The notes under the pieces: generated by a model
The model's input: the letters and a program-made list of their open reading frames with translations, nothing else
What the model was told of the DNA's origin: nothing
Databases searched by the model: none
Source of the DNA: a virus
Reading direction: 5' to 3' (one strand)
Virus genome (UHGV): UHGV-0150949
DNA length: 31,654 nt
Made by a program: the position numbers and the translations under genes
In this document: piece after piece, positions 1 to 31,654 of the stretch
Layout of the letters: the number at the start of each line of letters is the position of its first letter
Position numbering within the stretch: the first letter of the stretch is position 1

Positions 1-687
1 CGAGGTATCGGTGATTGTCTGGATGAGGCTGAGCAAGAGCTTATCGTTACCATTAACAAATATGCCAGTCAGTTGGCAGCAGAACCGATAGCGACTAATG
101 ACGTTCGAGAGCAGCAGACAGCCGTTCCGCCAGTTCCGGAAATACAGGCTGATGTCGGGCAGGCAATTGAAAAACTCAAACGGAAATTAGTGGAATGCAA
201 TCGCTATAACTACTGCGCAGATGCAGTTAAGGGCGTTGAGTATGCCTGCCACGCTGCCATGCTTCAGGGTAGCCAACCTGTAAGCCAAACTTACAAGTTT
301 CCAGTTAATACACCTTGCCAGGATGCGCCAGCCCATATCTGGCTGCAAACAGCTGGAGTATGGCCAGAAGATGGCGAGTTAAGCGAATTAACGTGGTGCA
401 GCCACAATCAGCACCATGATGACACGCTATATGTTCGAGCTGACTTGGTAAATGGAAATTCTCCGGTAACTCCGGATGGTTGGATAAGCTGTAGTGAGCG
501 AATGCCGGATACCAAAACAGCCGTTCTTGTTGCCGTGGAGTTTGACAGGAAAGGTGACTGGCGAATGAAATGGGCGACTTACATCCCGGGTCATCCTGAC
601 GCTAATGATGGGTGGATAATTCCTGGTGCGTCGTGGAAACCGTCACACTGGATGCCGCTACCAGAACCGCCACAGGAGGCGAAATGA
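1..687 (+). CDS. DUF551-like phage early protein, probably 5'-truncated by the window edge
   Basis: ORF track 73..687, but codon 73 is TTG and the frame stays open back to base 1. C-terminal W/P-rich tail (...WKPSHWMPLPEPP) resembles the DUF551 family of lambdoid early-left regions (recollection, not searched). Confidence 0.55.
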   Translation, partial: RGIGDCLDEAEQELIVTINKYASQLAAEPIATNDVREQQTAVPPVPEIQADVGQAIEKLKRKLVECNRYNYCADAVKGVEYACHAAMLQGSQPVSQTYKFPVNTPCQDAPAHIWLQTAGVWPEDGELSELTWCSHNQHHDDTLYVRADLVNGNSPVTPDGWISCSERMPDTKTAVLVAVEFDRKGDWRMKWATYIPGHPDANDGWIIPGASWKPSHWMPLPEPPQEAK

Positions 688-944
688 TGGATGTAAAAGA
701 GAAGGTTTTGCAGGTGATGCGTTCCCGTGCTGCCCTACAAGAGAAAGCTCTCGGCGGTGAATATCCATTCACGATAGCAACCTGGAATTTGCGGTTGGCA
801 ATGGAGAAGGAATTTCCTGATGAAGAATGGCGTTCGGCAGATTTGCGCAAAATTCTTATGGAGATTGCTAAAGACGGAACAGTATCTAAAGATACCTATG
901 CCAGCCGGATTGGTCAGGCGGTATGGAGGCTGGAGGTGCGGTAA
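684..944 (+). CDS. hypothetical early-left protein (86 aa)
   Basis: Internal ATG (residue 25) of track ORF 612..944, which itself begins at a GTG. ATGA overlap with the upstream stop suggests translational coupling. Confidence 0.6.
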   Translation: MMDVKEKVLQVMRSRAALQEKALGGEYPFTIATWNLRLAMEKEFPDEEWRSADLRKILMEIAKDGTVSKDTYASRIGQAVWRLEVR

Positions 945-1228
945 TGGCTAACCTACAACTTGCCGTCAAAGGTGAATACTTCGATGCCATGATTCGCGGG
1001 GAGAAAACGGAAGAGTATCGCCTGTGTAATGACTATTGGAATAAGCGAATTATGTTCCGGGAGTATGACCGCCTGATTATCACGAAGGGATATCCGAAGC
1101 GCGACGATTCCAGCCGCAGAATTGACGTCCCGTATGAAGGGTATGAAATAAAGACAATTACACATCCGCACTTTGGAGAGAATCCGGTTAAGGTATACGC
1201 GATAAAGGTAAATATCGTCACTGAATAA
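944..1228 (+). CDS. ASCH/DUF3850-like small protein (94 aa)
   Basis: Internal ATG (residue 8) of track ORF 923..1228, TAATG overlap with previous gene. N-terminal pattern LxVKGEYFDAMIRGEKTEEYR resembles ASCH-like folds (recollection). Confidence 0.55.
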   Translation: MANLQLAVKGEYFDAMIRGEKTEEYRLCNDYWNKRIMFREYDRLIITKGYPKRDDSSRRIDVPYEGYEIKTITHPHFGENPVKVYAIKVNIVTE

Positions 1229-1231
1229 CAA

Positions 1232-1258
1232 TCCTCGCACTCGCGGGGATTTCTTTTA
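1232..1258 (+). terminator. intrinsic terminator (7-bp GC-rich stem with one G-U pair, then TTTCTTTTAT)
   Basis: Hairpin tcctcgc-actc-gcgggga followed by a T-run, immediately after the 944..1228 stop. Seen in sequence. Confidence 0.55.
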
Positions 1259-1264
1259 TCTGAA

Positions 1265-1288
1265 CTCGCTACGGCGGGTTTTGTTTTA
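1265..1288 (+). terminator. second tandem hairpin plus T-run
   Basis: ctcgc-tacg-gcggg followed by TTTTGTTTTAT. Weaker stem. Seen in sequence. Confidence 0.35.
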
Positions 1289-1300
1289 TGGAGATGATAA

Positions 1301-1468
1301 ATGCACTTCCGAGTTACAGGTGAATGGAATGGAGAACCATTCAACAGAGTTATCGAAGCAGAGGACATCAACGACTGCTATAACCACTGGATGATATGGG
1401 CGCAGATAGCACATGCAGAAGTAACCAATATTCGAATTGAAGAACTGAAAGAACACCAATCCGCCTGA
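1301..1468 (+). CDS. small hypothetical protein (55 aa), not in ORF track (below 60 aa)
   Basis: ATG at 1301 preceded by GGAG (7-nt spacer). Translation MHFRVTGEWNGEPFNRVIEAEDINDCYNHWMIWAQIAHAEVTNIRIEELKEHQSA. Stop overlaps the ATG at 1468. Confidence 0.5.
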   Translation: MHFRVTGEWNGEPFNRVIEAEDINDCYNHWMIWAQIAHAEVTNIRIEELKEHQSA

Positions 1469-1482
1469 TGGCGGTTTTTTAT
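1461..1482 (+). terminator. intrinsic terminator (ccgcc-tgat-ggcgg plus T6)
   Basis: 5-bp GC stem and TTTTTT run overlapping the stop of the 55-aa ORF. Seen in sequence. Confidence 0.5.
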
Positions 1483-1494
1483 TGGAGACAAGAA

Positions 1495-1839
1495 ATGTCA
1501 GATTTGGCTATGAAGGTTTTGAAATGGCAATCAACTGGCGATGTCGGCATCAGTAGCGCAACTCTTGCCTCAATCGCATGTGGACTGAAAAAGAATATCT
1601 ATGGTCATCACTTCGGCGCTCCACATGACGCAGCCGATTTCCAACGATGCGTTGCGCTTGTTGAGCAGATTCCAGAAATCAGAGATTCATTCGACAAGGT
1701 TGCAAAGCGCGTTCCGGCATTCAAAGGCATCCTCAACGAATGGGATTCCCTCGTTGCTCTGTTGAAGTCTGAAATGAAGATACACGGAAACAAAGCACCA
1801 GAGACTTACAGAAGAATCAGCGAGCTACGCAAGGACTAA
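1495..1839 (+). CDS. hypothetical early-left protein (114 aa)
   Basis: Track ORF 1468..1839. Preferred start is the ATG at residue 10 (1495), which has a GGAG 9 nt upstream and lies after the terminator hairpin. Confidence 0.6.
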   Translation: MSDLAMKVLKWQSTGDVGISSATLASIACGLKKNIYGHHFGAPHDAADFQRCVALVEQIPEIRDSFDKVAKRVPAFKGILNEWDSLVALLKSEMKIHGNKAPETYRRISELRKD

Positions 1840-1878
1840 CGCCTCACACTCGATGAGGCCTGTACATATCTGATAGAG

Positions 1879-1902
1879 CCGCTATATGGCGGTTTCTTTT
1901 TG
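1879..1902 (+). terminator. intrinsic terminator (ccgc-tatatg-gcgg plus TTTCTTTTT)
   Basis: Hairpin and T-run about 40 nt after the 1839 stop. Same stem family as the 1461 hairpin. Confidence 0.5.
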
Positions 1903-1916
1903 CCTGGAGAATTAAG

Positions 1917-2108
1917 ATGACCGATACCAGCCTGATTCCTGAGAAAGAAGTGATGAACAAGCTCGGTGTTTCATCACGTCAGACAATCTGGAACTATACC
2001 AAACGACACGGATTTCCGAAGCCAGTCAGAACCCACCCCAAATCATACCTTCGTGAAGCTGTTGAAGGGTGGATTCTTAACGGTGGCGTTAATCAGAAAT
2101 GCTCCTGA
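1917..2108 (+). CDS. AlpA-family DNA-binding protein / excisionase-like (63 aa)
   Basis: ATG with GGAG 9 nt upstream. Sequence LIPEKEVMNKLGVSSRQTIWNYTKRHGFPKP matches the AlpA/Xis winged-helix pattern (established family). Its 3' end overlaps the integrase 3' end convergently. Confidence 0.75.
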   Translation: MTDTSLIPEKEVMNKLGVSSRQTIWNYTKRHGFPKPVRTHPKSYLREAVEGWILNGGVNQKCS

Positions 2109-3267
2109 TGTGCCAGAACAATTTATCAGCGTGAAGCTCATACGCTTTGCGCTGAGCCTCTATCCAGTCGTGTTTATTGTATACTGACATTATCCCGCCA
2201 AGTTCATGACCGAGCATTCGCTCAGTAACATGAGGCTCGACATTCATCTCGGACAGACGTGTAACAAGCGTTCTTCTGAAATCATGTGTTCGCCAGTAAC
2301 CCAGATCCATCCCTCCCCTTATTCTATTTACGAATCGGTTGGCTGCAGCGATGCTGATCGGTTTGTTTATGTCTTCTCCAGGGAAAAGAACATCATTGTA
2401 CGTTGTCATGGCTTTTTCGAGAAAAGGCTTAATTTGTTCGAAGATTGGACGGCGGATAACATTACCCATCTTGCTATGCTCTTTCGGTACGGTCCATACG
2501 TTGTCCAGCAGGTCAAATTCTGTCTTTGTTGCCAGCCTAAGCTCTGAGAGCCTCGCCCCCCACAGCATAAGCATCTGATGAAGGAGCTTATTTGACGTAG
2601 ACGCACGGCTTCTTTCAATAGCAAGCCAAATCTTAGCCAGTTCGTGATACGACAGTACCCGATCCCCTACCTCAGCGCGGGAGCCGAAGTCCCTTGGTTG
2701 GATGCTCATAATTGCGCAACTATCTATCAACTGACGCCGCATGCACCAACTTATTGCTGATCTTAGTTGACTTAGCACCTGCCTTGCTCGGCGTGGATTA
2801 TCTCTTTCTTCTTCGGTAAGCAGGTCAACCCATTGCTTAACCGTGATAGAAGATGCCGGACGATTAGGAAAGGCGTCATGCATGCGCTTCATAACCGTTG
2901 ATCGGTAAAGTGCCTGGGTCTTTTCTCTGAGAGTTGTAGAGACGTAGTTGTCGAACCAGTAGTCGAGACACTGGGCGACCGTCATGGAGTTCTCCACCTT
3001 CTCTTCAAAATAGGTGCGTGGATCCGTTCCTGAGAAATAGAGCTTTCGCAAGTCAGCAGTGATCTGTCTGGCATCCTTCAAAGACAGGGATGGGTATCGA
3101 CCAAGCCCAAGTCGATTAGGCTTGCCATGCCAGCGATAGCGGTACTGGAACTGGATGACCCCCTTCGGTGAAATTCGTACGCTGAGGCCATCGGCATCAG
3201 CCACTTCTTGTGGGCCCGAATATGGTTTACCATAAATAGTACGCAGTTTTGTGTCGCTTATAGCCAT
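2089..3267 (-). CDS. int: tyrosine integrase, P4-type with N-terminal arm-binding (DUF4102-like) domain
   Basis: 392-aa ORF. N-terminus GLSVRISPKGVIQFQYRYRWHGKPNRLGLGRYPSLSLKDAR and C-terminal RTHDFRRT / HELGG catalytic-region motifs are typical of phage integrases. Confidence 0.93.
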   Translation of the reverse strand: MAISDTKLRTIYGKPYSGPQEVADADGLSVRISPKGVIQFQYRYRWHGKPNRLGLGRYPSLSLKDARQITADLRKLYFSGTDPRTYFEEKVENSMTVAQCLDYWFDNYVSTTLREKTQALYRSTVMKRMHDAFPNRPASSITVKQWVDLLTEEERDNPRRARQVLSQLRSAISWCMRRQLIDSCAIMSIQPRDFGSRAEVGDRVLSYHELAKIWLAIERSRASTSNKLLHQMLMLWGARLSELRLATKTEFDLLDNVWTVPKEHSKMGNVIRRPIFEQIKPFLEKAMTTYNDVLFPGEDINKPISIAAANRFVNRIRGGMDLGYWRTHDFRRTLVTRLSEMNVEPHVTERMLGHELGGIMSVYNKHDWIEAQRKAYELHADKLFWHIRSISD

Positions 3268-3575
3268 AAATAATATTTGGTACGCTCAGAAATAATAGTT
3301 TGGTACACATCTGGTACACAATATCACATGGACAACAGCGCACAGTAAACAACTATATTTGACGTTCGTAGACATACTCAGGTGAAAAAATGGTTGTTTT
3401 TCGAGTTATAACAGACAGTTAATTAACTACAGTGGACAATGCTAGACAATGACAGACACAGATAAACAACCTACCTTCCTCTTTCACGATTACACGCACC
3501 CAGCCTGAGAACAGCCATGAGTAAGGGTTTCATGGTTTATGATTTTAATTTGGTACACAATTTGGTACGCATCGC
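3268..3575. other. putative attP region with integrase arm-type repeats
   Basis: Five direct copies of TTGGTAC(A/G)C at about 3276-3285, 3299-3309, 3311-3320, 3549-3560 and 3561-3570, flanking an AT-rich roughly 230-bp core directly upstream of int. No tRNA-like core recognised. Confidence 0.5.
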
Positions 3576-4106
3576 AATTTTCACATTACTTGGCAGTCAT
3601 AAAACTCAACATAACGCGCTTCGTTGATGATGTACGTGATCACCAAAAATATCGCATCCGGACTAGTTCCATCTTCATGTGTAGGTATCTGTTCATGCCT
3701 ACCTGTATGCAAACCAGTAATAAGCCATTACAGGGTGATAGTGATGCATCAACTACGATAAATGCAGAGACATGCTGCAGTGGTGGGCGGACTGGATTGA
3801 TGAAAAGGTGGGGTAATGCCACCCATCACACCACCACGCCATCCTGCAGCGCGCTGTTGATGAAGTACGTAACACGCCACATCACCTCCACCTCTTCCGC
3901 CGCCTCCACTTCGATCGCTTCACCATCATCCGTGATTAATGCCCTTCCCATCACTCTGGCAAATTGCGTTCTGCCGCCGGACAAAATCAGCAGAACATGA
4001 TTCTGAACCAGCCTGGTGCACGGCTGGGACGGAAGTCGCTGTCGTTCTCAAAATCGGTGGAGCTGCATGACAAAGTCATCGGGCATTATCTGAATATAAA
4101 ACACTA

Positions 4107-4313
4107 TCAGTAAGTTGGAGTCATTACCGACAATGCGCAGGAATCACGAAACTCGTTCAGATCAGGCTTATTACCATCGACTTTAACGGCAGTATTTGGC
4201 TTAAAATAAAAACCAGCGCCCCACCCGTTACCGCGCACCTCAATAATGGCAATGCTGTTAATTCCTTTAACCTCTCCACCGTCAAATTTGAAAGCACCGC
4301 TTTCTGTTTTCAT
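4107..4313 (-). CDS. small hypothetical protein (68 aa) downstream of tailspike
   Basis: Track ORF 4107..4352. Start placed at residue 14 ATG with GGAGA about 10 nt upstream. No family recognised. Confidence 0.45.
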
Positions 4314-4314
4314 T

Positions 4315-4500
4315 TTAATCATTCTCCGTAACAGGTTCATTGTGAGCAGCATTTAGTACTCGCTGGAGTGGCTGGTCATTTTCGCGATCTAATTCAGCCT
4401 GTAATGCATTCATTGAAGAATTAAAAGCAGGAACTTCATGACCGCTAAGATTTACGCGAAGCATAAACTGCATGATATTTTGAATAGTTTGCTTATCCAT
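4315..4500 (-). CDS. small hypothetical protein (61 aa) immediately downstream of tailspike
   Basis: Track ORF with AGGA 8 nt upstream of the ATG. Starts 12 nt after the tailspike stop. Confidence 0.5.
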   Translation of the reverse strand: MDKQTIQNIMQFMLRVNLSGHEVPAFNSSMNALQAELDRENDQPLQRVLNAAHNEPVTEND

Positions 4501-4512
4501 TTTATTGTCCTG

Positions 4513-5949
4513 TTAAGTTAAACCAATTAATCCATGCCCGGTTGAAGCATGTAAGTCCTGAATTAATGCTGCAACTACCTTTGCTAAATCTTCGTGAGTT
4601 ATTGTTCCAGAGTTAAATGCTGCTCGGGATACGGTGCCGGTTGGCGATCCCCATCCCGTCCTCCTCTCTGAAATAACTTGATTGCCATTAAGTCGTATTC
4701 TTAAGTTGTTGAAGTTAGCCCAGTTCTCAGCCCTGTTGAAACTCAAATGTGTTGTATTTGCCGGGCCCGTTCCTACCGTAATTCGTTGATTGTCGCCCAT
4801 CAAAATTGCGCAGTTGTTTGAAAATCTAGCTTCAGAAAATGAAATTCCACTCCTAAAATAATTTGTTCTAAATCTAATGCCGTTTGCAGCTCCAGATGAT
4901 AGAGATCCCTCAAGTCTGATGTATTCGCCATTACCTACCTCGGTTAGTTCCTCTGTTGGAGTGGAAATAGAATTACCTCTAAACAACATTCCTGTCCAGA
5001 TATAACCATTTGGAGCTTCACTCCCTCTTCCGATGGTAATCATCTGTGTTACTGGATTGCTTTTATCCTGAGTTACACATACCAACCCTCTTACAGATCC
5101 TTGCAGTGCATTCTCCATCCATCCTTTATCGGGACCTCGATTATTCAGATTAAATTCATGTGCAATAGTGCTAATCGCTCCATTCTGCACTGCATCTCCT
5201 AATACTGCACCATATGACCACCCCCCCCATGTTTCGGCTTGCGGATTTCTTGATTCTCCACGCATGTGGTGACCAATTGAATGCCCATTCCCTCCCTCAT
5301 GCTTAGCAACACTTGTAGTTGTGCATGTATATGCACTTCCTGACACCTTGCGCAAAGAGTTATAAATTACCCCCTGATCCCATCGTTTGATGCCGTCATC
5401 CCTAGTTGCAGAACTAATTTTTTCCAGCCAAATAATGGGATCTGGAATTGGTGTTTCTGGTATGGAGAATCTCTGTCGTGTAGCATTTTTATATATGATA
5501 GTTTCATTGTTATAAATATTGTCACCAGCTGCATCTGAACCAGTCCATCCTGAGCCAGCATAAAAATTCTTAAGTCCATCACCAGACTGTCCAGTCAAAA
5601 CTACTCTTAACTGATCCGGGTCATACTTCAGCACATTTGGGAATTTGAACTGCTGTGCACCATACGCATCATAAACAGCCATAGAATGGCCTTGCTCAGT
5701 TACGAATTTGGCAATCTGTCCGTTATATACAGGGTAACCAGCGGCGTTAATGATGATTGGTTGCGAAACGGGAACATGAGAGCCGTCTTCGTTCTCTACA
5801 TAAACCTGAATCTGGTTTTCAGGATTTACTGGGTCAGTGTCAATTTTACCGATATAAATCTTTCCATTAGCTACGGCTTTAAAAGAACGAGCCATAGTGA
5901 AGAGTTGCGAAGGCATGCTGACTACAACATTGGCTGTAATGTCTGTCAT
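4513..5949 (-). CDS. tailspike protein: P22/Sf6-type N-terminal head-binding domain, divergent shorter C-terminal domain
   Basis: The first roughly 115 aa ([46 protein letters not shown]...VLKYDPDQ) match the P22 gp9 / Sf6 tailspike particle-binding domain as I recall it. The remaining roughly 360 aa are unrelated to the P22 beta-helix as far as I can tell. Confidence 0.9.
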
Positions 5950-6017
5950 TTAATTTGCTCCAGATACAAGGAATCGCCGCAGCATTGCCACAGTGATGCA
6001 TTATTAATCAAACAAAG

Positions 6018-6032
6018 AGACCACTGTGGTCT
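6018..6032. promoter_or_regulatory. candidate Mnt operator (perfect 7-1-7 palindrome AGACCACTGTGGTCT)
   Basis: Palindrome lies in the divergent intergenic region between tailspike and mnt. Resembles the symmetric Mnt operator type of P22 immI. A weaker related palindrome is about 30 bp upstream. Confidence 0.45.
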
Positions 6033-6095
6033 TATTGAGGATGCAACCAGCAGATAATAAGATGCCGATCCACTCACAAAAGCGAGGCATCAAGA

Positions 6096-6347
6096 ATGGG
6101 AAGAGATGACCCGCAATTTAATCTGCGGCTACCTTACGAATTAAAGGAAAAACTAAAACAGCGAGCCAAATCCAATGGCCGCTCTCTTAATTCAGAATTA
6201 GTTCAGATAGTTACTGATGCTGTATCAAAGCCATCCAAAATTTCAGGCTATCGAGACGATGCGGAACGCATCGCTGATGAGCAGTCCGAACTTGTTAAGA
6301 AGATGGTGTTTGATACGCTGAAGGATTTGTACAAAAAACCCACCTGA
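6096..6347 (+). CDS. mnt: Mnt repressor (ribbon-helix-helix, Arc/MetJ superfamily)
   Basis: 83 aa, very close to P22 Mnt as recalled (RDDPQFNLRLPYELKEKLKQRAKSNGRSLNSELVQIV...DEQSELVKKMVFDTLKDLYKK). GAGG RBS 9 nt upstream. Confidence 0.9.
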   Translation: MGRDDPQFNLRLPYELKEKLKQRAKSNGRSLNSELVQIVTDAVSKPSKISGYRDDAERIADEQSELVKKMVFDTLKDLYKKPT

Positions 6348-6446
6348 CGGTGGGTTAATTTTTGCATTTACCTGGGCCATATTGACTACTTATAAAATGA
6401 GATCAATATTTAATCGCCCAATAACGGGTGTATGTTGAGGTATATC

Positions 6447-6626
6447 ATGGCGAAAAAACCAGGTGAAAACACAGGAAAAAACGGCGGAATATACCAAGAA
6501 GTTGGCCCGCGCGGCGGTAAGAAAGACAATTTTGCCACCGTCAAGGACAACGAAAGGCTTCCACCAACAACAAAGCCAGGTCATGGCTGGGTATTAGATA
6601 AGCGAACTCCAGACAGCAAAAAGTAA
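6447..6626 (+). CDS. small basic Gly/Lys-rich protein (59 aa), unknown function
   Basis: Internal ATG (residue 6) of track ORF 6432..6626 with GAGG 6 nt upstream. Followed directly by a terminator hairpin. Confidence 0.55.
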   Translation: MAKKPGENTGKNGGIYQEVGPRGGKKDNFATVKDNERLPPTTKPGHGWVLDKRTPDSKK

Positions 6627-6630
6627 TAAT

Positions 6631-6656
6631 CAAGCCGGATCACTCCGGCTTTTTGA
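6631..6656. terminator. bidirectional intrinsic terminator (agccgga-tcac-tccggct)
   Basis: 7-bp stem with T-runs on both sides, between the convergent genes 6447..6626 (+) and 6640..7005 (-). Confidence 0.6.
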
Positions 6657-7005
6657 TATGTCGCTCGCAGAACTCAACAAGCCTGCTCATTAAGTAGCAG
6701 TAAGTCTCGTTGGCTCTTCCTGGTTCAACATCAACACCGACCCTTGAGCAGATATCGAATGCCATGTGAGCGCACTCATGGGCAATAGTAGATAGTTTGC
6801 CATTGAACACGCCTATCACATGCAAAACACCATTCTCGCTACTCATTGTATGAGACGCTCCGTTGGCGTCCGAGTCATGCACGTCAACGCCAAGTTTTTG
6901 ATGCAGGCGTTGCCATTCTGGAAAGTCTCTACAAAACACAATTGTACCGCTCTCAAAGAGCGGTACTAGCATCTTTGGTACGTTTCCAATGTTAACTTTT
7001 TTCAT
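6640..7005 (-). CDS. small HExxH-motif protein (121 aa), putative zinc metallopeptidase-like
   Basis: Track ORF. Contains HECAHM. AGGA 4 nt upstream of the ATG. No confident family assignment. Confidence 0.6.
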   Translation of the reverse strand: MKKVNIGNVPKMLVPLFESGTIVFCRDFPEWQRLHQKLGVDVHDSDANGASHTMSSENGVLHVIGVFNGKLSTIAHECAHMAFDICSRVGVDVEPGRANETYCYLMSRLVEFCERHIKKPE

Positions 7006-7039
7006 GGTATCCTGCGCAAAACTAAGGAGAGTTAATTAT

Positions 7040-7525
7040 ATGAAAAAATCACTGTTAATTATCCCGCTTCTGCTGGCTGGGTGCGCAAAAGTAAGCGACT
7101 ATCAGGCAAGTTGCGAGCAACGCTATCCAAAGCTTAGCGATATGGCTAATTGCCTTGATGCCAGCTTGAAGAACGACTCTCGCATGGCATCAGCACCAAC
7201 ACCTAAGCTGTATGTCCTTGCTGCGAAGATGCTCGGGCAAGGTGTCGATGAAGGCAAGATAAGTGACACACAGGCAAGACTTGAACTTCAGAATCTTTAT
7301 GTTCAATTACAAAGCCAAGAACAAGCCCAACAAATAGCGCAAAGCCAAGCATTCCAGCAGGCTTTATTGAATTATCAGGCTGTAAACACAATGCAAGCGA
7401 TCGAGCAAAAAGCGCGCCAGCCTGTTATAACTCAACCTTACCCAACACGCGTTGACACATATACAAACTGCAATTCAGGATTTGGAAACACGGTAACATG
7501 CAACAGTAGCAGTAATATCAGGTAG
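7040..7525 (+). CDS. lipoprotein (161 aa) with Q-rich coiled-coil-like region
   Basis: Internal ATG (residue 18) of track ORF 6989..7525, preceded by AAGGAGA. N-terminus MKKSLLIIPLLLAGC is a signal peptide with an LAGC lipobox. Antisense to the late operon. Confidence 0.7.
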   Translation: MKKSLLIIPLLLAGCAKVSDYQASCEQRYPKLSDMANCLDASLKNDSRMASAPTPKLYVLAAKMLGQGVDEGKISDTQARLELQNLYVQLQSQEQAQQIAQSQAFQQALLNYQAVNTMQAIEQKARQPVITQPYPTRVDTYTNCNSGFGNTVTCNSSSNIR

Positions 7526-7539
7526 TTATATCTTATCTT

Positions 7540-9387
7540 TTATTGCTGTTCTGCTGTAATTTGGCTTGAAAGTATAGGGCGTATCGCATTTGCAGCATTA
7601 TTTAGCGCTCTTTCATAGGCTGGCGTTCCTGCTTTGGTGTTTGCCAAACGTAAGAGAGCATTCCTTGCTGCTTTGGACTCATACAAGCGCATCATTGCAC
7701 CGAAACCAGCCTCAAGCCCCATTGATACGCCAAGAGTCGCAGTTGCGCCAATCGTCCTTATCCTGTTGGCTTGCGATTGCCCCGTCTGAGTTACTACATT
7801 TGCGGTGTCTGACCTTGCTGTTTGCTGTAGAACTTCATGAAGAGCATCAAGCTCTTTCATGTGCTTTCCAGAAAAAATAGTGTTGTAAATTTCACCGCCT
7901 GACTGAGATTTCAGCTTATTAACTTCAGTGATGAACTTGGCTGGAGAGTCACCGGATTTTTCCGCTATTTTGCTGACGTAAGCTGCACGCATAGCATCTT
8001 TCCCTTTATCATCCAATGCGCTCCAGATTCGTTTCACGTCAGATGGTTTTCTGCTTAATACAACGGTATTTATAAGTTCAGGACTGGCTTCACTGCTTGC
8101 CTTGTTGAGCTTGTTAGCAATGTTTTTATTAAGCACCTTATTATAAACGTTTGCATAATCGGAATTTGCTTTAAGGTATTTTGCTGCGTCTGATGCACCG
8201 AGGTTTTTAGCAACTGCGTTACGAAGGTCTTTTGACATTGCATTCTCTACCATATTGGTAGCTGCTTTTGCCTGGTTGGGGAAGACCATAGCATCTCCCT
8301 GAACATTAGATCTAAATGCTGTTCTGTGCTGACGCAAGAGATCAAACGTAACATCCAAATCAGTTGCAGGGTTTGCTAATTCTTCACGTAGGTTACGCAA
8401 GGATGTAAGCAGGCTTTGATTGGCAGATGTCCCAAGCCGTTCCTGTCTTGCGATCGCTGTATTCAGAGCATTCATGGTATTTGTGGTATCAACTGAGGCA
8501 TTACCCATTTTATTGGTGACGTCATTGATAACAGCGCCAGCGGCATCCTTCCGCCCCCTTAACGTGGTGGTCAGAGATTTCACCACATCATCAGGGTTGT
8601 ACTCACCAAAACGGTCAAAATAATTACTTACCAGCTTACTACGCGTTGCATATTGCTCAGCTCGCTTTGAGCCTGTCCCGAGCAAAGCCCCCTCGGCATC
8701 CTGAGTAAGGCCACGAGTGAAAGCATTTTTCGGTGGGATGACATCAGATGTCATTGGCGTCACACCCATTGATTCTGAGGTGGCAATTTTTTTCGCTACT
8801 TCTGGCGCGATATCGCCTTTTATAGCCGTTATTCCACGCCCTATTCCCTTTGCTGCTGCGGAAAGAACACCCTGAGCGGCAAGGTTAACTCCGGCATTTA
8901 TGGCTGCATTTTGCGCGAAATCACCTTTCTGGTTTGCGGCTTCTGCCAGTGATCCAATAGCCATGCTTCCTGCCGTTCCAACTCCTGGAACTAAATACCC
9001 GCCAATTGTTTCTCCAGCTTGCGCATAAGGGTCTGTCGGTCGATCGACAGGGCGATAAACATCATCCAAAACCTTGGGGCCACCAAGCCCCTGGCTGATT
9101 GCATTAATCAGACTTGCGCCACCCTGCAATACGTCAAATGGTATGTTTACCAGACCACGACCAGCCTGTTCTGCAATTTGCCCTGCACTTTGAGCACCTG
9201 TGAGCCAATCGCCAGCTTGTTGCATCAATGATGGTTCTTCACGTGCTGGTTCATTATTGGCCTGATTAACTGTTTGTTGCTGAACAGCCTGACCAGCAAA
9301 ATACTCATCAATGGCGGTGCCAATATCTTCCGTGCTCGTACCATCAGGGAAGGTAAATGTCTTACCGTTTGCAGTTACTTTCATCAT
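7540..9387 (-). CDS. DNA ejection/transfer protein, P22 gp16-like
   Basis: 615 aa, in the gp16 position and of gp16-like size (last gene of the ejection-protein triad). Confidence 0.8.
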
Positions 9388-10856
9388 TCCACCGTAAATT
9401 GAATGCCTGATTTTGAGGTATATGATCCGGATTGACTCTGCTGCTGTTGGGTATTTGCCGGTTGTTGGCTATTGCTCTGTTGTTGACTATTTGCAGCACT
9501 TGAAACCACCAAAGCATCATAAACGCGACCAGACTGACCACGTAATGAGTTATATTGGCCCTGCATTTTTCGCATTTTTGTTTCAGTAGCAGCCTTGGAA
9601 TCACCGGGCTGAGGCAGGTACATTTTGGAATACTCCTGCATCTCTGGCAGAGTAATTGCTGCACCTGTTTCTGGGCGCAAAATTGCATACAAGGCGTCTC
9701 TCGCATTTACCATATATTGCTGCTCCGCTGGTGATAGGCTTAAATTTGCAATAGTCCCATCACCAAGAGAGCGATTTATTAATGCAACTCGCTTAGGGTC
9801 AATGCTTTTACTAAGCTGATTCATTGAGTCCATTGAATCTTTTAATCGCAAAGCAAATCCTGCCGCCTTCTTGGAACCCTCATTAGCCTTATCTATGATG
9901 CTTTGCGCTTGTGGCAAGCTAATTGGTTTAATGCCATCACCAGATATAGGTTGGTTTAGTTTTCCGGCTTCCTCGCTGCCATCGGTGTAATACTTAGTTA
10001 CCGAGCCATCAGGATTGGTTTCAACCTTAAGTAATTTCTTAGCATTGGGATTAATTCCCGCCGCTGCCGCAAATGCCGCTGCACCATCGGGATCCGCCTT
10101 TAACATTTGCGCGTACTGATTATAATTCTGCATTGCAGCTGTTGGTGCATATGCTGACGTTAACGCATTTGCTCGGCTAATATCCTGCCCTCTCGCCTGA
10201 AGCGCCTCTCCAGCCTGATTGCTGCGGATTGTCTCTGCCAGCCTTCCTCGGTCAATTTCACGACCAGCCATCTTGTCCTGAACATTGAAGTAATCAATCG
10301 GACCAAGAGCAGCCATTCCAAGGTGATCAACAAACTCTGTGAAACCTTGTGGATTTTGCTGATACATTTTCGCCACATCCAGAGGGTCTACTCCGGCACG
10401 AGTAAGCTCAGATGAGTTGTTCTGCAACCATGACATCATGGCTTCTGGAGATGAAGCTGCCAGTCTGGCACTTGCTGCCAGTGTGCCGACAGTGGAACGC
10501 TGGTCTTCATCGACAAATTTCATGCCGTTTCTTACAGCGTCAAACTGCTCAGGATACTGTGATGCCAGTTTTCGCATTGCATCGCGGTCACCAGATGTAT
10601 ATGCATCAGCATAAGCCTGCTGAAACTCTTGCTGTCGCTTCTGCTGATCCATCTGCTTATACATATCCATGACAGATGAAATGCCCTGCAAAGCCTGCAA
10701 GCCAACGTTATTACGTCCTGAACGCTCCATCTCGTTATTCTGTCGAATGTATGCAAGCGTGGCGTCTGCATCACTTGCTCTTGGAGCGTTGGAGTTCATG
10801 CCGCCTAACCCGGCAAGAAGCGCGCCTGAATTACCAGCCTGTTGCCATGTAGCCAA
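9384..10856 (-). CDS. DNA ejection protein, P22 gp20-like
   Basis: 490 aa, by position and size. Track start appears to be a non-ATG codon preceded by GGAGG. Confidence 0.8.
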
Positions 10857-10868
10857 GAGACACCTCCA

Positions 10869-11528
10869 TTAAAAAAGTGAACCAAGAAGACCGACGCCAG
10901 CACCAATTGCTGTACCCCAACCAGGCATGATTGCAGTACCTGCAGCTGCACCTGCTGCCGCTCCACCCAAGGCGCTCTGAAATCCTGATGGTTTATTCGC
11001 ATTAGCCGCAGATGCGGCAGCCTGCTGTTGATACAATTGGCTGACGTTGTTGGCATAGTTCTGCCCGGCGTTTGCCTGACCTGTAAGAGCGCCAAGGCCG
11101 ATATTTGCCAGATTGTTGTAGTTGTTCATCTGACCTGACAGCCAGTTTTGACCGAGTGTAGGTGCGATTGCTGCTAACTGGTTTCCTGTTGCTGTAGAGC
11201 CTAATCCACCCGTTGCCTCTGCTGCTGCCAGACTCTGATAGCGCGCCTGCCCTGCAAGGTCTTTATATTGCTGAGAGTTGTAATACTGGTTAAGCGCCTG
11301 ACCTTGCCCCTGTAGAGAGGAAAGATTTTGCAACTGTGATACGTACTGCTGAGCGAGTGGCGTGAACGGCGCAAGGTTCTGCATGTTCGTTTGCCACATT
11401 TCACGCTGCAATTCGATGCCCTTTTCAGTTGCGCGTGCCTGGGCTTTAGAGCCGGAGTCGCTGCCGCCTTTCATATACCCATTCATGGGAAGCAATTTAT
11501 TCTTGAAGCTTTCGCTAAGTACTAACAT
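10869..11528 (-). CDS. ejection protein, P22 gp7-like
   Basis: 219 aa, by position. GAGGAG RBS. Gly/Ala-rich hydrophobic C-terminus. Confidence 0.75.
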   Translation of the reverse strand: MLVLSESFKNKLLPMNGYMKGGSDSGSKAQARATEKGIELQREMWQTNMQNLAPFTPLAQQYVSQLQNLSSLQGQGQALNQYYNSQQYKDLAGQARYQSLAAAEATGGLGSTATGNQLAAIAPTLGQNWLSGQMNNYNNLANIGLGALTGQANAGQNYANNVSQLYQQQAAASAANANKPSGFQSALGGAAAGAAAGTAIMPGWGTAIGAGVGLLGSLF

Positions 11529-11985
11529 TTAATAGCTCCTCATATTTCGAACGAGGTAATTGATAGAGGGTGATTCCAACCGGTTTTCCGTTACTCATGT
11601 ACGCATCATCAAGGTGACCAACACGGGTAGCGCCAAGCAAACGGATAATTGCCCGTCCGTATTTGGTGGTGTCAGGAACCATGGTGATGCTGTTAAGGAA
11701 TGGTGAGTTTTCGAGAAGCCATTTGCAGAATAATCGATGCCCTTGCAGTGCATATTCTCCACGGAATCCGGGGTCATACACCGCATGGCATTCAACAACG
11801 CTATGCCAGAAGTTACGCACTTCATGAACTCCAGCCAGCACTAATCCTTCGTAGATGCCGAGATATACCGCATCAGGCTTGATGTAGTATTTGTCTCCAC
11901 TGTCTACGATATTTCCCGTGTTTGCCGGGTTGTTGAGGAATTCTGCAAGCTTCACCGGATTATCGATGAGCTTTATTTCCATCAC
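11515..11985 (-). CDS. gp14-like virion assembly/ejection-associated protein
   Basis: 156 aa between the needle and the gp7-like gene. Start may be the second Met (11982). Confidence 0.7.
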
Positions 11986-12935
11986 TGCTCCGCAATGATT
12001 TTGATGGTTGTGGCAGTAAACGCCGCACCATTTGACTGAATGGTTAACGTGCTGCCATTTGTGGCAAGAAAGCCGTCTTTATCCACACTGAAGAACGTAG
12101 CTAACAGGATGTTGTCGGTTGTTGTCGCCGCATTACGACTGCTGACCAACGTGTCAGGAACAGAGCCGGAAAAGGTTAGCTGCATTGACCTGTTGGTGGT
12201 TCCGCTGGGCCACGTCCCGACAATCGACAGCTTGAAGAACAAGGTTTTGCTCTCGTTGAACACAACCATCTTGTTGTTAACGGTGTCGAAGAATGGTGAC
12301 AACGTGCCGGATGACGGCGTGAGCGTTTTCAGCAGGCTAACAAGGTTAGTCGGCGCTGTCGGGATGGTTACAGATACTCCTGAGTAAACAACCTCTGATT
12401 TCTTGCGCGTGGTGGCATACTCAAGCGCAGATATTCTTGTTGAGTGATCACCAACTGTGCTCTGTAGCGTCGAAATACTTCCTTCTGCCGCTGTGAGCCT
12501 GGTATCAAGTGCGTCGATATCGGTTGTATTCTGAGTTATGCGCGCATCATGGTTTGCTAACTCAGATTCATTGGCAGCAATTCGCGTCTCGTGATCAGCC
12601 AGCTCTGTTTCAGCAGCCGTAATCCTTGTTTCATGATCTGCAAGAGTGCTTTCCGCTGCTGCGATTCTATGTTCATGATTGATGAGAGTTGCTTCAGCAG
12701 CTTCAATTCTGGATTCATGGTCTGCAAGGGTGACATCCTGCTCATCATTCTTCACCTGTGCATCATAAGCCCCCTTCCCTGCTTCGTTGGCCTTGTTCGC
12801 CACGTTACCAACATCAGTACCCTGTGCGATAACGTACAGCAGATATGACTGCGAGAAGATATTGCGTGGAAGGACTGATGTGTCTAGCCGTGTAGCCTGG
12901 ATGATTACCGGCTCATTGAGATTAGAATCAGCCAT
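11982..12935 (-). CDS. tail needle (P22 gp26-like N-terminus and coiled coil, with C-terminal knob)
   Basis: Internal ATG (residue 35) of track ORF 11982..13037. [43 protein letters not shown] matches the gp26 N-terminus as recalled. Repeated ADHE(S/T)RI heptads. Extra C-terminal roughly 120 aa as in Sf6-type needles. Confidence 0.85.
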
Positions 12936-14353
12936 TACTCGATCCTTATCTGGCAGCCTGACAGAGTGACAGGTGACTTCGTGATAACGCGCAATTTGAA
13001 GCCAACATTTTTCCTGATGCGCCCGACTCGCTTCCACAAAACACGTTTGTCGTAAACGAACGGTTCATTCTGTTCAATCATCTGCTCACGTCCGTAATTT
13101 ATGCCGTCAGTGGTTGCAGAGAGGAACAGGCGGTCGGCGTACTGCGCAACGCCAGTTGACGATTCAACCTCAAGATCGAACACTCTGGCGTTATCCGCTT
13201 TGAACAGAGGAGTAAACAGCAGATGTTCCTGTTGCTTGTCGTACTGGCTGCTGATATCGAATTGCAATTTCCCGGTCACCGATTCCAGCTTATCGCCGCA
13301 CGTTATCTGATTGCCTTCGTAAATGAAGTCGATAGCGCGGTACACATCGTCATACAAGCCTGTTTTCAGTACACACCATTGCGGACCATTGGCGCTTGAA
13401 GATGCGTCGTACACGAGGACGTGGCGCGGAAGGTGGATAATCAGCAGTTCATGCGCATCAAATCGCAGCGATTCCATCACGCCATCAGCAAGTTCATCAG
13501 CAGTGTAGGAGCGTAGTATTTTCTCAATGCTCGCGCTGGCGATTGGTGATACCTGACCGGAGCCGATGATATACACAGACGGAGCACCTGTTGCCGGATT
13601 GCTGATGAACGCATAGGAATCAGCGAATGGCGTTTTGCAATAGGTTCCGGCAATACCTTTCTGCACCATCAGCGATGGCTGTGCGACATACAAAGCGGCA
13701 CCAACGGTGGTTGCACCAGTCAGGGAAAAATACTCAATCGTCGATGAACCAAAACAGACGATGAAGTCTCGCCATGTTCCGATGCCAATGATGCCGTCAG
13801 GCTGAGACTCGGCACGATATTGTGCGCTGTATCGGTCAGGATGCGATTCGTCTTCAAGGTCAGTGATAAACCATGAATCGGTGCCGTCTTTTGACCACGC
13901 ATAACGCCCACGCAAGCGCGTAATGTCGCGAACCGAACCTAACTCATACTGAGTGAATCCGCTGTCTGCAGGCCAGTTTGAGACGGTTTTAACCGTGCCA
14001 TCATAGCGATACTCGACCAGTTGACCATTAACGCCTACAGCCTGAGATGTCCGACCATGTGCCATTGATACGCGACCACTTCCGGCAACATCACCGACTG
14101 CATTTTCTCCTTTGTACAGCTTGCCACCACACACGCGATAAACAGCACTCTGCGCCATGTTGTACTCGACGCCGCGCGATACACCGTTTACATCAGAGCG
14201 TTTGGCAATGCCCGGGAATGAGCGAAGATATCCGCTGCTGCTCAGGATTTCTTTGGGTGTAGCCAACATATTCACTGGCAGATAGTCGATATAGTCGGCG
14301 TTTCGAAAGTCTTTGCCGACACCTTTCATAAGCGGAAGTTGCTGAATCGGCAT
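12935..14353 (-). CDS. tail hub protein, P22 gp10-like
   Basis: 472 aa, by position and size. Confidence 0.85.
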
Positions 14354-14361
14354 TTATTCAC

Positions 14362-14844
14362 CTATGCGTTTGGGATATCGCCATCAATCATAGGGAGATC
14401 GCCTGGATAATATCGGTCAGATGTAAACACGTCATATTTATTACCCTGTCCTACAGGAAAATCTCCACGTCGTCGCATTGAAGGAACAACCAGAGTGTCG
14501 GTCATCAAGGCATCATATGAGCGTTGGGCGTTACTGAGAACTTGCGGAGTTGGCTCAAGGCTGTAATCAGATAGCATTCTCAGCAATAACTGATAGCCTA
14601 CTGCGTGTTTGTATTTTCTTGGAAGACCTGACTCATCATCTGGTAATGGCTGCTCATCTCCAGTTGCGAAAGCGTAACCAATGTCGCCGGGGTTAATCAT
14701 CCACTCGGACATCATATCTTCCAGATCATTTACACCATCTTCAATTGATTGCGGCTCAACATCAGTCAGCGATGCATTAGAAGCAATAGCAAACTTACGA
14801 AGCGCAAAAAGGACGATCTCACCCTTTGTCAGTACTGTTGCCAT
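14362..14844 (-). CDS. head-tail adaptor, P22 gp4-like
   Basis: 160 aa, by position and size. Confidence 0.85.
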   Translation of the reverse strand: MATVLTKGEIVLFALRKFAIASNASLTDVEPQSIEDGVNDLEDMMSEWMINPGDIGYAFATGDEQPLPDDESGLPRKYKHAVGYQLLLRMLSDYSLEPTPQVLSNAQRSYDALMTDTLVVPSMRRRGDFPVGQGNKYDVFTSDRYYPGDLPMIDGDIPNA

Positions 14845-15004
14845 TGTCTGCCGCCTTACGACCTCGCTTGCTGGTCGATTTCAATTCATCAACTGAGGCA
14901 ACAAAGCCCAACTTTTCGAAAAACTGGAAGTCTTTTTCTGCGATAACGGCCTGTACATGTCCGGATTCGTTATCTGCGGCAAGGAATACACTCATGCGAT
15001 CCAT
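14819..15004 (-). CDS. small hypothetical protein between coat and gp4-like gene
   Basis: 61-aa track ORF with AGGA RBS, beginning just after the coat terminator. Sf6-type modules carry a small gene here. Confidence 0.45.
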   Translation of the reverse strand: MDRMSVFLAADNESGHVQAVIAEKDFQFFEKLGFVASVDELKSTSKRGRKAADNGNSTDKG

Positions 15005-15013
15005 ATTGTTTCC

Positions 15014-15040
15014 TTAAAACATAAAAGGGGCGGAAGCCCC
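15014..15040 (-). terminator. intrinsic terminator after coat gene (GGGGC-TTCC-GCCCC plus T-run)
   Basis: Seen in sequence. P22-like phages have a partial terminator downstream of the coat gene. Confidence 0.6.
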
Positions 15041-15046
15041 TTGTTA

Positions 15047-16318
15047 TTACGGATTACCGAAGAACTGACCGCCCATGTGAGGGTTAAAGCACACATATGC
15101 AGGCAGTAAGTCAAAGCGCATTTTTTGCACGTTGGCATCGCCATCTGCGTATTTATGTACGCGGATGGAGAAACCTTCATATGTTGCAACAGCAGAATCA
15201 ATACTGTGCAGTTTCGGCAGTGGGATAGAGCCAAGTCCACAGAAGAACTTGTTATAGAACAGGTTTGGCTTCATTGTCTGGCTAGCAGTGCCTACTACAG
15301 ATACGGCATCGCCTGCCGCTACCTGACGACTTACAGAGTTGTACTGCGGGTTTGTAGTGTCATAAATCGGAACACCAGAAAGCGTAACCGTCACATCGCC
15401 ACTGCTGTCTGAATTAGCATCAGCAGTAACCGTTGCAGTGAAGCTAATTGGTGTGGCTCCGTTATACAACGCCTGTTTGGTCTGCTGTTGCAGCCAGTAG
15501 GTATTGGTGAATTTAACCTGATCACCAGCTTTCAGAAAACCTGTAACGCTGGCTGTCGCTCCGGTCAATGTTACAGTGAACTGGTATGAGTCTTTAACTG
15601 CGTTATAGGTAACAGTTGGCTGTGTTTTGACTGTCAGTGTTCCGCCAAATGCCCCCTGCGTACGAGAGGCAAGCCCATTAGACATCAGTGCGCGAATGCC
15701 GCCAAAATTGGTTGGAATCTGCGCATTCTCCCATGCAGTACGAACCAATTGATCTGAAGCGTGCAAACCAGTCTGCGCATCAGCAAGTCGCTGTGCAGAC
15801 CATGGATCCATTACAGCATAGTTTTCACCTTCATTAACGCCGAGGTCTTTCAGGAAAGATGCCGTCTGCGCAACATCAGACCATTTGGTGATTGGAGTAT
15901 TGGGGCTACCAAGTGACAACGCACCGTTATTCATCATGAAGTGAGCAAGCTCTGTTTCAAGGTCGGTAACGATTCGCTGGCGAACCGGCGCGAGAATTTC
16001 TTCCAGTTGGTTAAGCTTGATCGCTTCCTCCAGTTGCTGATATTCAACAGCAACAGTGATGTAGTTACCTACACGCCCCGTAGCTTTACCTGAGATCAGG
16101 TTGTTTTTATTTTGCCCTGAAATATCACCAGTGGGAGTACGGAGGGATGAGAATTGATGCGGACGTTTAAAGCTAACGCTATCGCCAGTGCTGGAGTTGA
16201 TTTCACCTGCCAGCAACTGACGGTCTACGGTTTTCGCCAGAACTAAATCTGACATAAAACCAGGAAGGAATTTTTTCAGAACGATTTGACTGACGTTACT
16301 GTCGAGATTGTTATGCAT
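15047..16318 (-). CDS. major capsid (coat) protein, Sf6 gp5-type
   Basis: 423 aa. Essentially the Sf6 coat protein as I recall it (NNLDSNVSQIVLKKFLPGFMSDLVLAKTVDRQLLAGEINSSTGDSVSFKRP...). Confidence 0.93.
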   Translation of the reverse strand: MHNNLDSNVSQIVLKKFLPGFMSDLVLAKTVDRQLLAGEINSSTGDSVSFKRPHQFSSLRTPTGDISGQNKNNLISGKATGRVGNYITVAVEYQQLEEAIKLNQLEEILAPVRQRIVTDLETELAHFMMNNGALSLGSPNTPITKWSDVAQTASFLKDLGVNEGENYAVMDPWSAQRLADAQTGLHASDQLVRTAWENAQIPTNFGGIRALMSNGLASRTQGAFGGTLTVKTQPTVTYNAVKDSYQFTVTLTGATASVTGFLKAGDQVKFTNTYWLQQQTKQALYNGATPISFTATVTADANSDSSGDVTVTLSGVPIYDTTNPQYNSVSRQVAAGDAVSVVGTASQTMKPNLFYNKFFCGLGSIPLPKLHSIDSAVATYEGFSIRVHKYADGDANVQKMRFDLLPAYVCFNPHMGGQFFGNP

Positions 16319-16329
16319 TTATCTTTTCC

Positions 16330-17214
16330 TTATTCGATTTTTGCGCCGGGGCATAATTTGTTGAATTCGTCTTGTTTCGCATCAGCACCGCCACCACGTA
16401 CTTCCGGCTCTGGCTTGATGGCTTTCTTTGGTTTTGGAGCAAGGCTTACCTGTTTGCTAATCTGCCCCAAGAGGAATGCTGCGCGAATTGGATCTGTCTC
16501 AGCGGCTACACGCTGGCGTAATTGCTGGCTCTTACCTAAGCCATAGGCGAGTAGTTCAGAGCCTTCGTCTGCACAGTGAATGATGATTTCCTGCTGAATT
16601 GGTGGTAGCTCACTAAGAACAATGGCCTCCATTTCCTGATAATCTTTCACAGGAAGTTTGGCTGCCCGTTGTTTATGCGCTTCTACCCTTTGCTGGAAAC
16701 GCTGTTGGTATTCCTGTTGCTGACGTAGTTTTTGTTGCTGCTGCTGTTCGACACGGCCTTTTTTCTCATGCCAATCAGTCAATGCCTGTTCAAACGCCTG
16801 TTCGTCATAATCACACGACTCAAGAGTCGGTTTTGGTGGAATAGCGTCTGGTTGTGGTTGCTGATGTTCCGCAGGCTTGGCTAATGCTTCCTCAAGCTGG
16901 CGGCGCAACTCACGGTTTTCTTTCTGTGTTTCTTTGAAGCCTTTGCGAAGATCTTTCACCCATTGCGGTGCAGGTTGCCCGTCAATGTGATCATCATCGT
17001 CAGCGTTAAGCTGAATTTCTTCATCACCAATACGCAAGGCGTAATCTTCTGGTGTCTCTTCGGTTTTTTCAGGCTCAATTGCCACCTCTTTACCGTTGTC
17101 ATCCTGGCTTTCATTCTCAGGCTGTGACTCTGTTTGGATGATGGTTTCTTCTGCATTTTCCTGTGTTTCAGACAGGCCAATAACCTGACCGTCGATGATC
17201 AGTTCGTTTTCCAT
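16330..17214 (-). CDS. scaffolding protein
   Basis: 294 aa, acidic, Q/E-rich coiled-coil character, between portal and coat. Confidence 0.85.
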   Translation of the reverse strand: MENELIIDGQVIGLSETQENAEETIIQTESQPENESQDDNGKEVAIEPEKTEETPEDYALRIGDEEIQLNADDDDHIDGQPAPQWVKDLRKGFKETQKENRELRRQLEEALAKPAEHQQPQPDAIPPKPTLESCDYDEQAFEQALTDWHEKKGRVEQQQQQKLRQQQEYQQRFQQRVEAHKQRAAKLPVKDYQEMEAIVLSELPPIQQEIIIHCADEGSELLAYGLGKSQQLRQRVAAETDPIRAAFLLGQISKQVSLAPKPKKAIKPEPEVRGGGADAKQDEFNKLCPGAKIE

Positions 17215-17227
17215 TGATTACTCCTGG

Positions 17228-19354
17228 TTAACTCGGCATTAAGTCTGCCGGAGACTGTGGTGGTGACTGGAATTGCTGTTGTTGTGACTCGGCGACATCT
17301 TTCAGAAGGCGTATTGCCTCCATCACTGCTTTGTCATCGATGTTTCTGGCTTGAGCCAGTTTATAGACAGTGTTTGCCTGACTCTCCATCGCATCCTGCT
17401 GGGCAGTAAATGCTTTGATTTGAGTTTGAGCAGTTTCGTTAGTTGCTTTTTGCGCTTCTGCCTGCGCTGCTACCATTTGCGCCTGAGCGAGAACCATTTC
17501 AGGATTTGGCTGGCTTTGTGCTGCCATTTGCGCCTGTTGAACAATCTGCTGCTCTTTCTCATTGCGTGGTTTTGCAATGCCAGATATCAGCAGTTGGTTT
17601 CGGTTGTACTCTTTGAAGTCATCAAGGCCTTCGCCATCGATATTGTCCAGAATAATACCCTGAATTGCCGGGCGCATTGGGTCTGTTGGAAGCATAGAGC
17701 TAAGGACATTTGTCAGTACAGAAACCGTTGCATCACGTCGTGCTGTGTAGCTTGGTCCAACATCAACCGTCACATCGTATCGACCGACAGAAAGGTCATT
17801 TAACGCAACAACAGCCCCTGTTTGCCTGTCAACAACCTGTGCGCTCATGACAGCGATATCATCACTTCCATCTTCGTTAACGATGCGCACTTCACGTTCT
17901 GAACCGTACACTTCACGCGCCATTGACAGCCATACTTCACCAGCGCGTTTAAGACTTTTCGCCATATTGTCCAGATAGATAAACGAAGCCATATCTGCTC
18001 TGTTCATCAAGTTGTTAACCGTTTCCTGAGCAATATTACTTGGCATCTGCTGCATGGCCTGACTGCCGCCTGTAACCTCCTGAATATCTGCACTGGTTTG
18101 CTGTAGTAATGCAGCCAATGCCTGATTCATAACCGCAGGCTGTGTATATCCTGCCGGGGTAGCTCCAGCGATAATGTTGCCAGATTTATCTCTCACTTCG
18201 CGCAACGGCAAGAACGCTGGTCGTTTCTTGTTGCGAGCCTCCCAGTGCTTCTCAAGTCCACGAATTTGCTCCATGCCAACTATAGGGATCTGACCGGGGT
18301 CTTGTGCTGCAGTATCAGCCAGCATTGATACCTGAAGGTTATACAAACGCTGTGGATCCATTGCTTTTGCAATATGTCCTTCGACACGCTCAATGTCATC
18401 AATGAACCAGCGTTTTCCATAAACCGGGATGAGGGGGATATGCTCACCAGGAATACGTCGAGGTTTCTCAAGGAAACCATCACCATCCACTACGGATACA
18501 TACACACGACGGCGCTTCACTGAGCGCCTTGCCACTTCATGAAATCCAGCTATTGCCAGTTCATCTTCAATATCTTCAACCTGATCACTGTCGTATGTTG
18601 CAATCTCTCCAGTGATTGGATGTCGATAACTGATGACGTCAACAGACTCTTTACGAACTTCGTAATACTTCGCTATGTAAATAACATCTTCATCAAACCA
18701 GTCATATTCCCAACTGGTCATAGACGTTACATCCAGAGAAGCAGGAGGTTTCTTTCCGTATTCAGCCTCATATTTTTCAGGTGACAACGAATACATGCAG
18801 AACGCCCACAACGCGTCAGATTTGTCGTACTTCTTAGCGTCAGGGTCAAACCACACAGAGCGCGACGGGTCGTATATTGGTTCAATAGCAATACGCTGAC
18901 GATCGTCCATGGGGTCGTATTCATTGACCAGCATCGACGTCAAACGGAAGCAACCGAAACCACCAGTAGCAGCGTCGTCAAATGCATTATCGCAAGCCTC
19001 ACCGCCATCAGTTTCTTCGTAGTCAGCACGGAACAGACCATTTAATTTATTGGCTAACTCTTCGCTTGCCTCTCTGTCACCAGGACGAAACTTAACAGTG
19101 ATTCTGTTATTGCGGTATTCTGCAATGATGCGGTTAAGTTCAGTTGCTACCTTATTGATTTCAAACTTAGGATACTTCTCGAACTGCTCATCAAGCTTAG
19201 TTCCAGCCGCCGTTGCTCCTTCCCATTGACCTCCGGGGACACGAGCAAACCTCGTAGCTTCAATGCACTTTTCGCGCACTTCCTTCTGTGGAGAATAGGC
19301 GCGGTCAAACCTGAGCATGATCCGCTCATGTTTTTTCTCTAATGTCTCTGCCAT
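17228..19354 (-). CDS. portal protein
   Basis: Track ORF 17228..19426. Start placed at residue 25 ATG (MAETLEKKHER...), 2 nt after the TerL stop. About 708 aa, by position. Confidence 0.88.
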   Translation of the reverse strand: MAETLEKKHERIMLRFDRAYSPQKEVREKCIEATRFARVPGGQWEGATAAGTKLDEQFEKYPKFEINKVATELNRIIAEYRNNRITVKFRPGDREASEELANKLNGLFRADYEETDGGEACDNAFDDAATGGFGCFRLTSMLVNEYDPMDDRQRIAIEPIYDPSRSVWFDPDAKKYDKSDALWAFCMYSLSPEKYEAEYGKKPPASLDVTSMTSWEYDWFDEDVIYIAKYYEVRKESVDVISYRHPITGEIATYDSDQVEDIEDELAIAGFHEVARRSVKRRRVYVSVVDGDGFLEKPRRIPGEHIPLIPVYGKRWFIDDIERVEGHIAKAMDPQRLYNLQVSMLADTAAQDPGQIPIVGMEQIRGLEKHWEARNKKRPAFLPLREVRDKSGNIIAGATPAGYTQPAVMNQALAALLQQTSADIQEVTGGSQAMQQMPSNIAQETVNNLMNRADMASFIYLDNMAKSLKRAGEVWLSMAREVYGSEREVRIVNEDGSDDIAVMSAQVVDRQTGAVVALNDLSVGRYDVTVDVGPSYTARRDATVSVLTNVLSSMLPTDPMRPAIQGIILDNIDGEGLDDFKEYNRNQLLISGIAKPRNEKEQQIVQQAQMAAQSQPNPEMVLAQAQMVAAQAEAQKATNETAQTQIKAFTAQQDAMESQANTVYKLAQARNIDDKAVMEAIRLLKDVAESQQQQFQSPPQSPADLMPS

Positions 19355-19356
19355 GT

Positions 19357-20769
19357 TTACCAACCGGAGGATGAGGGAACGTATATTTCTGTTTCTTCGC
19401 GGACCAATGCCGGGCAATGCATACACATCATCAGCGCATCAGCCAGGTTAGGAGATGGAATACCGAGCTTCTGCTTCATTTCGACCTTAGTCATAAGCTC
19501 CAGCTTCCCGTTGTTATTGAATTTGCGCTGAATCTGCGTCAGTTCTGCAAACAGCTTCTCCAGCATCTTCTCGCCTATCGCTTCTTTGTCGAAGCTCAGC
19601 ATGTCGTCGGGGTCTGCATACTCACCGTGGACAACCGCCCGATATGTCAGATACAACCTGTCAGCCAGCGCGTAATAGAATTGCGCTCGCTTATTGCGGA
19701 ACACATCGCCAATAGTGCGAACGTTGTCGCCCTGCACGACTTCATCAGCCCATGCTCCGGCCTGATACGGTGCATCTTCATCGAACGGCGATTCGCTGCC
19801 CTTAAACATCGTGGCGGTGATTTTCTTACCGGAGAATGCTTCCGTTGTCTGTCTGCGTAGCCCGGCACCAACGCCATCGCCATCCCACAGGTAGTGGTCA
19901 GCGCCGTCTTCAATCGCCAGAGAAGTAGCCCAGTCAGCACCCTCGTTGATGTCCATCAGTAGACCTTCGGCAATGCGCTTAACCACCGAACCGTGACGCG
20001 ATGCATAACCTTTAGCATCTGGCCCTGTATCTGATGGGTCATGCGCAGAGACAACAGCGCCTTTCGCTTTCCATCCGAGTTTCTTGTGCGCATCGGTAGC
20101 AGCTTCAAGCCATTCACGTTTGATGATTGCCATATCACTTGCGCTTACCGGCTCACCAAGCCAGATGTGACGATACAGTGTCGGATTTCTGCGTTTACAC
20201 TCTTCCATCTCCAGACGGAGAACTTCAGGAAAATGCGGGTTGTCGGTGTAGTTCACCGTCAGCAGGCAAATATCATCGGGAGGATTTACAACGAATCGCT
20301 GATAGGTATCGTCGAGGATGTTTTTCGGGTTAAAGCTCACCCATATTTCAGAGAACGGCTTACGGATGGTTGGTATCAGGATATCCCATGATTCCTTCGT
20401 TACCGCTTCCGCTTCCTCCACCCAGCAGATATCAATACCTTCTAGCGATTTAATCTTCGTCGGGTTGTTTTTTATGCCGTAGAACATGAATTCAGCATTC
20501 GTTCCGAGATGACGAATCATTGAACGCTGAATTTCAAACTCAGCCGAATATCCTTCACGCTCGATGGTGTCTTCAAGCAGCCGGATCACCGAATCGCTGA
20601 TACTGTTTTGCAGTTCACGAGCGCAGAGAATACGCACAGGCTGCCGACGCGCCGCCTCAACAAGCAGCCTCGCAATTGCCCATGATTTACCGCTACCTCG
20701 ACCGCCTTTGGCGACTTTGTAGCGATGCGCCTCAATGAACGGTTCAAAGATAGGATTAATCGAGGTCAT
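19357..20769 (-). CDS. terminase large subunit
   Basis: 470 aa. Walker A KGGRGSGKS near the N-terminus and a C-terminal nuclease domain. Length equals Sf6 TerL. ATGA overlap with TerS. Confidence 0.95.
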   Translation of the reverse strand: MTSINPIFEPFIEAHRYKVAKGGRGSGKSWAIARLLVEAARRQPVRILCARELQNSISDSVIRLLEDTIEREGYSAEFEIQRSMIRHLGTNAEFMFYGIKNNPTKIKSLEGIDICWVEEAEAVTKESWDILIPTIRKPFSEIWVSFNPKNILDDTYQRFVVNPPDDICLLTVNYTDNPHFPEVLRLEMEECKRRNPTLYRHIWLGEPVSASDMAIIKREWLEAATDAHKKLGWKAKGAVVSAHDPSDTGPDAKGYASRHGSVVKRIAEGLLMDINEGADWATSLAIEDGADHYLWDGDGVGAGLRRQTTEAFSGKKITATMFKGSESPFDEDAPYQAGAWADEVVQGDNVRTIGDVFRNKRAQFYYALADRLYLTYRAVVHGEYADPDDMLSFDKEAIGEKMLEKLFAELTQIQRKFNNNGKLELMTKVEMKQKLGIPSPNLADALMMCMHCPALVREETEIYVPSSSGW

Positions 20770-21206
20770 TTTCCGAATAGAGTGCTCATCGGTGATGTTT
20801 CAATCTGGATTGCGCCGCCGTCTTTGCCTGTTAATTCGTGATCAACCTTGTCGCGCCATTTATCCTTCTGTCGGTTCTTAAGCCAGAAGATGGCAGCTGT
20901 TGTATCAGGCGGGTAATACTTCTCAAGCGGAGTTTCGACAATTCTGTTTTCAATAACACGAATATCGATGTCTGGAGCCACGAAGCCCATAGCGCGTTGA
21001 TAAAGACGGTCACTAACTTCTGCATCAGCGACGGCCTTACCCTTTTTTATGGACTCCGAAAACTTAGGATAATCAAGCTTCCACTTGTTAATAGTTGACT
21101 CACTGACTTCGAAGAAATCAGCAAGCTCTGCATCGGTGTAGCCCAGCAAGCACAGTTTGCGTGCCTGTTCGGCGTACGCCTCTTGATACTTTGTTGGGCG
21201 CGCCAT
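20766..21206 (-). CDS. terminase small subunit
   Basis: 146 aa directly upstream of and overlapping TerL. N-terminal HTH-like region. Confidence 0.8.
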   Translation of the reverse strand: MARPTKYQEAYAEQARKLCLLGYTDAELADFFEVSESTINKWKLDYPKFSESIKKGKAVADAEVSDRLYQRAMGFVAPDIDIRVIENRIVETPLEKYYPPDTTAAIFWLKNRQKDKWRDKVDHELTGKDGGAIQIETSPMSTLFGK

Positions 21207-21208
21207 GT

Positions 21209-21451
21209 TTATGCTCCGGTAGTGAACAGGTCTAACGCTTCCTTCGATTTACGCACCGCTTCGATAGTGCGGGTCGTGATATCTGAATTAGCGCCGCCTG
21301 ACTGGAAGTGAATTTTGAATAGCTCAAGCTTCAGCTCGTCAGTGCCAATGAATTGAAATGCTTCTTCTGCGGCTGCGTTCTGGTTCATGACCAGTTTGTA
21401 AATCTCTAACTGGAATTTCTGTTCTTCAGTCATGGGAATAATCTCTGCCAT
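21209..21451 (-). CDS. hypothetical protein (80 aa) upstream of terminase
   Basis: Track ORF with GGAG RBS. Stop 2 nt before the TerS start. Confidence 0.55.
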   Translation of the reverse strand: MAEIIPMTEEQKFQLEIYKLVMNQNAAAEEAFQFIGTDELKLELFKIHFQSGGANSDITTRTIEAVRKSKEALDLFTTGA

Positions 21452-21555
21452 TGTTGGCTCCGTTTATCCGTTAAAAGGGATATCAGTTAAGTTATCCCGT
21501 GTAGGGTATAAGCCATTATCAAAGCCACTCTGTAGGGAATGGCTTTTGTAATGGC

Positions 21556-21581
21556 AATAAAAAGCCCCGCGAATGCGAGGC
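21556..21581 (-). terminator. intrinsic terminator between lysis and packaging genes
   Basis: On the - strand GCCUCGC-AUUC-GCGGGGC followed by TTTTTATT. Stem sequence nearly identical to the 1232 hairpin. Confidence 0.55.
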
Positions 21582-21755
21582 TAAATCCTGGTATTTGTAA
21601 TGACTGGCTCTTATCTCAACGCAGCCCCTTACCGCGCGCAAGATGCTCAATATCAAGCATCAGCAATGAGATGTTTAATCTGGATTCACTCCAGAAGTGA
21701 TCACCATCCTGTCTACAGAGCCAGATGTGAAGGATGATGAGTAAAATTATCGCTA

Positions 21756-22193
21756 TCATCGAAGGCATTGCGTCCTGATGTATTCCTGCAGGTAGTTAAC
21801 CTGCGCGGTTATCTTGTCGATTCCACTTCGGAGACGGTAATAATTGAGTTCAGCATCTGCTGTAAGTCTTGGACTTTCTCCATCGCCCATGCTGCTGGCT
21901 CCGGTCGTTGACTTTGCACAGGTGGCGGCGACTTGCAGGCGCTTACGACCAGCAGAAACATCAGCACGGAGACTTTCGATAGTCGCATTAGCATCAGCAA
22001 GCTCCTTTGTGTATCTGGCGTCAAGTTCTGCTACATCACGTTGACGCTTCTGCATGTCAGCGATGATGTACCTGGCTTTATCGCGCTGCTCTTTGTAGGC
22101 GATGGCATTATCACGGTAATGATTAACAGCCCATGACAGGCAGACGATGATGCAGATAACCAGAGCGGAGATAATCGCGGTGACTCTGCTCAT
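21756..22193 (-). CDS. Rz: i-spanin (Rz)
   Basis: 145 aa with N-terminal TM segment and coiled coil. Overlaps the endolysin stop. Contains the embedded Rz1 frame. Confidence 0.85.
21809..21994 (-). CDS. Rz1: o-spanin (Rz1), embedded in Rz in the +1 frame
   Basis: Track ORF 21809..22024. Lipoprotein signal with LLVVSAC lipobox and a Pro-rich mature part ([16 protein letters not shown]). Start Met chosen at residue 11. Confidence 0.7.
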
Positions 22194-22666
22194 ACCTCAA
22201 TCTCTCTGACCGTTCCGCCAGCCTCTTTGAATTTTGCAATCAGGCTGTCAGCCTTATGCTCGAACTGACCATAACCAGCGCCCGGCAGTGAAGCCCAGAT
22301 ATTACTGCAACGGTCGATTGCCTGACGAATATCACCGCGGTCAATCATCGGTAAAGCACCACGCTCTTTAATCTGCTGCAATGCCACAGCGTCCTGGCTT
22401 TTCGGAGAGAAGTCTTTCAGTCCAAGCTGCTTGCGGTAGGCATCCCACCAACGGGAAAGAAGCTGGTAACGTCCGGCTGCTGTTGATTTGAGTTTTGGGT
22501 TTAGCGTGACAAGTTTGCGAGGGTGATCGGAGTAATCAGTGAATAGCTCTCCGCCAACAATGACGTCATAACCATGATTTCTGGTTTTCTGACGTCCGTT
22601 ATCAGTTCCCTCTGACCACGCCAGCATATCGAGGAACGCCTTACGTTGATTATTGATTTCCACCAT
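22190..22666 (-). CDS. R: endolysin, lambda R-type lytic transglycosylase
   Basis: 158 aa, near-identical to lambda R as recalled ([39 protein letters not shown]...). Confidence 0.95.
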
Positions 22667-22973
22667 CTTCTACTCCGGCTTTTTTAGCAGCGAAGCGTTT
22701 GATAAGCGAACCAATCGAGTCAGTACCGATGTAGCCGATGAACACGCTCGTTATATAAGCGAGATTGCTACTTAGTCCGGCGAAGTCGAGAAGGTCACGA
22801 ATGAACCAGGCGATAATGGCGCACATCGTTGCGTCGATTACTGTTTTTGTAAACGCACCGCCATTATATCTGCCGCGAAGGTACGCCATTGCAAACGCAA
22901 GGATTGCCCCGATGCCTTGTTCCTTTGCCGCGAGAATGGCGGCTAACAGGTCATGTTTTTCTGGCATCTTCAT
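22650..22973 (-). CDS. S: holin, lambda S-type with dual start (Met1-Lys2-Met3)
   Basis: 107 aa, near-identical to lambda S107/S105 as recalled ([39 protein letters not shown]...). Confidence 0.95.
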
Positions 22974-23485
22974 GTCTTACCCCCAATAAGGGGATTTGCT
23001 CTATTTAATTAGGAATAAGGTCGATTACTGATAGAACAAATCCAGGCTACTGTGTTTAGTAATCAGATTTGTTCGTGACCGATATGCACGGGCAAAACGG
23101 CAGGAGGTTGTTAGCGCAGCCTCTTGCCACCCGCTTTCACGAAGGTCATGTATAGAAGGCCGCAGCGTAACTATCACTGATGAGTTCAGGATAGCCAGTG
23201 GCTACGGCTCAGTTTGGGTGTGCTGTTACTGGGAGGCGATGACGCCTGTACGCATTTGTTGACCCGATTCTGCTTCCGGTATTCGCTTAATTCAGCACAA
23301 CGGAAGGAGCACTGTATGTTGCCGGGCCAGATGTCGGCTGCACAGGGAGTCATTGCCGACCCACGCCCTAAACACACTCGTAAATGCGCTTAGGGTTGTC
23401 TCCCCTGGTATCCAGTTATTCCCCGGCTGGGGATACTCCGCACGACGCTAATGCGTTTCGTCCCTCATGGGCTCGTCAGGCGCGC

Positions 23486-23504
23486 AATGCTCTTACCTGT
23501 TGTG
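23486..23504. repeat. 19-bp direct repeat, copy 1 (AATGCTCTTACCTGTTGTG)
   Basis: Exact 19-mer seen twice in the Q-S intergenic region, about 250 bp apart. Confidence 0.7.
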
Positions 23505-23673
23505 TGCCCATTATTAATCACACCGGGCCAGTGCGCCGAATTTGTTTACAAGGAGTCGGAAGACCTTGCTGACTTACAGGCTATTACGCCGCCATCAGAA
23601 CAACATCATCGTTTGCATTTATCTTTGTGGTCAGTTTCTAAAAAACCGCAAAGTCGCCAACTCTGACGAAAAC

Positions 23674-23697
23674 TATCGTTGTGCTGCCACAACGATA
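23674..23697 (-). terminator. perfect 10-bp hairpin, possible tR'-like late-leader terminator
   Basis: TATCGTTGTG-ctgc-CACAACGATA. On the - strand it is followed by GTTTTCG (weak U-tract). About 150 nt downstream of Q, where lambdoid phages place tR'. Confidence 0.3.
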
Positions 23698-23736
23698 AGA
23701 GCACTCGGTGCATTTAAGCCAAGCCCCATAAGGGAG

Positions 23737-23755
23737 AATGCTCTTACCTGTTGTG
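23737..23755. repeat. 19-bp direct repeat, copy 2 (AATGCTCTTACCTGTTGTG)
   Basis: Second exact copy, about 90 bp downstream of the Q stop. Confidence 0.7.
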
Positions 23756-23769
23756 CAAACAAAAAAAGC

Positions 23770-23847
23770 CACCGTTGCAACTTAAGAGTCACTAACGGCA
23801 GCTTATGCGAATAGTGTTGCTCATTTGCTCAATGATGTCAACACGTT
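23770..23847 (-). promoter_or_regulatory. expected location of late promoter PR' / qut
   Basis: TTGACA hexamer directly after the Q stop on the - strand. No convincing -10 found. Placement by analogy to lambda gene order. Confidence 0.3.
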
Positions 23848-24336
23848 CTATGCTACATGTTTAATTTTATCTACACGTTTCCGGTTTTTAAACGCACTAT
23901 CCAGAACCGGATAAATCATAAACAACGAGGCATTGAGGATTTCGTCAACTTCCCGGCGACAGGTTGCGAGCGATGGTTTTTGAATGCGCCCGCCGCCACG
24001 GCATAACATCTTGCGAGGTCTTGCGACACGATGATAGTAAGATGCAATGGCGTGCTTGGAAGATCCATGAGCGTAGTAGCTGAGGAGGATGCCAAAGGCT
24101 TTCTTGTCAATGTACATGACGGAATCGACGACCTGAGAAATCAACATTCCATCATCATCATTGCACATTGGCCTTGTCATAACTCTTCCCGGCTCTACGC
24201 TCTCCATGAACTTCGCTATTACGCTGCTCATGCGCTTTTCAAGACGACCTGAATAAACCCATGCTCCCCACAGTTCAAGCCAGCCATTCAGCCAATCGTG
24301 CTGCTCTTTGGTGAGGTTTAGTTCTCTTATGCTCAT
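23848..24336 (-). CDS. Q: late antiterminator Q
   Basis: 162 aa in the canonical position between the nin region and lysis genes. Cys/His-rich central region. Confidence 0.8.
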   Translation of the reverse strand: MSIRELNLTKEQHDWLNGWLELWGAWVYSGRLEKRMSSVIAKFMESVEPGRVMTRPMCNDDDGMLISQVVDSVMYIDKKAFGILLSYYAHGSSKHAIASYYHRVARPRKMLCRGGGRIQKPSLATCRREVDEILNASLFMIYPVLDSAFKNRKRVDKIKHVA

Positions 24337-24521
24337 CGTCTTCCCCTCTTGCCCTGTTTGACCATCAGGACGCCGTTAACTATTACATGACGCTCGCCTT
24401 TGCTGTCTCGGTTGTACTTGAGCACTGTTCCTCTTGCGCAGGAAAGCATCCTTGCCACTTCGGTCTGATTGCCTCGTGTCTGGATAAGAAGCTCTGGTAT
24501 CGTTTGAATTGTGGCGTTCAT
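24333..24521 (-). CDS. ninH: NinH
   Basis: 62 aa. Matches lambda NinH as recalled (TIPELLIQTRGNQTEVARMLSCARGTV.KY). Confidence 0.85.
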   Translation of the reverse strand: MNATIQTIPELLIQTRGNQTEVARMLSCARGTVLKYNRDSKGERHVIVNGVLMVKQGKRGRR

Positions 24522-24880
24522 GCGTTCTCCAGTTCGGTGATTTTTATTCCAAGCCTTCCACCTGGTACTTTCACACCACGAATTACGCGAATGTCATCGA
24601 ATTGCTCGTCGTCTTCCGCAAATCCGGCGTGGATAAGGGAGTCGAGTAAACCTTTCAGGATGTTGTCGAGGTCGCGGCGGCGGGAGTCTGGAACGTCTGC
24701 GATGACTTTGATGCGGAGTCGTGATTTGGTGAAAATGTCTAACTTAAGTTGGCGGATGATTTGCTGAACGTCTTTTCGGTATTTCTGGCCTTTATCGCTG
24801 ATGTAGTATTGGCTTCCCCGTCTTCGCCAGTAGGTGTTCAGCGACGGTGGGTACGGAAGTGTGAATCTGTATTCTGCCAT
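24518..24880 (-). CDS. rusA: Holliday junction resolvase RusA
   Basis: 120 aa. RusA pattern (FTLPYPPSLNTYWRRRG...DVPDSRRRDLDNILKGLLDSL...GGRLGIKITEL). Confidence 0.9.
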   Translation of the reverse strand: MAEYRFTLPYPPSLNTYWRRRGSQYYISDKGQKYRKDVQQIIRQLKLDIFTKSRLRIKVIADVPDSRRRDLDNILKGLLDSLIHAGFAEDDEQFDDIRVIRGVKVPGGRLGIKITELENA

Positions 24881-25405
24881 TTATCCTCTCCCATGATTAT
24901 GGTGATACCCCAATCGTGATTCCGCCAATTTTCTGGCATTAACGGCTAGAGATATGTCATCGTATAATCCAAGAAATATCTTTTTATTATCACTGTTTAT
25001 ATATGCGCCCCACTTTTTATTCTTCTTATAGTAGGCAACCCCCATTACTCCAGAGCGATTATTAATAGGCTTTTTTCTGTTCCTTGAGTTCTGTTTATCA
25101 TCTACAACGCGCAAATTGCATATTCTGTTATCGCTTTTAACTCCATTTATGTGGTCAATTTCCCCATCAGGTTCACTTCCATAAAAGGATATCCATGCGA
25201 TTCTATGAGCTCGACAAACTTTTTTATTTACAGATATACGAACGTATCCTTTTTCATCTATAGAACCAGCAATCTTACCGGCATATGTTGAATTCCAGCA
25301 CTCTCTTACACTTTCTCTTCTCTTGTATATAAACAAACCTGTTTCGCTATTATATTCATACAATTCATTGATTTCTTTTTGTGTTGGATATCTTTTACCG
25401 TTCAT
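24881..25405 (-). CDS. HNH homing endonuclease with AP2-type DNA-binding domain
   Basis: 174 aa. HNH core (CRAHRIAW...IDHINGVKSDNRICNLR) and C-terminal AP2-like domain (SGVMGVAYYKKNKKWGAYI...). Markedly AT-rich compared with its neighbours. Confidence 0.85.
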   Translation of the reverse strand: MNGKRYPTQKEINELYEYNSETGLFIYKRRESVRECWNSTYAGKIAGSIDEKGYVRISVNKKVCRAHRIAWISFYGSEPDGEIDHINGVKSDNRICNLRVVDDKQNSRNRKKPINNRSGVMGVAYYKKNKKWGAYINSDNKKIFLGLYDDISLAVNARKLAESRLGYHHNHGRG

Positions 25406-25692
25406 GACTTAATCTTCCCCTCCTTCAGCAGTATCGCCTGCGTCCTGATCACGCCTTCGAGGTGGTAAAGTCTGGCGTCTTTGTTGTCGAGAATCCGGGT
25501 GCGTCGGTCGATCTCCGCGTGGCAGTCACTACAAGCCCATGCGCCGATCAGGTCGTCAGGCTTCATTCCCGTTCCGCAAATTCCAGCCATCCGGTAATGT
25601 GCCAGAACTGTGGTTTCAGGATTGCCATTGCATACGCCGTAAATACGTACCTGGCATTCTCTTCCGCGCGCTTCTTTGCGTAGGTTAGCCAT
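25402..25692 (-). CDS. YbcO-like Cys-rich nin-region protein (DUF1364-type)
   Basis: 96 aa. Resembles DLP12 YbcO as recalled (RGRECQVRIYGVCNGNPETTVLAHYR...CSDCHAEIDRR). Confidence 0.75.
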   Translation of the reverse strand: MANLRKEARGRECQVRIYGVCNGNPETTVLAHYRMAGICGTGMKPDDLIGAWACSDCHAEIDRRTRILDNKDARLYHLEGVIRTQAILLKEGKIKS

Positions 25693-26414
25693 TAAGCAGC
25701 CTCCCCTGTTACTTTCAGCATTCCGTTATCGAGCAGCTTTCTGGTCAGCCACTGTTGACCACGCCCGGTGATTTTTGTGGTGAACGATATCTGTATTCCG
25801 TGATTTGTGTTGACCGCTGTTTCTTTCACTGTGAAATAGCCGCGATCCATATATTCCTGCATTGGCACATTGCGCCGGGAACCTGAAGCAATAAGGATTT
25901 TGTGATCGCGCATCCACGCAAACAGTTTGTTTGGACCAATTCCAACAACCTTTGCATAGTTTCCAATCAAAATTCCGCTGGCCTCGCCAACGCGATCGGC
26001 AAACTCAACTTTAGGTGCGGCAATTGCGAGCTGGTTTTCCAGTTGCATTTTCTGCTCAGCAAGATCAGCAGCAAGGCGCAACGCTTCTGGTAGCGTTTTG
26101 GGGATATTAACCGCAGTTTCTTCAAGCTCTCGCCAACGGTCAACAAGACGAGCGGTGAATTCCGGCGACAACTGGGCTACAACGACAATACTGTCTCGCT
26201 TTCCTTGTTCGCCTTCGAATGCATACACACAAAAACTTTGATTTAAGCCTAACCCATTGATTCTTCCACAATCCTCAATTTGAGGAAGCCGGATAACACC
26301 ATTCTTAGCCAGCGTTTCGATGGTACGTTTCACATTGTCATGACGCTTACCCACCAACTCAGCGATTTCAATGCTTGTCATTTTGATGGCATTGCCATTT
26401 ATTAACTCATTCAT
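25692..26414 (-). CDS. phage regulatory protein: Rha-like N-terminus with antirepressor KilAC-type C-terminus
   Basis: 240 aa. N-terminus TSIEIAELVGKRHDNVKRTIETL is Rha-family-like. C-terminal half resembles KilAC/Ant domains. Confidence 0.75.
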   Translation of the reverse strand: MNELINGNAIKMTSIEIAELVGKRHDNVKRTIETLAKNGVIRLPQIEDCGRINGLGLNQSFCVYAFEGEQGKRDSIVVVAQLSPEFTARLVDRWRELEETAVNIPKTLPEALRLAADLAEQKMQLENQLAIAAPKVEFADRVGEASGILIGNYAKVVGIGPNKLFAWMRDHKILIASGSRRNVPMQEYMDRGYFTVKETAVNTNHGIQISFTTKITGRGQQWLTRKLLDNGMLKVTGEAA

Positions 26415-26583
26415 CGTCTTCTTCCTCGTACATTGAGCTATTCGGATCGCTCATCAGTTCTGCGCAGCAGTGCTCACACACGTGAACTTCCAGCACATGC
26501 AGCTTCTGACCGCAGTTAGCGCACGTTAAAGCCCGCTCGACGCTTTCTTTCTGGTATTGAAGGGATTGGGATGGGCTAAGCAT
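26407..26583 (-). CDS. ninF: NinF-like small zinc-ribbon protein (58 aa), not in ORF track
   Basis: My translation: [58 protein letters not shown]. CxxC...CxxCC. Overlaps neighbouring genes at both ends. Confidence 0.65.
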   Translation of the reverse strand: MLSPSQSLQYQKESVERALTCANCGQKLHVLEVHVCEHCCAELMSDPNSSMYEEEDDE

Positions 26584-26965
26584 TATTGGCGTCCTGCATC
26601 ATGAGAAAGACAATCATGGCGGCACGGAGTGGATTGTCATATGCGACACCAACATTCGGTCCGGCATCATCAAACAAGTCCCTTGCGTTGTCTGTAGCGC
26701 ACGGCATTGAGGGATTGTCTAAAATTATGCTGATGTTGTTTTCAGTGATAATCGGCCATGCGTCTGCTGGGTTTGCGCATGGGTTAAAGGATCCGCGCTC
26801 AACCTCTACTTCAACTGCGTCTCCGTTTACAATGTCTCCCTCAAATGAGATAAACACCATCGCGCCATTCTCACCTTCTTTGTAATCCGGTGATCCGTTA
26901 TGAATGGCTTCGAATACCGCCACGTTAATTTCAAAATCACTTAACTGTGAATAATCCATTGTCAT
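26576..26965 (-). CDS. nin-region protein (NinX-like position), 129 aa
   Basis: Internal ATG (residue 13) of track ORF 26576..27001, ATGA overlap with the NinE-like stop. Name by position only. Confidence 0.55.
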
Positions 26966-27138
26966 TTCCTCGCACGATGTCTTAGCCACCGGATATCCCA
27001 CAGGTGAGCCGTGTAGTTGAAGGTTTTTACGTCAGATTCTTTTGGGATTGGCTTGCGTTTATTTCTGGAGCGTTTCGTTGGAAGGTATTTGCAGTTTTCG
27101 CAGATGATGTCGGTGATACTTCGTCGCTGTCGTCTCAT
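26962..27138 (-). CDS. ninE: NinE-like small basic protein (58 aa), not called as such in ORF track
   Basis: My translation: [62 protein letters not shown] overlap with the NinB stop. Confidence 0.65.
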
Positions 27139-27545
27139 TCGTACCTCCTGTCGGTAAATCTGACACCATGACCAATAGCCCAGGCTGTTGTGTACTCGAT
27201 AAGACTTGCCATACGCTTCACACTCATCTGCGCGCTGCTTTCGCGAATGTTGACGTATTCGCCTTCAAGCCCGGGCAAAACATCAGCTTCCTGTTTTGTT
27301 GCCACTGCATGACCGCTGATCAACAAAACCTTCCATTGTTCTGGTTTTAACCATTTGCCGCACCATTGAACCTGACGAGCGATATCCGCCAGCATCGCGT
27401 GAAATTTTGCGTTCTGGTCAAGGTTGCGCTTGTAGTCAGTAATGCGGATGGTGACTGGCTTGTCTTTATCGAGTGGTGTTGCGAGGATGGCGTTGATTGC
27501 GGCTTGCTGTTGTTGCTTAGTTCGGAGGAATATTGTTTGCTTCAT
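27135..27545 (-). CDS. ninB: NinB (Orf-family recombination mediator)
   Basis: 136 aa. Resembles lambda NinB as recalled ([30 protein letters not shown]). Confidence 0.8.
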
Positions 27546-27873
27546 CGAAATTCTTCTCTTTAATTCCAGCGGCTCTGATAGCTTTCATTACTGCAATTAC
27601 CGTTTTGTCACGCCCATCCTCATAACCCATCGCATAAGCACCTTCTTCACCATCTTTCCAAAAGTCGTCATTCGATTCTGGCCAGTCGATATCCAGTTCA
27701 ATAGCTGCTCGCGATGCCTGCCATAAAGTCCACCACTCATTTAAGGAGTGACGAATATCCATGCTTGAAAATGCGAAGTACCTATCACCATTTCTTGCCT
27801 CGGTTATCATCTCGAATGGTAATCTCAATTTTTTGGCAACGTATTCCTCAAACTGCTTTCTTGATTCGTCCAT
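27517..27873 (-). CDS. hypothetical protein, paralog A of 28331..28651
   Basis: Track ORF 27517..27885, start moved to residue 5 ATG (GGAG upstream). Shares the N-terminus MDESRKQFEE, a central W..WQASR.AIE motif and the C-terminal IRAAGIK.KE with paralog B. Confidence 0.6.
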   Translation of the reverse strand: MDESRKQFEEYVAKKLRLPFEMITEARNGDRYFAFSSMDIRHSLNEWWTLWQASRAAIELDIDWPESNDDFWKDGEEGAYAMGYEDGRDKTVIAVMKAIRAAGIKEKNFDEANNIPPN

Positions 27874-27900
27874 ATCACTCTCCATCGATGATTTTTTGGG

Positions 27901-28083
27901 TTACCAATAATATTTGATAGTCGCCATAATTATCGGTAGCAACGCGCAGACAACTGAAAACCGTAAAACAAAACCTACTCCCAATATGCGATATCCATTA
28001 TTCCAGAGAACAAAACTCATCATCAGAAGGAATCCATGAAAAATCGCGACAAGAAATAAACTACAAATAAATGCATTTACCAT
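27901..28083 (-). CDS. small hydrophobic protein (60 aa, two predicted TM segments)
   Basis: Track ORF. Strongly hydrophobic. Embedded in a co-directional gene cluster. Confidence 0.45.
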   Translation of the reverse strand: MVNAFICSLFLVAIFHGFLLMMSFVLWNNGYRILGVGFVLRFSVVCALLPIIMATIKYYW

Positions 28084-28142
28084 CGGTACTTACCACTCGC
28101 TCTTAATCCAATAAAAAAGGGTTTGCTTCACTGAACACTCCT

Positions 28143-28334
28143 TTATTTTTTATGCCTGTAACCCCATTCTTCCAGCAACCTTGCGGCGTACCACCCAAGA
28201 AACAAAGGAAAGAACATTACAATGAGATATTCCCCGCCACGGTCAATGTTCGAAATTGACCAGATTACGATGTAACCAGTGCAGGACAGGAATATTACAA
28301 ACCCCAAAAAGCTACTTCGTCGACTCATGCTCAC
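28143..28334 (-). CDS. small hydrophobic protein (63 aa, two predicted TM segments)
   Basis: Track ORF. Hydrophobic core with basic C-terminus. Start overlaps paralog B stop. Confidence 0.45.
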   Translation of the reverse strand: MSMSRRSSFLGFVIFLSCTGYIVIWSISNIDRGGEYLIVMFFPLFLGWYAARLLEEWGYRHKK

Positions 28335-28651
28335 TCCTTCACTTTGATTCCAGCAGCGCGGATGTTTTCCTCATAAGCATCCATTGCATCACCGAAGCCA
28401 TTGGAATAATCAACAGTAAACCCTTTGGCTAATGCTTCTCTGCTGTCGATAAACTTTGGCGCGGTTATTTCAATAGCTGATCGCGATGCCTGCCACGTTT
28501 GCCAGTGGCCTTGAACATCGTCCATCACGTATTGACCACCAATATTACCACTGCCAATTTCATGGTGATTTTCAGGGTAACGGATAAGGTCTGAGGATTC
28601 GCCTCCACGTCGCAACCAACTTTCTTCAAACTGCTTTCTTGATTCGTCCAT
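28331..28651 (-). CDS. hypothetical protein, paralog B of 27517..27873
   Basis: 106-aa track ORF sharing N-terminal, central and C-terminal motifs with paralog A, with patches of near-identical nucleotide sequence. Confidence 0.6.
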   Translation of the reverse strand: MDESRKQFEESWLRRGGESSDLIRYPENHHEIGSGNIGGQYVMDDVQGHWQTWQASRSAIEITAPKFIDSREALAKGFTVDYSNGFGDAMDAYEENIRAAGIKVKE

Positions 28652-28668
28652 CGATATTTACCATCAGT

Positions 28669-28875
28669 TCAACTCACAAAACGCCACGCCATTTTTGCTA
28701 CAGCGACAGGCATAACACCGATAATCACCCACAGGAAAATGCTACCGAAAAGCACACCTACCAGGTCTTTACCTTCGCCTACCAACCGGACAAAACTTCT
28801 GGCAACAACAATGAACGTCGCCACCATCCACATAGCACCGAGAATCCTCAATGCAGAGAAAATTAACTCAGCCAC
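28669..28875 (-). CDS. small hydrophobic protein (68 aa, two predicted TM segments)
   Basis: Track ORF. Likely a non-ATG start. Hydrophobic. Confidence 0.4.
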   Translation of the reverse strand: MAELIFSALRILGAMWMVATFIVVARSFVRLVGEGKDLVGVLFGSIFLWVIIGVMPVAVAKMAWRFVS

Positions 28876-28950
28876 GATTTACCCTCCCCCAAATAAAAAG
28901 GCCTGCGATTACCAGCAGGCCTGTTATTAGCTCAGTGATGTAGATGGTCA

Positions 28951-30387
28951 TCAGAATCCTCCTTTCTTCTTGGATTGCGGTTCCTCGCGTTCACGGCGGC
29001 GCATTTCAGCAGACTGTTGGTCTGTGTCATAAATAGCGCCATTTGCCTGAATGCAATACACCGTGCCGGTATTGCCATGACGATTGAGACGAAGGATTAG
29101 TTCGGTTTCACCAGGTGGAACACTGTCATCAAAAGCACCTTCACGATGGATCCCCACCCAATAATCGCAATCCTGTTCAATCTGCCCTGTATCTCGTGAG
29201 TCACTTGGTAATGGGCGTTTATTGGTTCGGCTTTCCAGTGCGCGGTTAAGCTGTGTCAGAAGCACAACAACGCAATCAAGCTCTTTGGCAAGGTTCTTCA
29301 GTCCTTTGGTGATCATGCCGTAAGCAAGGTCGTTGCGATCGGCCTTCTCAGCGGTCATTAGTGTCAGGTAATCGACCAGAATCATGCCAACACATCCTTT
29401 TTCTCGCTTGATTCGACGGCTTTCGCTGACGATTTGAGCCAGAGATAATCCCGGCGTGTCGTCGATGTAAAGCATGTCGATTTCACTCAAGCGATTGGCT
29501 GTTTCGATCGCCCTGTTGAAGTCACCATCGTAATCACCCTGATAGCCGTCATCAGCGTCATTTGTCGCCGGAAGGTAAAAAATATTCGGGTTAACACCTG
29601 ACTTCTGCCCTACCAGTTTTTCCAGTATCTGGTCACCTGGCATTTCAAGGCTGAACATCAGAGCGGGCTTTTTCTCATGCACTGCGCAGTTGATTGCCAT
29701 CTGGCTGTATAGCGTCGTTTTCCCCATCTTAGGGCGAGCGCCAATGACAAACAGAGAGCCTTTCACCAGACCTTTCGGTGACAGCATCCTGTCCAGCGAT
29801 GGGATGCCTGTGCTCATTCCTCGCTGTTCGCCTGACGGGTCAAATCGCTTCTCAAGGTCGCTAACCCAGTCTTCCATGACCTCGCCAAATGAGCGAAGGC
29901 CGCGACGCGATCCGGTTTTTGCATGGTCTGTCAGTTGCGTGAAAATCGCCTGAATAGCTTCGTACTTCTGCGTCGCAGTCATTCCGTTGCGGGAATAGAG
30001 CAATTCCGTCGCTTCAGTCATGCGGTTGATGGCGTAGCGTTCCATTGCGGTTTCGCGAACCTGCATTGCATAGGCAACGATGTTTGCGGCGCTTGGCGTG
30101 TTCTTTGCGATCTCAGCGATATAAGCAAAACCGCCAACAGACGCCGTTAACGATTTACGCTCCAGTTCATCGAAAAGCGTCAGGCCATCTACTGGCTTTT
30201 GCTCCCGGTGCATTCTGGTTATTTCTTCGAAAAGGATTTTGTGTGGTCGGCTGTAAAATGAATCAGGCTTCAGCATCGCCAGAACTTTCTGGACGCGCTC
30301 ACTGCTGTCATCATCCAGAAGCAATCCACCAATCACCGCCTGCTCTGCCTCGATGCTATGGGGCGGCGCATAAAAATTATCGGTCAT
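28951..30387 (-). CDS. replicative DNA helicase, DnaB-like (P22 gene 12 analogue)
   Basis: Track ORF 28951..30402, start at residue 6 ([18 protein letters not shown]...). Walker A GARPKMGKTT and DnaB-type N-terminal domain. Confidence 0.9.
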   Translation of the reverse strand: MTDNFYAPPHSIEAEQAVIGGLLLDDDSSERVQKVLAMLKPDSFYSRPHKILFEEITRMHREQKPVDGLTLFDELERKSLTASVGGFAYIAEIAKNTPSAANIVAYAMQVRETAMERYAINRMTEATELLYSRNGMTATQKYEAIQAIFTQLTDHAKTGSRRGLRSFGEVMEDWVSDLEKRFDPSGEQRGMSTGIPSLDRMLSPKGLVKGSLFVIGARPKMGKTTLYSQMAINCAVHEKKPALMFSLEMPGDQILEKLVGQKSGVNPNIFYLPATNDADDGYQGDYDGDFNRAIETANRLSEIDMLYIDDTPGLSLAQIVSESRRIKREKGCVGMILVDYLTLMTAEKADRNDLAYGMITKGLKNLAKELDCVVVLLTQLNRALESRTNKRPLPSDSRDTGQIEQDCDYWVGIHREGAFDDSVPPGETELILRLNRHGNTGTVYCIQANGAIYDTDQQSAEMRRREREEPQSKKKGGF

Positions 30388-31276
30388 CGTGTTCACCCTC
30401 ACGAACTTTCAGGTAGGTATTATCGTTAAGCAGGAAATCAAATCCCTTTTTGTGCCAGACGGTTCCGCGTTGATGGTTTGGGCGCTCTTCGAACATCCAT
30501 CGGCAATTTTCGCCAACGTAGCTCAAATAATTTCTCCAGTCCTGCATCGTGAAACCATGCCCGTCAAGCTGTCGGGTTATCACTCCGGCTTTGCGCCAGA
30601 ACGTTCGGATCTGGTTTTTACGCTTGTCATTCAGTGCGCGGATTCTTGGCGCTTCAGGAAGGATTTCGTGGTAAGCATCGACAACATCCTGACAGCTAAC
30701 GGAAGGTTTTTTCTTGTCAGACTTTTTGTCTGCTGCGGTACTCTCTAATACGTCAGTATTAGAGATAATATTATTATATTCTTTATCTGTGGTAATTTGC
30801 TGGTAATCTGCTGGTACAGTATTGCTTGCAGGCATTGGTATTGCTGGCTTTGAGGTGGTAATTTGCTGGTAATCTGCTGGTACAAAATTTGACTGATAAT
30901 CGTCATATTTCTCTACCGAGAAAACTGAGAATTTACCGTGTGAAACCCAGTCAATCATGCCGAGTTTTTTGAACTTTCTAAGCAGGTACTGAACGCGATC
31001 TGGTTTGAGTCCTGTTTCAAACGCCAGAGAGTTTCTACCACCAAGTAGCTTCCCTCTGCCTACCAGAATTTCTCCTGCGTCAGTCATTACATACTCAGGC
31101 GTATGCTTTGCTTTGAGGATTAAGTGAACCCACAGATGCGCTGCTTCTGCGTCCTTGTAAAACGGCACATCCATAATTTTACGGTGCAGCAAGGCATACC
31201 CCTTACCGCTGCTTTGATGCGGTTGTTGGAGCCTTCTGGCCTCTCTGGCTTCGGCTAGATTAGATATGTTACTCAT
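30377..31276 (-). CDS. replication initiator, lambda O-like (P22 gene 18 analogue)
   Basis: 299 aa upstream of the helicase. Internal tandem peptide repeats ([10 protein letters not shown]) are encoded by DNA iterons, as in lambda O/ori. Confidence 0.8.
30791..30884. repeat. candidate origin of replication: iterons inside the O-like gene with adjacent AT-rich tract
   Basis: Two copies of a 28-bp unit GGTAATTTGCTGGTAATCTGCTGGTACA (each containing sub-repeats TGCTGGTA), with an AT-rich segment at about 30750-30790 on the downstream side in O orientation. Confidence 0.55.
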
Positions 31277-31415
31277 GACCTTTCTCCTTCTGCATCAGCT
31301 TCACTTTTTCCAACTCAGCCCGGAATCGACCAGGCTGCTTGAAGCTGGACAGGAAGCGATCACGTAGTATGTGTTTGTGAATTTTGTCCTGGTAAGGACT
31401 GAGTTGTTTTGTCAT
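31269..31415 (-). CDS. small protein (48 aa) between cII-like and O-like genes, ORF48-like position
   Basis: My translation: [53 protein letters not shown] 5 nt upstream. Stop overlaps the O start. Not in ORF track (below 60 aa). Confidence 0.5.
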
Positions 31416-31447
31416 AATTACTCCTGTGGATTGATCCAGTAATTCCC

Positions 31448-31654
31448 TCAGAATTGCATATCAATTTGCTTAAAATCCTCGGTGGCGGCCGGGGATTTTT
31501 TCTTTGTGATTTCATCAAGCGCATACTTAAAAGCCCTGCTAATCGGACTGATGTCTGATGCCATTCCGAAAGCACACAAGACCGAAGCAATAAATCTCCA
31601 GTCCGTTCTGCTTATCTTCGATTCATGACAGCCAATCATCTTTGCCAGACCGCG
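31448..31654 (-). CDS. cII-like transcriptional activator, 5'-truncated by window edge
   Basis: C-terminus ...[18 protein letters not shown] parallels the lambda cII C-terminus (...KKRPAATERSEQIQMEF) and ISRTDW parallels ISRWKRDW. Frame open to the window end. Confidence 0.6.

Follow-up and report, generated by a model that had tools for sequence, protein, structure and literature searches.

What occupies the tailspike-attP junction of a P22-like temperate phage when the O-antigen conversion genes that relatives carry there are absent? We addressed this question in a viral genome of 31,654 nucleotides (UHGV-0150949; the window hereafter, meaning this whole stretch). A sequence-only reading of it had described two small genes next to the tailspike gene, followed by about 540 bp without a convincing gene (3576-4106). 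It had offered a decayed gene or a non-coding RNA for the latter, and tailspike-associated, chaperone-like proteins or a minimal conversion or defence cassette for the former. Our analysis indicates that the junction is very probably a scar of recombination and insertion rather than a functional novelty.

The left boundary of the junction is a gene for a 392-aa tyrosine integrase of the phage-2851/Sf101/HK544 type (2089-3267, minus strand), which carries the Pfam domains Arm-DNA-bind_3 and Phage_integrase. On the right lies the gene for a 478-aa tailspike (4513-5949, minus strand), composed of a P22-type head-binding domain and a receptor-binding domain. The P22-like N-terminus is matched by Pfam Head_binding PF09008 over residues 1-113 (E=3.6e-65), and the PDB matches of the protein are the N-termini of the Sf6 and P22 tailspikes. 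The receptor-binding domain shares 64% identity with the receptor-binding protein (RBP) of Kagunavirus LM02P1 and 26% with gp226 of phage nieznany, and its C-terminal motif closes with HGLIGLT. Two small ORFs follow the tailspike gene in the same orientation, both with ribosome-binding sites, as the sequence-only reading had described. Gene A (61 aa, 4315-4500, minus strand) is intact, has an AGGA ribosome-binding site and is separated from the tailspike stop codon by 12 nt. The second ORF, here called B' (68 aa, 4107-4313, minus strand), has GGAG upstream, and its ATG abuts the TAA of gene A; its length is counted from the ATG that PGAP uses in a near-identical prophage. No convincing intact gene was found in 3576-4106.

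We examined the attachment site at the other end of the junction. The attP (3275-3571, plus strand) was recognized by its arm-type repeats and crossover core. The repeats, ATTTGGTACRC, begin at 3275, 3298, 3311, 3548, and 3560 and lie on both sides of the core TTTCACGATTAC (3482-3493), which occurs only once. The published 13-bp core of phages 2851 and Sf101 is CGTAATCGTGAAA (PMC4159516), and 12 of its 13 bases are present at 3482-3493. The attP is thus of the phage-2851/Sf101 type, with sbcB as the integration site. Positions 3268-3713 share 91-93% identity with the attP regions annotated in Sf101 (93% for the attP), mEp234, HK140, and HK544, and positions 3268-3493 are 98-99% identical to the ends of 2851-type Stx prophages. 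Over the integrase gene and attP together, the identity with Sf101, mEp234, HK140, HK544, and the Stx phages is 91-99%. The match to prophage ends extends to 3493 on the int side; on the opposite side it starts at 3465, as it also does for E. coli prophage ends beside dacD. Positions 3449-3493 encode a replacement SbcB N-terminus, MTDTDKQPTFLFHDY, which is the annotated SbcB start at the lysogen junction; the opposite lysogen junction retains the displaced native 5' end of sbcB. In two lysogens (L004 and L005), the junctions break exactly at the core. The junction region therefore begins at 3482-3493, about 90 bp to the left of the start coordinate used in the sequence-only reading (3576).

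The match of 3465-3834 to E. coli chromosomes raised the possibility that the window spans the junction of an integrated prophage. This was ruled out, the chromosomal matches being prophage ends. The contiguity of int, attP, and the tailspike gene shows that the window has the phage (circular) arrangement and is not integrated.

Both small ORFs had been proposed as genes. This holds for gene A. The 68-aa ORF, by contrast, is not native: IS1 has cut the gene, whose intact counterparts have 88-94 aa. Alignment placed the right end of an IS1 at 4018-4128 on the plus strand (approximately 105-111 bp, with the inverted repeat of that side and codons for the InsB C-terminus). Positions 3990-4128 are 92% identical to IS1A, and the right inverted repeat has its end at 4128; an 87% match at 3995-4108 corresponds to the C-terminal 38 aa of InsB. 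In B', residues 1-62 are native, and residues 63-68 (VMTPTY) together with the TGA stop come from the right inverted repeat of IS1. The closest intact B homologue (P0036, 88 aa) is 95% identical; others are 94 aa long; that of phage nieznany has 90 aa, and the rest have 74-78 aa. All intact B homologues carry a conserved C-terminal helix, MFPLPAIDALYVAACVAFDA, which B' lacks. In the AF2 model of an intact B homologue (pLDDT 48), no other helix is reasonably well predicted. B' is most likely non-functional.

The insertion element is likewise incomplete. A complete IS1 would have two inverted repeats, insA and insB, and an 8-9-bp target duplication, and here the UmuD'-like fragment described below stands where the left end should be. 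Consistently, PGAP annotates a partial IS1 family transposase at this locus in L001, a 98.8%-identical prophage of E. coli EF5-18-41. In a three-way alignment, the UmuD'-like gene switches to IS1 within a 6-bp microhomology, GCACGG (4018-4023). Since the UmuD'-like match runs up to GCACGG and the IS1 match from there on, the joint is a microhomology deletion junction.

We then resolved the ORF-poor segment by mapping it piece by piece in pairwise DNA and protein comparisons. The sequence-only reading was right that it holds no intact gene; it is not anonymous DNA, however. By these alignments, it consists wholly of four identifiable remnants, of which the IS1 end is one, and represents neither a new gene nor an RNA. 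The first remnant is a UmuD/HumD-like pseudogene of the 129-aa type represented by HK140 gp28 (3581-3765, minus strand). Its 3' two-thirds remain, the first 45 codons are missing, and it is frameshifted: in tblastn, HumD-like residues 46-68 fall at 3765-3697, and residues 83-125 follow in another frame at 3721-3596. PGAP annotates the matching stretch in two E. coli prophages (L004 and L006) as a frameshifted, partial member of the HumD family. The second remnant is the end of an IntS-type (argW-site) integrase gene, namely its last 19 codons and stop (3757-3816, plus strand), with IntS residues 367-385 matching at 79-84% amino acid identity in tblastn. DNA homology to argW/intS prophages begins at 3756. 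The same intS fragment is found upstream of gtrA in L004 and L006, which are sbcB-site prophages, and upstream of oacB in Sf101.

The third remnant, also detected by tblastn, is the 3' fragment of a gene for a 105-aa UmuD'-like protein (3826-4026, minus strand), comprising residues 40-105 (66 codons) and the stop. It shares 94% amino acid identity with the intact copy in E. coli EC31. The acidic pseudo-ORF noted earlier on the minus strand is indeed present (3826-3984, 52 aa) and belongs to these residues, so that the proposal of a decayed gene proved correct. The strand bias reported for this part was also reproduced: GC skew falls to -0.32 at 3801-4000, which we attribute to the leftover minus-strand coding sequence of the UmuD'-like fragment. 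The intact 105-aa protein matches phrog_3469 ('UmuD-like', E=7.5e-44) and opens with the UmuD' motif GFPSPAGDYVEQR. It scores 25.5 bits against the NCBIfam HumD cut-off of 120, and a Pfam search of it gave no hit, Peptidase_S24 included. A 22-nt imperfect direct repeat (3616-3637 and 3849-3870) marks the paralogous parts of the two umuD'-like remnants. Both remnants descend from genes such as those for P1 HumD, HK140 gp28, and phrog_3469. Intact copies of these start with GFPSPAxDYVEQR, whereas both copies in the window are dead fragments without the N-terminus (residues 1-45 and 1-39 are gone, including this motif) and cannot be counted as UmuD'/HumD-like proteins.

To see what had been replaced, as the sequence-only reading had suggested, we compared the window with related phages. 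Three P22-like prophages (L012, L013, and L016), whose tailspikes are homologous to that of the window (74% amino acid identity), carry an intact block. Its order is tailspike (484 aa), A (61 aa), B (94 aa), a 393-aa glycosyltransferase on the opposite strand, a 79-aa gene, the 105-aa UmuD'-like gene, and a convergent intS. A stretch of 1,960 bp in L012 (5374-7333) is absent from the window, where the IS1 stub stands instead. It spans the 3' end of B, the genes for the 393-aa glycosyltransferase and the 79-aa protein, and 5' sequence of the UmuD'-like gene. The 393-aa protein matches Pfam Glyco_tranf_2_4 (35 bits against a cut-off of 27.5), and this GT2-type enzyme plausibly modifies a surface polysaccharide. 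The flanks share 77-82% DNA identity with the nearest intact relatives, so the DNA deleted from the direct ancestor may have differed in content from this block. In other relatives, a gene for an 80-aa protein, C, replaces B, and some are without the glycosyltransferase. A metagenomic contig with the same integrase (L023) is collinear with 1800-4025 at 97% identity and has an intact 104-aa UmuD'-like gene, which indicates that the humD pseudogene and the intS fragment are older than the IS1 event.

As had been stated, O-antigen conversion genes do occupy this position in relatives that share the attP: oacB in Sf101 and gtrABC in E. coli prophages beside dacD/sbcB. The window resembles the tailspike-attP conversion locus of Sf101, Sf6, and P22 (oacB, oac, gtrABC) in position and flanking genes, and shares with Sf101 the intS-derived linker upstream of the cassette. 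Unlike that locus, it holds no gtr, oac, or glycosyltransferase sequence. Homology to the gtr- and oacB-bearing relatives ends at 3814-3817, and tblastn of the whole window with GtrA, GtrB, GtrC, OacB, and the 393-aa glycosyltransferase gave no hit at the locus. Nor did tblastn detect any trace of the 79-aa protein, of C, or of the missing tail of B in the window. The region is essentially a deletion remnant, the outcome that the sequence-only reading had named as refuting its view, there as a remnant of oac or gtr; what was lost is instead the block of glycosyltransferase, 79-aa, and UmuD'-like genes.

A sequence of five steps very probably accounts for this arrangement. Originally, a 129-aa humD/umuD-like gene lay to the right of the attP core, as in HK140. 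A recombined-in block starting with the last 61 nt of intS then trimmed this gene and brought in the second, 105-aa UmuD'-like gene. Subsequently, IS1 would have inserted into the small gene B downstream of the tailspike gene, and a later deletion through the 6-bp microhomology would have fused an internal IS1 site to the UmuD'-like gene. Relative to the intact relatives, about 2 kb is missing, plus most of IS1. That IS1 inserted before the deletion took place is a reconstruction, as is the integration module that hosted these events.

The scar is not private to this phage. The block 3756-6000 is 98.8% identical to the EF5-18-41 prophage, which is integrated at argW and has an intact intS. A search of 5,426 complete E. 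coli genomes found the exact IS1/B junction in 3, each time in an intS-type prophage, and a complete IS1 at the same junction in none. The near-identical block in an intS prophage and the three carriers of the exact junction suggest that the scar was inherited and transferred between two integration modules. Scar-bearing blocks thus appear to have been exchanged between modules, and the 61-nt intS remnant and the tailspike region may have served as homology arms for cassette exchange. IS-disrupted Sf101-like prophages at sbcB have been described (PMC4159516). They share the sbcB attP/int type with the window and, like it, have an IS element in the tailspike-attP variable region, with conversion genes lost and a partial IS left. 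The window differs from them in keeping only about 110 bp of IS1, joined by microhomology to the UmuD'-like gene, and in that its scar would since have moved between 2851-type and intS-type integration modules.

Gene A is the part of the junction that remains intact, and we investigated its distribution. It has homologues in 34 close clusters, and a profile search extended the family to 246 clusters at 50% identity, almost all of 42-100 aa. Members share a conserved helical core of 40 residues and a variable polar or acidic tail. The near-invariant positions are M1, F12, R15, L18, G20, and E22, and the core motif is F-x2-R-x2-L-x-G-x-E-V-P-A-F. The AF2 model of A has three helices, with pLDDT 65 overall and about 72 over residues 1-40. 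Searches of A, B, C, and the 79-aa protein gave no meaningful Pfam, NCBIfam, PADLOC, or PDB-sequence matches. In PHROGs, A is weakly linked to phrog_18977, a family without known function.

The gene neighbourhood of A is more informative. In all 10 loci examined, A sits 8-40 nt downstream of an RBP gene. It follows P22-like tailspikes, and lambdoid side fibres downstream of GpJ; it is also present in Kagunavirus LM02P1, in Phapecoctavirus nieznany, in an Aeromonas siphovirus with a GDSL-type RBP, in the baseplate cluster of a myovirus, where Sheath_initiator/RBP genes stand on one side of it and wedge genes on the other, and in an SU10-like tail cluster. Tail modules of podo-, sipho-, and myovirus type are thereby all represented. 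B, C (80 aa, with the C-terminus ...YATIDC), or both often come next, and the set can be made up of A alone, A+B, A+C, or A+B+C. We compared 13 RBPs, a small sample, and found the C-terminal motif R-x-T-G...G-T...N-x-x-T-x-T...E-L-A...H-G-L-x-G-x-T in all 10 that lie upstream of A, although their central domains differ, and in none of the 3 without A/B/C. This association suggests that A and its partners B and C probably serve RBPs ending in this motif, whether as accessory, assembly, or chaperone factors. In the window, A would be a product of the late operon, translated next after the tailspike. The earlier idea of tailspike-associated, chaperone-like proteins is therefore retained for the 61-aa protein, on the basis of its conserved neighbourhood, and does not extend to the 68-aa ORF, which is truncated by IS1.

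Known tail fibre chaperones are arranged in the same way. The Tfa/gp38-type Caudo_TAP proteins of lambda and T4 and the Alteromonas tail-fibre chaperones (PMC7289586, PMC10579305) are also encoded immediately downstream of the RBP. Like them, A appears to travel with the RBP across the sampled unrelated architectures, in its case with one type of RBP C-terminus. At about 50 aa, it is much smaller than Caudo_TAP, and comparison of A, B, and C with Caudo_TAP and other chaperone families gave no significant Pfam, annotated PHROG, NCBIfam, or PDB match. We tentatively propose that A/B/C form an undescribed, widespread set of small proteins that act on the motif-bearing RBPs, for example as a trans-acting chaperone of folding or trimerisation or as a cap, and that move with the C-terminal module between podo-, sipho-, and myoviruses. 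We rate this broader proposal as a real possibility, somewhat short of an even chance.

The same neighbourhood could also arise if A/B/C were late genes unrelated to the RBP, with roles for instance in anti-defence or host takeover, that are co-transferred through breakpoints in the conserved RBP C-terminus and beyond A/B/C. In favour of this, A and B of the window share 68-79% amino acid identity with those of nieznany, where the RBPs share only 26%, suggesting partly independent histories. Moreover, the set is variable, and the phage studied here has neither an intact B nor C. However, A stands beside an RBP with the same motif in 10 of 10 loci, across at least 5 virion architectures and in phages of both Escherichia and Aeromonas, and the gaps between RBP and A are short (8-40 nt). 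We consider this account unlikely, while giving it some weight.

An accessory role for A in RBP assembly also has to be weighed against the suggestion of a minimal conversion or defence cassette, that is, a moron for lysogenic conversion, superinfection exclusion, or anti-phage defence that replaced gtr/oac. The two small ORFs hold the position of the conversion genes in Sf101 and in gtr-carrying prophages, and morons are common among small unannotated genes at the ends of prophages. Yet the ORFs gave no PADLOC, Pfam, or NCBIfam hits, and no signal peptide or membrane segment is visible in their sequences. Their orientation is that of the late tailspike gene, to which they are tightly coupled, and their homologues lie inside phage tail and baseplate gene clusters and in genomes of Kagunavirus and Phapecoctavirus, genera generally regarded as virulent. 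One of the two, B', is in addition truncated by IS1. We therefore regard a cassette of this kind as improbable.

Turning back to the gene-poor segment, ORFs within the remnants might still yield functional mini-proteins, namely the 52-aa UmuD'-like ORF (3826-3984) and a 153-aa ORF on the plus strand (3539-4000). The former is labelled a hypothetical protein by PGAP in L001, and the start of the latter is 69% identical to an 82-aa ORF annotated as a hypothetical protein in Sf101. Against this, the 52-aa ORF starts with TTG, has no Shine-Dalgarno sequence, and is without the GFPSPAxDYVEQR N-terminus, the only part that matches HumD models; the plus-strand ORF crosses three unrelated remnants in antisense, and relatives differ in its end. 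Such products are very improbable. Least credible of all is a structured non-coding RNA at 3576-4106, for example a regulatory sRNA expressed from the prophage: the biased strand composition, the want of an intact ORF, and one weak terminator-like hairpin on the minus strand (3779-3763) speak for it, but an Rfam scan of 3200-4700 returned nothing at E<=1, folding of both strands of 3576-4106 was no better than that of shuffles (z = -0.55 and -1.21), promoter-like sites in 3200-4700 numbered 1 against 3.9 expected by chance and fell outside the segment, in which the promoter and terminator scan found nothing above chance, and each part is a protein-gene or IS remnant of separate ancestry, a composite in which a conserved RNA is very unlikely.

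What lies at this locus, then, is an IS1 deletion scar of an ordinary kind, in a region already known as a hotspot; near-identical RefSeq prophages carry annotations for most of it, as partial or pseudo features. Annotators should accordingly leave the 68-aa ORF, the 52-aa ORF, and the plus-strand ORF out of their gene lists. For the biology of these phages, the scar records the turnover of the P22-like tailspike-attP moron hotspot: about 550 bp hold the traces of two generations of umuD'-like genes, a piece of an integrase gene, and an IS1 stub. The integrase piece may be a homology linker through which gtrABC, oacB, GT2-type glycosyltransferase, and umuD'-like cassettes are swapped between phages with different integrases. 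The RBP-linked A/B/C set of small proteins is the only lead of wider value; if these proteins are needed for RBP maturation, they would be relevant to tailspike transplants in host-range engineering.

Receptor-binding proteins (RBPs) whose central domains differ, a GDSL esterase being among these domains, have in common a conserved module of about 60-110 residues at the C-terminus (RxTG..GT..NxxTxT..ELA..HGLxGxT). The module is covered by neither Pfam nor PDB sequences. In the window it spans 4513-4760, corresponding to residues ~400-478 of the tailspike, and it recurs in RBPs of the comparison loci L007, L010, L011, L017, L022, L025, L027, and L029. For the 98.8% identical prophage of E. coli EF5-18-41 (L001), PGAP gives only a partial "head-binding domain" pseudogene (5840-6194). 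Despite this annotation, the DNA of the window's full 478-aa tailspike ORF aligns with L001.

The small genes following the RBPs, designated A, B, and C, vary among relatives. In phage nieznany (L007), the 90-aa gp224 (4884-5156) resembles B over residues 1-71 joined to the C-terminal residues of C (...PYAATSIDC), which suggests that a deletion fused the 2 genes. Close relatives encode, on the opposite strand, a Glyco_tranf_2_4 glycosyltransferase of 375-393 aa with a C-terminal extension. Its gene, at 5617-6798 in the P22-like prophage L012 and 4447-5574 in L022, is flanked on one side by the small genes linked to the tailspike and on the other by the UmuD'-like pair, and is a candidate uncharacterised surface-modification moron. 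The pair itself consists of the UmuD'-like gene and the gene for a 79-aa protein (phrog_3893), always arranged head-to-tail at prophage ends (L008 5027-5583; HK140, L003, 3314-3942; L017 5763-6337 and 7025-7264). A dinI homologue is found nearby: in HK140 it belongs to the neighbouring prophage DNA, and in L017 it lies in DNA that flanks the end of the prophage. Together, the 79-aa gene, the UmuD'-like gene, and the dinI homologue look like a small module modulating SOS mutagenesis.

On the plus strand of the window, a 153-aa ORF (3539-4000) passes in antisense through 3 unrelated gene remnants. Its codons 1-58 are the counterpart of Sf101 orf17, annotated as "hypothetical protein" and probably a spurious gene call.

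The 3' end of the integrase gene (2089-3267, minus strand) is overlapped by 20 nt by a convergent 63-aa AlpA/Xis-like ORF (1917-2108, plus strand); int and the gene for the putative directionality factor are thus read in converging directions, the same arrangement as in HK140 and Sf101. The phage attP contains a substitute sbcB 5' end (3449-3493), encoding MTDTDKQPTFLFHDY in place of the native MMNDGKQQSTFLFHDY. Upon integration, the gene for exonuclease I is therefore restored intact, with an N-terminus and upstream region that come from the phage.

Follow-up and report, generated by a model that had tools for sequence, protein, structure and literature searches.

The window, by which we mean the whole stretch of viral DNA that was analyzed (31,654 nucleotides, UHGV-0150949), is a P22-like (Lederbergvirus) genome in phage order. 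The integrase gene (2089-3267), the tailspike gene (4513-5949) and, starting at 7540, the homologs of genes 16 and 20, which are injection genes of the late operon, all lie on the minus strand. The 478-residue tailspike begins with a P22-type head-binding domain (residues 1 to 113; Pfam Head_binding PF09008, E value of 3.6e-65), and the part beyond this domain matched no Pfam family and none among the best 25 PHROG families. It is a short tailspike, followed by two small minus-strand ORFs of 61 and 81 codons (4315-4500 and 4107-4352) without a family match. Between gene 16 and the tailspike gene (gene 9), on the strand opposite the late operon as is typical of the Mnt family, lies mnt (6096-6347, plus strand), which encodes 83 residues and whose ATG is separated from the tailspike start codon at 5949 by 146 bp. 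A bidirectional intrinsic terminator (6337-6356), homologs of which are annotated in epsilon34 and L, marks the end of mnt, and a terminator scan yielded a second bidirectional terminator at 6632-6651. Three further "ant moron" ORFs are found beyond mnt: an orf59a-like ORF of 59 codons (6447-6626, plus strand, phrog_3202), an hkcC-like ORF of 121 codons (6640-7005, minus strand, phrog_1365) and an ORF of 178 codons (6989-7525, plus strand, phrog_6067) whose product has an N terminus that by eye resembles a lipoprotein signal. This set differs from that of the Gally prophage.

The preliminary description of this DNA had assigned 6096-6347 to a P22-type Mnt repressor, and family and structure matches bear this out. 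Residues 3 to 50 match Pfam Arc (PF03869; E value of 2.8e-22, 78.8 bits versus a cutoff of 20.4), corresponding to the Arc-like ribbon-helix-helix DNA-binding domain found at the N terminus of Mnt proteins, and residues 53 to 80 match Pfam Repressor_Mnt (PF11423; E value of 2.2e-18, 66 bits versus a cutoff of 20.9), corresponding to their C-terminal coiled-coil tetramerization domain. The protein also matches PDB 1mnt (E value of 2.8e-34), and 27 of the 31 residues aligned with the tetramerization domain in PDB 1qey are identical by a hand count from the alignment. Identity to P22 Mnt is 76%. A ribosome-binding site, GAGG (6084-6087, plus strand), is located 8 nt before the ATG and is conserved in the alignment of relatives. 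The recognition strand reads GRDDPQFNLRLP, with Gln6 where P22 has His6. The specificity of Mnt is reportedly set by N-terminal residues, and its DNA-facing residues are Arg2, His6, Asn8 and Arg10; among these, the window Mnt differs at residue 6 alone, by a His to Gln change.

As the preliminary description had also noted, arc and ant are missing. Neither lies between mnt and the tailspike gene, the 146-bp spacer being too small for arc plus sar; tblastn queries with the P22 and Kapi1 Arc proteins matched mnt alone, and no ant homolog was found within 3 kb of mnt. The locus therefore lacks the components of a functional immI, namely ant under Pant together with arc and sar, and has the arrangement of the mnt-only ant moron of the ST64T/ST104/L type, with mnt divergent from and adjoining the tailspike gene. 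Such mnt-only morons have been published for ST64T, ST104 and Para1 (Villafane 2008) and for phage L (Zaworski 2020), and the layout is known and common among P22-like phages. The same mnt-tailspike junction is present in ST160, SE1, Gally and vB_EcoP-720R6, as well as in 112 of 5,426 complete Escherichia coli genomes, including that of LF82, the host of Gally. The phage does have a gene of the antirepressor family: its nin region (25692-26414, minus strand) encodes a 240-residue protein with a Phage_pRha domain and a KilAC/ANT "antirepressor" domain (PF03374, E value of 1.8e-32). This protein is the counterpart of the product of a Gally gene named "anti-repressor protein Roi" by Misson et al., and no Mnt operator was found near its gene.

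Comparison with the immI region of P22 (mnt, Omnt, Pmnt/Pant, arc, sar, ant) revealed extensive correspondence. The two loci agree in gene family, in position between genes 16 and 9, in orientation opposite the late operon, in operator-promoter geometry and in the operator core, CCAC-N-GTGG, and the tetramerization domain and downstream genes are near-identical. However, P22 has arc, sar, ant and t-ant, while the window lacks all four and its Pant has decayed. The stretch lost relative to P22 begins at the arc ribosome-binding site and extends to a point some 52 bp upstream of gene 9; in its place, between tailspike leader and operator, is a junction filler of ∼24 bp (5994-6017); the corresponding P22 segment measures about 1.3 kb and contains arc, sar, ant and t-ant. 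The filler is shorter in ST160 and ST64T. The Salmonella phages ST64T, ST104, L, SE1 and ST160 likewise have mnt beside gene 9 and no arc or ant, and share with the window the first 18 Mnt residues, the operator core and the promoter. The window differs from these phages in a junction filler that is 13 bp longer, an E. coli-type tailspike and a P22-like C-terminal half of Mnt; in ST64T and L, by contrast, the Mnt C terminus is divergent. Close relatives are Gally, from E. coli LF82, and phage vB_EcoP-720R6, the Mnt proteins of which are 100% identical to that of the window and the DNA of which is 97.7-98.4% identical over window positions 5800-6355 (tailspike start, spacer and mnt), but which differ from it in the genes between mnt and gene 16 and in the receptor-binding part of the tailspike.

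The spacer contains the perfect 15-bp palindrome that the preliminary description had put forward as a natural operator candidate. This sequence, AGACCACTGTGGTCT (AGACCAC-T-GTGGTCT, half-site GTGGTCT), is located at 6018-6032, and we designate it a class B Mnt operator. Four perfect 7+1+7 palindromes were observed in the window versus 2.1 expected, and about 0.01 perfect 15-bp palindromes are expected by chance in the 146-bp spacer. The palindrome alone is an insufficient argument, and its significance comes from position and conservation. By position it is the homolog of P22 Omnt (AGGTCCAC-C-GTGGACCT; the footprinted P22 operator is AGGTCCACCGTGGACCT): in both the window and P22, the operator center lies 10 bp before the first base of the −35 element, the operator ends about 1-2 bp before the −35 element of the mnt promoter and ATTGAG follows. 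A dyad operator just upstream of the repressor's own −35 element, as is characteristic of the Mnt family, is kept in 98 loci among the matches listed. Its arms are near-invariant, its central base varies (T, G, C or A) and its flanks drift; the arms are conserved together with the promoter hexamers across 26 distinct upstream sequences. Pattern searches allowing up to three mismatches, run on the window and on the complete Gally and ST64T genomes, found no further copy of the operator.

Alternatively, the palindrome could have arisen by chance, or could act in RNA as a hairpin or terminator without being bound by a protein. Such palindromes arise by chance about twice per window, and the terminator scan lists this one on the minus strand, where it is followed by the T-rich tail CTTTGTTTGA. 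The T tract is not conserved, however, being missing in phages of the ST160 and ST64T type, and the position and core of the palindrome are homologous to the footprinted P22 operator. Moreover, it is the arm sequence itself that is conserved, beyond complementarity, and the rare changes in the arms are uncompensated, which argues for a protein site and against a hairpin. We therefore regard this already disfavored explanation as extremely improbable.

The preliminary description had further proposed a degenerate second copy of the operator in the spacer, which our searches did not recover, as nothing else in the window matches the operator within three mismatches. The look-alike TTGCCACAGTGATGC (5986-6000) agrees with it at 8 of 14 specified positions, and its CCAC..GTG core is lost in relatives. 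This look-alike overlaps an inverted repeat in the tailspike leader that is also present in P22, epsilon34 and HK620, where it lies far from the operators of those phages. The repeat (5977-5993, minus strand) reads CUGUGGC-AAU-GCUGCGG in the tailspike mRNA and CCGCAGC-ATT-GCCACAG on the plus strand, with 7-bp arms and a 3-nt loop, and lies some 15 nt upstream of GGAG (5961-5958), the ribosome-binding site of the tailspike gene; this site and the start codon (5949-5947) are near-identical to those of P22. The repeat may form a hairpin in the tailspike mRNA: in the RNAalifold consensus, 91% of cells are paired in the hairpin, and its covariation is not above that of shuffles. Besides P22 (locus L003, region 2441-2457), epsilon34 and HK620, the repeat is common to mnt-only phages (see also L005 and L004), and it has been removed by an 11-bp deletion in L117, L120 and L126. 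P22 (L003) additionally has a 17-bp direct repeat, TGGCTACGGTGAATTTT, at 2451-2467 and 2560-2576; the two copies, one of which contains an arm of the leader repeat, are separated by 109 bp that lie immediately upstream of gene 9 and beside the ant terminator.

We next compared Mnt recognition strands with operators in 172 loci drawn from one-genome-per-species bacterial contigs and from viral contigs, to which more were added by an exact operator scan. All Mnts with the GRDDPQFNLRLP strand have GACCAC-N-GTGGTC located 61-65 bp before the ATG (57 loci in the first set; 98 loci, representing 47 distinct contexts, among the matches listed in the extended set). All ARDDPHFNFRMP Mnts (His6) that are flanked by arc and ant have GGTCCAC-N-GTGGACC. 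In a third class, with the strand YDEAQFHLRL (Sf101, IME10, VSe13; loci L007-L009, L015 and L017-L019), (G/A)TACC-N5-GGTAC occupies the same position, and this class is also mnt-only. Mnt-like proteins of Erwinia, Pantoea and Citrobacter (L020, L022 and L024) are associated with one to three copies of CCCCAC-C-GTGGGG, some adjoining ant. P22 thus combines His6 with GTGGACC, which is also the optimum half-site measured for P22 Mnt (PMC2726951), whereas the window combines Gln6 with GTGGTCT, in a DNA-binding module that is 53-63% identical to that of P22 at the DNA level. The shift in half-site from GTGGACC to GTGGTCT tracks a single recognition-strand change, His6 to Gln6. On this comparative evidence, we conclude that the palindrome is, in all likelihood, a true Mnt operator that represents a second class of specificity, and the covariation of recognition strand and half-site supports the prediction that an Mnt tetramer binds 6018-6032 sequence specifically. 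Together with the positional homology to P22 Omnt, the same covariation lends good support to the earlier proposals that the palindrome is a natural operator candidate and that the locus is an immI remnant.

Some loci in the collection depart from these patterns. In relatives from Symbiopectobacterium and Providencia, one operator half is degenerate. In L144-L147 and L164, mnt is of the His6 type, the 130 bp upstream contain no GGTCCAC operator and a palindrome, AAGTTAGAGATACTAACTT, is located 11 bp before the mnt ATG. An ant gene 56% identical to that of P22 lies about 800 bp off in L144-L147, where no clear arc was seen; the L164 sequence ends about 190 bp upstream of mnt.

Alignment of the window with P22 revealed a mosaic joint inside mnt (6246-6276, plus strand), with identity to P22 of 53-63% on the left side and 91-98% on the right side. 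Specifically, DNA identity is 53% upstream of mnt, 63% over codons 1 to 50, 91% over codons 51 to 83 and 98% downstream. The operator, the promoter and the DNA-binding domain lie to the left of the joint, and the tetramerization coil and the downstream genes lie to the right. The operator, promoter and DNA-binding domain form one mosaic module. In ST64T, the pattern seen at the P22 joint is reversed relative to the window, the ST64T mnt having a window-like N terminus and a divergent C terminus.

The mnt reading frame is intact in 58 of the 58 loci checked that encode the N terminus GRDDPQFNLRLP. Compared with the ST160 allele, that of the window has 18 synonymous and 9 nonsynonymous changes (dN/dS of 0.12), and between the window and ST64T the recognition strand is identical with synonymous sites saturated. 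As judged from these substitutions, mnt is under purifying selection (dN/dS of about 0.1), which shows that Mnt still does something useful. These data bear on the view that the locus is a decaying, functionless remnant of immI, which is one of two options given by Zaworski et al. for phage L. The loss of arc, ant, sar and Pant would fit such decay, as would the degenerate operator half in the Symbiopectobacterium and Providencia relatives and the observations on Gally, in which LB cultures show background mnt expression and deleting the gene produced no phenotype in the single assay performed. Against decay stand the dN/dS of about 0.1 and the 58 intact frames, the retention of operator arms and promoter hexamers over 26 distinct upstream sequences while the center base and flanks drift, and the recurrence of the same junction in 112 complete E. 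coli genomes and in Salmonella phages. We consider decay very unlikely.

An orphan repressor under purifying selection needs a target, and that target might be supplied in trans. Silencing of ant in lysogens is the role of P22 Mnt; by analogy, Mnt from the prophage could silence the ant promoter of incoming related phages and so shield the prophage's own repressor, with the cis operator setting the level of Mnt. Other Mnt classes do adjoin ant genes. However, arc or ant is present at 0 of the 98 loci of the window Mnt class among the matches listed. At least 119 viral contigs carry the exact operator, and of these 46 have it adjoining mnt and 0 of the 73 others have it adjoining arc or ant, again among the matches listed. 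In addition, phage L, which has the same recognition strand, was reported on genetic grounds to be without immI function. A role in trans immunity therefore seems to us rather unlikely.

Two P22 promoters have counterparts in the spacer. The homolog of Pmnt (6035-6063, plus strand) consists of a −35 element, TTGAGG (6035-6040), a 17-bp spacer and a −10 element, TAAGAT (6058-6063). It scores 10.5 with a position weight matrix (PWM), in the top 0.003% of window positions, compared to 13.1 for P22 Pmnt (TTGAGA-17-TATCAT), and falls below the threshold of the simple scan (8/12 matches). The equivalent of Pant, located by its constant offset from P22 Pant (TTGACA-17-TATATT), lies at 6040-6068 on the minus strand, with a −35 element of TCGGCA (6068-6063) and a −10 element of TGCATC (6045-6040). 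Scored by hand with the same matrix, TCGGCA-17-TGCATC reaches about −4 versus 15.5 for P22 Pant; it is absent from the best leftward matches and would be nonfunctional by the sigma-70 consensus. No leftward promoter toward the tailspike gene was found by the simple scan; the PWM scan gave weak sites, and the best leftward sigma-70 match, at 4.9 (top 0.14% of window positions), is unremarkable on a scoring scheme that is blind to activator-dependent or alternative-sigma promoters. Thus, of the earlier statement that the promoter region reads directly into the tailspike, the geometry stands, with no terminator between the operator and the tailspike gene, but a credible leftward promoter is lacking.

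These observations are relevant to the suggestion in the preliminary description that Mnt was repurposed to control the tailspike in lysogens. Mnt bound at 6018-6032 could repress or gate leftward transcription, either from a residual promoter at the old Pant position or as a roadblock to transcripts coming from upstream. The idea is not new: Villafane et al. (2008) had already suggested a possible effect of Mnt and Arc on transcripts reading through into gene 9. A terminator-free stretch of 68 bp separates the operator from the start codon of the tailspike gene. A weak leftward candidate, TTTTGT-16-TATTAT, has its −10 element at 6059-6054 (TATGAT in ST160), which would place the transcription start about 15 nt ahead of the operator. 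Secondary tailspike promoters have been reported in BTP1 (Owen et al. 2020).

Expression data for the Gally prophage of E. coli LF82, for which RNA-seq and an mnt deletion have been reported (Misson et al. 2023), can be read in both directions. In LB, Gally mnt does not rise above background, and in macrophages its expression increases 40-fold; mnt, the tailspike gene and three neighboring (moron) genes are up 6- to 40-fold in cell-culture medium and macrophages, while expression of the gene 16 homolog just upstream is flat. The rise in tailspike RNA while the gene 16 homolog stays flat means that some transcription independent of the late operon enters the tailspike gene, a point in favor of tailspike control in lysogens. 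An equally plausible source of the tailspike RNA is GALLYPH_14, which is strongly induced and could be read through. However, across the five conditions (BLB, B1, B6, MB1 and MB6), tailspike RNA (mean log2 of 3.9, 4.9, 5.65, 6.7 and 7.8) rises together with mnt RNA (3.7, 5.7, 7.0, 9.0 and 8.4), not inversely to it, and the mnt deletion left macrophage survival unchanged in one assay.

The organization of relatives also speaks against tailspike control. The distance between operator and mnt is invariant, whereas in seven relatives the operator is accompanied by a stub of the old tailspike start, after which come a 270-bp AT-rich insert and a different tailspike gene. In this variant (L128, 2575-2860; also L110, L129-L132 and L137), the operator, the old leader and the first codons precede about 270 bp of AT-rich DNA; the insert contains a 60-codon ORF, and the different tailspike gene beyond it has its own leader. 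Such loci bear the scar of a tailspike module replacement. Retention of the operator where the tailspike has been replaced indicates that the operator stays with mnt and not with the tailspike. With the Pant equivalent dead, the best leftward match unremarkable and the Gally RNAs rising together, repurposing of Mnt for tailspike control is unsupported, and we judge it unlikely, if still worth weighing.

The reading that we favor, with a probability of roughly 60%, is that the locus is a conserved, self-contained and probably autoregulated orphan mnt cassette with its own operator. On the basis of homology, tetrameric Mnt would use its N-terminal β-strand to bind the single dyad operator at 6018-6032. 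The promoter that Mnt represses in P22, Pant, has decayed, and arc, sar and ant are gone. The mnt promoter is then the only visible cis target left, so that the operator most likely serves mnt autoregulation. In P22, Mnt bound at Omnt reportedly does not repress Pmnt; it stimulates this promoter, largely because it shuts off Pant, which competes with Pmnt. A locus that has lost Pant does not obviously require an operator, and autoregulation should thus be taken as no more than the default role. The tailspike would be expressed from antiterminated late transcripts that pass the terminators at 6632-6651 and 6337-6356, rather than from an Mnt-controlled promoter. Transcripts from the mnt promoter would run antisense to the late operon, as does STnc6030, which the BTP1 prophage expresses at the gene 16/tailspike junction (Owen et al. 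2020). STnc6030 differs in that it is a noncoding, base-pairing superinfection-exclusion factor.

As the layout is ordinary and already published, little changes for phage genomics. The Villafane 2008 and Zaworski 2020 papers do not describe an operator for the mnt-only phages, and our literature search found the class B operator sequence in no paper, with one unrelated primer match. What may thus be new are details that add to a known system, namely the assignment of the operator, the classes of specificity and the evidence that mnt is under purifying selection. Tailspike transcription in Gally is up about 20-fold inside macrophages, together with mnt, and one could imagine that the Mnt-operator pair is kept for tuning an environment-responsive, late-operon-independent transcription of the tailspike in lysogens. 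We find this doubtful; if true, an O-antigen-acting virion enzyme would be a prophage-expressed accessory function, placed under a repressor inherited from a lost antirepressor circuit.

With gene, promoter and operator all constrained, the mnt-only cassette is not a decaying remnant, and this constraint sharpens the question of what an antirepressor-less Mnt is for. The natural series formed by His6 with GTGGACC, Gln6 with GTGGTCT, Tyr2/Gln6/His8 with TGGTAC and others with GTGGGG could, in turn, be a ready-made data set on β-strand DNA recognition in a classic model repressor.

Follow-up and report, generated by a model that had tools for sequence, protein, structure and literature searches.

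A lipoprotein gene in the sieA slot and a neighboring zinc-peptidase-like gene in the accessory region of a P22-like prophage

Gene content between gene 16 and gene 9

The window we analyzed (the whole 31,654-nucleotide stretch of virus genome UHGV-0150949) belongs to a P22-like Escherichia coli prophage, and the genes considered here lie in its accessory stretch between gene 16 and gene 9 (Table 1). On the comparisons described below, this region appears to be assembled from independent, exchangeable modules. The gp16-like gene has 69% DNA identity to P22 gene 16 by blastn, and identical E. coli records give its product as a "DNA transfer protein." Both genes to which the initial annotation of this DNA had drawn attention are present, namely, a minus-strand open reading frame (ORF) with an HECAH motif and a plus-strand, Gln-rich lipoprotein with the lipobox LAGC. 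They are divergent, with an intergenic gap of 34 bp. Late transcription runs along the minus strand, where the gp16-like and tailspike genes lie, and the lipoprotein gene is therefore antisense to it, as the annotation had described. The orf59a gene is likewise antisense to the late operon; it is a frequent convergent neighbor of the HExxH gene and was missing from the initial annotation. The immI region is indeed a remnant in which only mnt is left, with arc and ant absent from the window and P22 14771-16156 having no counterpart here.

Two hairpins accompany these genes. The one common to the HExxH gene and orf59a has a terminator-like score on both strands and contains the HExxH stop codon, in keeping with the earlier description of a bidirectional terminator. 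The HK620 annotation names it "bidirectional terminator tORF59A" and that of P22 the mnt terminator, and Klebsiella and Rosenbergiella copies of the HExxH gene have hairpins at the equivalent position. The other, a palindrome inside the HExxH gene, was flagged on the minus strand as terminator-like, and its outer stem positions differ in P22.

Table 1. Features of the accessory region and its flanks, in window coordinates
Feature	Position	Strand	Remarks
gp16-type DNA ejection (transfer) protein gene	7540-9387	-	615-aa ORF; last ejection gene, late operon
Lipoprotein gene, 161 aa	7040-7525	+	In the sieA slot; PHROG 6067, a function-unknown family
Shine-Dalgarno sequence TAAGGAG	7023-7029	+	Mosaic boundary of the slot, from alignment and end of blastn match
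Putative PsieA equivalent	6975-7005	+	First 31 nt of the HExxH gene; from P22 annotation
HExxH gene (hkcC), 121 aa	6640-7005	-	PHROG 1365; sense to late operon
Perfect palindrome, 10-3-10	6944-6966		Inside HExxH gene, 9 nt upstream of PsieA -35
Bidirectional intrinsic terminator	6632-6651		Hairpin with 8-bp stem, common to the convergent HExxH gene and orf59a
orf59a, 59 aa	6447-6626	+	Basic, Gly/Pro-rich product; PHROG 3202; homologue of P22 orf59a and HK620 HkcD
mnt, Mnt repressor	6096-6347	+	immI remnant; Pfam Arc 79 bits, Repressor_Mnt 66 bits
Tailspike gene	4513-5949	-	Late gene

The sieA slot and its lipoprotein

By blastn, window positions 6096-7029 are collinear with P22 14770-13837, and the match stops at 7029, directly after the Shine-Dalgarno sequence. 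In alignment, the window, P22, HK620, and ST160 are near-identical up to the Shine-Dalgarno sequence and unrelated just beyond it. In P22 records the sieA promoter is a minus-strand feature at 13861-13891, and the window sequence is identical there; a simple consensus scan did not flag this putative PsieA. Both the HExxH gene and the lipoprotein gene had been placed where P22 carries sieA. P22 itself has the HExxH ORF beside sieA, which rules out the HExxH gene as a replacement for it, and sequence comparison indicates that the lipoprotein gene alone replaces sieA.

The slot is a site of exchange, with at least 11 unrelated cassettes among 80 sampled HExxH loci: 17 loci have the lipoprotein, 13 SieA, and 8 HkcB, and 8 or more further cassettes, again unrelated, were seen besides. 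Nearly all are envelope proteins, just one cassette at these loci being without a signal peptide or transmembrane segment.

We set the start of the lipoprotein gene at the ATG at 7040, given the AAGGAG at 7024-7029 and the starts of homologues, and for the same reasons we dismissed a 178-aa reading from 6989. The protein begins MKKSLLIIPLLLAGC, with the lipobox at residues 12 to 15. Its signal peptide, MKKSLLIIPLLLAG, with cleavage just before the Cys, has a basic n-region, a hydrophobic core, and a lipobox of the form [LVI][ASTVI][GAS]C. A lipobox is present in 74/74 full-length homologues, with G14 and C15 invariant, which bears out the signal peptidase II site that the initial annotation had proposed to check. 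The +2 residue is Ala in 70 of these 74 homologues and Val in the other 4, never Asp; judging from its sequence, the lipoprotein would be sorted to the outer membrane by the Lol pathway. The mature protein has 5 Cys residues, Gln makes up 31% of residues 76 to 127, and the predicted model consists of a helical bundle (residues 18 to 100), a long Gln-rich helix, and a C-terminal beta-hairpin.

Close alleles of the lipoprotein ORF differ by 99 synonymous versus 32 nonsynonymous changes, indicating purifying selection, and the lipobox and Cys pattern are kept down to about 50% identity. The gene is invariably found between the tailspike gene and gp16 and converges on gp16. This holds for the copies in Providencia and Tatumella (50 to 61% identity), and position and orientation stay constant from genus to genus, also where gp16 identity is down to 32%.

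Pfam and NCBIfam scans assigned the lipoprotein to no family, with function-unknown PHROGs the only matches, and PADLOC returned nothing for any of the four proteins scanned. The PHROG Cor profile reached E 0.09 against the signal peptide only. SieA and the lipoprotein gave separate, non-overlapping tblastn matches at the loci, and their sequences are unrelated on inspection. By these comparisons, the lipoprotein appears unlike any known exclusion protein.

The HExxH gene and its neighbor orf59a

By sequence, the HExxH gene is hkcC of HK620. Its product is 98 to 99% identical to HK620 HkcC, the P22 ORF, and orf64 of SE1 and ST160, with orf59a and the bidirectional terminator as neighbors. The P22 ORF (13861-14223, 99.2% identical) adjoins sieA, and no CDS is annotated there in P22 records. 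With copies in HK620 and P22, the gene is no novelty of this prophage. Searching the literature under the name hkcC gave unrelated acronyms only. Purifying selection is evident among close alleles (28 synonymous versus 5 nonsynonymous changes). The gene belongs to a family of at least 546 protein clusters (E <= 1e-3), mostly of about 105 to 140 aa and with no Pfam assignment, whose longer members have tails rich in Lys, Glu, and Ala and no fused domains. A related-locus search with a single Klebsiella HExxH homologue found none.

The HECAH motif occupies residues 76 to 80. Across 108 homologues (23 to 78% identity), G49, H76, E77, H80, and E100 are invariant, while N99 is 75% and Y104 96% conserved, which upholds the earlier view of HECAH as a zinc-binding-like motif. 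An HExxH motif is present in 141/145 cluster representatives, and the 4 that lack it look truncated or frameshifted, save one reading HKAAH. E100 lies 20 residues after H80 and is the first residue of a predicted helix (residues 100 to 116), giving the thermolysin-type spacing HExxH-x19-E. The AF2 model (pLDDT 89) has the order strand, strand, helix, hairpin, helix (HExxH), helix (E100), which suggests a zincin topology.

Thermolysin-type gluzincins share with this protein an HExxH on a helix and, opening the helix that follows, a Glu 20 residues beyond the second His. In the thermolysin NExxSD motif, an Asn precedes the Glu, as N99 precedes E100, and gluzincins may also resemble our predicted model in having a beta-sheet and a backing helix before the active-site helix. 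Minimal soluble zincin scaffolds are known as "minigluzincins," and at about 120 aa the HExxH protein is of comparable size. With phmmer, the HExxH...NE segment aligned with the thermolysin active site at a nonsignificant E of 0.09, with a spacing equal to that of H146-E166. A Foldseek search of the PDB with the model gave nothing significant, and sequence and profile searches of the PDB gave sub-threshold zincin active-site matches only. Taking the sequence and the model together, we predict a minimal gluzincin-type metallopeptidase fold, making this a zinc-peptidase-like protein. Pfam and NCBIfam scans found no family for it and PHROG matches were to function-unknown families, so the statement that neither the HExxH protein nor the lipoprotein falls in a named family stands.

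A SprT- or ImmA-like identity, which had been suggested as something to check, was not borne out by any sequence test that we ran. SprT-type zincins have a His third ligand shortly after HExxH. We rejected a SprT/Wss1-type identity because the window protein has no such profile match and there is no conserved His after the motif, and an ImmA/IrrE identity (Peptidase_M78, COG2856) because neither the window protein nor the 108 relatives matched in Pfam or NCBIfam. The Pfam scan of these relatives returned two weak SprT-like matches (best E 1e-4), one DUF5700, and nothing else.

The HExxH gene has the orientation of the late or structural genes in P22-like phages, mEp phages, siphovirus tail clusters, and metagenomic phages, and many family members sit in late operons just upstream of terminase genes. 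In ST64T, epsilon34, and L it is late-sense between the lysis genes and terminase; these paralogues (ST64T Orf-129, phage L Orf129, and epsilon34 gp70, together with ST104 ORF47) are 38 to 40% identical, keep the motif, and lie between the lysis cassette and dec plus terminase, without orf59a. Further members occur in N4-like and T7-like phages. In the N4-like phages the gene is found among clusters of small unannotated genes, which we take to be early genes. Given this occurrence, late expression is not universal in the family, and orf59a cannot be its sole target.

A convergent orf59a accompanies HExxH genes of as little as about 40% identity, in at least six distinct genomic contexts and two phage morphotypes, and these contexts include P22-like phages, four siphovirus prophages, and other phages. 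The sequence comparisons also establish that the pairing is not obligatory: orf59a is swapped for other sequence at 11/80 near-identical HExxH loci, 13/80 orf59a loci are without the zincin, and most distant family members are without orf59a. The orf59a product matched Pfam YjzC (PF14168) at 19.4 bits (E 0.0013), below the 25-bit cutoff, and a Clostridium phage protein 43% identical to it is annotated as YjzC family. The Klebsiella oxytoca copy of the HExxH gene is preceded, at a distance of about 20 nt, by a GC-rich hairpin with a T-run after it, and on our reading a promoter dedicated to the gene could not fit in between.

Proposed roles and alternatives

From this gene structure, homology, motif conservation, synteny, purifying selection, and the mosaic boundaries, we infer expression timing, localization, activity, and phenotypes as follows. 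Our overall explanation, which we regard as evenly poised between right and wrong, is that the slot lipoprotein and hkcC/orf59a are two independent modules with the roles proposed here. Transcribed against the late operon, an interchangeable cassette would be driven from the promoter and Shine-Dalgarno sequence that also precede P22 sieA in identical form. In P22, 85 bp upstream of sieA is enough for exclusion from a single copy (PMC10883804). SieA blocks injection, and escape mutations map to gp16 and gp20 (PMC10883804); at the sieA locus of BTP1, the antisense RNA STnc6030 is made and excludes BTP1 (PMC7067206). Lysogen-expressed exclusion functions have thus been published for this locus (PMC10883804, PMC7067206).

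The lipoprotein would similarly be made in the lysogen, cleaved and lipidated at Cys15, and carried to the outer membrane, where it would face the periplasm and hold two disulfides. Its likeliest role is to protect the envelope of the lysogen that expresses it, probably by superinfection exclusion; the likeliest mechanism would be a block of the conduit through which incoming P22-like phages deliver their DNA across the envelope. P22 SieA resembles it in occupying the slot between gene 16 and hkcC, in its antisense orientation, and in having an identical promoter region and Shine-Dalgarno sequence, and both are envelope proteins of about 160 aa. However, SieA is a polytopic inner-membrane protein with no sequence similarity to the lipoprotein, which has a lipobox, a soluble helical domain, and a predicted outer-membrane location, and for which exclusion is only proposed. 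Exclusion by the lipoprotein would therefore act at a different envelope layer. Cor (phi80/N15), Llp (T5), and Ltp (TP-J34) are phage-encoded lipoproteins that block entry of related phages, and by analogy the slot lipoprotein may use a mechanism of this kind.

HkcC, in turn, would be a soluble minimal zincin, most likely a protease of the lytic cycle and possibly a counter-defense partner of orf59a. Because the 34-bp upstream gap is too small for a separate promoter, hkcC most likely depends wholly on antiterminated late transcription that reads through the antisense cassette. Since hkcC travels with a convergent, antisense orf59a, we favor a noncontiguous operon in which orf59a would encode a prophage-expressed factor and the late zincin would be an antidote or counter-defense against it or against a related host or prophage factor. 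The Tai/Ati noncontiguous operon of phi80, which has its like in other prophage defense/counter-defense pairs, has lysogen-expressed antisense genes inside the late operon, adjoining a lytic-only late-sense gene (PMC11364771). Its architecture is alike, with no homology expected, and its sense partner is a binding protein, whereas the hkcC product is a predicted protease.

Several other readings have to be weighed against these. The slot lipoprotein could be a lysogenic-conversion factor unrelated to phage entry, acting in the periplasm as an immunity protein against an interbacterial toxin (type VI effector, bacteriocin, or colicin) or as a serum-resistance or virulence lipoprotein like lambda Bor. 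We consider this possible, if somewhat doubtful; the slot does not serve anti-phage functions exclusively, since a Rap1a type VI immunity protein is among its cassettes. It is a good deal less likely that the plus-strand transcript of the slot, and not the lipoprotein, is what acts, in part or in full, as an antisense RNA directed at late mRNA of gene 16. This reading would fit the example of STnc6030 at the equivalent BTP1 locus, the lack of a convincing terminator 3' of the lipoprotein gene (with only chance-level candidates further on), and a lipoprotein stop codon 14 nt from that of gp16. Against it, the ORF is under purifying selection and keeps its lipobox and Cys pattern, for which reasons we regard the locus as a protein-coding gene first, and Rfam found no match over 5800-8200. 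The initial annotation had described the HExxH gene and the lipoprotein gene together, both as exclusion or conversion candidates. They are adjacent and divergent around a common 34-bp region, and yet a novel exclusion or conversion pair in place of sieA strikes us as scarcely credible: P22 carries the HExxH gene alongside sieA, the two genes co-occur at just 17/85 lipoprotein and 17/80 HExxH loci, and in phage 720R6 the lipoprotein adjoins a different gene. Synteny thus rules out a functional pair. The candidacy survives for the lipoprotein, whose position and orientation fit, and falls for the HExxH gene, which is no substitute for sieA and whose late-sense orientation makes it a weak contender as an exclusion factor of the lysogen.

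For the HExxH protein, a role as an ImmA/IrrE- or SprT-type protease that cleaves Mnt or C2 as part of the immI switch would be very improbable. The window protein has no Peptidase_M78 or SprT match and no His after the motif as third ligand; most contexts are without an adjacent helix-turn-helix partner gene, the neighbors being structural, lysis, and terminase genes or orf59a; paralogues lie between lysis and terminase genes; and the family extends to N4-like and T7-like phages and to siphovirus tail clusters far from immunity regions. A general anti-defense or host-takeover protease, with the orf59a linkage reflecting morons hitch-hiking around a common terminator, is more plausible, and we still think it unlikely. 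Such a protease would suit a family that occurs in N4-like and T7-like phages as well as just upstream of terminase in many late operons, and it would suit the lack of orf59a in most distant members and the orf59a-like genes that occur alone. However, the recurrence of the convergent pair across contexts, morphotypes, and sequence divergence is more than expected for chance neighbors, and no host target is indicated.

A more ambitious combination would make hkcC and orf59a a new mobile two-gene system, with orf59a as a tiny, basic defense or interference factor of the prophage and the mini-zincin as its proteolytic antidote in the lytic cycle, the zincin alone an anti-defense protease in non-lysogenic phages, the slot with its conserved promoter and Shine-Dalgarno sequence a dedicated hotspot for shuffling envelope-protection cassettes, and the lipoprotein a new outer-membrane-anchored inhibitor of the podovirus ejection-protein conduit; that all of this holds jointly seems to us decidedly unlikely. 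If neither the lipoprotein nor the hkcC reading is true, the two genes would be ordinary hypothetical moron genes. P22 is a reference model phage, yet between its genes 16 and 9 lies a zinc-peptidase-like gene, conserved and under selection, that is omitted from reference annotations and unstudied, and this gene stands for a family of several hundred clusters in temperate and virulent phages. The slot, with its interchangeable envelope-protein cassettes, provides a ready candidate list for exclusion and immunity proteins, and the work on SieA already offers a genetic system in which they could be tested. Should the lipoprotein act on the outer-membrane side to block the ejection-protein conduit, it and SieA would be complementary probes of the passage of short-tailed phages through the periplasm, and if the zincin neutralizes orf59a, the pair would be a proteolytic example of prophage self-immunity.

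Only the lipoprotein gene stands in for sieA

The window is a prophage of the P22-like type (Lederbergvirus) with its late operon on the minus strand, and positions 6000-7600 match E. coli EF5-18-41 (NZ_CP063492.1) at 100% identity. The initial annotation had placed two genes where P22 carries sieA, one for a protein with an HExxH motif and one for a lipoprotein, as exclusion or conversion candidates. Both ORFs lie at the coordinates it gave, and we also found the HECAH motif (residues 76-80 of the HExxH protein), the lipobox LAGC (residues 12-15 of the lipoprotein), the Q-rich region (31% Gln over residues 76-127 of the lipoprotein) and the terminator at the end of the HExxH gene as described.

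Features around the sieA slot, in window coordinates
Feature	Position	Strand	Remark
Tailspike	4513-5949	-	
mnt	6096-6347	+	
Terminator after mnt	6337-6356		
59-aa gene	6447-6626	+	P22 orf59a; HkcD in HK620
Hairpin	6632-6651		
121-aa HExxH ORF	6640-7005	-	
Palindrome	6944-6966		inside HExxH coding sequence
Gap between HExxH and lipoprotein ORFs			34 bp
161-aa lipoprotein ORF	7040-7525	+	
gp16-type ejection gene	7540-9387	-	stop 14 bp beyond lipoprotein ORF

The shared placement held for the lipoprotein gene only. Searching phage records by tblastn, we found an ORF 99.2% identical to the HExxH protein in P22 itself (NC_002371.2 13861-14223), as well as matches to HK620 hkcC ('unknown') and to orf64 of SE1 and ST160. 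Neither RefSeq NC_002371.2 nor the curated BK000583.1 annotation has a CDS at P22 13861-14223; the sole features given there are the sieA promoter (13861-13891, minus strand) and the mnt terminator (14212-14234). By blastn, window 6096-7029 aligns collinearly to P22 14770-13837 (92% identity); the homology ends at 7029 and picks up again in gene 16, and P22 arc and ant are without a counterpart in the window. Given that P22 has the HExxH ORF and that homology breaks at 7029, only the lipoprotein gene replaces sieA, and the HExxH gene is a conserved neighbor of the slot. Nor do the two genes form a pair, with just 17 of 85 lipoprotein loci holding an HExxH gene. The original observation was real but partly misframed.

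At 478 aa, the tailspike ORF is short, and it has only the N-terminal head-binding region in common with P22 gene 9 (71% DNA identity over ~340 nt); its receptor-binding part is therefore of a different type.

Cassettes of the sieA slot

We aligned the window, P22, HK620, and ST160 from orf59a through the HExxH gene. The four sequences are near-identical through the putative sieA promoter (PsieA) and the Shine-Dalgarno sequence AAACTAAGGAG, and unrelated directly after it. Across 80 IMG/VR loci with the HExxH gene, at least 11 unrelated products are encoded at this point: the lipoprotein (17 loci), SieA (13 loci), HkcB (8 loci), a 129-aa secreted protein (about 11 loci), transmembrane or secreted proteins of 62, 68, 75, 99, 106, 109, and 149 aa, and one 140-aa protein without a hydrophobic segment. 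Almost all of these cassettes (L003-L082, equivalent of window 7030-7540) carry a signal peptide or transmembrane segment; one is YobH-like, and the slot of one further prophage, L179, encodes a Rap1a type VI immunity domain (56 bits). A single copy of sieA together with the 85 bp preceding it confers exclusion (PMC10883804), and in the P22-like prophage BTP1 the slot locus gives a lysogen-expressed antisense RNA that excludes BTP1 (PMC7067206). The slot is thus an established site of prophage-expressed protection functions, and the lipoprotein is a new occupant of it.

A perfect 10-3-10 palindrome, GTACCGCTCT-TTG-AGAGCGGTAC, sits 9 nt before the -35 element of PsieA. P22 differs from it at the outer stem positions. 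The palindrome may be an operator, or it may have arisen by chance in the coding sequence.

A lipoprotein family of Enterobacterales

We found 90 homologues of the lipoprotein across Enterobacterales, none of them named. Its gene lies between the tailspike and gp16 genes, convergent with gp16, in all 85 loci, and Providencia and Tatumella keep this position at 50-61% identity, though their gp16 is only 32% identical. The place of the HExxH gene is taken by another lipoprotein gene in 16 of the 85 loci, and about 30 have neither. Three architectures retain a proximal core, CATG(G/A)TATCCTG...AAAACTAAGGAGAGTTAA, upstream of the lipoprotein gene, and 50 alleles differ by 99 synonymous versus 32 non-synonymous changes. 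In vB_EcoP-720R6 (L001 4365-4784) and 16 IMG/VR loci, a 139-aa late-strand gene ('Uncharacterized protein 15') replaces the absent HExxH/orf59a module; its product, too, is a lipoprotein (lipobox LSGC), and it matches a PEGA domain weakly.

All 74 full-length homologues have a lipobox, and since their +2 residue is Ala or Val and never Asp, the Lol sorting rule predicts an outer membrane location. Besides the predicted lipidated Cys, the mature protein has four more, of which C25 and C38 do not vary across the alignment and C144 and C154 form a C-terminal pair, a pattern that would fit two periplasmic disulfides. The AF2 model is moderate (pLDDT 64 overall, ~80-85 for residues 20-90) and consists of a bundle of helices, a long helix rich in Gln, and a hairpin at the C terminus. 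There was no PADLOC or Pfam match, and a PHROG match to Cor was confined to the signal peptide. Given that window 7525-7900 contains no convincing intrinsic terminator, the transcript probably continues into the 3' end of gene 16 as antisense RNA, reminiscent of the BTP1 exclusion RNA STnc6030. Exclusion is a reasonable though tentative candidate for the function of the lipoprotein; some other envelope-protection role appears rather unlikely.

The HExxH family and its association with orf59a

The HExxH protein is hkcC, a hypothetical catalogued long ago. A family profile search of 1.84 billion representative proteins returned 546 clusters at E <= 1e-3, mostly stand-alone proteins of about 105-140 aa. 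G49, H76, E77, H80, and E100 are invariant in 108 aligned members (23-78% identity), G90 and Y104 are >90% conserved, and N99 is 75% conserved. The 20-residue His-to-Glu spacing, with Asn before the Glu, is the thermolysin arrangement, and phmmer aligns the protein to thermolysin with both features matching, though at a non-significant E of 0.09. In a confident AF2 model (pLDDT 89, pTM 0.83), strands 11-13 and 21-25 are followed by helix 28-37 and hairpin 49-66, helix 71-88 bears HExxH, and helix 100-116 begins at E100; this modeled order of elements is that of a minimal zincin. Among 37 alleles, we counted 28 synonymous versus 5 non-synonymous changes. We conclude that these proteins make up a real family of their own, with a metal site of the gluzincin type and putative catalysis, and we are fairly confident in the prediction of a true zincin-type metalloprotein. 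Longer members of 173-194 aa (P0153, P0157, P0206, P0223, P0240, and mEp044 gp72, L087 4001-4585) add only Lys/Glu/Ala-rich basic C-terminal tails, probably disordered; we found no fused domains in them.

In every temperate-phage context examined, the gene is oriented with late or structural genes. It lies downstream of gene 16 in P22-like phages and after the lysis genes in mEp lambdoid phages. ST64T, L, epsilon34, and ST104 carry paralogues of 38-40% identity, flanked by the lysis genes on one side and by dec and the terminase genes on the other. In the longer of 38 metagenomic loci it most often directly precedes ORFs with the sizes of the two terminase subunits, small and large (confirmed as terminase in 4/4 sampled, one with an Rz-like spanin upstream). 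Four siphovirus prophages, one each from K. oxytoca and Rosenbergiella and two metagenomic, have it between the tape-measure gene and the tail chaperone region. N4-like phages carry it among clusters of small unannotated genes, which we take to be early genes, and a T7-like Aeromonas phage at the right end of its genome. Given that the 34-bp gap leaves no room for a promoter, and that in K. oxytoca a GC-rich hairpin and T-run, read from the sequence, precede the start codon by ~20 nt, antiterminated late transcription is the most economical inference for its expression.

In several contexts a convergent orf59a homologue (60-78% identical) accompanies the zincin gene, with a hairpin in between: P22-like phages, 4/4 siphovirus prophages, four metagenomic loci, two further IMG/VR contexts (one with a very divergent zincin), and, at 43% identity, a relative adjoining a PhageMetallopep gene. 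In one metagenomic phage (L182-L183, 1330-1968 / 1229-1867), a gene for a 212-aa PF18894 PhageMetallopep protein directly follows the pair, so that two unrelated genes of the HExxH type stand side by side. The association with orf59a is not strict. The zincin is absent from 13/80 orf59a loci, most of the distant zincins are without orf59a, and another cassette replaces orf59a in 11/80 near-identical loci (L005, L007, L044, and 8 others). These swaps are clean, the different sequence beginning a few codons from the orf59a stop, just after the bidirectional terminator, which makes the orf59a position a second antisense slot with exchangeable contents. With the most distant orf59a copy as query, orf59a-like genes of ~68-71% identity were found without the zincin in L226-L239 (IMG/VR); some mapped examples are antisense to their neighbors, such as that facing a lysis cassette in L226 or that beside a 680-aa protein in L228. 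Phages of Brochothrix, Clostridium, and Streptococcus have related genes of the YjzC-like type.

In P22, orf59a is placed between mnt and the terminator annotated for mnt, which suggests co-transcription with mnt, and this antisense gene is presumably expressed in the lysogen. In phi80, the Tai defence and Ati counter-defence form a 'noncontiguous operon' (PMC11364771), which orf59a and the zincin resemble in that an antisense gene, presumably lysogen-expressed, adjoins a late-sense gene. Because of this resemblance, our favored specific model, a speculative one, is that the zincin would remove the orf59a protein, or a similar factor, in lytic growth; we rate this antidote model as unlikely.

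The lipoprotein and the HExxH protein are additions to kinds already known, and their interest is moderate, since they occur in a model phage and are directly testable. An ORF left out of the reference P22 annotation is nonetheless conserved, under purifying selection, and part of a family of several hundred clusters.

What the first reader, a model, noticed from the sequence alone, without database searches (positions are those of the whole stretch)
22974..23847. Unusually long Q-S intergenic region with a 19-bp direct repeat and a perfect 10-bp hairpin
The space between Q and the holin is about 870 bp, versus a few hundred in lambda. It contains no convincing ORF, no tRNA-like T-arm motif that I could find, and no toxin genes (the locus where Stx phages carry tRNAs and stx). 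It does contain two exact copies of AATGCTCTTACCTGTTGTG about 250 bp apart and a perfect 10-bp inverted repeat. This could be a duplicated PR'/qut element, a structured late leader or 6S-like RNA, or the footprint of a lost insertion.
Basis: seen in the sequence. Interest (0 to 1): 0.45.

Follow-up and report, generated by a model that had tools for sequence, protein, structure and literature searches.

The report
tmRNA-like RNA cassettes before phage holin
The gap between the phage's late-gene activator Q and its lysis genes is not a duplicated promoter or a scar: it carries inserted non-coding RNA cassettes, one encoding a tmRNA-style degradation-tag template with no tRNA-like half and one carrying a hammerhead self-cleaving ribozyme, each held in a conserved hairpin stalk whose 5' strand is the 19-bp repeat.

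Summary
The sequence features are real: an 874-bp Q-S gap, two exact 19-mers 251 bp apart and a perfect 10-bp hairpin. The gap is only about 200 bp longer than lambda's 676 bp. Late genes are on the minus strand.

The 19-mer (CACAACAGGUAAGAGCAUU) is the 5' strand of a roughly 17-bp stalk. This stalk brackets at least 45 different inserts in enterobacterial phages. Lambda has one copy just after tR'. This window has two stalk units with a 172-nt module between them.

The module has a tmRNA-like resume codon, a 10-codon tag ORF (ANDDVVLMAA**) and two covariation-supported pseudoknots. It has no acceptor stem or T-arm. Relatives are unannotated in 722 phage records and 656 of 5,426 complete E. 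coli genomes. All 84 distinct variants keep a 10-codon frame, A[N/K][D/E]xxx[L/M/R]x[A/V]A-stop.

The second stalk holds a type I hammerhead (invariant core, variable N7, covarying stems) and a pseudoknotted domain of about 125 nt with no Rfam match.

Best reading: a late-transcribed, processed array of RNA cassettes. The tag template is probably decoded during ribosome rescue. How it is coupled to an acceptor is unknown. No description of this RNA was found in the open-access papers searched.

The parts
23848..24336 (-). Q antiterminator gene (phage-21/Q21-type by my recollection; 162 aa)
   Evidence: ORF. PHROG 943 'anti-termination protein Q-like', E 5.8e-90.
23756..23847 (-). Q-proximal late promoter/terminator module. 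It holds a candidate -35 TTGACA at 23841..23836. The -10 and transcription start are not resolved.
   Evidence: Sequence. This 92-nt block is shared at 97.8% with O157:H7 genomes and ends exactly at the first 19-mer. The consensus scan did not call a promoter here.
23761..23803 (-). Intrinsic terminator (tR'-like): long G+C hairpin followed by U7
   Evidence: Hairpin in the MFE and centroid folds. The T7 run is at 23767..23761.
23737..23755 (-). Repeat copy 1, the 5' strand of stalk 1 (CACAACAGGUAAGAGCAUU)
   Evidence: It pairs with 23705..23688.
23706..23736 (-). Insert X(a), 31 nt (CUCCCUUAUGGGGCUUGGCUUAAAUGCACCG). This is a recurrent cassette of unknown function.
   Evidence: The same insert sits in stalks of Klebsiella phage MK54 and FelixO1, where the stalk sequence itself covaries. 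It is among the commonest insert types.
23688..23705 (-). 3' strand of stalk 1 (AGUGCUCUUAUCGUUGUG)
   Evidence: window unit 1.
23674..23697 (-). The 'perfect 10-bp hairpin'. It is a junction hairpin formed by the end of stalk 1 (UAUCGUUGUG), a GCAG loop and CACAACGAUA, which leads into the tmRNA-like module.
   Evidence: The same GUUGUG-GCNR-CACAAC junction occurs in L047. It is absent from most relatives, so it is not part of the conserved module.
23506..23677 (-). tmRNA-like tag-template module without a tRNA-like domain. In order: 5' GAUAGUUUUCG, a hairpin, the resume context, the tag ORF, helix 5 and two pseudoknots.
   Evidence: 722 phage records match by blastn. Structure covariation is and ORF conservation.
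23581..23616 (-). Tag reading frame: resume codon GCA at 23616..23614, ANDDVVLMAA, then UAA UAG
   Evidence: alignment; all 84 variants have 10 codons, with 20 different peptides.
23536..23568 (-). Pseudoknot PK2. The hairpin is CAAGG/CCUUG, and its loop CCGA pairs with the downstream UCGG.
   Evidence: helices 4 and 5: 98.6% and 98.3% of cells paired. All four pairs of the pseudoknot helix show changes on both sides.
23506..23535 (-). Pseudoknot PK3: CGCACU/GGUGUG interleaved with GCCC/GGGC, with conserved loop AUUAAUAAU
   Evidence: RNAalifold. helices 6 and 7: 98.1% and 88.4% paired, with covariation.
23486..23504 (-). Repeat copy 2, the 5' strand of stalk 2
   Evidence: It pairs with 23313..23296.
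23439..23484 (-). Type I hammerhead ribozyme candidate. Predicted cleavage is after GUC, between C23444 and G23443.
   Evidence: Rfam HH9 alignment at 15.3 bits, below the cut-off. Homologues keep CUGA-N-GA...GAAA...GU[C/A] with N7 = C/A/U, and stems II and III covary.
23314..23443 (-). Conserved pseudoknotted domain of about 125 nt, 3' of the hammerhead cleavage site. Function unknown; no Rfam match.
   Evidence: 98.6% of cells paired against 32-47% in slid controls. 18 of 44 pairs have compensatory changes.
23296..23313 (-). 3' strand of stalk 2 (AGUGCUCCUUCCGUUGUG). Lambda homology resumes here.
   Evidence: The lambda match begins at query position 534, which is window 23314.
22974..23295 (-). 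Lambda-like late leader upstream of S. It includes a second conserved helix, GUUGUGCUG...CAGCACA.
   Evidence: 95% identity to lambda 44844-45185.
22650..22973 (-). Holin S (107 aa), followed by R and Rz
   Evidence: The equivalent gene in related prophages is annotated 'phage holin, lambda family'.

Best explanation
The Q-S spacer is a late-transcribed array of non-coding RNA cassettes built on the lambda late leader.

Transcription from the Q-controlled late promoter would read through the terminator at 23803..23761 into the array. This step is inferred from lambda biology.

The array contains two copies of a conserved stalk of about 17 bp. Its 5' strand is the 19-bp repeat and its 3' strand is AGUGCUCUUUCCGUUGUG. 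Each stalk presents a different insert. The stalks most likely insulate the folding of each insert and serve as processing sites that cut the array into separate small RNAs. I suggest RNase III-type cleavage of a long, irregular helix. The second stalk also has its own hammerhead cut. All of the processing is inferred.

Between the stalks sits a 172-nt RNA derived from tmRNA. It keeps the resume context, a 10-codon degradation-tag frame (ANDDVVLMAA), helix 5 and two pseudoknots. It has no acceptor stem or T-arm. All of this is shown by the sequence and by comparison with relatives.

The frame, its Ala-Asn-Asp start, its hydrophobic-Ala end and an in-frame stop are kept through many nucleotide changes. 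I therefore conclude that the frame is decoded. The most likely role is as an alternative tag template during ribosome rescue late in infection, with alanyl-acceptor function supplied by something outside the module. That last step is inferred and its mechanism is unknown.
For: Mosaic structure:
- Query positions 1-92 match Q21-type phages.
- Positions 534-874 match lambda at 95%.
- The middle part is also found behind lambda-type Q/tR' in other prophages.

Stalk:
- Lambda has a single 19-mer immediately after tR', followed by a 39-nt insert and the complementary strand.
- I found 118 stalk units, 78 of them unique, carrying at least 45 insert types of 31-213 nt.
- Every stalk pair is 95-100% paired, and compensatory changes occur (GC to UA 7 times; AU to GC, CG or UA).
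- The FelixO1 and Faunus stalks differ in sequence but still pair.

Module distribution:
- 722 phage records from unrelated families carry it (Deseoctovirus-like, N4-like, FelixO1-like and Ackermannviridae phages, P1, Erwinia phages). It always lies in unannotated spacers, often beside tRNAs and in the same orientation as them.
- 656 of 5,426 E. coli genomes have a match.

Module boundaries: the 5' end is fixed by independent contexts. These are a TTGACA-17-TAGATT promoter ending 8 nt upstream in phage C1 and a terminator directly upstream in P1.

Structure: 90.7% of cells pair against 41-49% in slid controls. There are 131 compensatory cells against 22-35. No shuffle out of 500 reached any of the five measures.

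Coding signal:
- 84 of 84 distinct variants have exactly 10 codons, giving 20 peptides.
- Codons 1 and 10 are always Ala. Codon 10 uses all four Ala codons.
- UAA, UAG and UGA are all used as the stop.
- The third position varies in all 10 codons, the first and second in 5-6.
- The other two frames are not conserved.

tmRNA relationship: Rfam tmRNA_permuted and beta_tmRNA align the resume and tag region. That region also resembles bona fide permuted tmRNAs in other viral contigs, as seen in the alignment.

Hammerhead.
Against: - No expression or processing data exist for this locus. RNase III cleavage and read-through are inferred.
- The module lacks everything needed for aminoacylation. ARAGORN and Rfam find no tRNA-like domain in the window, there is no T-loop motif, and the complete genome of phage C1 carries the module with no tRNA or tRNA-like domain anywhere. 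No known mechanism lets a free tag template enter trans-translation.
- The module shows no special complementarity to host ssrA (130 of 200 shuffles did as well).
- All Rfam scores are below the gathering cut-offs (26-33 against 47 bits; 15 against 52 bits).
- The helix upstream of the resume codon is only weakly supported (83.6% paired, one compensatory pair).
- Part of the ORF lies in helix 5, so some codon conservation could be structural.
- The hammerhead has a bulged stem II and no evident loop-loop contact, so it may be slow.
Confidence: 0.6

Rival explanations
1. The tmRNA-like module is a non-translated mimic of the mRNA-like and pseudoknot part of tmRNA. It would act as a decoy or sponge, titrating a factor that binds that part (for example ribosomal protein S1, RNase R or SmpB contacts near the resume codon), or diverting a host nuclease, and so dampen or protect trans-translation during infection.
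For: It has no tRNA-like domain, so it cannot be charged. It is autonomous and moves between unrelated phages without a fixed protein partner. A tRNA-like-domain-only RNA in mycobacteriophage DS6A has been discussed as an inhibitor acting by titrating SmpB (PMC4131195).
Against: A pure mimic does not need an open frame. Yet 84 of 84 variants keep exactly 10 codons, an in-frame stop written three ways, and a final Ala written four ways. The middle residues vary freely.
Confidence: 0.2
2. The module makes a free decapeptide (ANDDVVLMAA) by structure-driven, initiator-independent initiation at the Ala codon. The free degron-like peptide would compete for ClpXP/SspB and similar proteases.
For: Peptide-level conservation without a tRNA-like domain. 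A structured element sits just upstream of the GCA codon (helix 1). There is no SD or AUG in frame (sequence).
Against: No precedent exists in bacteria or phages. The upstream helix has weak covariation support. A 10-aa peptide would need very high levels to compete.
Confidence: 0.07
3. The extra sequence is functionless hitch-hiking DNA. The 19-mers are short 'boundary' homologies at which lambdoid modules recombine, and the tmRNA-like piece is a decaying fragment of a phage two-piece tmRNA or of a picked-up ssrA.
For: The region is a mosaic with junctions exactly at the 19-mers. Boundary sequences are annotated in this spacer in phage CUS-3. ssrA fragments in prophages are known (PMC9004378).
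Against: A decaying fragment would not keep an intact frame in 84 of 84 variants. It would not show compensatory changes in four helices across phage families with as little as 72% identity. It would not carry its own strong promoter in virulent phages. The tags differ from the host tag ANDENYALAA, so it is not a recent ssrA pick-up.
Confidence: 0.08
4. One reading: a duplicated pR'/qut element, or a 6S-like RNA.
For: The direct repeat lies downstream of Q, and there is a terminator-like hairpin at 23698..23673.
Against: Neither repeat copy is associated with promoter hexamers. The 19-mer lies downstream of tR' in lambda as well. It always pairs with a complementary strand around variable inserts. 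The hairpin is absent in most relatives.
Confidence: 0.02

Closest known systems
tmRNA (SsrA), one-piece, e.g. E. coli ssrA
   Same: A-rich resume context followed by GCA. A 10-codon tag beginning A-N-D and ending in small hydrophobic residues plus Ala. The stop codon lies in a helix-5-like hairpin. H-type pseudoknots follow the frame.
   Different: There is no acceptor stem, G3:U70 pair, CCA end or T-arm. The RNA is about 172 nt against 363 nt, with two rather than three downstream pseudoknots. The tags differ from the host's ANDENYALAA. All tmRNA family scores are below the cut-offs.
Two-piece (permuted) tmRNAs, including phage-encoded ones (e.g. methylophage Melnitz, PMC9004378; viral contigs L021 and L049 here)
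   Same: A coding RNA that is a separate molecule from the acceptor RNA. The resume and tag region looks similar in the alignment, and the tags are related (ANDERFLMAA, ANDNAFLMAA). Both are phage-borne.
   Different: In true two-piece tmRNAs the coding piece starts with the 5' acceptor strand, and an acceptor piece (T-arm, 3' strand, CCA) is encoded just upstream. Here neither exists in the window or in a complete phage genome that carries the module.
tRNA-like-domain-only tmRNA of mycobacteriophage DS6A (PMC4131195)
   Same: A phage carrying only half of a tmRNA.
   Different: It is the opposite half. DS6A keeps the tRNA-like domain, and this element keeps the mRNA-like and pseudoknot part.
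Hammerhead ribozymes in prophages (Perreault et al. 2011, PMC3088659)
   Same: The full catalytic core and three stems, in a non-coding spacer of a prophage. The proposed role is processing of long phage transcripts.
   Different: It is below Rfam thresholds. It is fused to a conserved 125-nt pseudoknotted domain, enclosed in the stalk, and in large phages sits between tRNA genes.
tRNA genes and toxin genes inserted between Q and S in Stx and other lambdoid phages; lambda 6S RNA/tR'
   Same: The same insertion hot-spot just downstream of the late terminator. Related prophages carry tRNA-Thr or tRNA-Asn at this position.
   Different: The cargo here is neither tRNA nor protein-coding.
RNase III processing stalks flanking rRNAs and T7 early mRNAs (my recollection of established knowledge)
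   Same: Long irregular helices formed by sequences that flank a functional RNA in a polycistronic transcript.
   Different: Cleavage has not been shown here. The same stalk sequence is reused for dozens of different inserts across phage families.

Membership tests
tmRNA (SsrA) | Tag reading frame with no start codon or SD, beginning at an Ala resume codon and ending at a stop, and encoding a proteolysis tag | tested here: met
   GCA...UAA UAG gives ANDDVVLMAA. All 84 variants have 10 codons with the pattern A[N/K][D/E]xxx[L/M/R]x[A/V]A.
tmRNA (SsrA) | Pseudoknots flanking the mRNA-like region | tested here: met
   Two downstream H-type pseudoknots have 88-99% pairing and compensatory changes. 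The upstream element is only a weakly supported hairpin.
tmRNA (SsrA) | tRNA-like domain: a 7-bp acceptor stem with G3:U70, discriminator and CCA | tested here: not met
   ARAGORN finds none. The 5' end is set by a promoter or a terminator directly upstream. Closure by the flanking stalk strands is rejected by non-covariation.
tmRNA (SsrA) | T-arm with a T-loop | tested here: not met
   No GTTCRA-type motif occurs in the spacer on either strand. The terminal hairpin position is occupied by a pseudoknot with a 9-14-nt loop.
tmRNA (SsrA) | Score at or above the curated Rfam gathering threshold | tested here: not met
   tmRNA_permuted scores 26.3 bits (cut-off 47) and beta_tmRNA 17.2 bits (cut-off 84). 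The best relative scores 33.1 bits.
tmRNA (SsrA) | Alanylation, SmpB binding and tagging of stalled nascent chains | not testable with these tools
   This needs biochemistry or mass spectrometry.
Two-piece (permuted) tmRNA | An acceptor piece (T-arm, 3' acceptor strand, CCA) encoded upstream of a coding piece that begins with the 5' acceptor strand | tested here: not met
   Present in L021 and L049. Absent here and in the complete phage C1 genome. The one ARAGORN 'permuted' call, in FelixO1-like L223, joins pieces of ordinary tRNA genes 570 nt away.
Hammerhead ribozyme (type I) | Conserved core C3-U4-G5-A6-N7-G8-A9 ... G12-A13-A14 ... cleavage site N16.1-H17 | tested here: met
   The window has CUGACGA...GAAA...GUC. 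In 11 homologues the core is invariant, N7 is C, A or U, and H17 is C or A.
Hammerhead ribozyme (type I) | Three helices around the core, with stems II and III closed and stem I open, supported by covariation | tested here: met
   Stems I, II and III are 100%, 92.5% and 100% paired. There are compensatory changes in stems II and III. More divergent L237, L239 and L247 show fully different stems.
Hammerhead ribozyme (type I) | Score at or above the Rfam gathering threshold | tested here: not met
   Hammerhead_HH9 scores 15.3 bits against a cut-off of 52. The E-value of 0.33 applies only to a 221-nt search.
Hammerhead ribozyme (type I) | Self-cleavage | not testable with these tools
   An in vitro transcription and cleavage assay is needed.
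tRNA gene cluster (as in Stx-phage Q-S spacers) | Cloverleaf tRNA detectable by ARAGORN or Rfam | tested here: not met
Duplicated pR'/qut late promoter | A second set of promoter hexamers and a Q-binding or pause element at the repeat | tested here: not met
   There are no promoter-like hexamers at either repeat. The repeat is downstream of tR' in lambda as well.

The most novel reading that the evidence does not exclude
Enterobacterial phages of many families (lambda-like, P22-like, P1, T1-like relatives, N4-like, FelixO1-like, Vi1-like) share an unrecognised 'stalk-and-cassette' system of small RNAs. Its commonest cassette would be a free-standing tag-template RNA, in effect a tmRNA with no tRNA half. 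Phages would use it to hijack the host's ribosome-rescue machinery and rewrite the degradation tag put on stalled proteins. That would be a new kind of split trans-translation, in which template and acceptor are unlinked.
Probability: 0.3. Interest if true: 0.9.

Novelty: new variant of a known kind. Interest (0 to 1): 0.78.

Why it matters
tmRNA is defined by the union of a tRNA-like and an mRNA-like part. This RNA keeps only the tag template, is under clear coding-type selection, and is unannotated in 722 phage records and 656 of 5,426 complete E. coli genomes. It would therefore either reveal a new way of feeding a template into ribosome rescue, or a new viral strategy for manipulating host protein quality control.

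The question is directly testable. One can look for proteins ending in the phage tag in induced lysogens.

The analysis also shows that a stretch of phage lambda's own late leader belongs to a modular RNA-stalk system that carries dozens of different structured inserts. One of these is a hammerhead-linked domain with no Rfam match. This gives a concrete entry point into non-coding cargo that phage annotation pipelines currently miss.

Tried and rejected
1. tRNA or tmRNA gene in the spacer or elsewhere in the window: none found by ARAGORN, Rfam or a T-arm regex.
2. One-piece tmRNA closed by the flanking stalk strands (upstream AGUGCUC... with downstream ...GAGCAUU, which would give a G:U near position 3). 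I rejected this for three reasons. Where the downstream strand is changed (L129-type AAGCUGCUU, L150-type AUAAUUGCAUU), the upstream strand stays canonical and the strand beyond the insert covaries. Many modules lack a downstream stalk. In phage C1, MK54, FelixO1-like phages and P1, a promoter or a terminator abuts the module.
3. An acceptor piece encoded next to the module or elsewhere in the phage: none in the complete phage C1 genome. T-arm-containing inserts occur in only some arrays. The odd tRNA-like gene after the FelixO1 unit (G3:U70, anticodon loop UCU) is replaced by a normal tRNA-Arg in relatives.
4. Pairing of the module with host ssrA: duplex energy -92.7 against a shuffled mean of -94.8, so no signal.
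5. Protein-coding explanation: the ORFs in the inserted part have no PHROG match. The alternative AUG frame is not conserved.
6. Intact ancestors in bacterial genomes: the pattern scan of 185,579 species genomes gave only four true hits (Pseudocitrobacter, Rouxiella, Erwinia, Pantoea), all with the same tRNA-domain-less form.
7. Literature: searches for the tag strings, 'tmRNA-like' with phage, phage tmRNA and tmRNA with the relevant phage genera found no description. The P1 genome paper could not be read.
8. The first 14-mer scan of viral contigs was too unspecific, and most hits were unrelated. Incidentally it brought in genuine permuted tmRNAs.
9. My first register for one helix of the hammerhead-linked domain was off by one and was corrected.
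Full report
**Orientation and check of the observation**

The phage late genes lie on the minus strand.
- Q, a 162-aa anti-termination protein Q-like (PHROG 943, E 6e-90), is at 24336..23848.
- Holin S is at 22973..22650, followed by R and Rz.
- The spacer is therefore 22974-23847, 874 bp.
- The two exact 19-mers (23486-23504 and 23737-23755, 251 bp apart) and the perfect 10-bp inverted repeat (23674-23683 / 23688-23697) are all present. Both are far beyond chance for 874 bp.
- ARAGORN finds no tRNA or tmRNA in the whole window. Rfam finds nothing at curated thresholds.
- The ORFs in the inserted part have no PHROG match.

The one overstated element is the length. Lambda's own Q-S spacer is 676 bp. 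Related prophages with lambda-type Q have about 1,060 bp.

**The spacer is a mosaic**

Coordinates here are read 5'->3' on the minus strand.
- The first 92 nt (23847..23756) match Q21-type phages of E. coli O157:H7. They contain a TTGACA hexamer and a strong hairpin plus U7 terminator.
- The last 341 nt (23314..22974) are 95% identical to lambda 44844-45185.
- The middle 441 nt are absent from lambda. They occur, wholly or in part, behind lambda-type Q and tR' in other E. coli prophages.
- In lambda the 19-mer CACAACAGGTAAGAGCATT occurs once, immediately after the tR' U-run. It is followed by a 39-nt insert and then by AGTGCTCTTTCCGTTGTG, which is its imperfect complement.

**What the 19-bp repeat is**

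Across the phage and viral loci I collected, the 19-mer is always followed, after a variable insert, by that complementary strand.
- I found 118 such units, 78 of them unique, with at least 45 different insert types of 31-213 nt.
- Every position of the helix is 95-100% paired. Compensatory changes occur (GC to UA seven times; AU to GC, CG or UA).
- In FelixO1 and in Erwinia phage Faunus the stalk sequence is different but still pairs around the same kind of insert.

So the repeat is the 5' strand of a conserved stalk of about 17 bp (6 bp, a bulged A, 2 bp, a U-U mismatch, 9 bp) that presents cassettes.

This window has two stalk units.
- Unit 1 is 23755..23688. It carries a 31-nt insert that also occurs in Klebsiella phage MK54 and FelixO1.
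- Unit 2 is 23504..23296. It carries a 172-nt insert.

The 'perfect hairpin' is only the junction between the end of stalk 1 (…UAUCGUUGUG), a GCAG loop, and CACAACGAUA leading into the next module. Most relatives lack it.

I infer that the stalks insulate the folding of each insert and act as processing sites in a polycistronic RNA. The analogy is with the RNase III stalks that flank rRNAs and T7 early mRNAs, which I cite from established knowledge. Cleavage has not been shown here. The reuse of one stalk around dozens of inserts, with mosaic junctions exactly at the stalk strands, also suggests that the conserved flanks allow cassettes to be exchanged by recombination.

**The module between the stalks (23677..23506)**

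Rfam's permissive search aligned 23638..23584 to the tag region of tmRNA families: tmRNA_permuted at 26.3 bits and beta_tmRNA at 17.2 bits, both below their cut-offs. The sequence reads AUAAAU-GCA AAC GAU GAU GUU GUU CUG AUG GCG GCG UAA UAG, which translates to ANDDVVLMAA followed by two stops.

*Distribution*
- A blastn search with the module finds 722 phage records from unrelated groups: Deseoctovirus-like siphophages, N4-like Gamaleyavirus, FelixO1-like phages, Ackermannviridae, P1 and Erwinia phages.
- It always lies in unannotated spacers, often inside or beside tRNA arrays and in the same orientation as the tRNAs.
- It is present in 656 of 5,426 complete E. coli genomes, mostly on P1-like plasmids. 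It is full-length in 137 genomes and never annotated in the rows listed.
- Among one-per-species bacterial genomes, only four Enterobacterales carry it.

*Coding signal*

I extracted 84 distinct versions from two viral-contig scans.
- All 84 have exactly ten codons from the resume codon to a stop.
- There are 33 distinct nucleotide versions and 20 different peptides, fitting A-[N/K]-[D/E]-x-x-x-[L/M/R]-x-[A/V]-A.
- Codon 10 is always Ala and uses all four Ala codons.
- The stop is UAA, UAG or UGA.
- Third positions vary in all ten codons; first and second positions vary in five or six.
- The other two frames are not conserved.

This pattern is what is expected of a decoded tmRNA tag. The host tag is ANDENYALAA.

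*Structure*

On a 43-sequence alignment the proposed structure is 90.7% paired, against 41-49% when partners are slid. It has 131 compensatory cells against 22-35. No shuffle out of 500 reaches any measure. The structure consists of:
- a helix-5-like hairpin holding the stop codon;
- pseudoknot PK2, a hairpin CAAGG/CCUUG whose loop CCGA pairs with the downstream UCGG;
- pseudoknot PK3, CGCACU/GGUGUG interleaved with GCCC/GGGC (also seen).

The resume and tag region resembles genuine permuted tmRNAs found in other viral contigs in the alignment (tags ANDERFLMAA and ANDNAFLMAA).

**What the module lacks**

It has no acceptor stem, no G3:U70 pair, no CCA end and no T-arm.
- The 5' boundary is fixed at (GAUA)GUUUUCG by independent contexts. 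In phage C1 a TTGACA-17-TAGATT promoter ends 8 nt upstream; the same promoter-like sequence precedes the module in MK54 and FelixO1-like loci by eye. In P1 a terminator lies directly upstream.
- The flanking stalk strands cannot substitute as an acceptor stem. Where the downstream strand has changed, the upstream one has not. Many modules have no downstream stalk at all.
- The window has no T-loop motif in the spacer and no tRNA-like hit anywhere.
- The complete 46.7-kb genome of phage C1 carries the module with its own promoter but no tRNA or tRNA-like domain.
- The module shows no special complementarity to host ssrA.

It therefore fails the defining tRNA-like features of tmRNA while meeting the mRNA-like ones. 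I file it as a tmRNA-derived variant, not as a tmRNA.

**The second stalk's insert (23485..23314)**

It begins with GCGCGC-CUGACGAG-CCCAUGAGGGA-CGAAAC-GCAUUAGC-GUC-GUGCGG. Rfam aligns this to Hammerhead_HH9 at only 15.3 bits. Homologues give much stronger evidence.

*Where the homologues are*
- In T7-like Enterobacter phage EhYP, between the capsid and tail-tubular genes.
- In Dickeya phage Setonix, just upstream of a tRNA.
- In large uncultured phages, between tRNA genes.
- In other lambdoid prophages.

*What they show*
- They keep CUGA-N-GA ... GAAA ... GU(C/A) invariant.
- N7 is C, A or U.
- Stem II changes from CCC/GGG to UUC/GGA or UCUU/AAGA.
- Stem III changes from CGC/GCG to UAC/GUG or CCC/GGG.

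RNAalifold recovers the three-way junction unaided.

The ribozyme is fused to a conserved domain of about 125 nt with a long-range helix, three hairpins and a pseudoknot. The whole insert is 98.6% paired against 32-47% in slid controls, with 18 of 44 pairs showing compensatory changes.

Predicted cleavage is between C23444 and G23443. That would free the downstream domain with a 5'-OH end. Hammerheads that flank genes in prophages, proposed to process long phage transcripts, are known (PMC3088659). The linked domain has no Rfam match.

**How it most likely works**

*Shown*
- The mosaic architecture.
- The stalk pairing.
- The module's frame and pseudoknots.
- The hammerhead core and stems.
- The absence of a tRNA-like domain.

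*Inferred*
- Q-modified RNA polymerase reads through the terminator at 23803..23761 into the array, as at lambda tR'.
- The stalks and the hammerhead cut the leader into separate small RNAs.
- The tag template is decoded on stalled ribosomes late in infection, with the acceptor function supplied from outside the module.

The last step has no known mechanism. That is the main weakness of the explanation and the main reason the element is interesting.

The leading rival is a non-translated decoy of the mRNA-like part of tmRNA. It explains the missing tRNA half but not the strictly kept frame. A free-peptide model and a 'dead fragment' model are less likely, for the reasons given under rivals.

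**Comparison with what is known, and novelty**

Phage-encoded tmRNAs are known.
- A 2014 census found them in mycobacteriophages and Bacillus phage G, including one that is tRNA-like-domain-only (PMC4131195).
- An ARAGORN survey found tmRNAs in 2.3% of phage genomes. Many of the two-piece ones were in marine phages (PMC9004378).

I found no description of a tag-template-only RNA, of these tag sequences, or of the stalk system in the searchable literature. That library covers open-access papers only.

ARAGORN occasionally reports a 'permuted tmRNA' in FelixO1-like genomes by joining this frame to pieces of distant tRNA genes. Some genome records may therefore carry a misleading tmRNA label.

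I rate the element a new variant of a known kind. It is of high interest because of its abundance, the clear coding-type selection, and the direct experimental test it allows.

Noticed in passing
window 23314-23443 (minus strand); also L233, L234, L238, L239, L243, L247: The domain of about 125 nt downstream of the hammerhead cleavage site is a conserved, pseudoknotted RNA with invariant single-stranded stretches (GGAGUAUCCC, GGGGAAUAACUGGAUACCAG, GCGUGGGU, UGCAGC). It has no Rfam match. In large phages it sits between tRNA genes, and in a T7-like phage between the capsid and tail-tubular genes.
   Followed up: partly
L132 (lambda J02459) about 44795-45000: Phage lambda's own late leader, directly after tR', contains one stalk unit (19-mer, 39-nt insert, complementary strand). 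It also has a second conserved helix, GUUGUGCUG...CAGCACAAC, that covaries with GUUGUGGUG...CACCACAAC in other phages. Phage C1 carries the same 39-nt insert as lambda.
   Followed up: partly
L008 (phage PhaxI) 1300-1950; L006 (IME11) 2900-3110: Long non-coding arrays around the module contain several tRNA-like pieces (T-arm plus acceptor-like 3' strand, some ending in CCA). Neither ARAGORN nor Rfam calls them as tRNAs.
   Followed up: no
L007 (FelixO1) 1694-1772: An odd tRNA-like gene sits right after the stalk unit. It has the acceptor CGGGGCG/CGCCUCG with G3:U70, A73 and an encoded CCA, plus an anticodon-like loop CUUCUAA (UCU). It has no D-arm and a long variable region. It scores 31.7 bits as tRNA in Rfam and is not called by ARAGORN. 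Relatives have a normal tRNA-Arg(UCU) at this position.
   Followed up: partly
L015, L017, L021, L023, L032, L034, L043, L049 and others (viral contigs): About 25 of the 120 viral contigs fetched with the 14-mer ATAAATGCAAACGA carry genuine permuted (two-piece) tmRNA genes by ARAGORN. Their tags include ANDNFAPSELALAA, ANESVYRLAA and ANDERFLMAA.
   Followed up: partly
L223 c[1824,2572]: ARAGORN reports a 749-nt 'permuted tmRNA' with tag ANDNVFLAVA** in a FelixO1-like contig. It does so by joining the module's frame to fragments of ordinary tRNA genes about 570 nt upstream. This is likely a source of misleading tmRNA annotations.
   Followed up: yes
L233 (Dickeya phage Setonix) about 1150-1420: Here the 3' strand of the helix enclosing the hammerhead cassette overlaps the 5' acceptor strand of a tRNA (anticodon CAU). 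This hints that the stalk strands may derive from, or compete with, tRNA acceptor ends.
   Followed up: no
window 23025-23177 (minus strand): A 50-aa ORF in the lambda-like leader just upstream of S matches PHROG 22751 (unknown function, E 3e-28). It overlaps conserved leader sequence, so it may be an annotation artefact or a small late protein.
   Followed up: no
window 24881-25405 (minus strand): A 174-aa ORF lies between a 96-aa ORF and a 120-aa ORF in the nin region. By eye it looks like an HNH-type homing endonuclease with a DNA-binding repeat, and so a probable selfish insertion. The 96-aa and 120-aa neighbours resemble the DUF1364 and RusA genes of related prophages, but I did not test them here.
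   Followed up: no
stalk 3' strand in many loci (e.g. L079, L102, L039): In most lambdoid prophage contexts the stalk's 3' strand is followed by U-CCA. The module then starts at the very next base (…AGUGCUCUU-U-CCA|GUUUUCG). This gives a tRNA-like 3' end abutting the module's fixed 5' end, and its significance is unknown.
   Followed up: partly

Follow-up and report, generated by a model that had tools for sequence, protein, structure and literature searches.

In HK97/HK620/P22-like lambdoid phages of E. coli, a free-standing homing endonuclease gene of the HNH-AP2 type, I-HmuI-like in its nuclease core, has probably invaded the ybcO (hkbD)/rusA boundary within the nin region and spreads there by intronless homing, a reading to which we assign a probability of roughly 0.65. 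Its parts differ in strength. We hold with high confidence that a gene of a homing-endonuclease family is present at this site as a discrete insertion, and we give slightly better than even odds to the idea that the enzyme is currently active in homing with the ybcO-rusA junction as its target. The architecture, family and lifestyle of such an endonuclease are already known; the temperate lambdoid nin-region setting, together with a sharply bounded and perfectly linked recoded block at the start of rusA, makes a tidy addition. Searches of the literature by RefSeq accession, and for homing endonucleases located at ybcO/rusA or anywhere in the nin region of lambdoid phages, yielded no description of the gene. 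Homing endonucleases have mostly been studied in lytic phages (T4, ICP1, Skunavirus), and the present case offers a clean example in temperate lambdoid phages, with potential targets in abundance, the junction being found in about 1,000 of 5,426 complete E. coli genomes.

The ybcO-rusA boundary with and without the gene

The window (the whole stretch of DNA analyzed, 31,654 nt) is a P22/HK620-like (lambdoid) prophage in reversed orientation, in which the minus-strand gene order runs NinB, NinX-like, Roi/Ant, YbcO/DUF1364, endonuclease, RusA, NinH and Q, with the lysis and terminase genes coming next. Neither Rfam nor tRNA scans of the window gave a match. The features referred to below are as follows.

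24881..25405, minus strand: free-standing HNH-AP2 homing endonuclease gene, intact open reading frame of 174 aa
25082..25213, minus strand: HNH_3 (His-Me finger) nuclease core, aa 65-108, catalytic D84-H85 ... N97 ... N106/N109
24911..25054, minus strand: C-terminal AP2-fold DNA-binding domain, about aa 118-165, three strands plus helix (predicted fold)
25402..25692, minus strand: upstream flank, YbcO/DUF1364 (hkbD-like) nin gene (Pfam YbcO, 7.6e-44)
24518..24880, minus strand: downstream flank, RusA Holliday-junction resolvase gene (Pfam RusA, 2.4e-16; partial match to NCBIfam PRK09786)
25402..25405, minus strand: ATGA overlap of the ybcO-like stop and the endonuclease start
24881-24883, minus strand: endonuclease stop TAA, touching the rusA ATG at 24878-24880
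24885..24892, minus strand: Shine-Dalgarno-like motif GGGAGAGG inside the 3' end of the endonuclease gene, read from sequence
24854..24877, minus strand: recoded 5' block of rusA, nt +3 to +26, giving MAEYRFT instead of MNEYQFV
25692-26414, minus strand: Roi/Ant gene
24333-24521, minus strand: NinH gene
23848-24336, minus strand: Q gene
19357-21206: terminase genes

The open reading frame originally predicted at 24881-25405 was borne out exactly, on the minus strand and at 174 aa. Its termini do abut the neighbors as claimed, with the ATG overlapping the ybcO TGA and the TAA touching the rusA ATG, and it is indeed more AT-rich than its flanks, the GC profile reaching its lowest value in the window over this gene (35% versus 47%). 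The gene has a GC content of 0.354 and a GC3 of 0.297, compared with 0.543/0.598 for ybcO, 0.496/0.554 for rusA and an overall GC of 0.473 for the window, and it forms the sole 525-nt stretch with a GC content of 0.38 or less in the 31.6-kb window (z = -3.75; 0.06% of positions are this low). No promoter or terminator on its own strand was predicted inside the endonuclease open reading frame.

The upstream YbcO/DUF1364 gene (25402-25692) itself bears nuclease labels: its PHROG family (phrog_131) is named "HNH endonuclease" and its Pfam family "putative nuclease YbcO." In the RefSeq-derived annotations of phages related to this one, the name HNH endonuclease consequently belongs to the neighbor and not to the insert, which may confuse readers of these annotations.

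We searched GenBank phage records with a 2082-nt flank query running from ninH to roi. The query matched 260 records at 91-97% identity, always in two pieces spanning 1557-1560 nt, and the matching phages included HK620, HK97, HK022, N7, CUS-3, HK75 and mEpX1. Since the matched span is 1557-1560 nt as against the 2082 nt of the query, the 525-nt insert is absent from these phages, and none of the 260 flank-matching records covered it. When 50,697 phage records were searched by blastn with the endonuclease DNA, no match was obtained; at the protein level, phage sequences reached 48% identity at most. In HK620, HK97, HK022, N7, CUS-3 and others, ybcO (hkbD) and rus lie directly adjacent with a 4-nt overlap. 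The original prediction of an insertion between two normally adjacent genes is thus supported by alignment with relatives that lack the insert, in which hkbD and rus are contiguous, and the presence/absence polymorphism is precise to a single nucleotide. Its description of that adjacency as "DLP12-type" was right in that the neighbors are contiguous in relatives, but the label is loose, the flanks being HK97/HK620-type hkbD-rus alleles.

We also surveyed bacterial genomes and metagenomic virus collections for filled and empty junctions. The endonuclease gene was present in 33 of 5,426 complete E. coli genomes, always at the ybcO-rusA site and at 95% identity or more. The ybcO-rusA pair itself occurred in about 996 of these genomes (~18%), and about 3% of the junctions were filled. 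The gene is therefore far from uniformly carried by related phages (0 of 260) or by E. coli genomes that possess the pair (33 of about 996). In IMG/VR, at least 115 loci showed a contiguous empty junction, as did about 960 E. coli genomes. In IMG/VR, 18 filled contigs shared 98-100% amino-acid identity and the next relatives were at most 51% identical. Likewise, in a protein collection of 5.8 billion clusters, the gene corresponded to one 90% cluster of 145 sequences, with relatives beyond that cluster at most 49-56% identical, and the exact protein of the window was present on 339 contigs. A scan of the GTDB species-representative genomes gave one distant Kiritimatiellae match only. The low frequency of filled junctions (about 3%) does not suggest a strongly driving element.

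A recoded rusA start linked to the insert

The junction was defined by direct pattern extraction; a MAFFT pairwise alignment with HK620 misplaced the 525-nt gap. Among 131 IMG/VR loci, 115 were empty and 16 were filled. Nearly all empty sites read ...AAGATTAAGYC ATG AAC GAA TAT CAG TTT GTG CTT CC... (RusA MNEYQFV...), the empty ybcO-rusA junction sequence being ...CTGAAGGAGGGGAAGATTAAGCCATGAACGAATATCAGTTTGTGCTTCCATACCCGCCGTCGG..., and the 16 filled sites read ...AAGATTAAGYC ATG AAC GGT AAA... (endonuclease MNGK...). The endonuclease gene and the rusA of empty sites open with the same 7 nt (ATGAACG), and from this shared start context it follows that the endonuclease uses the empty-site start codon of rusA together with its ATGA coupling to ybcO. 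At the 3' end, the insert reads GGGAGAGG-A-TAA-ATG, with rusA then running ATG GCA GAA TAC AGA TTC ACA CTT CCG (MAEYRFT...). The GGGAGAGG motif was invariant across 19 of 19 aligned filled loci, and we infer that, with the new ATG after the TAA, it restores the initiation of rusA. The insert thus gives rusA a Shine-Dalgarno motif and an ATG that are both new, along with seven recoded codons; given the takeover of the old start and these new initiation signals, the early-right operon stays intact.

We compared filled and empty alleles position by position, using 15 filled and 99 empty loci. There were 12 near-fixed differences, all of them confined to rusA nt +3 to +26, where dxy reached 0.36. 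Outside this block, dxy was approximately equal to pi across ybcO, rusA and ninH (about 0.01-0.04 per site, rising to about 0.12 within one variable part of ybcO), such that filled and empty alleles draw on one pool of polymorphism beyond the recoded block. The block was linked to the endonuclease in 56 of 56 cases, i.e., 18/18 in IMG/VR, 33/33 in E. coli genomes and 5/5 in metagenome contigs, where the IMG/VR count includes a degenerate, protein-level pattern and the E. coli count refers to adjacent coordinates in the same 33 genomes. Conversely, it occurred at none of the 115 empty sites sampled. Degenerate searches of IMG/VR and metagenome contigs for a donor RusA with the N-terminus MAEYRFTLPYPP returned endonuclease-linked copies only. 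Because the block is found solely beside the endonuclease, the inserted unit comprises the open reading frame plus the rewritten rusA start and measures about 545 nt, beginning right after the shared ATGAACG and ending at rusA nt +26.

The recoded block is probably an immunized target (half-site) that forms the right-hand end of the inserted unit, although it could also be leftover donor sequence and not a selected immunity patch. The linked 24 nt lead to a specific prediction of both the recognition site and the mechanism of immunity. In a stricter version of the homing reading, the mobile unit would be a self-contained cassette of gene plus immunity patch (the open reading frame with the rewritten rusA ribosome-binding site, start and first seven codons), which replaces the recognition sequence of an active enzyme that cuts endonuclease-less prophages at superinfection or co-induction. 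Since such a cassette replaces the recognized sequence, the differing 21-24 nt would define the target outright. We regard this version as conceivable, with the odds running about two to one against it; if true, gene conversion in the nin region would be driven in one direction, and prophages might interfere with one another there.

Diversity, relatives and spread

We analyzed nucleotide diversity in the endonuclease gene and its flanks using the same 17 filled loci. Pi was 0.0076 in the endonuclease gene, compared with 0.043 in ybcO and 0.029 in rusA, a diversity 4-6 times lower than that of the flanks; the density of segregating sites differed likewise (0.029 versus 0.13-0.14). The endonuclease gene is younger than the allelic variation that surrounds it. 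Its open reading frame was intact in 18 of 18 IMG/VR copies, and its variants comprised 12 synonymous versus 6 nonsynonymous changes, corresponding to a pN/pS of about 0.12, which indicates purifying selection on the gene. It was present with both major ybcO haplotypes, and the filled prophages differed in roi, Q and other modules, i.e., they represent several mosaic backgrounds. Purifying selection combined with low diversity over several backgrounds fits active spread.

Outside E. coli, a homologue was found in Symbiopectobacterium sp. (GCA_051710365.1, contig JBPETA010000371.1, positions 1-1181), where ybcO occupies 143-433 and is followed by the homologue with the same ATGA overlap. The two proteins share 71-73% identity, and the contig is colinear with the window at 72.7% nucleotide identity over both genes. 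Two interruptions break the homologue, one after about codon 62 and one past the HNH motif, and the interrupting sequences have GGCTTTGTTGAATAAAT ends at 626-645 and 1059-1076. These ends resemble IS903-type inverted repeats. The endonuclease lineage thus keeps to the ybcO junction across genera and its copies decay, as expected of a homing element. The homologue has a GC content of 0.36-0.38 beside a ybcO gene at 0.57. Because this diverged copy is equally AT-rich, AT-richness is a lasting property of the lineage, and we dropped it as proof of a recent arrival.

Further polymorphic endonuclease sites exist in this phage group. The closely related prophage of E. coli GPEC172 carries a 44%-identical HNH-AP2 paralogue in the Q-holin interval (L002 4231-4743), absent from the window (region 23220-23797), as well as a GIY-YIG gene between a DUF2560 gene and the lysis genes (L002 1686-2171), also absent from the window (~21530-21560); the flanks of both extra nuclease genes are about 97% identical between GPEC172 and the window. 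As a separate observation, IMGVR_UViG_3300045988_022724 contains a truncated copy of the endonuclease and a 183-aa HNH-AP2 paralogue, about 44% identical, 3' of an Rz-like lysis gene (L022 3720-4271).

Plain recombination would also be consistent with the pattern read as horizontal spread, namely a gene younger than its flanks, present on several backgrounds and with a homologue at this junction in another genus. The gene might be an ordinary mosaic accessory gene that entered once, by an illegitimate or homeologous event at a nin gene boundary that brought along 24 nt of foreign rusA start, and that has since been moved by recombination in the flanks, with its nuclease serving some other role (for example, an attack on the DNA of competitors or the host, or help with recombination together with NinB and RusA). 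Mosaicism is typical of lambdoid nin regions, where exchanges occur at the borders between genes (PMC2629481), and the near equality of dxy and pi right up to the insert means that flank recombination is frequent anyway. The low frequency of about 3% is in keeping with this explanation, and a neutral insert without a homologue to recombine with would also show low diversity and shuffled flanks. We nevertheless consider it unlikely. The family of the protein consists overwhelmingly of free-standing phage homing endonucleases, and a diverged homologue at exactly the same junction in another genus, with paralogues at other intergenic sites, is the pattern of site-specific selfish elements. Selection on the gene and its low diversity over several backgrounds also point to active spread, and a donor RusA with the variant N-terminus was not found in IMG/VR or the metagenome contigs. 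Together, the presence/absence polymorphism, the linked recoded block, the low diversity relative to the flanks and the same-junction homologue in another genus support the mobile homing-endonuclease insertion that had originally been proposed.

The protein and a proposed route of homing

The nuclease core of the protein was readily recognized by Pfam HNH_3 (PF13392), which scored 60.6 bits against a cut-off of 24.8 over aa 65-108, and by the PHROG family phrog_99 ("HNH endonuclease") at 5e-63. The RefSeq label of the gene is the generic "HNH endonuclease signature motif containing protein," and no NCBIfam model matches the protein. The sole PADLOC match was to the model "homing endonuclease"; this model being generic, a role as an anti-phage defense gene was dropped. 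The AlphaFold2 model of the endonuclease had a pLDDT of 94 and displayed both the beta-beta-alpha-metal fold of HNH_3/I-HmuI-like nucleases and the three-stranded antiparallel sheet packed on a C-terminal helix that defines the AP2/ERF fold. The best solved-structure match by sequence was I-HmuI of phage SPO1 (1u3e; E = 0.0097), which is the nearest characterized relative.

We aligned the endonuclease with 65 homologues of 36-49% identity and with I-HmuI. In the resulting 66-sequence family alignment, H67, D84, H85, N87, D92, N93, N97 and N109 were invariant, and N106 was at least 90% conserved. D84, H85, N97 and N106 align with D74, H75, N87 and N96 of I-HmuI, of which we take D74 and H75 to be the Asp-His general-base pair and N87 and N96 to be metal-binding Asn residues. 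Degenerate catalytic residues, which the original prediction had named as evidence against it, were thus not what we found, D84, H85 and N106 all being intact. One catalogued sequence, P0001, the representative of the 90% protein cluster, carries D84V at the catalytic Asp; this variant, seen on 1 contig versus 339 for the allele of the window, may be inactivated.

The AP2 assignment rests on the predicted fold and on homologues that bear PF00847, and not on the protein's own Pfam score. Pfam AP2 (PF00847) gave 14.8 bits (E = 0.036) for a partial match over aa 118-142, which lies under the gathering cut-off of 33.3 bits and so falls short of strict membership in the family, whereas about one-third of the homologues bear PF00847 plus PF13392. 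Of the original designation "HNH-AP2," the HNH part is therefore clear and the AP2 part, though under the Pfam threshold, is supported by predicted fold and homologues, and the label is correct as far as fold and family go. The combination of HNH with AP2 is an established homing endonuclease architecture (Magnani 2004, as cited in PMC10448857). Judged from sequence and structural modeling, the protein is an intact I-HmuI-like HNH nuclease with a predicted C-terminal AP2-fold domain.

Phage AP2 domains can act as site-specific transcriptional silencers (bioRxiv 10.64898/2026.02.23.707548), which raises the question of a domesticated, nuclease-dead DNA-binding protein that regulates or silences transcription in the manner of the CasPR anti-CRISPR repressors, and one catalogued variant does bear D84V. 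However, CasPRs consist of CapR plus AP2 without HNH and occur in Bacillota (bioRxiv 10.64898/2026.02.23.707548). Moreover, the window has D84, H85, N97, N106 and N109 intact, with little or no variation at these positions in the family, and the D84V variant is confined to a single contig as against 339, making this explanation very improbable. Terminase-associated HNH proteins like gp74 occur in HK97-like phages, yet a packaging role of this kind is less probable still, since about 4 kb separate the gene, which belongs to the early-right nin region, from the terminase genes (19357-21206), since HK97, HK620 and 260 other related phages package normally while lacking it, and since the protein matches HNH_3 plus AP2 and not the small stand-alone HNH type.

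Under the homing reading, the endonuclease would be expressed by read-through from pR, during lytic growth or induction. Its AP2 domain would bring the enzyme to the conserved empty junction (...AAGATTAAGYC ATGAACGAATATCAGTTTGTG CTTCC...) carried by a related phage or prophage in the same cell, where the HNH domain would nick or cut. Recombinational repair templated by the carrier genome would then copy the gene with short co-conversion tracts, the outcome being intronless homing and localized marker exclusion, and the recoded 24-nt block would render the carrier allele refractory to its own enzyme. Among HNH homing enzymes, MobA, MobE and I-HmuI are single-strand nickases (PMC2988022). The cut made by a free-standing endonuclease often lies hundreds of base pairs from its gene (PMC2988022), and the target therefore need not sit at the junction.

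By analogy, the nearest worked-out counterpart is T4 MobE, a free-standing HNH endonuclease encoded between nrdA and nrdB that nicks the 5' region of nrdB in T2, with T2 and T4 differing at the nick site (PMC2790892). As with MobE, the gene of the window is a free-standing HNH gene wedged between two conserved, co-transcribed genes that would depend on upstream promoters for its expression, and in relatives without the endonuclease its putative target would lie near the 5' end of the downstream gene, where the carrier differs (PMC2790892). Unlike MobE, it has a different C-terminal DNA-binding region, with the predicted AP2 fold, and it resides in a temperate lambdoid phage as opposed to a lytic T-even host; in addition, MobE nicks at nt 122-126 of the downstream gene, whereas the rusA differences start 3 nt in. 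With I-HmuI, an HNH nicking endonuclease of Bacillus phage SPO1 (PDB 1u3e), it shares the D-H...N...N catalytic constellation, but similarity is confined to the N-terminal ~90 residues, and I-HmuI is intron-encoded, with C-terminal DNA-binding modules that are not AP2. The HNH-AP2 homing endonucleases known as "IPA-HNH" in ICP1 phages have the same arrangement of N-terminal HNH and C-terminal AP2 in free-standing phage genes (PMC10448857), although their HNH domains are too divergent for the HNH_3 profile, which the endonuclease of the window matches strongly.

Should the enzyme prove active, it would contribute directionally to nin-region mosaicism and might provide a new site-specific nuclease for nicking or cutting; an inactive one would be one more annotated "HNH endonuclease" among many.

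Elsewhere in the window, the holin-Q interval (22974-23847) comprises 874 bp without an open reading frame of at least 100 aa and has a GC-rich core (0.54-0.57) at about 23100-23600; no tRNA or Rfam match was obtained within it. The interval contains a perfect 19-nt direct repeat, AATGCTCTTACCTGTTGTG, at 23486-23504 and 23737-23755. Compared with many related loci, it holds about 230-375 extra bp, and the alignment pieces overlap by 18-19 nt. A small insertion or a duplication within the late leader could account for this extra DNA.

Follow-up and report, generated by a model that had tools for sequence, protein, structure and literature searches.

A hypervariable accessory-gene slot between the helicase gene and ninB of a P22-like prophage, in which two slot versions were probably fused

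The DNA analysed here is a stretch of 31,654 nucleotides (UHGV virus genome UHGV-0150949), referred to as the window. The interval between the gene of the DnaB-type replicative helicase and ninB is filled by six small co-directional open reading frames (ORFs), all on the minus strand, and an ORF check finds each of them where the first-pass annotation had placed it. This interval is a hypervariable accessory-gene slot in the rightward early operon of a P22-like, lambdoid prophage, extending from a tR2-type terminator to ninB, and it lies in the ren/ninA position, as had been proposed. The nin region is described in the literature as tightly packed, non-essential and terminator-carrying (PMC8022706; PMC11016777). 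The features of the slot, in the order of transcription, are as follows.

28951..30402, minus strand: DnaB-type replicative helicase, upstream slot boundary (Pfam DnaB_C 3e-60, DnaB 3e-31)
28868..28951, minus strand: putative P22-type ninA ORF, 27 aa, MTIYITELITGLLVIAGLFIWGRVNRG, the start of which overlaps the helicase stop (ATGA)
28889..28922, minus strand: predicted tR2-type intrinsic terminator within ninA, AGGCCTGC-TGGTAATC-GCAGGCCT, then TTTTTATTT
28669..28875, minus strand: TM68, predicted HK620-type NinA, 68 aa, GTG start preceded by GGGGGAGGG
28331..28651, minus strand: paralog B, PF26207/phrog_343 (phrog_343 3e-30), 106 aa, half-types N1-C1
28143..28328, minus strand: TM63, 61 aa from the likelier start (MSRRSS...RHKK), SD AAGGAG; the longest ORF, 28143-28334, has 63 aa
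28121..28131, minus strand: left side of the predicted scar, GTGAAGCAAAC, the first 11 nt of ninB (V/M-K-Q-T) with its AGGAG in front
28084..28120, minus strand: right side of the predicted scar, CCTTTTTTATTGGATTAAGAGCGAGTGGTAAGTACCG, the 3' half of a variant tR2 terminator (T-run and leader)
27901..28083, minus strand: TM60, 60-aa ORF with two hydrophobic segments (hydropathy), intact in all copies
27517..27873, minus strand: paralog A, PF26207/phrog_343 (phrog_343 6e-31), 118 aa, half-types N2-C0, the tail of which overlaps the ninB start
27135..27545, minus strand: ninB (Orf-family recombination mediator), downstream slot boundary (Pfam NinB 6e-56)

The longest ORF of paralog A (27517-27885) has 122 aa, and the start at 27873, which follows GGAGAG and gives 118 aa, is likelier; for TM63, the ATG at 28328 with its SD sequence is likewise preferred to the start of the 63-aa ORF. 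The hydropathy check agrees with the earlier description of the 68-, 63- and 60-aa products as two-TM proteins, each having two hydrophobic segments; the 27-aa product has one such segment, and the paralogs, both of them acidic, have none. The coding support is uneven across the six ORFs. A Ren query (from locus L006) has no match anywhere in the window, the slot genes included.

The 27-aa ORF is identified by sequence as the P22-type ninA, encoding a putative peptide: it matches phrog_5907 at 1e-18, its position is that after gene 12 in P22, and I9V is the sole difference from P22 NinA (MTIYITELVTGLLVIAGLFIWGRGKT) in the first 23 residues. Two-thirds of the ORF is taken up by a terminator-like element, a hairpin with a stem of eight pairs, six of them G-C (consensus scan), and the T-run next to it; this hairpin is also present in the centroid fold. 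It appears to be the equivalent of lambda tR2, a predicted intrinsic terminator at the replication/nin boundary; the P22 and mEp235 records annotate a terminator at the corresponding site, and the HK75 and HK620 matches also overlie terminator features. P22 has the same 26/27-aa ORF overlapping the helicase stop and the same GGCCTGC...GCAGGCC hairpin and T-run, but there ninB comes directly after ninA and the slot is empty, whereas here about 1.3 kb of cassettes lies between them. In the surveyed loci the ninA/terminator element of ~70 nt is found, identical, after ren, P or the helicase gene, and the gene downstream of it is TM68, DUF7301, TM60, a PF26207 gene or another gene. A variant terminator, GGGGCTA-TTTACACA-GTAGCCC plus T-run, has an entirely different stem and keeps the hairpin-plus-T-run form, and 13 copies of the element retain the hairpin and lack the ATG half. 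It is possible that ninA is translated, given that the SD sequence before its ATG is supplied by each different upstream gene and that, in its first ten codons, 8 of the 16 variant codons are synonymous; frameshifts are seen within the G-run and in locus L051. The 27-aa ORF and its hydrophobic segment stand as first described, but not its role as a membrane member of a system, as it is P22 ninA lying over a terminator.

The match of TM68 to phrog_1165 (2e-37) covers residues 1-68 of 68 and identifies the protein, on sequence, as a full-length HK620-type NinA. When searched by tblastn, TM68 matches 107 phage records, with 98.5% identity to HK75, HK629 and HK630 and 56% to HK620 ninA; the match in HK630 overlies a feature annotated as 'NinA protein'. 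The family is also present in HK022, mEp235 and Stx2a phages, and the HK620-type ninA lies directly after the terminator, as TM68 does, with no structural difference. A literature search found no functional study of HK620 ninA/phrog_1165. Both the P22-type and the HK620-type ORF are called ninA, and the two are unrelated.

The two soluble proteins are indeed paralogs with DNA patches of the recombination type, as had been noted. They share 34% identity (BLASTP, E 4e-10), the first 26 nt of the two genes are identical, the core patch TGGCAGGCATCGCGA.CAGCTATTGAA matches in 26 of 27 nt and both genes end in the tail GCTGGAAT.AAAG.GAAG, the DNA between these patches having diverged. By sequence comparison both are assigned to PF26207 (Phage_phiTE_015)/phrog_343, a widespread phage family: a RefSeq 'phiTE_015 family protein' is 98% identical to paralog A (116/118), close homologs of the paralogs carry a precomputed PF26207 assignment, and phiTE_015 matches a profile led by paralog B at 3e-26. 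Both have all the conserved residues of the family, of which F8, E9, W50, W53, A55, S56, R57, G101 and K105 are invariant or nearly so in alignments of 24 and 98 members, and both carry its N-terminal (SR.QFE.W), core (W..WQASR.A.E) and tail (A.AAG.K.K) motifs, which in this pair read SR.QFE.W, W.(A/T)WQASRAAIE and IRAAGIKVK. The AlphaFold2 model of paralog B has a pLDDT of 93.6 and a pTM of 0.77, and that of paralog A a pLDDT of only 66. A structure-based search with the paralog B model, as had been suggested, found no solved structural neighbour. The proposal of the annotators of phage Gally that such proteins are P22 EaD is not borne out, there being no full-length homology: the family profile has no match among the P22 ORFs at E <=10, the phrog_16785 match is limited to the C-terminal part, and such likeness to the paralog tail as the eye can find is confined to the last ~40 EaD residues (...AGFSYGQ...TRAGIKVKGE).

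PF26207 comprises 570 clusters at 50% identity and has members in temperate and virulent phages, including Sf6 gene 48, 933W L0091 and VT2-Sakai H0101; the phiTE record notes the similarity of its member to D3 Orf41. In the virulent phage phiTE its neighbours are a gene for restriction alleviation (Lar type) and one that the record notes as P22 NinX-like, with a DNA polymerase gene ~2 kb away. The neighbours of distant PF26207 genes are soluble, and no membrane-protein neighbours are seen in the distant contexts examined. The gene is itself mosaic, at least 10 N-half types and at least 7 C-half types occurring in 23 combinations, with breakpoints marked by identical DNA patches. Tandem paralogs are seen in other contexts too; here, two divergent copies share one slot, an arrangement that is rare among the surveyed E. 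coli loci (2 of 80 paralog-centred and 6 of 61 TM63-centred loci).

The two remaining genes differ in their coding support. TM63, with an SD sequence made by the final paralog B codons (K-E), is clearly under purifying selection as judged from a dN/dS of 0.19 (dS 1.0) against P0269 in locus L264, a homolog of 72% identity, and it is nevertheless uncalled by the RefSeq annotation (PGAP) in three E. coli records (L005-L007). TM60 is probably a gene: the ORF is open in 70 of 70 copies, its substitutions preserve hydrophobicity and an SD sequence (GAGGGG/GAGTGG) lies 9 nt upstream. Its coding status is unproven because its homologs, among 5.8 billion proteins, are all at least 80% identical and the dN/dS is 0.85 from 16 differences; its polymorphisms are distributed across all codon positions, it has no PHROG match, and it too is uncalled in the same three records. 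It is possible, though on balance doubtful, that some of the small hydrophobic ORFs, namely TM60 and the ninA peptide, are spurious frames over T-rich linker or terminator DNA. For ninA, the swapped hairpin alters the peptide, and the frameshifts and the copies without the ATG half point the same way, but the SD sequences from every type of upstream gene and the excess of synonymous variants argue for translation; TM63, by contrast, is conserved as a protein. The GC content is low across TM63/TM60, with a dip to 0.37 at TM60, which is moron-like.

The assortment of these cassettes was surveyed in 80 paralog-centred loci, 71 complete TM68 loci, 55 TM63 loci and 31 complete TM60 loci. The 80 paralog-centred loci have 25 architectures, and the paralog is preceded by TM68, TM60, DUF7301-like genes, other genes or none (tR2-par-ninB). 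Each type of upstream cassette is paired with many N/C types of the paralog, and no allele covariation between them is seen. TM68 occurs without any PF26207 gene (tR2-TM68-ninB) in 32 of its 71 loci. In 29 of its 31 loci TM60 has a PF26207 gene immediately downstream, and in the other two such a gene follows within ~300 nt. TM63, which had been read as a membrane member preceding a soluble one, normally follows the paralog, its immediate upstream neighbour being a PF26207 gene in 47 of 55 loci and DUF7301 in 8; a divergent homolog lies directly after a helicase gene, without a paralog. The cassettes assort independently, and the order (membrane, membrane, soluble), which had been read as a unit present twice, is descriptive of this locus only and not a recurring unit. 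The two young, low-diversity cassettes TM60 and TM63 may be functionally paired with PF26207 genes, but linkage through descent is the simpler reading.

The apparent two-fold pattern exists because two slot versions are fused, as can be read from the junction between TM63 and TM60. The left side of this junction is identical to the TM63-to-ninB junction in two surveyed loci (L001 and L052), and the right side matches three others (L002, L015 and L034) downstream of GGGGCTATTTACACAGTAGCC; the variant tR2 terminator, the 3' half of which forms the right side, normally precedes TM60. No stable hairpin remains when the region is folded. As judged from these matches, the junction is a scar joining two alternative slot versions, and the doubling of PF26207 genes is one old recombination accident. 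The entire 96-nt junction is found in 56 of 5426 complete E. coli genomes.

Within the early operon, the cluster comes after the terminator, and a consensus scan of the coding strand from 27000 to 29200 finds no sigma-70-like promoter, although weak or activator-dependent promoters would escape it. As far as such a scan can tell, the lack of a predicted internal promoter argues against a moron expressed in the lysogen. The slot genes would depend for their transcription on the phage antiterminator, which takes RNA polymerase past the terminator, and they would be delayed-early lytic genes. Gene overlaps and SD sequences are visible in the sequence, and translation is probably coupled through the ATGA overlaps and the SD sequence in the last paralog B codons.

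The first-pass annotation saw in the cluster a candidate for a new system of defence, exclusion or toxin-antitoxin type, each of its two modules joining membrane effectors to a soluble partner. The hydrophobic miniproteins do adjoin soluble acidic proteins, paralog B appears coupled to TM63, a paralog follows TM60 in all complete loci and mostly precedes TM63, and the GC content is low across these two genes. This reading is nevertheless improbable: what had been counted as the first 'membrane' member is ninA with its terminator, TM68 is often alone, paralogs occur without membrane neighbours or with soluble ones, also in distant loci, the divergent TM63 homolog does without a paralog, and the doubling is accounted for by the scar. 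The survey shows no obligate pairing of membrane protein and paralog and none of the covariation expected of a toxin-antitoxin pair or a two-gene defence module; the promoter scan is equally negative, and PADLOC, Pfam (in a copy without the PF26207 model) and NCBIfam give only chance-level matches at E <=1. Nothing found indicates a new multi-gene defence system or favours the suggested roles in exclusion, abortive infection or toxin-antitoxin function. It is just as unlikely that the PF26207 proteins are replication or recombination accessory factors working with NinB/Orf or the helicase. Such a role would agree with the gene abutting or overlapping ninB in lambdoid phages, with the early clusters of small, nin-type genes (NinX homologs among them) in which distant members lie and with the nearby DNA polymerase gene of phiTE, but the position of the slot accounts for the adjacency to ninB, PF26207 genes are missing from many phages that have the same ninB (for example P22 and the tR2-TM68-ninB loci), no called NinB gene adjoins it in the distant loci examined, and the protein is acidic, with no recognisable nucleic-acid-binding motif.

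The preferred reading, an accessory slot in which two versions are fused and which encodes separate delayed-early accessory proteins, is given a probability of roughly 0.7, separate proteins being the most likely nature of the products. In this reading, small cassettes are swapped independently between phages via recombination at short conserved linkers, namely the ninA/terminator element, the conserved parts of the PF26207 gene (5' 26 nt, WQASRAAIE core and GIKVKE tail) and ninB itself. One illegitimate recombination between ninB codon 4 and the T-run of the variant terminator has fused, head to tail, a version consisting of tR2, TM68, paralog B, TM63 and the first 11 nt of ninB with a version consisting of the 3' half of the variant tR2, TM60, paralog A and ninB.

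Juhala et al. 2000 and Clark et al. 2001 reportedly described 'linker' sequences at the mosaic module boundaries of lambdoid phages, in HK97, HK022 and HK620. As at those boundaries, where short conserved linkers part unrelated cassettes and illegitimate recombination makes novel joints, cassettes are parted by linkers here, but in this locus the joint itself is readable, running from codon 4 of ninB into the T-run of the terminator, and one of the cassette genes has a mosaic structure of its own, arranged around a conserved internal patch.

As to function, each product may work alone. The PF26207 proteins could be small acidic alpha/beta proteins of the cytoplasm, built from a conserved core plus two variable halves that can be swapped; their most plausible role would be to bind, early in infection, a target in the host or in a rival phage, as part of host takeover or counter-defence. 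For TM68 and TM63, and for TM60 if it is expressed, the most plausible role would be that of inner-membrane miniproteins modulating an early membrane process, such as exclusion of superinfecting DNA, membrane protease control or lysis timing. Tiny inner-membrane proteins are known among early or accessory genes, T4 Imm/Sp and P22 SieA/SieB being examples. The analogy to these is functional only, as no sequence similarity was found, and the slot miniproteins, set beside them, have no visible dedicated promoter. A bolder proposal, to which we give rather low odds, is that PF26207 is a large modular class of early proteins, the variable halves of which, carried on a conserved core whose fold has no solved relative, set the specificity for host defences or rival phages, such that two alleles broaden the range, and that the 60-68-aa membrane miniproteins are early exclusion or membrane-modulating factors.

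For the annotation of such phages, the analysis assigns the 27-aa 'peptide' to ninA with its terminator, the 68-aa gene to HK620-type NinA and the paralogs to PF26207, and it adds a 61-aa membrane protein, under purifying selection, missed in three E. coli records. For phage evolution, it presents one novel joint, readable to the nucleotide, at which illegitimate recombination appears to have stacked two alleles of an accessory slot, and a small gene whose own halves are reassorted around a conserved internal patch. As a large family of temperate and virulent phages with a confident model and no structural relative, PF26207 is a reasonable target for function discovery.

The sequence is that of a P22-like (Lederbergvirus-type) lambdoid prophage, read on the minus strand, for which Pfam annotation identifies an integrase, a P22-type portal, a Q-type antiterminator, an HNH endonuclease, a Rha/ANT antirepressor, NinX, NinB and a DnaB-type helicase; the 299-aa ORF in the replication-initiator (O) position has no Pfam match. 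The Rha/ANT-type antirepressor gene and the NinX homolog (window 25692-26414 and 26576-27001) are also part of the nin region, as is usual for P22-like phages. The interval of interest has the following borders:

28951-30402, minus strand, DnaB-type helicase, upstream border
27135-27545, minus strand, ninB, downstream border

In this interval the six ORFs of the first-pass annotation are all found at the positions claimed for them, being, in transcription order, a 27-aa ORF, TM68 (68 aa), paralog B, TM63 (63 aa), TM60 (60 aa) and paralog A. The division into membrane and soluble products is confirmed by hydropathy, with two hydrophobic segments in each of the 68-, 63- and 60-aa products, one in the 27-aa product and none in the paralogs. 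The two larger products are acidic (net charge about -7 and -8) and are indeed paralogous (34% identity, E 4e-10), and the reported patches of shared DNA are also recovered: the two genes begin with 26 identical nt, differ at one of 27 nt over the WQASR.AIE core and have a common tail, with diverged sequence in between. The start of TM63 is most likely the ATG at 28328, preceded by AAGGAG, and that of paralog A is most likely at 27873, preceded by GGAGAG. Scans of all six products against Pfam (a set without the PF26207 model), NCBIfam and PADLOC return nothing meaningful, Rfam gives only a chance match over 26900-29300, and the literature searches made turned up no functional study of these cluster genes. 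The GC content is 0.37-0.40 over TM60/TM63 (window 27800-28200), compared with about 0.49 in the helicase and ninB.

The apparent (membrane, membrane, soluble) pattern seen twice is best read, from its junctions, as the fusion of two versions of one accessory-gene slot, the interval between the terminator tR2 and ninB. Right after the TM63 stop codon lies AGGAGTGTTCA-GTGAAGCAAAC, which is the TM63-to-ninB junction of the single-slot comparison loci L001 and L052, including the first 11 nt of ninB. The scar continues as CCTTTTTTATTGGATTAAGAGCGAG.GGTAAGTACCG-ATG, which is the 3' half of a variant terminator with the TM60 leader, as in loci L002, L015 and L034. From these two junction matches it follows that tR2, TM68, paralog B, TM63 and the start of ninB are fused here to the 3' part of a tR2 variant, TM60, paralog A and ninB. 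Of 5426 complete E. coli genomes, 56 have this 96-nt junction, O26 STEC among them, and in some of these 56 it lies behind DUF7301 and not behind a paralog; the junction is thus a single inherited event, recombined further since. The whole 1.7-kb arrangement, at a coverage of at least 80%, is found in only two complete genomes, and the architecture of the window is shared by 6 of the 61 TM63-centred IMG/VR loci. The idea that TM63 and TM60 are separated by a second terminator was rejected; the T-run half alone survives, and the fold is weak.

A repeated functional unit, as had been proposed, is not seen in the co-occurrence survey. Here the paralog, TM68, TM63 and TM60 each served as the centre of a set of loci, 254 from IMG/VR in all, and every locus was written as an architecture from the terminator to ninB. 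There are 25 architectures among the paralog-centred loci, and the position ahead of the paralog is taken by TM68, TM60, a DUF7301-like gene or another gene, or is empty. Among 71 complete loci with TM68, 32 have it as the sole cassette (tR2-TM68-ninB). In 47 of 55 loci TM63 comes after a paralog, and in the other 8 after DUF7301, and it is therefore not part of the following 'module'; a TM63 homolog (72% identical) also occurs right behind a helicase, without a paralog. In the 31 complete loci with TM60, a PF26207 (paralog-family) gene always follows it, in 29 of them directly. Each type of upstream cassette occurs with many paralog allele types, so that there is no covariation. In four distant PF26207 contexts the flanking genes are soluble, and tandem PF26207 paralogs are present there too.

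Elsewhere, the slot is also occupied by a 106-aa protein with an N-terminal hydrophobic segment and by a 54-aa acidic protein. In locus L266 these cassettes (2674-2994, VADWQIPIIILAGASLVAGFILL..., and 3546-3710) have no Pfam match, and the 54-aa cassette is flanked by a PF26207 gene and ninB. The 106-aa cassette has a start (GTGGCTGACTGGCAAATTCC) that is also found 3' of the terminator in L018, L021, L023, L048, L049, L057, L085 and L086. The DUF7301 protein (L006 1091-1306 and many IMG/VR loci), which is soluble, basic and 71 aa long, is another frequent occupant, on either side of the PF26207 gene; a relative with 45% identity is found in the slot as well.

The ORF of the proposed 27-aa hydrophobic peptide is present, and it is the P22 ninA reading frame, carrying the terminator. 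The annotated P22 ninA has 26 aa (MTIYITELVTGLLVIAGLFIWGRGKT), and I9V is the sole difference from the window ORF within the first 23 residues; the P22 ORF overlaps the gene 12 stop in the same way and also has a terminator annotated inside it. In the window, the terminator (28922-28889) reads AGGCCTGC-TGGTAATC-GCAGGCCT followed by TTTTTATTT, as found by a scan and with the fold also computed, and terminators are annotated at or under the matching site in the records of mEp235, HK75 and HK620. This ninA/terminator element of about 70 nt is constant across the sampled loci, with unrelated genes upstream (ren, P, helicase) and unrelated cassettes downstream. In a variant, the entire hairpin is swapped for GGGGCTA-TTTACACA-GTAGCCC and a T-run; in 13 copies the hairpin is kept without the ATG half; and the ninA frame is shifted by changes of G-run length and by one insertion. 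These three observations favour selection acting on the terminator rather than on the ninA peptide. It is, however, possible that ninA is translated, as each kind of upstream gene supplies a Shine-Dalgarno (SD) sequence and 8 of the 16 variant codons within the first ten codons are synonymous (counted from the listed variants). Among the IMG/VR loci, a single inserted nucleotide in the L051 element disrupts the ninA frame and leaves the hairpin intact, and in another copy GGCCTGCTGGTAATCGCA is duplicated in tandem inside the hairpin. In L264, the TM63 homolog (2267-2587, 72% amino acid identity) is directly 3' of the DnaB helicase, and an ORF with a ninA-like start (MTAYLTECIVGL) follows about 100 nt downstream, at the contig end, such that the miniprotein is upstream of the terminator element and not downstream.

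TM68 is the HK620-type NinA. Its profile match is phrog_1165 (2e-37), its identity is 98.5% with the HK75/HK629/HK630 protein and 56% with HK620 ninA, and 107 phage records have matches to it. Neither TM63 nor TM60 is called in the RefSeq annotation of the E. coli records examined. Polymorphism within populations is too sparse to judge whether they are coding, so that divergent homologs are needed, and these settle the matter for TM63 but not for TM60. Comparison with L264 gives a dN/dS of 0.19 at dS 1.0 for TM63, which shows purifying selection. The TM60 homologs, from a search of 5.8 billion proteins, are all at least 80% identical, giving a dN/dS of 0.85 on 16 differences; the ORF is intact in 70 of 70 copies. 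TM60 is a putative gene.

Both paralogs match phrog_343 and belong to PF26207, in agreement with the precomputed PF26207 assignment (Phage_phiTE_015) of their close homologs and with the RefSeq name 'phiTE_015 family protein' of a 98%-identical relative of paralog A. The Pfam scan of 98 family members is also empty, because the Pfam copy used has no PF26207 model. By profile search, the family spans 570 clusters at 50% identity, with Sf6 gene 48, 933W L0091 and VT2-Sakai H0101 as members, and phiTE_015 of the virulent Vequintavirinae phage phiTE is matched at 3e-26. The AlphaFold2 model of paralog A (24 sequences) is poor (pLDDT 66), and that of paralog B (98 sequences) is good (pLDDT 93.6, pTM 0.77), predicting a small alpha/beta fold whose regular elements are the conserved N-terminal helix, the WQASR helix and a C-terminal helix and strand. 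Structural matches in BFVD are uncharacterised phage proteins only, and a PDB sequence-profile search matched nothing. Some members (protein P0135, L270 2501-2917; N-half type N0, IMG/VR loci) have a zinc-ribbon-like N-terminal extension of about 36 aa (CxxCxxTG...CDC), which the phrog_343 profile covers; the paralogs align from profile position 36.

The PF26207 gene itself is mosaic. When 104 unique sequences are split at WQASR, the N-halves fall into 10 or more types and the C-halves into 7 or more, in 23 combinations, paralog B being N1-C1 and paralog A N2-C0. The identical DNA patches are the crossover points, and the common 5' end and tail are the cassette boundaries. The tail of paralog B (window 28331-28345, ...RAAGIKVKE) is encoded by ...AAA GTG AAG GAG TGA, doubling as SD and stop for the next gene. 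Homology of the paralogs to P22 EaD (L263 24906-25499) was rejected, as only a short tail is common; this otherwise unrelated protein ends in ...TRAGIKVKGE, so that several early-gene families may have this tail in common as a portable 3' linker.

The cluster is downstream of a canonical terminator, and a consensus scan of 27000-29200 finds no sigma-70-like site on its strand. Genes of nin regions are tightly packed and non-essential, with ATGA overlaps between them and terminators ahead (PMC8022706; PMC11016777). This supports a reading in which the cluster would be expressed as delayed-early genes through antitermination, with its genes translationally coupled. The sole sigma-70-like site in the scanned region is on the plus strand, antisense inside TM60 (27901-27930; TTACCA, 18 nt, CATAAT; 9/12 matches); such sites are fewer than expected from shuffling, and it is probably a chance occurrence.

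No link to known exclusion, abortive-infection or toxin-antitoxin families is found with Pfam, NCBIfam or PADLOC. In phiTE (L274 8969-10665), phiTE_015 adjoins a Lar-type restriction-alleviation gene (PF14354, 2e-11), and a gene noted in the record as similar to P22 NinX is nearby; in L270 (1633-2917), the PF26207 gene is within a few genes of a Lar-type match (PF14354, 6e-6, under the gathering score) and near a NinX-related gene (PF10765 match). By guilt-by-association, these neighbours in two distant phages hint weakly at a counter-defence role. The PF26207 proteins might be small acidic binders with shuffled specificity halves, whose genes lie with other early accessory genes and in two cases close to a Lar-type gene, and TM68, TM63 and, if expressed, TM60 might be inner-membrane modulators.

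The suggestion of an undescribed two-module system is unsupported, as the cassettes assort separately and the scar accounts for the doubling; that of uncharacterised proteins shaped by recent recombination is supported. The locus represents a feature of a known kind, the mosaic accessory slot in the nin region of lambdoid phages, in a new arrangement. Besides the view of PF26207 as a large modular family without assigned function or solved structural relative, the most useful by-products are the recombination scar and TM63 as a real, unannotated gene.
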